From the NCBI GenBank assembly GCA_965369655.1, contig CBDUQR010000053.1, positions 1 through 17,052 on the forward strand: a DNA stretch of 17,052 nucleotides, in the 5' to 3' direction. This DNA is from an uncultured bacterium (lineage in GTDB: Bacteria; Zixibacteria; MSB-5A5; JAABVY01; JAHJOQ01). Under the pieces are notes generated by a model. The model was not told where the DNA came from. It saw nothing but the letters and a program-made list of their open reading frames with translations, and searched no databases. How positions within the stretch are numbered: position 1 is the stretch's first letter; every line of letters begins with the position of its first letter. This document shows, one piece after another, positions 1 through 17,052 of the stretch. Both the position numbers and the translations under genes were made by a program.

Positions 1-14
1 CTTCAACTGTATAC

Positions 15-905
15 TCACTCAGTCTGTTGCGCGTTCGATTGCGATTGGAACAGCTCTTCTTGCGATTTCTGCAAATCAAAAATTTCCAGTTCTCTGACTT
101 TCAGATTCTCGTCCAGATGAGCTATACAACTAACTCTGACGGGCCCCGAATATGAGAATAGTTGAAGAAGCTTCGTTTGATTCTGGCCAACATAGCGATA
201 GTAAACCCTACTGCCATCAGATAGATAAGCCCATCCACTCTTTGTACTCTTAAAAAGTGCGTTCAATTTCACGATCAGCCATGTCTCCCGTGTTGTAGTG
301 GTGATATTCTCATTCACATCGAAATATGGTCGTTCTTCGGCAGTAATACGCTCCTGCAATGTTATGCCATCCGGAGAACGTGCAGAAAATTCCGCACTGT
401 CAATACGTCCTTCTTCAAGTGGGCTCATCATCTTGTTCAGATCAGAATCGATTTGTCCGCTTTTGAATAATTCGAAAATCTCTAATGGCACCTCAATATT
501 TACGTTATTGCAGTTAGAGACGACGATGCTATTCTCTGCGTTGATTCTCTCTCGAAAAGGTTGTTTCTTGATATGGCGTTTCAATTTAATTACTTCAATT
601 ATCTTGCGAACAATGAAATATCCCCCAGCAGTGAGAAAGCTGGCACCCGTAAGGGAATCGACATTCTCGCCAATTGTTTTCCATACTTCTAAGATAATAT
701 CTGCTGAACCAGGTCGAACTCCGGTAATGCGAAGCCTATGAATGGAATCAGGATCGTCAGTAGCAGCAATCTTGCCATAGGCGCTTGAAAATCCCTGCAA
801 TACTGGAACAATGTCCTCTATAGACATAGAACCATCATCTACATCAGGACCTTCATATCTGAGATGAATTTCTATTTGTTCCTTTTTCACGTTTTCCTCT
901 GACAA
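15..905 (-). CDS. Hypothetical protein (296 aa), AT-richer than neighbours, probably horizontally acquired
   Basis: Long open frame with a TTG start (start uncertain). The N-terminus 'LRYEGPDVDDGSMSIEDIVPVLQGFS...ITGVRPGS' and a C-terminal beta-rich, OB-like region resemble a family of uncharacterised accessory proteins. Visibly more AT-rich than ftsK. Confidence 0.75.
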   Translation of the reverse strand: MSEENVKKEQIEIHLRYEGPDVDDGSMSIEDIVPVLQGFSSAYGKIAATDDPDSIHRLRITGVRPGSADIILEVWKTIGENVDSLTGASFLTAGGYFIVRKIIEVIKLKRHIKKQPFRERINAENSIVVSNCNNVNIEVPLEIFELFKSGQIDSDLNKMMSPLEEGRIDSAEFSARSPDGITLQERITAEERPYFDVNENITTTTRETWLIVKLNALFKSTKSGWAYLSDGSRVYYRYVGQNQTKLLQLFSYSGPVRVSCIAHLDENLKVRELEIFDLQKSQEELFQSQSNAQQTE

Positions 906-968
906 CCATTATTGGATAATGGTAATGACGTTACCAAAAAGCAATTAGAAAATTCTCAAACTGACCCA

Positions 969-3350
969 CTACCTAATCTTGAGAAGTCTGGTCAGGTGTG
1001 CTTCGTCAATGAGAACTTCGCGAGCCTTGGACCCGTCGTACATCCCGACGATTCTCTTCTCCTCGAGTTGATCGATCAACCTCGCCGCACGCTGATAGCC
1101 GATCCCGAGACGCCGCTGCAGAAGAGACACAGACCCCTGTTTATGCTTGACGACGAGCTCGGCGGCTTCTCTGAGAAGGGGGTCTTTGCCGAGATCTTCC
1201 TGCCGCTTCTTCGATTTCTCATCAGTGAAATTGTCAATCTTCTCGACCTCGACGGCCTGGGCTCGTATATGCTCCATAATCGCGTTTGTCTCCTCGGAAG
1301 ACACATTTGAGCCATGAACTCTGATATACTCCGCCTGTCCCGGCCGCTGGAAGAGCATATCGCCCCTGCCAAGCAATTTCTCCGCGCCATTGCCGTCGAG
1401 GATAGTACGAGAATCGACCCGCGTCGCCACCTGAAAAGCGATACGTGCCGGGAAATTCGCCTTGATAAGTCCCGTGATGACATCGACAGAGGGGCGTTGA
1501 GTGGCGAGGATCAGATGTAAACCGACAGCGCGCGCCATCTGCGCCAGACGAGTTATCAGCGTCTCTATGCGTGTTGCAGAGTTGCTCATCATCAGGTCAG
1601 CAAGTTCATCCACAATGATCACGATATAGGGCAGGCGATCCTCGCTGTCCACTTTCACGTTATAGTCCTCGATGCTCCGCACATTCTCGGATGCTAGCTT
1701 CTTGTAGCGCCCTTCCATCTCGCCGACCGCATCGTTGAGTAACCTCTCTGCCTTTCTCGGAGCCGTCACCACCGGTCTCTCGAGATGAGGCAGTCCCTGA
1801 TAGACAGTCAGTTCGAGCATCTTCGGGTCGACAAAGAGGAATCTCAGCGAGTCAGGGCTGTGCCGGTATATGAGGCTCGTGATAATACCATTCAGACAGA
1901 CGCTCTTTCCCGAACCTGTCGAACCCGCCACAAGCAAATGCGGCATCGCTGCGAGGTCTGCAACGAACGGCTCCCCTGAGATCGTCCTGCCTAACGCCAT
2001 TGGAAGTTTGACGCTTAGATCGTTGTAGTCATCTGTCTTGAGTATGTCTTTCAGATATACAGTCTGCGTATCCTTGTTCGGAATCTCGACGCCGACCGCA
2101 GCTTTACCCGGCACGGGGGCGATGATCCTGATCCTCTTCGCTCTGAGCGCGAGCGCCAGGTCATCCGCCAGGTTCACGATCTGGTTGACTTTGATCCCCG
2201 CCGCAGGTTTGAATTCGTACCTCGTGATGACCGGTCCCGGGTATCTCTCGATTCTGCTCGAATCGACCTCGACTCCGAATGTCTTAAGCGTCTTGAGAAG
2301 ATCGTCGGCTGTCTGCTGCATTTCTGCCCTGCTTACCGCCATCACAGGCTGAGGATTGTCTTGGAGCAGATCGAGTGTCGGGAATTGATAGTCAGTTGTC
2401 GCGATTGCCTCCGGACCGCGCTTCAGCACAATCTTATCGAATGGTTTGCCACTCACGGCCTTTCCAGACGATTCGTTTCCGAAAAGATCGGCATGATCCT
2501 GGCGTTTCTCTCGCGCCATCACCTCATCTCTTATCTTACTGTAATCGGTCACAAAGCTCTCGGATGGCGGAGGCGTCGAAGACTTCGCATACGATCCCGA
2601 TTCTTCGACATCATGCGCATCATCTTTTCTGCCGATTTGCGGTCCAAGAAAACCAAAATCGAGTCTCCAGAGTTTCTGCCAGAATGAGAGCTTCTTGCTG
2701 TCTCCGGCAGCTTTCCGGACTGTCTTCTCGGGTCTGAGTCGTCGAAACAGGCTCAGGGATTTGTCTTTGAACCACACTGGCAATCCACGAATCTTCTGTT
2801 CCCATTTCTTCGGACGCCATTCGACCAGCAGCAAAATGAACACCAGAACCGCCACCGCGCCGATAAGGATTGCGCCGATCATCCCGAAGATACGAGAGAT
2901 GAGACTCGCAGCGACATGGGCGACAAGACCGCCCAGTGTCTCCGTGTAGATCACGTTACGGATCGGCGGATTGACCGCCGAAAGCGCAACAAGGACCGCG
3001 ATAAAGAAAAACAGCCCGGTGGCAAGATATAGTCGCCTCGAGTGCTTATCGTTCTTCCATTTCAGGAGCAGTCTTCCACCTCTCAAGCCAAGCCAGACCG
3101 GTATGAAAAACGCCATCAGACCGAGGAGCGCATACGCACAGTGCGAAAAAAACATGCCCGCATAACCGAAGCCATTCTCAGGGTTGACATCGGCGATCCC
3201 CGAAGTGGAACCGGGCATGAAATAGAGTTCATCATTATCGGAACTGGAGGCCAGACTTCCGAGTGTCAGGATAGCCACAAGGATCATCAGCAGGCCGACA
3301 ATCTCCTGCTTCCCCCGGGCGTTCATTTTCTTCATGCTGGCAAGACCCAT
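969..3350 (-). CDS. ftsK: FtsK/SpoIIIE DNA translocase
   Basis: N-terminal TM helices, Walker A GSTGSGKS, 'FVDPKMLEL', Walker B 'IVIIVDELADLM', 'LATQRPSVDVITGLIKAN', gamma domain 'SVSLLQRRLGIGYQRAARLIDQLE'. Start placed at ATG 3350, with GAGGA 5 nt upstream. The ORF-track extension to 3449 runs through a repeat element. Confidence 0.97.
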   Translation of the reverse strand: MGLASMKKMNARGKQEIVGLLMILVAILTLGSLASSSDNDELYFMPGSTSGIADVNPENGFGYAGMFFSHCAYALLGLMAFFIPVWLGLRGGRLLLKWKNDKHSRRLYLATGLFFFIAVLVALSAVNPPIRNVIYTETLGGLVAHVAASLISRIFGMIGAILIGAVAVLVFILLLVEWRPKKWEQKIRGLPVWFKDKSLSLFRRLRPEKTVRKAAGDSKKLSFWQKLWRLDFGFLGPQIGRKDDAHDVEESGSYAKSSTPPPSESFVTDYSKIRDEVMAREKRQDHADLFGNESSGKAVSGKPFDKIVLKRGPEAIATTDYQFPTLDLLQDNPQPVMAVSRAEMQQTADDLLKTLKTFGVEVDSSRIERYPGPVITRYEFKPAAGIKVNQIVNLADDLALALRAKRIRIIAPVPGKAAVGVEIPNKDTQTVYLKDILKTDDYNDLSVKLPMALGRTISGEPFVADLAAMPHLLVAGSTGSGKSVCLNGIITSLIYRHSPDSLRFLFVDPKMLELTVYQGLPHLERPVVTAPRKAERLLNDAVGEMEGRYKKLASENVRSIEDYNVKVDSEDRLPYIVIIVDELADLMMSNSATRIETLITRLAQMARAVGLHLILATQRPSVDVITGLIKANFPARIAFQVATRVDSRTILDGNGAEKLLGRGDMLFQRPGQAEYIRVHGSNVSSEETNAIMEHIRAQAVEVEKIDNFTDEKSKKRQEDLGKDPLLREAAELVVKHKQGSVSLLQRRLGIGYQRAARLIDQLEEKRIVGMYDGSKAREVLIDEAHLTRLLKIR

Positions 3351-3363
3351 CACAGTCCTCTCG

Positions 3364-3518
3364 GAGGCTGTTTCATAAGTTCTGTCCTCCTGTAGGTCGG
3401 CGTTCCGCAGCAGGCGGAGCCTGCGAGAAACCCGACTGCCGGTCAACAAGATAGAGGTGTCGCGTTTCTCATCGCGCTCTGCGGGATTCGGAACACGACC
3501 TACTTATGAGACAACCTC
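3364..3518. mobile_element. MITE-like element: 17-bp imperfect TIRs enclosing an inverted GTAG-type REP doublet
   Basis: GAGGCTGTTTCATAAGT (3364-3380) and ACTTATGAGACAACCTC (3502-3518) are 15/17 inverted. Inside, GTAGGTCGGCGTTCC at 3392 and GGAACACGACCTAC ending at 3503. Inverted homolog at 11072-11226. Confidence 0.75.
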
Positions 3519-3536
3519 TCTTACACTTACCGCACA

Positions 3537-3565
3537 AATCTATCCTGCGACAAGTGCACCGTCAA
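3537..3565 (-). promoter_or_regulatory. Putative sigma70 promoter of ftsK
   Basis: Minus strand TTGACG (3565-3560), 17-nt spacer, TAGATT (3542-3537). Confidence 0.5.
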
Positions 3566-3594
3566 CTAAAACAGTCAAATGTAGTGGCTTCAAA

Positions 3595-6500
3595 TCAGTT
3601 GAAGAGAGTTCCGCGCAGCGGTGATTTTGACTTCTCGAACTTGATGTCGGGTATCTGCTTAACGAACAACTTAAAGTAATATCCTTTAAGGCTTCCGTTC
3701 GGAATCCAGGAAAATCGCGCCTCCCAGCAGTGAAGATCTCGGACGATATTGATTGATCGACTGACAATCAGCTTCCTGCGAATATCGTAGTTCTGTGAAA
3801 TATCGACGTGCCAGTTTCTTGTCAGATCGAAACTCGCCGAACTCGTGATCCAGTGAGTGATGCTCTTTGCGCCCGTGATAAGATTCCGACTCTCCGTATA
3901 CCTGTGTCCGAAGTTCGCGCTCCACGGCATCTTTAGAGACGAACCAGGTCGCTCAACATTTCGGCCATCCAGATCATCCGGCGAAGACGCGCCGCGCCTG
4001 CCGTGCATCGAAAAACCGGAGCTCACGCTGATATTTGTAAGCCTGGCTCGAAACGGGTCGAAGTCGAGTGTCACCGGATTGTACAGATCGTGGGTCGCCT
4101 GCAACTGTATCGACAGCCGAGGAATCGATGTCGTCCTGAGCGATGTCGAGAGCTTCGACCACTTGCGTTCCTCTCTTGTGAAGTCGTAACTCGTCGAGGT
4201 CGACAGATTGAACAGATCGAGTTTCTTCTCAGTCTCACCCGACTTGTATTTCATCTGAAAGAGATTCGACAACGAAACGCTCATCGACTTGCTCTCGGTA
4301 CGGGAACTACTCGCGCCAACATACCCCGCTTCATCAGCATTCAAAACTGACTTGGGTCGGTACGAATACGACAGTGACGGACTCATCGAGTGCCTGATAC
4401 CGATCAGACCAGGAATCGGCGGGAAGAAATAACCATAGAGAGTTGTCCTCGCCGACATCGACATGCTTGACGTCCAACTCCTCAGGAACTTGTCAGATTT
4501 GAGCTCTTGCTCATCGGATATATCGGTCGGGAAAATCATGAACCAATTCTCTGTGAAGTTAACCGAAGGGTTCATCGTGATATATCTGAATAGATTCTGC
4601 GGCGCGCTCAGCGAGGTCCTGTGCGTTCCTCTGGCATATTTCCTGCGACTGAAATCGTCGCCGCTTTTGCTCTTCGACTGATAATTCCTGAAATCTGAAC
4701 TGTACGACAAGCGAATGGACTGATACCAGCGCTGATCCGATTTCTCGCTACCCTCAGGTTGCGGGAAAAGAGTTCGTGATCCGAGCGAGAATCGAAGGCT
4801 GGGAGCGGTCAGCGAACTCGATTCATCGTCGAGATTCTTCGTACTTTGTACCACCGCGCTCAAAGACGTCCGCTCCCATCGCTTGGAGAAGCTGATCTGA
4901 CTCCGCAGATTTCTGTTGCGGCGCTCATCGATATCGTTGGATATCTCGGTCGTATAACTCTTGTCGGACACGAATGTCCCGCTTCCCGAAATCGACGCGG
5001 TCGGTGAAAGCGTGTGCGAATGGTTGGCTGTCAGCGACCACCTGTGAGAGATAGTGCGCCCGGAATAACTCGTCCTCGAATCCCGTGCATACGACCCCCT
5101 GACCGAACCGCGCATCACATACCGCTTGGCGTAGTTGACCGTGCCGTCAAACTTGACTCCGATCCGCTCTTCGAGACTCATCGCAGCATCCATATCCCAG
5201 TACTCTGACGCCGCCCAGTAGTATCCGAGATTGCGGACATAACGACCGCCCCGCTCCCATGTGCCGATATGAAATGGAAGGAATCCCGAATGGCGTCCCT
5301 TCTTGATCGAGAACACGAAAAACGGCGCATAGAAAACCGGTATCTGTTCGATGTAGAGAATGATGGGTCTGGCGATGACTCGATCGCCGCTGATCAATTT
5401 CATGTTGCTGGAACCGAAGTGGTAATGTGGCACATCCAGATCGCATGTCGTATAGCGCCCCTTGTCGACCAGCAGCACATCCTCTTCCATCTTCCGCACA
5501 GTCTCACCGTGGTAATACGCGTTCTCCAATTCAGTGTCAGTCTCTCTGACCTTGCCCCTCTTTGTTTCGAGATTGTATGCCAATCTGTCGCCGGTCATTT
5601 CATCGGTCCCATCCCGCAGGACCACCGGCACGAAAACCGTATCCAGCACAACTTTTTCGTCTTCACCAATCTCTTCAGTATCGTCGATTTCGTTCACATA
5701 TAGAGCCGAATACGCCCGCAGGTCCTTGGATACAGTGTTATAAATGATTGTGTCGGCGTTCAGCGTGATCGTCTTGTTCCTGACTTCTGATGCGCCCGAT
5801 AACCGAATAATGCGATCGCCGGTTGCGTAGTTGAGGTTAGCGGATTCATACTTTACCGTGTCGAGATAACTGATATTGCCGAGCGAATCGAGTTCCCTCT
5901 GCGAGAAGAATTTGCCGACACATGAGTTGTTTACCTCTACGTGATCGAGTCCGCTTTTCTCGAAGAAGAGAAGAATCGAATCACCTGAGACCTCGTTCAT
6001 TCCCTCCGCAAGCGTATCCTCGGGCGCAGGCAAATACCAGGAGTAGCTATTGCCTGCCGACACGATTTTCTTCAGAACTTCACTCTCGAAATAGAATCGG
6101 ATGCTCTTCGCCTCGATCCGGCTTTCCGTGAACACAGTATCAATGACACCGACGGGACTGCGGTACAGTGCGCATCCGTTGCCAGAGACAAAGAGCTGAT
6201 CCAGCAATCGATTCTTCAGCGAGATCGTCATGGTATCGCCATCAAGCTCGTTATTGCGCTGTTGCGCGCGGGGATCGCCATACAGGACGATCCGGTTGGA
6301 GTCGGGAAAGAACTCACAAAGATCGCATGTTGCGCGCATGCTGCTCTTGGTGATTACAACATTGTCGATGGCGCGACCCTGCCGGATCGGCGACACATAG
6401 TGCAGGGTATCGGATGAAATACCAATCATCGCCGCCGGATCATCGTAATCAACCATCAGGTGTGGCGAGCCGGTCGCTGTCAACTCCTCAGAATTCCTGT

Positions 6501-6885
6501 CATAATCGATTTTCTCGCCCGTGATTTTGACCCGCTCATCCCTGACCAGAATCTCGCAGTCACCGGTCGCATGAAATCTGTTCTCATCTTCGAGATACTT
6601 GAGATAAGTCGAACTCAGATGATGCATTGAATCTGCGTACCTGACGTTGCCCCAGAATTCGAGGACGCCCCTGCTCTGGTGGTAGACCGCCGTGTCGCAG
6701 AGCAGATTGCCCCCCTTGTAGTCGAATTTCACATTATCATAGTACCGCAGCTCGAATTCGTCTTCGCCTGTGATCCTGATCTCCGAATGATCGGCGTTGA
6801 GCAGAAGCTCATCCTTGTCGGAACCAGGCAGGCGCGAACCGATCAATAGGATACAAAGAAGTGACCAGACGATATGTTTCTTCAT
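3595..6885 (-). CDS. lptD: LptD-like LPS-assembly outer-membrane protein with extended OstA/LptA-like N-terminal region (~1096 aa)
   Basis: Signal peptide MKKHIVWSLLCILLIG. Repeated beta-jellyroll-like segments ('LYGDPRAQQRNNELDGDTMTI', 'GDRLAYNLETKRGKV'), LptD motifs 'GRYTTCDLDVPHYHF' and 'KKGRHSGFLPF', barrel end 'IVRDLHCWEARFSWIP...DIKFEK'. Confidence 0.88.
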   Translation of the reverse strand: MKKHIVWSLLCILLIGSRLPGSDKDELLLNADHSEIRITGEDEFELRYYDNVKFDYKGGNLLCDTAVYHQSRGVLEFWGNVRYADSMHHLSSTYLKYLEDENRFHATGDCEILVRDERVKITGEKIDYDRNSEELTATGSPHLMVDYDDPAAMIGISSDTLHYVSPIRQGRAIDNVVITKSSMRATCDLCEFFPDSNRIVLYGDPRAQQRNNELDGDTMTISLKNRLLDQLFVSGNGCALYRSPVGVIDTVFTESRIEAKSIRFYFESEVLKKIVSAGNSYSWYLPAPEDTLAEGMNEVSGDSILLFFEKSGLDHVEVNNSCVGKFFSQRELDSLGNISYLDTVKYESANLNYATGDRIIRLSGASEVRNKTITLNADTIIYNTVSKDLRAYSALYVNEIDDTEEIGEDEKVVLDTVFVPVVLRDGTDEMTGDRLAYNLETKRGKVRETDTELENAYYHGETVRKMEEDVLLVDKGRYTTCDLDVPHYHFGSSNMKLISGDRVIARPIILYIEQIPVFYAPFFVFSIKKGRHSGFLPFHIGTWERGGRYVRNLGYYWAASEYWDMDAAMSLEERIGVKFDGTVNYAKRYVMRGSVRGSYARDSRTSYSGRTISHRWSLTANHSHTLSPTASISGSGTFVSDKSYTTEISNDIDERRNRNLRSQISFSKRWERTSLSAVVQSTKNLDDESSSLTAPSLRFSLGSRTLFPQPEGSEKSDQRWYQSIRLSYSSDFRNYQSKSKSGDDFSRRKYARGTHRTSLSAPQNLFRYITMNPSVNFTENWFMIFPTDISDEQELKSDKFLRSWTSSMSMSARTTLYGYFFPPIPGLIGIRHSMSPSLSYSYRPKSVLNADEAGYVGASSSRTESKSMSVSLSNLFQMKYKSGETEKKLDLFNLSTSTSYDFTREERKWSKLSTSLRTTSIPRLSIQLQATHDLYNPVTLDFDPFRARLTNISVSSGFSMHGRRGASSPDDLDGRNVERPGSSLKMPWSANFGHRYTESRNLITGAKSITHWITSSASFDLTRNWHVDISQNYDIRRKLIVSRSINIVRDLHCWEARFSWIPNGSLKGYYFKLFVKQIPDIKFEKSKSPLRGTLFN

Positions 6886-6892
6886 GTCGATG

Positions 6893-6921
6893 AGTTTAAT
6901 CGATGCGCCGGATCGTCGCAA
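6893..6921 (-). promoter_or_regulatory. Putative sigma70 promoter, leaderless geometry (lptD)
   Basis: TTGCGA (6921-6916), 17 nt, TAAACT (6898-6893), 7 nt, ATG 6885. No SD. Confidence 0.5.
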
Positions 6922-7034
6922 CAAAAATGGATGCTGCCGGATGATGCTCCCACTGCTTATACAACAATGAGCGGGATGGTTTCCTTCGCATGGAGTAAGT
7001 TCTGCATTGCGCGGCCGTCCGAATGAACGTGATT

Positions 7035-7997
7035 CTACCGCATCAGTTCGTTGAGATGAATCGATACCGACCGCGCGAGAGTGTCGAGGTCGTAGCCGCC
7101 TTCGAGTACCGAAACCAGCCGTCCGGATGCTGAAATGTCTGCGGCTCTCATGGCAAGCCGTGTCATCTTCACGAAACCACTGTCAGAAACAGACAGCCCT
7201 GCCAGAGGATCGCTTTCGTGCGCGTCAAATCCGGCGGATATGAGTATCAGCTCCGGCTTGAACTTCTCCATCTCCGGCAGCCAGAACACTTCCAACGCGG
7301 CAAGAAATTCTTCGTCACCGGAACCGGCAGAAAGCGGGAAATTCAGCGTGAATCCCTCGCCATCGCCCTCACCTTTCTCCCCTGCCGACCCGCTGCCGGG
7401 ATAGAACAGAAACTGATGGACGCTCGTATAATGAACGCTGCGATCCGAATAGAATGCATTCTGAGTTCCGTTACCGTGATGAACGTCCCAGTCGAGAATT
7501 GCTACTCTGTCAATACCAAGTCGTTCGCGGGCGTAAGCTGCGCCAATCGCGATGTTGTTGAACAGGCAAAACCCCATCGGATGGTCGTATTCGGCGTGAT
7601 GACCCGACGGGCGCACAGCACAGAATGCGGAATCGAGATCGCCATCGACTACTCGCTTCACCGCCTCGACTACAGCGCCTGCGGCGTATCGGGCAGATTC
7701 GTACGACGCCGAACAGTAGTATGTATCACCATCAAACCAGCCATTCCCTTTGGCGCAGGCGTCGGCTATCCGTGAGACGTGTGCCTTTGAGTGAATCAAT
7801 CGTATGATGTCGGTTTCTGCGAGAGGCGGGCTGACTTCGTGGAGTCTATCCAGCATGCCGCTGCGCTTTAGCGTTTCGGTTATGGCTGCAACTCTTTCGG
7901 GACGTTCGGGATGGTACCCTGACGATTCGTGACGCAGGAATGAATCATGGTAGGCAAATCCGACCCGTCTCACGCGCGCGGAATCATGAGCTTTCAT
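7035..7997 (-). CDS. Zn-dependent histone deacetylase family protein (HDAC class II / AcuC / APAH-like)
   Basis: HPERPER, RPSGHHAE, GFCLFNNIA, DWDVHHGNGTQ, YPGSG, SAGFDAH, LEGGY. Start ATG 7997 (alternative GTG 8003). Confidence 0.95.
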   Translation of the reverse strand: MKAHDSARVRRVGFAYHDSFLRHESSGYHPERPERVAAITETLKRSGMLDRLHEVSPPLAETDIIRLIHSKAHVSRIADACAKGNGWFDGDTYYCSASYESARYAAGAVVEAVKRVVDGDLDSAFCAVRPSGHHAEYDHPMGFCLFNNIAIGAAYARERLGIDRVAILDWDVHHGNGTQNAFYSDRSVHYTSVHQFLFYPGSGSAGEKGEGDGEGFTLNFPLSAGSGDEEFLAALEVFWLPEMEKFKPELILISAGFDAHESDPLAGLSVSDSGFVKMTRLAMRAADISASGRLVSVLEGGYDLDTLARSVSIHLNELMR

Positions 7998-8004
7998 TGA
8001 CACA

Positions 8005-8034
8005 AATATACGAGCGTCCGCTCGACATTGTCAA
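8005..8034 (-). promoter_or_regulatory. Putative sigma70 promoter, leaderless geometry (HDAC), with palindromic spacer
   Basis: TTGACA (8034-8029), 18 nt, TATATT (8010-8005), 7 nt, ATG 7997. The spacer contains CGAGCG-TC-CGCTCG (8011-8024). Confidence 0.6.
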
Positions 8035-8059
8035 GTTCACATATCGAATTCAGATGCAG

Positions 8060-8134
8060 GGTGCCCCATAGCTTGCTATGGGATATGAGAAATGATCCCA
8101 CAGTTGAGGTGCCCCATAGCTTGCTATGGGATAT
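8060..8134 (+). repeat. Two exact 27-bp direct repeats with hairpin (REP-like, flanking the RAYT remnant)
   Basis: GGTGCCCCATAGCTTGCTATGGGATAT at 8060-8086 and 8108-8134, hairpin CCCATAGC-TT-GCTATGGG, 21-nt spacer. A related inverted copy is split across 8352-8362 and 8562-8577. Confidence 0.9.
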
Positions 8135-8149
8135 ATAAACTTGTATACT
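8121..8149 (+). promoter_or_regulatory. Putative promoter of the RAYT remnant; -35 lies inside the second repeat
   Basis: TTGCTA (8121-8126), 17 nt, TATACT (8144-8149), 7 nt, ATG 8157. Confidence 0.55.
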
Positions 8150-8156
8150 GACTTCA

Positions 8157-8350
8157 ATGACTCGACTCCGACATTACGACGACCTGGGTACCGCAAGATT
8201 CGTTACTGTCATAACAATCCCGTCAAACGAGGATTGGTGGCGTCTCCGGGTGAATGGCGCTGGTCCAGTTGGGGATGTTATCATGGTGCTGAAGATGTTC
8301 CTTTGGTCGTGGATGTTGATGAATGGTGTGCAGCAGTCGTATCTAACTGA
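8157..8350 (+). pseudogene. Internally deleted REP-associated tyrosine transposase (RAYT/TnpA-REP, Y1 HUH family)
   Basis: N-terminus MTRLRHYDDLGTARFVT (8157-8207) joined out of frame to YCHNNPVKRGLVASPGEWRWSS (from 8204), the typical RAYT C-terminal Y-x-H-x-NPV-x-x-GL...W-x-WSS motif. The HUH core is missing. Confidence 0.82.
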
Positions 8351-8362
8351 ACCCATAGCAAG

Positions 8363-8561
8363 GAGGTTGTCCCAAAAGATCCGAAAAGCAGGTAATCATG
8401 TTTGCGAAAGAAAATAGCGTCATTCCCGCGAAGGCCCTTCGCTGTGCTCAGGATATTACGGGAATCCATTGAATGCGTTACCGTTGAATAGACTCCCGCC
8501 TCCGCGGGAGTGACATGGTCGGCTTCTCGCTTGAGTTGAATAGCACTTTTGGGACAACCTC
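8363..8561. mobile_element. MITE-like element with perfect 16-bp TIRs inserted at the centre of a palindrome
   Basis: GAGGTTGTCCCAAAAG (8363-8378) and CTTTTGGGACAACCTC (8546-8561), flanked by CCCATAGCAAG and CTTGCTATGGG. Cargo is an inverted pair GTCATTCCCGCGAAGGC..GGGAATCC (8419-8467) and GACTCCCGCCTCCGCGGGAGTGAC (8491-8514). Confidence 0.8.
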
Positions 8562-8704
8562 CTTGCTATGGGGCACCGGACACGTCTGCCGCCCACTATG
8601 TTTGCCCTATGTCCGGCACATGTGGACACAAGTCCTGAGTTTCGTCGGTCGCCGATCCCGATCCCCGAGGGAAAGGATGTGCCGCTTACCACCCAATATT
8701 CACA

Positions 8705-8733
8705 TTGAAAAGAATGGATCGAATCGTTATCTT
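8705..8733 (+). promoter_or_regulatory. Putative sigma70 promoter for the mutase-SRPBCC unit
   Basis: TTGAAA (8705-8710), 17 nt, TATCTT (8728-8733). Confidence 0.4.
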
Positions 8734-8751
8734 CTCGTGTTGAGTAGTTGA

Positions 8752-8827
8752 GTAGGTCATGCCAGCTTGGGGCGTGACATTCTGGTTACATGTTTTACTT
8801 CTCACGTCCCAAGCGGACGTGAGCTAC
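8752..8827. repeat. Inverted GTAG-REP doublet (REPIN-like)
   Basis: GTAGGTCATGCCAGCTTGGGGCGTGA (8752-8777) versus the reverse complement of 8801-8827, GTAGCTCACGTCCGCTTGGGACGTGAG. Confidence 0.7.
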
Positions 8828-8912
8828 AAGAGTTTGCTCTATGTTCTGCACATGTGGACATGTACTGGGCACGAAGGATAAACGATGATGTTAAGCTTAG
8901 CAGGGATAGAAA

Positions 8913-10574
8913 ATGAATAAGGATACGCTGGAAGAAATCAGAAAACGCAAGGCCGAGTGGAGCGAAAAAGCCCAGGTTGCGTCCGACAGGAAATGGGTTA
9001 CGGTATCATCCGCGCCAATCGATCCACTCTATACACCGGACAATAACGGCAGCCGCGATTATATCAAGGACGTAGGTTTCCCGGGTGAATACCCATATAC
9101 GCGCGGCGTTCATGCCTCCATGTATCGCGGCAGGATGTGGACAATGCGCCAGTTCTCCGGCATGGGTACTCCTGCAGAGACAAACAAGCGATACCACATG
9201 CTTCTGAACGCAGGGCAGCATGGTCTCTCCGTGGCGTTCGACCTGCCCACGCTGATGGGTTACGACTCCGATCATGAGCGTTCGCTCGGTGAAGTCGGCA
9301 AATGCGGCGTTGCAGTCGACACGCTTCTCGACATGGAGATCATATTCAAGGGAATCGACGTCGGAAAGATTTCGACCTCGATGACAATCAACGCTCCCGC
9401 GAGTGTTCTCCTCGCGATGTATCTTGTCGTCGCCGAGAAAAAGGGCGTGCCGTATGAGAAAGTCCGGGGCACTCTGCAGAATGACATCCTGAAGGAATAC
9501 ATCGCTCAGAAAGAATGGATATACCCACCGGAACCATCGATCAGGCTCATCACCGACCTGATGGGGTTCTGCGCCGATCATGTGCCGCAGTGGAATACAA
9601 TCTCGGTATCTGGCTATCACATCCGGGAGGCTGGAGCGACCGCCGTGCAGGAACTCGCGTACACGCTTGCGGATGGTTTTGCGTATGTCGAAGCCGCGAT
9701 GGACGCCGGTCTCGATGTCGACACTGTCGCGCCGAGAATATCACACTTTTTCAACGCACACATGGATTTCTTCGAGGAAATCGCCAAGTATCGCGCCGCT
9801 CGCAGGATCTACGCGCGCCGCATGCGTGAAAAGTATGGCGCAAAGAAAGAGCAGTCGTGGAAGATTCGATTCCATACACAGACAGCAGGATGTTCGCTGA
9901 CCGCGCAGCAACCGGAACTGAATCTCGTACGCACTGCGACCGAAGCGCTCTCCGCAGTTCTCGGTGGGACACAATCGCTGCACACCAACTCGATGGATGA
10001 GACTCTGGCATTGCCGTCGGACAAGGCCGCCAGACTTGCGTTGAGAACCCAGCAGGTAATTGCCCACGAGACAGGCGTCGCCAACACGATCGACCCGCTC
10101 GCCGGATCGTATTTCATCGAGGCGCTGACCGACAGGATGGAAGAGGAATGTCTCAGGATTTTCGACGAGATCGACGCTCGCGGCGGCGTTCTCAAGTGCA
10201 TCGAGGAAGGCTACTTCCAGCGCGAAATAGCCAGGTCGGCATATGTATATCAGCGGGAGATTGACAAGAAAGAACGCATAATCGTCGGCGTCAATGGTTT
10301 CATTCTGGAAAATGAAGAGATCGATATTCCCGTGCTCGAGATAGATGATGCGACATCGAGAGATCAGCAACTCGCTTCGATTAAGAAAGCGAAGGAAATG
10401 CGCGATAATGATAAGGTGAAGCGCGCCCTGGCCGATCTGACGAAAGCTGCCACTGACGGCAGCAACACCATGCCGCGAATCATCGAGTGCGTCAGGTGCT
10501 ACGCTACCGAGGGTGAGATCAGCGACGCCATGAAAGAGGTCTTCGGCGAGTATGTCGAGCTCCCTATCATCTAA
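8913..10574 (+). CDS. icmA: Acyl-CoA mutase large (substrate-binding) subunit, isobutyryl-CoA mutase (IcmA)-like
   Basis: MCM-family motifs [39 protein letters not shown]. Phe81 (RQF) and Gln199 (YIAQKEW) occupy the Tyr89/Arg207 positions of MCM. No DxHxxG B12 domain. Family is secure; substrate is inferred. Confidence 0.8.
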   Translation: MNKDTLEEIRKRKAEWSEKAQVASDRKWVTVSSAPIDPLYTPDNNGSRDYIKDVGFPGEYPYTRGVHASMYRGRMWTMRQFSGMGTPAETNKRYHMLLNAGQHGLSVAFDLPTLMGYDSDHERSLGEVGKCGVAVDTLLDMEIIFKGIDVGKISTSMTINAPASVLLAMYLVVAEKKGVPYEKVRGTLQNDILKEYIAQKEWIYPPEPSIRLITDLMGFCADHVPQWNTISVSGYHIREAGATAVQELAYTLADGFAYVEAAMDAGLDVDTVAPRISHFFNAHMDFFEEIAKYRAARRIYARRMREKYGAKKEQSWKIRFHTQTAGCSLTAQQPELNLVRTATEALSAVLGGTQSLHTNSMDETLALPSDKAARLALRTQQVIAHETGVANTIDPLAGSYFIEALTDRMEEECLRIFDEIDARGGVLKCIEEGYFQREIARSAYVYQREIDKKERIIVGVNGFILENEEIDIPVLEIDDATSRDQQLASIKKAKEMRDNDKVKRALADLTKAATDGSNTMPRIIECVRCYATEGEISDAMKEVFGEYVELPII

Positions 10575-10594
10575 CCAGTAACCTGGACCGTCCA

Positions 10595-11029
10595 ATGCAG
10601 GGAACTGCCTCCGTATCTCGGGCGATCGAAGTCACCGCAATTATCAACTCGTCTGTTGAGGAGATATTCAACTATCTAACTTCCGCGCCACTTCTCGCCA
10701 GATGGCTTTGCAGGAAAGCCGAAAGCAATCCTGTAAAGGGAGGCGACTACGCATTGTGGCTGGAGACTGAGAGCGAAGATAAGCCGGACATCTACGGCCA
10801 GTTCATCAATTTCGTTGAGAACAAGACAGTTCAGTATGTTTGGATCGACACTGCACAGCGGTTCAACTCACTCGTTACCGCAGTGTTAAATCAGAAACCA
10901 GACGGCATCAGGATCGATCTCTACCACACCAGCCTGCCGATCGAAGAAAGCTACGACGAGTTATACTACTCCTACGCGAAGTTCTGGAAGAATGCGTTCG
11001 ACAGACTGATCGAGCATCTCTCAGATTAG
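10595..11029 (+). CDS. SRPBCC (AHSA1/START-like) domain protein
   Basis: 'INSSVEEIFNYLTSAPLLARW...GGDY...VQYVW...VTAVL...DLYH...FWKNAFDRLIEHL' pattern. 20 nt downstream of the mutase. Confidence 0.8.
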   Translation: MQGTASVSRAIEVTAIINSSVEEIFNYLTSAPLLARWLCRKAESNPVKGGDYALWLETESEDKPDIYGQFINFVENKTVQYVWIDTAQRFNSLVTAVLNQKPDGIRIDLYHTSLPIEESYDELYYSYAKFWKNAFDRLIEHLSD

Positions 11030-11071
11030 AAGTATACCTGTATACTGAAAAGACTGGCAAGAGGGTGGGAT

Positions 11072-11226
11072 GAGGCTGTCCAAAAAGTAGGTCGTGTTCC
11101 GAACCTAATGTAATTCGGTCGCTGATCCCGATCCCCGAGGGACAGGTGAGAAACGCGACACTTCTATCTTATTGCTCTGGAGTCGGGTTTCTTGCAGGCT
11201 TCGCCTGCTGCGGAACACCGACCTAC
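11072..11226. repeat. Second copy of the 3364-3518 element (inverted), one clear TIR, with an extra internal module
   Basis: GAGGCTGTCCAAAAAGTAGGTCGTGTTCCGAA...TGAGAAACGCGACAC...GCCTGCTGCGGAACACCGACCTAC is colinear with the reverse complement of 3518-3392. It lies between convergent genes. Confidence 0.8.
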
Positions 11227-11258
11227 TGGAAAACTCTGAAATACGGGGAAGACCATCC

Positions 11259-12320
11259 TCACGGACTCAGTGCGATGCTGATACCACCCCTGATCGATGA
11301 CCATTCGGCCTTCACAGCTGCATCGATGTTCCTGTACGTGACCGGCGGATCGTCGAGGAATGTCTGCTCCTGATGACCTGATGCAGTGACAAACTCATAC
11401 GTAAATCCGGCCCAGAGACTCAAGGCACCCTCGGTCCGATATGTTAGTTGCAGGTCGACAAGTCCGGCGGTGCCGGTCGAGGCGGAGATTCTCGAATCCT
11501 TCGGTGGATCGCGGACAAGATGATTGTCCAGATCGTCTACCCTGGCTACTGGCGAACCGAGCGCCGTAATCTCCGCCTCCAATCCGAAAGGAAACGCATA
11601 GGCAATCGTGGCGCCTGCATACAGCGTTTTGTATTCGATCTCATATCTGAGCACTTCTGTGGACTTGTCCAAAGTCGTCGTGACAGGCTCATCGAGATAC
11701 ACAAGCCAGGCCTCAAAGTAAGAACCGACAGTCGCGGTGTCGATTATATAATCATTGATCTGCTCCAGACCTCGCTCTACGAATTCCATCTTGACATACC
11801 TGAGTCGCAATCGTGGCGTGATGGTAAATCTGCCGGTATCGAAACGAAAGCCTGCATCCGCTTCGAAGAACGATGTCTGATCGTCGTTTTCAGCCTCTCC
11901 GATTACCCACATTTTCTGCGATCCGTTTCGCTCATACCAATCGTAATCCTTGAACACACCCTTCTCGTTGGCGAACTGAAGTCCCAGACGAACGGAAAGC
12001 ATGAAACGGCTGTATTCTGCCGACACCGAAAACAATCCCAACGTCGAATTGACCGGGAATCGAAGCCTGCTTCTGAGAGGAACGAACGGTCCGTCAATAC
12101 TACCCAGTCGTATATGACCGGCATCGATTTCATACTCAGTATAACCATCAAGGAAAGCCGTTCCCGCGCTGAGCTGGAAACGGAGCTTCACATTGCTGCC
12201 TATTCCAATAGAGCCCGAAGTCGCAGCTCCGACTTCCTGAGCGGACAGACAGGTCACACTCAAAACCGATGACACAGCCAACAACGCAAGTGTCGTCAGG
12301 GCGATTAGCGACAATTTCAT
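11259..12320 (-). CDS. Omptin-family outer-membrane protease-like beta-barrel
   Basis: Signal peptide, 'SRLRFP' (cf. SQLDW), D125-Y-D127-W and D265-N-H267-L-V-R matching the omptin catalytic pairs (OmpT D83/D85, D210/H212), amphipathic strands. Confidence 0.72.
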   Translation of the reverse strand: MKLSLIALTTLALLAVSSVLSVTCLSAQEVGAATSGSIGIGSNVKLRFQLSAGTAFLDGYTEYEIDAGHIRLGSIDGPFVPLRSRLRFPVNSTLGLFSVSAEYSRFMLSVRLGLQFANEKGVFKDYDWYERNGSQKMWVIGEAENDDQTSFFEADAGFRFDTGRFTITPRLRLRYVKMEFVERGLEQINDYIIDTATVGSYFEAWLVYLDEPVTTTLDKSTEVLRYEIEYKTLYAGATIAYAFPFGLEAEITALGSPVARVDDLDNHLVRDPPKDSRISASTGTAGLVDLQLTYRTEGALSLWAGFTYEFVTASGHQEQTFLDDPPVTYRNIDAAVKAEWSSIRGGISIALSP

Positions 12321-12719
12321 CTACTCCTCCAACTCTATGAGCACTCCTAATGTCGATTTCGGATGAAGAAAAGCGACAGACTTATCATCAGCGCCCGGCC
12401 GTGGTTCTTTATCGATCAACTGAACGCCATCCGCCGCCATCAGGTCAAGCGTTGCCTTCAGATCATCAACATGGAGCGATATATGGTGCAACCCCTCTCC
12501 CCTTTTTTCGAGATACTTGTTAAGATTCGAATTCTCATCGAGCGGGGCGATCAACTCGATCCTGATATTCGGCAGGTCGAGAAACGCAACCTTCACTCCC
12601 TGCGACGAGACTTCTGTCACTTCACTGGCGGGAATACCGAGCAGCCGCGAGAAGAGTTCGAGACTGCTATCGAGGTCACGCACGGCAATCGCAATATGAC
12701 TCAGGCTTTTCACGCTCAT
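12321..12719 (-). CDS. mce: Methylmalonyl-CoA epimerase (VOC fold)
   Basis: HIAIAV, QGVKVAF, IELIAP, GEGLHHI, FLHPKSTLGVLIEL. ATG 12719 overlaps the mutase stop (TAATG). Confidence 0.95.
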   Translation of the reverse strand: MSVKSLSHIAIAVRDLDSSLELFSRLLGIPASEVTEVSSQGVKVAFLDLPNIRIELIAPLDENSNLNKYLEKRGEGLHHISLHVDDLKATLDLMAADGVQLIDKEPRPGADDKSVAFLHPKSTLGVLIELEE

Positions 12720-14272
12720 TACAGAATCACGCTTTCTCTGAACTCGCCCCAGACCTCCCTCAGAACATCTGAGATTTCGCCGACAGTGCAATAAGCTTCC
12801 ACGCAATCGAGAATGTACGGTATCAGGTTTTCGCTGGATGCAGCCTTGCTCTTCAGTCGCGACAGAGACGAGTTTACAATCGCGCTGTCTCTCGAATCGC
12901 GAACTTCAGCGAGTCGCTGTGACTGTTCCTCGCGCAGTTTCGGATCGACCCGCAAAATCTGCGAATCCCCGTCATCATCGACCTCAAACCTGTTGACTCC
13001 CACGACCACGCGATCACCCGACTCGACCTTTTTCTGATATTGATACGCCGCCTTCTGAATCTCAGACTGGTAAAAACCGCTCGCGGCAGCCTTCAGCGCG
13101 CCGCCCATCTCATCTATCTTGCTAATGTATTCTGAAGCTTCATTTTCGATGCTGTCGGTCAACGACTCGATGCAATAACTGCCCGCCAGCGGATCGGCAG
13201 TCTCTGCAATCCCCGATTCAAACCCTATGATCTGCTGAATTCGCAGCGCGGTCTGAGCCGTCCGCTGGGTCGGAAGACCGAGCGCCTCGTCTTCCGAGTT
13301 CGTATGAAGCGACTGGGTTCCGCCGAGCACAGCCGCGAGCGCTTCAAGCGTTGTCCTGATGACATTGATCTCCGGCTGCTGAGCGGTCAGCGAAGACCCG
13401 GCTGTTTGAGTATGGAACCTCAGCATCATTGACTTCGGATTTGTGGCGCCGAATCGGTCTTTCATTATCCGCGCCCACATTCGCCGCGCCGCTCGAAACT
13501 TGGCAACTTCTTCGAGAAAATCCTGATGCGCATTGAAGAAAAACGAAAGCCTTGGCGCGAACTTGTCGACATCGAGTCCGCGCGAAAGTGCAGCTTCGAC
13601 ATATGCGATTGCGTTCGATAACGTGAACGCTATCTCCTGCACTGCGGTCGAACCAGCCTCGCGAATGTGATAGCCTGATATCGAGATCGTATTGTATCGC
13701 GGTAGGTTCTGCTCAGCGTATTCGAATATGTCGCAGATCAATCGCATCGATGGTTCCGGCGGATAAATATAGGTCCCGCGCGCGATATATTCTTTCAGGA
13801 TGTCGTTCTGCACCGTCCCGGTGATCTTCTCAGGTGGAACCGATTGCTTCTTCGCGACGGCGATATACATACAGAGAAGAATCGCCGCGGTCGCATTGAT
13901 GGTCATCGACGTTGAAACTTTGTCGAGAGGAATTCCGTCAAAGAGTATCTCGAAATCCTTCAGGCTGTCGACTGCGACTCCTGTCTTGCCAACCTCGCCT
14001 TCCGCCATCGGGTGGTCGGAGTCATATCCGATCTGCGTCGGGAGATCGAACGCCACAGACAGCCCGGTCTGACCCTGCTCCAGAAGATAGCGATACCGTT
14101 TGTTGGATTCGACAGCCGTCCCGAAACCGGCGTACTGCCGCATCGTCCAGAGACGTTTCGTATACATACCGGGATATACTCCGCGAGTGAACGGATACTC
14201 TCCCGACTGCTCGGAAACGTCTTTTCCAGCAACATCTGCTGCCGTGTAGATAGTTTTCCTGGATTCAGTCAT
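12719..14272 (-). CDS. Methylmalonyl-CoA mutase large (substrate-binding) subunit, split type
   Basis: [10 protein letters not shown] (Tyr47) and [10 protein letters not shown] (Arg165) are the MCM-specific pair. No B12-binding domain. Adjacent to mce. Confidence 0.93.
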
Positions 14273-14290
14273 ATCTAATTCAGCACGGAG

Positions 14291-14797
14291 CTATTTGAGC
14301 CTGACGAGGCAATCGCCCTTGTCGACCGACTGACCCGGTTTGACAAGTATTTCCGCGATCTCACCATCGATTTCAGCCTTCAACTCGTTCTCCATTTTCA
14401 TCGCCTCGATGATAATAACACCTTCGCCCTTCGCTATCGATTCACCGACATCCTTCAGCAGGCTCGACACAAGACCCGGCATGGGAGATGTGATTTCTTT
14501 GTGGCCGTCGTTCGACATCTCGATACCGGCGACTTCGCGAAGTTTCGCGAGACGTTCATCCTCAGCGAACACCTCGAACTCGCGTCCATAGATGAAAACC
14601 GAGAACTTCCCGTCCTTGCGGTTCACCTCGACATCGTATGACATCGAATCGATCAGCATCAGGAAACGGTGCTTGTTTTTTCGCGTGGTGCAGCGGAACT
14701 CAATCGGTGTGCCATCGACATTCAGCGTTGTCCCCTCGCTTTTGTCATCGAGGTCGATGATATACTCACTGTCCTGTATCTTCGCCAGATAGCTCAT
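14291..14797 (-). CDS. Biotin carboxyl carrier subunit of an acyl-CoA (probably propionyl-CoA) carboxylase
   Basis: SPMPG and EAMKMEN biotinylation motif. ATG 14797 overlaps the upstream stop (TAATG). Confidence 0.92.
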   Translation of the reverse strand: MSYLAKIQDSEYIIDLDDKSEGTTLNVDGTPIEFRCTTRKNKHRFLMLIDSMSYDVEVNRKDGKFSVFIYGREFEVFAEDERLAKLREVAGIEMSNDGHKEITSPMPGLVSSLLKDVGESIAKGEGVIIIEAMKMENELKAEIDGEIAEILVKPGQSVDKGDCLVRLK

Positions 14798-16317
14798 TAG
14801 CCATTCTCCATCGGCTTGCGGAGTCCGGCGACTCTGCCGGATGCTTTCCACCGGGAACTCTCTCCGCGTGCCGAACCGCCCGTCGATATGCGTTTGGATT
14901 CGAGAAAATCGTAGAAGCATGCCGCGACGGCAGCAGCTTTCAGGATATGCTCCTCGTCATGCACAGCGTACTTGCGATCCTCGAAATGGTCGTCAATGAA
15001 GTGGGTCGACAGGTCGCCCTTGCGAAACGCGTCATGATCCATTACTGTTTCGTGAAAAGCAATCGCCGTCGACACCCCGCATATCCTGTACTCCGATAGC
15101 GCGCGTTTCATCCTGAGAATCGCTTCGTCGCGAGTCGCTCCCCATGCGCAGAGCTTGGAGATCATCGGGTCGTAGTAGATCGGAATCTGTGATCCCTCGA
15201 CGACACCCGAGTCGACCCTGATCCCCGGGCCGGAGGGCTCACGGTACGATTTCAGTTCGCCTGTCGATGGCATGAAGTTGTTGTCGGGATCCTCGGCATA
15301 TATGCGGCACTCAATCGCATGACCTCGAATCGTGATGCTCTTCTGATCGAACGACAGCTTTCCGCCATCTGCCACGTTGATCTGCTCTTTGACCAGATCG
15401 ATGCCGGTGATGAGTTCCGTCACAGGATGCTCGACCTGAAGTCTCGTGTTCATTTCGAGGAAATAGAAATTCCTGTCATTGTCCGCGAGAAACTCGACCG
15501 TGCCGGCATTCACATAGCCGCACGATCTCGCAGCCTCGATTGCTGCCTTGCCCATCCTCTCGCGCATTTTCTTATCTACCAGCGGCGATGGCGCCTCTTC
15601 GATAACTTTCTGATGCCGCCGCTGGATCGAGCATTCGCGCTCGCCGAGATAGACACAGTTGCCGTGAGAATCCGCCATGATCTGGATTTCGATATGTCGA
15701 GGTTTCATTATGTATTTCTCGATGTATACTCTATCATCGCCGAACGCGTTCTTCGCCTCCGATGCTGCGCCTCTGTATGCCGATTCGAGATCTTCAGGAG
15801 CGTGCACAGTGCGCATACCCTTGCCGCCACCGCCTGCTGCCGCCTTGATCAGAATCGGATAGCCGATCTTATCGATCTCGGGCCGCAGCGACTCGATGTC
15901 ATCGATTGCCTTCTTGAATCCGGGCACGACGGGAACGTCCGATGCCGTGACGGCACGTCTCGCGGCAAGCTTGTCGCCCATGACCTCGATAGCCTTCGCA
16001 GGGGGACCGATCCAAATAAGCCCGGCGTCTGTGACCATCTGCGCGAACTTCGCATTTTCAGCGAGGAATCCGTAGCCGGGATGAATCGCGTCGGCGCCTG
16101 CTTTCTTCGCGACATCGATGATCTTCTCACCGACGAGATAGCTCTCGGACGATGGCGATGGTCCGATATGATATGCCTCATCCGCCATGCGAGTGTGAAA
16201 AGCGTCGGCGTCGGCATCAGAGAATACAGCGATAGTCGCAATACCGAGTTCACGGCACGACCGCATCACCCGAATCGCGATCTCACCTCTGTTCGCTATG
16301 AGAACCTTCTTAATCAT
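14797..16317 (-). CDS. accC: Biotin carboxylase subunit (AccC/PccA-like)
   Basis: IANRGEIA, HPGYGFLAEN, GGGGKGMR, ERECSIQRRHQK, EMNTRLQVEHPVTE, RVDSG, YYDPMISK. Confidence 0.93.
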   Translation of the reverse strand: MIKKVLIANRGEIAIRVMRSCRELGIATIAVFSDADADAFHTRMADEAYHIGPSPSSESYLVGEKIIDVAKKAGADAIHPGYGFLAENAKFAQMVTDAGLIWIGPPAKAIEVMGDKLAARRAVTASDVPVVPGFKKAIDDIESLRPEIDKIGYPILIKAAAGGGGKGMRTVHAPEDLESAYRGAASEAKNAFGDDRVYIEKYIMKPRHIEIQIMADSHGNCVYLGERECSIQRRHQKVIEEAPSPLVDKKMRERMGKAAIEAARSCGYVNAGTVEFLADNDRNFYFLEMNTRLQVEHPVTELITGIDLVKEQINVADGGKLSFDQKSITIRGHAIECRIYAEDPDNNFMPSTGELKSYREPSGPGIRVDSGVVEGSQIPIYYDPMISKLCAWGATRDEAILRMKRALSEYRICGVSTAIAFHETVMDHDAFRKGDLSTHFIDDHFEDRKYAVHDEEHILKAAAVAACFYDFLESKRISTGGSARGESSRWKASGRVAGLRKPMENG

Positions 16318-16325
16318 AAGATTAT

Positions 16326-16354
16326 ACTATAACCGAATTACGCGCAATCCGCAA
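16326..16354 (-). promoter_or_regulatory. Putative sigma70 promoter, leaderless geometry (carboxylase-mutase operon)
   Basis: TTGCGG (16354-16349), 17 nt, TATAGT (16331-16326), 8 nt, ATG 16317. No SD. Confidence 0.5.
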
Positions 16355-16399
16355 GCAGATAGAAGTTGACAGCATTCACACTCGTGCTCGTCGGGGATA

Positions 16400-16646
16400 C
16401 ATCTTGTGGGCGGCAGACGTCAAAAGGCTGTCCCAAAAGTGCCACTCAACTTGAGCAGAAAGCTGACCCTGTCGCTCCCGCGGAGGCGGGAGCCTATTTA
16501 ACGATAACGCATTCAATAGATTCCCGCCTGCGCGGGAATGACATGAGCGAAGCCTTCGTCATCACGAGGAGCGACAGCGACGTGGTGATCTCATATTGTG
16601 GGCGGCAGACGTCCGCGCAAGTCCTGAGCTTCGAAGGGTCTGCCCC
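16400..16646. repeat. Composite repeat cluster with a second copy of the 8363-8561 element
   Basis: 16424-16542 aligns to the reverse complement of 8561-8419 (102/119 by hand count, excluding a 24-nt insert). Direct repeats TTGTGGGCGGCAGACGTC at 16404-16421 and 16596-16613. Hairpin GTCATCACGAGGAGCGACAGCGACGTGGTGATCTC at 16558-16592. Confidence 0.85.
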
Positions 16647-16786
16647 TTCTTGATCGTGAACTACCAACAACGGAGGTTGCTATGAGACTCTTCTCAATTC
16701 CCAGGACAGCCCACTGCAGCGAAGGTTGCCGAATCTTGTCCCGGACATGACATAAAACTGTCCATGAAGTTATTGTTCTGCTATAT

Positions 16787-16814
16787 GCAGCCTCGGTCAA
16801 GATGCCGGGGCTGC
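16787..16814. terminator. GC-rich hairpin, possible intrinsic terminator
   Basis: GCAGCCTCGG-TCAAGATG-CCGGGGCTGC with AT-rich flanks, downstream of the 16876-17001 fragment. U-tract is weak. Confidence 0.35.
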
Positions 16815-16875
16815 TTTATATTCCACCTCATCAGCGCATGGGACAAGCTTGGAACCTTATTCATTAGTTACGCTA

Positions 16876-17001
16876 TTATTCGTCATCTCTTCTGACCGCA
16901 CGCAGCTTTGTGAGCAAAGTCTCACCGTAAGGTGTCAACGTCCAATACGCTCCTGAGTCTGTCAAACTCCTACGTTTGACACTTTGCATAATGAGACCTA
17001 G
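16876..17001 (-). pseudogene. C-terminal fragment of a truncated gene (resembles the C-terminus of DUF4062-domain proteins)
   Basis: LGLIMQSVKRRSLTDSGAYWTLTPYGETLLTKLRAVRRDDE*, not in the ORF track. In-frame TAA at 17016-17014 just upstream. Family resemblance is from recall only. Confidence 0.55.
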
Positions 17002-17052
17002 TACTAACTTGTGTTAATTGGCGACATTGGGATTTTCTTTGCGTAGACCTTT

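Follow-up and report, generated by a model that had tools for sequence, protein, structure and literature searches.

A single type of 16-bp end, GAGGYTGTCYCAWAAG, bounds at least four unrelated interiors in the genome of this uncultured member of the Zixibacteria, and the MITEs that it delimits, which have no coding capacity, transpose like DDE elements; this conclusion is supported by exact 4-bp TSDs at 36 of 60 pairs of ends, against 0.23 expected. The ends are the TIRs of IS1182-family insertion sequences found across Zixibacteria, and the autonomous parents, with the same ends and targets, are 1.5-kb IS1182-family elements in related Zixibacteria. It is likely that MITEs of this type captured REP doublets once per family and then amplified them as passengers of DDE transposition.

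Elements in the Window

The window (the whole 17,052-nt stretch analysed) contains intact and decayed elements of two families, A and B, together with related repeats and a gene remnant (Table 1). All six copies of the 16-bp end claimed in an earlier note on this DNA are present, against 0.06 expected by chance, and none of 200 shuffles reached six. That note had the ends bordering two cargo types (its type 1 is interior B, its type 2 interior A), which is true of the intact MITEs at 3364 and 8363, but the 11.1- and 16.4-kb copies each keep one recognisable TIR. The two diverged copies that it described for each type are real, with 81% complementarity for family B (3388-3495 versus 11123-11230) and 85% for family A (8459-8560 versus 16425-16526), although the number of families genome-wide is at least four.

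Table 1. Positions of repeat elements, 16-bp ends and the RAYT remnant in the window
Feature	Position	Strand	Details
16-bp end	3364-3379	+	
16-bp end	3503-3518	-	
16-bp end	8363-8378	+	
16-bp end	8546-8561	-	
16-bp end	11072-11087	+	1 mismatch
16-bp end	16424-16439	+	1 mismatch
Intact family-B MITE	3364-3518	+	155 bp; TIRs 3364-3379, 3503-3518
Two identical 27-nt copies, GGTGCCCCATAGCTTGCTATGGG	8060-8086, 8108-8134	+	
RAYT (REP-associated tyrosine transposase) remnant	8141-8347	+	Translations, protein and profile matches
Split REP palindrome, CCCATAGCAAG / CTTGCTATGGG	8352-8572	.	Encloses family-A MITE
Intact family-A MITE	8363-8561	+	199 bp; TIRs 8363-8378, 8546-8561
Free-standing 27/28-nt mini-repeat copy	8645-8672	+	Unit also nested in 11.1-kb element
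Decayed family-B element	11072-11226	-	One TIR 11072-11087; REP doublet 11087-11226
Decayed/rearranged family-A element, 175-type	16424-16542	-	One TIR 16424-16439; both hairpins

The MITE at 3364 lies between lptD and ftsK, with the ftsK start codon 10 nt downstream; its interior is a 12-nt spacer (3380-3391) followed by a GTAG...CTAC REP doublet (3392-3503). In the MITE at 8363, which is 96% identical to another copy (C13:22967-23165), one hairpin (8417-8466) is CGTC-tagged and has a 24-nt loop insert (8435-8458), and the inverted second hairpin is at 8491-8515. The split palindrome around this MITE is its target hairpin: 7 of 8 bases are complementary, and the palindrome arms plus the TIRs make a perfect 27-nt inverted repeat.

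The paired GGTGCCCCATAGCTTGCTATGGG copies belong to the same palindrome family and lie across the RAYT remnant from it. In the remnant, which has an internal deletion, a C-terminal piece is in frame and the N-terminal-like start is read in another frame; the C31 RAYT aligns with it at 55% identity over 42 aa (E 4e-14), and it matches NF047646 positions 122-146 (E 1.2e-6, below the cut-off). The decayed family-B element has a 28-nt mini-repeat nested at 11115-11142, and its second TIR and spacer are unrecognisable. The decayed family-A element has no 24-nt insert and carries different repeat sequence in place of its far end; it lies between the two copies of a 22-nt direct repeat, at 16400-16421 and at 16592-16613.

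Target Sites and IS1182-Family Parents

With up to two mismatches allowed, the genome contains 178 copies of the motif, 120 of them forming 60 convergent pairs (modal lengths 155 bp, n = 15; 199 bp, n = 20; 173-176 bp, n = 10). The outcome that the earlier note had named as speaking against its reading, a mostly unpaired motif fixed in the REP consensus, is therefore not the case; of the 58 motifs without a partner, 37 belong to decayed copies of the four cargo families. The scan for pairs that the note proposed recovers at least four families, with interiors in clusters of 33, 22, 4 and 1 pairs that have only the TIR in common.

TSDs of lengths other than 4 bp were not enriched at the motif boundary in the 60 pairs, and 24 pairs lack an exact TSD. 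Palindromic targets (at least 6 of 8 bases complementary around a 4-nt loop) were found for 32 of 60 pairs versus 102 of 20,000 random sites; the other 28 fall below this level. The commonest target palindrome is a host repeat, GGCAGAYG-N4-CRTCTGCC, with insertion in the 4-nt loop, and at 43 unoccupied sites of this kind the loops (AGGA, TGGA, TCCT and TCCA) are the same as the TSDs. In the window, a REP that flanks a RAYT also serves as a target. The two intact copies there are both exceptions: the MITE at 3364 has a non-palindromic target and no exact TSD (CTCG versus TCTT), and the 4-mers flanking the MITE at 8363 are reverse complements of each other, not direct repeats. The main anatomical feature of these elements, which the earlier note does not mention, is that they insert into loops of other REP-like hairpins.

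Six complete IS1182-family copies (L022-L027; 1495-1571 bp, single ORFs of 465-496 aa) were identified in relatives, both TIRs matching the 16-bp end with at most one mismatch, in agreement with the likeness to IS1182-type TIRs put forward in the earlier note. Exact 4-bp TSDs flank L022 and L024, L023 and L026 sit between the hairpin halves GGCAGAC. and CGTCTGCC, and an 805-bp element (L040) with both TIRs is an internally deleted intermediate. The transposase of one element (G003:C79) scores 325.7 bits against NF033551 (cut-off 270), and the end of this element is followed by TCCT and CATCTGCCCC. No intact IS1182 transposase was found in this genome's assembly, where the sole IS1182 remnant (C69:3386-4270) has decayed into pieces in three frames. 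With 32% identity over 96 aa to the G003:C79 type, this remnant is of another IS1182 lineage, and since a truncated A-like end is some 230 nt away from it, its own ends are not proven. The proposal that a DDE transposase moves the doublets is largely right, given the TSDs and the parents in relatives, but an intact parent is missing here. In outline, an IS1182 DDE transposase supplied in trans would bind the TIRs, recognise a hairpin, whether extruded or not, and cleave the two strands of its loop 4 nt apart, so that insertion would duplicate the loop.

Another genome of the same genus (G001) has the orthologous site of the MITE at 3364 without the 155 bp, the empty counterpart that the earlier note had suggested looking for. 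The whole block 8043-8692, which includes the RAYT remnant and the family-A MITE, is absent from G001, and the 11072-11226 block has no match there. G001 contains 130 TIR motifs versus 2 for a control pattern; a parent IS had no match in it at E <= 1e-30. Among 41 genomes, full-length A and B composites were found in G000 and G001 only.

REP Cargos and Their Origin

Interior A consists of two inverted hairpins of the form TCCCGCG-loop-CGGGA, single copies of which also occur outside MITEs; the hairpin copy in the window is CGTCATTCCCGCG..CGGGAATC. The tag is CGTC in some copies only and NGTC in others, and we take these hairpins to resemble dRS3 in sequence. Two inverted REP units make up interior B, a GTAG...CTAC doublet of 112 nt. 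The link of REP doublets to RAYTs put forward in the earlier note holds for cargo B, in that a half-unit, GTAGGTCGGGTTCCGAA-hairpin-GAGAAACCCGAC, flanks a RAYT gene in a relative (G035; 120.5 bits against NF047646, cut-off 80) and is 83% identical to a B half over 60 nt (E 1e-12). It fails for cargo A, the TCCCGC hairpin being found at 0 of 35 Y1 loci. Neither B nor A units stand beside any RAYT-like gene of this genome, and no RAYT cognate to cargo B was found in the assembly, where the best matches to the G035 RAYT are 30-34% identical.

On the explanation that we favour, each family would go back to a single event in the ancestor of the genus that placed pre-existing REP or REPIN units between two TIRs, either by insertion of a REPIN into a short MITE or by capture of filler in gap repair, and the composites would then have been amplified via the DDE route. 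We infer the capture event; no intermediate of it was found. An unlikely alternative has the doublets as native parts of the MITEs that were never independent, with TIR-less copies as decay products and no HUH chemistry involved. At least one TIR does remain on 28 of 34 full-length B cores, about 36 of about 80 short and 22 of 32 long-form TCCCGC hairpins lie inside intact pairs, the genome has no cognate RAYT, and the small QMITE2 versions provide a precedent (excerpts of PMC5896051). Free B copies are also interspersed among TIR-bounded ones in a short-sequence tree, so some could derive from composites and not predate them. Yet the B unit stands on both sides of the G035 RAYT gene, and single B-type halves occur in five more genomes (G002, G004, G005, G022 and G035) in which no composite was found. 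Six of the 34 cores, moreover, are free copies that end exactly at GTAG/CTAC with null-level TIR and spacer flank scores and no 4-bp TSD, and divergence is greater among free copies (mean identity 0.78) than among TIR-bounded ones (0.87).

Many separate REP or REPIN insertions into a short, REP-attracting MITE, in place of one capture per family, would suit the variable position of the nested 27/28-nt unit among families A, B and C, and the 24-nt insert found in either family-A hairpin. This seems quite improbable, since all B composites have a single architecture (the doublet is separated from one TIR by a 12-nt spacer and overlaps the other by 1 nt), composites at different loci are nearly identical (identity up to 1.00) and the TSDs are located at the TIR boundaries. 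Scarcely credible is the idea that the 16-bp motif belongs to a REP/REPIN consensus, the whole unit being moved by a RAYT (HUH) and its likeness to IS ends incidental, even with four RAYT-like genes, a fused one and a remnant in the genome and 12 nt that the TIR core has in common with a REP beside a RAYT in genus g8, in the loop and stem of that REP. Target sites are not duplicated in single-strand transposition by HUH enzymes, whereas in 36 pairs a TSD begins exactly where the motif ends. Complete IS1182-family elements have this motif as their terminal repeat, and motif-bounded units flank none of 35 scanned RAYT loci. The TSDs and the autonomous IS copies contradict this reading, and it was rejected.

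Amplification through DDE transposition would mean that a RAYT-type substrate, and also a REP class not known to have a transposase, spread as passengers of another chemistry. The earlier note joined two mobility chemistries into one system, a step too far in that nothing shows functional coupling. Both drivers are missing or decayed in the assembly, so the copies may be fossils or may need unassembled IS copies.

Comparison with Known Systems

These are not a new kind of element: both IS1182 hairpin targeting and, in QMITE2, a MITE with a GTAG REP are already published. According to the excerpts of the reports used here, IS1272 and TnSha1 (IS1182 family, staphylococci) target hairpins and are like the present MITEs in relying on an IS1182-family DDE transposase, in having 16-bp TIRs and in that hairpin or palindrome structure, not primary sequence, sets the target (PMC5678879, PMC4923244). 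They delete or replace the target stem-loop and leave no TSD, whereas in this genome the stem survives insertion and the 4-nt loop is duplicated. In the model of Wan et al., one pathway duplicates the loop only, and the duplication seen here corresponds to this "pathway c", which in those excerpts is drawn but unobserved (PMC5678879, PMC4923244). The elements here further differ in being noncoding MITEs with REP cargo, in a different phylum.

Coxiella burnetii QMITE2, as far as the excerpts describe it, is likewise TIR-bounded, 150-190 bp long, with a GTAG REP inside and full-length TIR copies beside shorter, TIR-less, plain-REP-like ones (PMC5896051, PMC10969869), the small versions being suggested to be MITEs that lost their ends (PMC5896051). 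In those excerpts the direct repeats of QMITE2 measure 7-11 bp, there is a single cargo type and no parent IS is identified (PMC5896051, PMC10969869); its REP is the target of IS1111, and RAYT goes unmentioned in the excerpts of PMC5896051. The present MITEs, in contrast, have an identified parent family and themselves target the loops of REPs; a single TIR bounds at least four of their cargos, and the REP inside is linked to a RAYT in a relative.

Cargo B resembles REPIN-RAYT systems (Bertels and Rainey, PMC3116915; Nunvar, PMC2817692) in pairing two GTAG-tagged REP units, inverted and with a spacer, and in a unit that flanks a RAYT gene and free copies without TSD; most of its copies, however, are enclosed by DDE-type TIRs with TSDs, and the cognate RAYT was not found in the genome. 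Cargo A shares a tag, the stem-loop form and dimers with the CGTC-tagged REPs and Neisseria dRS3, CGTC REPs being without a dedicated transposase in the excerpts of Di Nocera et al. 2013 (PMC3733652). Unlike them, many cargo A copies ride in IS1182-type MITEs, and only some have the CGTC tag.

IS1397 and ISKpn1 are insertion sequences specific for REP palindromes. ISPpu9 (IS110 family; PMC12288879) likewise inserts specifically into REP palindromes; the transposases of all three come from families other than that of the MITEs here, and each is an autonomous element, not a MITE with REP cargo.

Shared terminal repeats and their hairpin targets

The 16-bp terminal inverted repeat (TIR) GAGGYTGTYYCAWAAG occurs six times in the window at up to two mismatches (0.06 expected by chance; none of 200 shuffled sequences reached six), at exactly the positions reported in the earlier note, as two convergent pairs and two unpaired copies (see table). 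In the whole genome (2.99 Mb on 100 contigs, of which the window is one entire contig, C53), the motif is found 82 times without mismatch, 140 times with at most one and 178 times with at most two. The earlier note had proposed a scan for paired ends with sorting of their cargo and had named a mostly unpaired motif, as a constant part of the REP consensus, as an outcome that would refute its reading. Convergent pairing accounts for 120 of the 178 sites, in 60 pairs that most often measure 199 bp (20 pairs), 155 bp (15) or 173-176 bp (10). Stripped of their TIRs, the interiors of the 60 pairs fall into four clusters, A (33), B (22), C (4) and S (1). Among the 58 unpaired motifs, 37 adjoin sequence of one of the four clusters and represent elements that have decayed or been truncated; the remaining 21 are the motif alone, mostly two-mismatch matches within coding DNA, and IS-like sequence follows none of the 58 in this genome. 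The 60 paired and 37 single-TIR copies assigned to families are multicopy, noncoding elements of 64-385 bp. An Rfam scan of the window returned no family match, leaving a reading of the elements as RNA genes without support.

Exact 4-bp target-site duplications (TSDs) abut the TIRs in 36 of the 60 pairs (0.23 expected), and direct repeats of other lengths at this boundary are at chance level. The flanks are commonly palindromic around the 4 bp, with at least six of eight positions complementary in 32 of 60 pairs versus 102 of 20,000 random sites. GGCAGAYG-N4-CRTCTGCC is the most frequent target; 43 unoccupied copies remain in the genome, and their loops (AGGA, TGGA, TCCT, and TCCA) are the most frequent TSDs. 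A target-type hairpin with a TCCA loop reads GGCAGATG-TCCA-CATCTGCC.

An exact TSD is missing in the other 24 pairs, including both intact copies in the window. The copy at 3364 is atypical in having neither an exact TSD nor a palindromic target. The copy at 8363 lies centrally in another palindrome, between CCCATAGCAAG and CTTGCTATGGG, and the 4-mers on its two sides are not directly repeated but reverse-complementary to each other. Such reverse-complementary flanks (TCCA/TGGA and CAAG/CTTG) were seen in three of the 24 TSD-less pairs (C17:22712, C18:28624, and window 8363); the insertion mechanism could produce them, as could recombination of copies sitting in hairpins of opposite orientation.

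Positions of repeat elements and associated features in the window
Feature	Position	Remarks
Convergent TIR pair, family B	3364/3518	155 bp
Convergent TIR pair, family A	8363/8561	199 bp
Unpaired TIR motifs	11072; 16424	
Cargo B copies	3388-3495; 11123-11230	81% complementary
Cargo A copies	8459-8560; 16425-16526	85% complementary
RAYT C-terminal piece (pseudogene remnant)	8141-8347	55% identity over 42 aa to C31 protein, E 4e-14
One palindrome family flanking the RAYT remnant	8060-8134 (two copies); 8352-8572 (one copy)	
Methylmalonyl-CoA mutase paralogues	9138-10148; 13139-14149	Opposite strands; 66% identical (DNA)
24-nt insert CCCTTCGCTKTGCTCAGGATAYYA	8435-8458	In loop of TCCCGCG hairpin
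22-nt direct repeat CATMTTGTGGGCGGCAGACGTC	16400-16421; 16592-16613	Brackets decayed family-A copy
27/28-nt mini-repeat TCGGTCGCYGATCCCGATCC(C)YGAGGGA	8645-8672; 11115-11142	

REP-type cargo of families A and B

Two sequences without relation to one another make up the interiors in the window, and each occurs once in either orientation. Cargo B, defined from an alignment of 22 copies, is a 112-nt unit with the ends GTAGGTCG and CGACCTAC and a GTAG tag; its two halves lie in inverted orientation, and both combine an outer stem with an inner hairpin that varies. This is a REP doublet, and its counterparts in relatives are linked to RAYT genes. In G035 a RAYT of 159 aa (120.5 bits against NF047646, cut-off 80) is bordered on either side by GTAGGTCGGGTTCCGAA-hairpin-GAGAAACCCGAC, which matches a B half at 83% identity over 60 nt; in G012 and G030 the REPs beside the RAYT share the tag and outer stem of B, and G004 has a RAYT with GTAGGTCG-tagged REPs. 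The REP nature of cargo B and its RAYT link in G035 are thereby shown, and its mobilisation by a RAYT is putative. The genome studied here has RAYT-like genes on C31, C76, C37, and C9; C76 lay outside the NF047646 scan and the other three pass it. No B or A unit was found beside any of these genes or beside the Y1 domain on C23, and the G035 RAYT has no close counterpart among them (identity 30%-34%).

Two observations concern the RAYT genes themselves. A Y1 (RAYT-like) domain lies within a 1072-aa ORF (L003, G000:C23:about 18996-22232) and within a 924-aa frame of G038:C86, and a tyrosine-transposase fold may here have been joined to a large protein. In genus g8, the RAYT-flanking REP GTAGGTCAGGTTGTCCCAACCTGAC (L066, G012:C31; L065, G030:C89) contains 12 consecutive bases, AGGTTGTCCCAA, identical to the IS1182 TIR, and the overlap keeps the same C/T variable position. 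The g8 genomes carry 5-9 such REPs (5, 6, and 9), with TIR motif counts near the control level; the overlap could reflect coincidence or shared ancestry.

Cargo B also occurs free of TIRs. The 34 full-length B cores in the genome comprise 21 with two TIRs, six with one and seven scored as having none, of which one is a mis-scored window copy, so that six are truly TIR-less. These six are bounded exactly by GTAG and CTAC, none has a 4-bp TSD, and their flanks are at null level for TIR and spacer. Traces of either, suspected by eye, were rejected against 3000 random sites in all six. Mean identity is 0.78 for the free copies versus 0.87 (up to 1.00) for TIR-bounded ones, among which the free copies are interspersed in a poorly resolved tree; the composites are the younger and more numerous copies. 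Across the genome, most TIR-bounded copies have TCCA or a similar tetranucleotide immediately 5′ of GTAG; in the six free copies these four nucleotides are TCCA (two), TCCC, TCAA, TCTT, and AGCA (one each). This tetranucleotide could be an HUH-type cleavage or target site, or part of the unit.

Cargo A is REP-like and is formed by two inverted TCCCGCG-loop-CGGGA hairpins, with both the stem-loop and the dimer form present; the window copy carries CGTC as its tag (8417-8420), and across copies the tag is NGTC. About 36 of some 80 short-form hairpins and 22 of 32 long-form hairpins lie inside intact pairs, the others outside. The TCCCGC hairpin was found at none of 35 scanned Y1 loci, in agreement with the statement of Di Nocera et al. 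2013 (PMC3733652) that CGTC REPs are without a dedicated transposase. The hybrid system envisaged in the earlier note, in which DDE-type ends surround RAYT-linked REP doublets, stands as regards the enclosure of REP doublets by DDE-type elements and the RAYT link of cargo B, and fails for a RAYT link of cargo A; the observation of that note is confirmed and its interpretation largely right.

The long form of the hairpin carries the 24-nt insert, which in family A may be located in hairpin 1 or hairpin 2 and is missing from the 175-bp form; its orientation relative to the hairpin is constant, and 10 of the 32 copies lie outside intact MITE pairs. At 16.4 kb, the 22-nt repeat corresponds to the left half of the target hairpin and stands where inverted halves are usual, suggesting rearrangement and not simple insertion.

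The RAYT remnant in the window matches NF047646 at positions 122-146 (E 1.2e-6, below the cut-off), with an N-terminal-like start in a different frame. MITE A is central in one of the palindromes flanking it, and a RAYT-flanking REP was therefore the target of a DDE-type MITE. The block containing the remnant and palindromes (8043-8692) is missing from G001, a genome of the same genus.

Parent elements, empty sites, and age

Complete elements with these ends, for which the earlier note had suggested a search, are present in relatives, and none is intact in the genome itself. In G003, of the same taxonomic family, a 444-aa transposase truncated by the contig start (C79) reaches 325.7 bits with NF033551 (cut-off 270). 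Its element ends in CTTGTGGGACAGCCTC, and TCCT and CATCTGCCCC come next; both the TIR and the target half are shared with the MITEs. Searched against 251 genomes of the phylum, the G003 protein has matches in 16 at E ≤ 1e-30. Six loci of relatives hold complete elements of 1495-1571 bp, each of which contains a single ORF (465-496 aa) and is bounded on either side by the motif, with no more than one mismatch; the proteins (L022-L027) are 46%-57% identical to that of G003:C79, to which alone the NF033551 score refers. Both ends of L023 are GAGGTTGTCCCAAAAG, identical to the window sites 8363 and 8561. Exact 4-bp TSDs flank two of the six (L022 and L024), and L023 and L026 sit between the halves GGCAGAC. 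and CGTCTGCC, so that the preference for palindromic or hairpin targets includes, besides the MITEs, the IS elements L023, L026, and G003:C79. An internally deleted copy of 805 bp (L040) keeps both TIRs. Comparison of IS interiors with MITE representatives revealed no common sequence beyond the 17-nt TIR; the MITE interiors are foreign REP-like cargo and do not derive from the ends of the parent IS.

A remnant in the genome, on C69, was considered as the parent of family A and rejected. Searches with Pfam DDE_Tnp_1 and the G003 transposase yielded no intact parent, only a remnant on C69, a weak match on C15 and an IS4-family remnant on C1; DDE_Tnp_1 alone yielded only the C69 and C1 remnants. 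The C69 remnant, the sole candidate transposase source and a decayed one, matches NF033551 positions 251-487 in three frames and lacks the N-terminal half; some 230 nt separate it from a truncated, motif-bearing end of A type. These 230 nt are unrelated DNA, and the remnant, with 32% identity over 96 aa to the G003:C79 type, belongs to another IS1182 lineage, because of which its position is not taken as proof of parentage of family A. The C1 remnant (L009, G000:C1:283325-284024) has an outer end, GAGAATGTTTCATAAG, that resembles the IS1182-type TIR with two mismatches; the transposase is of the unrelated IS4 family, and the end merely resembles the motif. Repeats are often left unassembled in metagenome-assembled genomes.

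The comparison of empty and filled sites proposed in the earlier note produced one clean case. The alignment of G001 stops at window position 3360 and restarts at 3518, without the 155 bp of 3364-3518: G001 (C241) reads ...CAGTCCTC-ATACACTTACCGCA... where the window reads ...CAGTCCTCTCG[155 bp]TCTTACACTTACCGCA... The window blocks 8043-8692 and 11032-11261 have no match in G001, with intergenic flanks too diverged for exact junctions, and the 16.4-kb site falls outside the comparison, as the matching contig (C47) aligns to window position 16362 and ends soon after. In the window, MITE B lies between lptD and ftsK and ends 10 nt before the ftsK start codon (window 3353-3364), immediately outside a Shine-Dalgarno-like GAGGA; because the element is absent from G001, the two genomes have different 5′ leaders at ftsK.

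G001 has 130 motif matches at up to one mismatch, versus two for a control pattern. Among 41 related genomes, full-length A and B composites were found in G000 (the genome itself) and G001 only, and single B-type REP halves occur alone in G002, G004, G005, G022, and G035. The composites are therefore young, of genus age, and the IS family and its TIR are phylum-wide.

Relation to known mobile elements

The usual view is that REPs and REPINs serve RAYT (HUH) enzymes alone as substrates and that MITEs are insertion sequences in shortened form. In this genome, several REP-type interiors with no relation to one another share a single set of DDE-type ends: a REPIN (cargo B) and a hairpin pair (cargo A) are cargo of IS1182-type MITEs. 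Selfish DNA of one class is here spread by machinery belonging to a different class, in a case that is concrete and open to testing. The MITEs would be mobilised in trans by an IS1182 transposase, with cuts probably staggered by 4 nt across the hairpin loop. Each cargo was probably captured once in the genus ancestor and later amplified by the DDE route; candidate routes of the cargo between the TIRs are REPIN insertion into a short MITE and filler capture in gap repair.

IS1272 and TnSha1 of the IS1182 family also target hairpins; there the stem-loop is deleted and no TSD is formed, whereas here the stem is kept and the loop duplicated (PMC5678879; PMC4923244). An alternative pathway with duplication of the loop alone was drawn, but not observed, by Wan et al. 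(PMC5678879; PMC4923244), and the present elements supply natural examples of this outcome. QMITE2 of Coxiella, as described in PMC5896051 and PMC10969869, is a MITE with TIRs, direct repeats, and an internal GTAG REP, and has small TIR-less, REP-like versions. The elements reported here are a variant of such known kinds. Among the literature matches listed, none describes several REP cargos within a single TIR family or REP cargo in an IS1182 MITE, and the library searched contains no paper that treats REPIN, RAYT, MITE, and DDE jointly. The practical weight is modest: this is an uncultured organism, its assembly lacks both drivers, and precedents have been published for every ingredient.

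The composites suggest a route for the multiplication of CGTC/dRS3-like REPs, for which Di Nocera et al. 2013 (PMC3733652) leave open what moves them. A wider reading, which we consider improbable, is that IS1182-type DDE transposases and REPs form a reciprocal network in which REP hairpins serve as preferred targets, as passengers, and perhaps as the evolutionary source of IS ends; the last role is conceivable because the TIR core has 12 nt in common with a RAYT-flanking REP. If the network were real, passenger transport by DDE-type MITEs could be a general and overlooked means of spread for orphan CGTC/dRS3-like REPs without a known transposase.

Other repeats in the window are of different kinds. 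The long inverted repeats I3-I5 are ordinary and reflect the paralogy of the two methylmalonyl-CoA mutase genes. The 27/28-nt mini-repeat has 63 blastn-short matches genome-wide and is nested within MITEs of families A, B, and C, where its position varies, as well as within TCCCGCG hairpin loops and further families of repeats; the same context is found both filled and empty.
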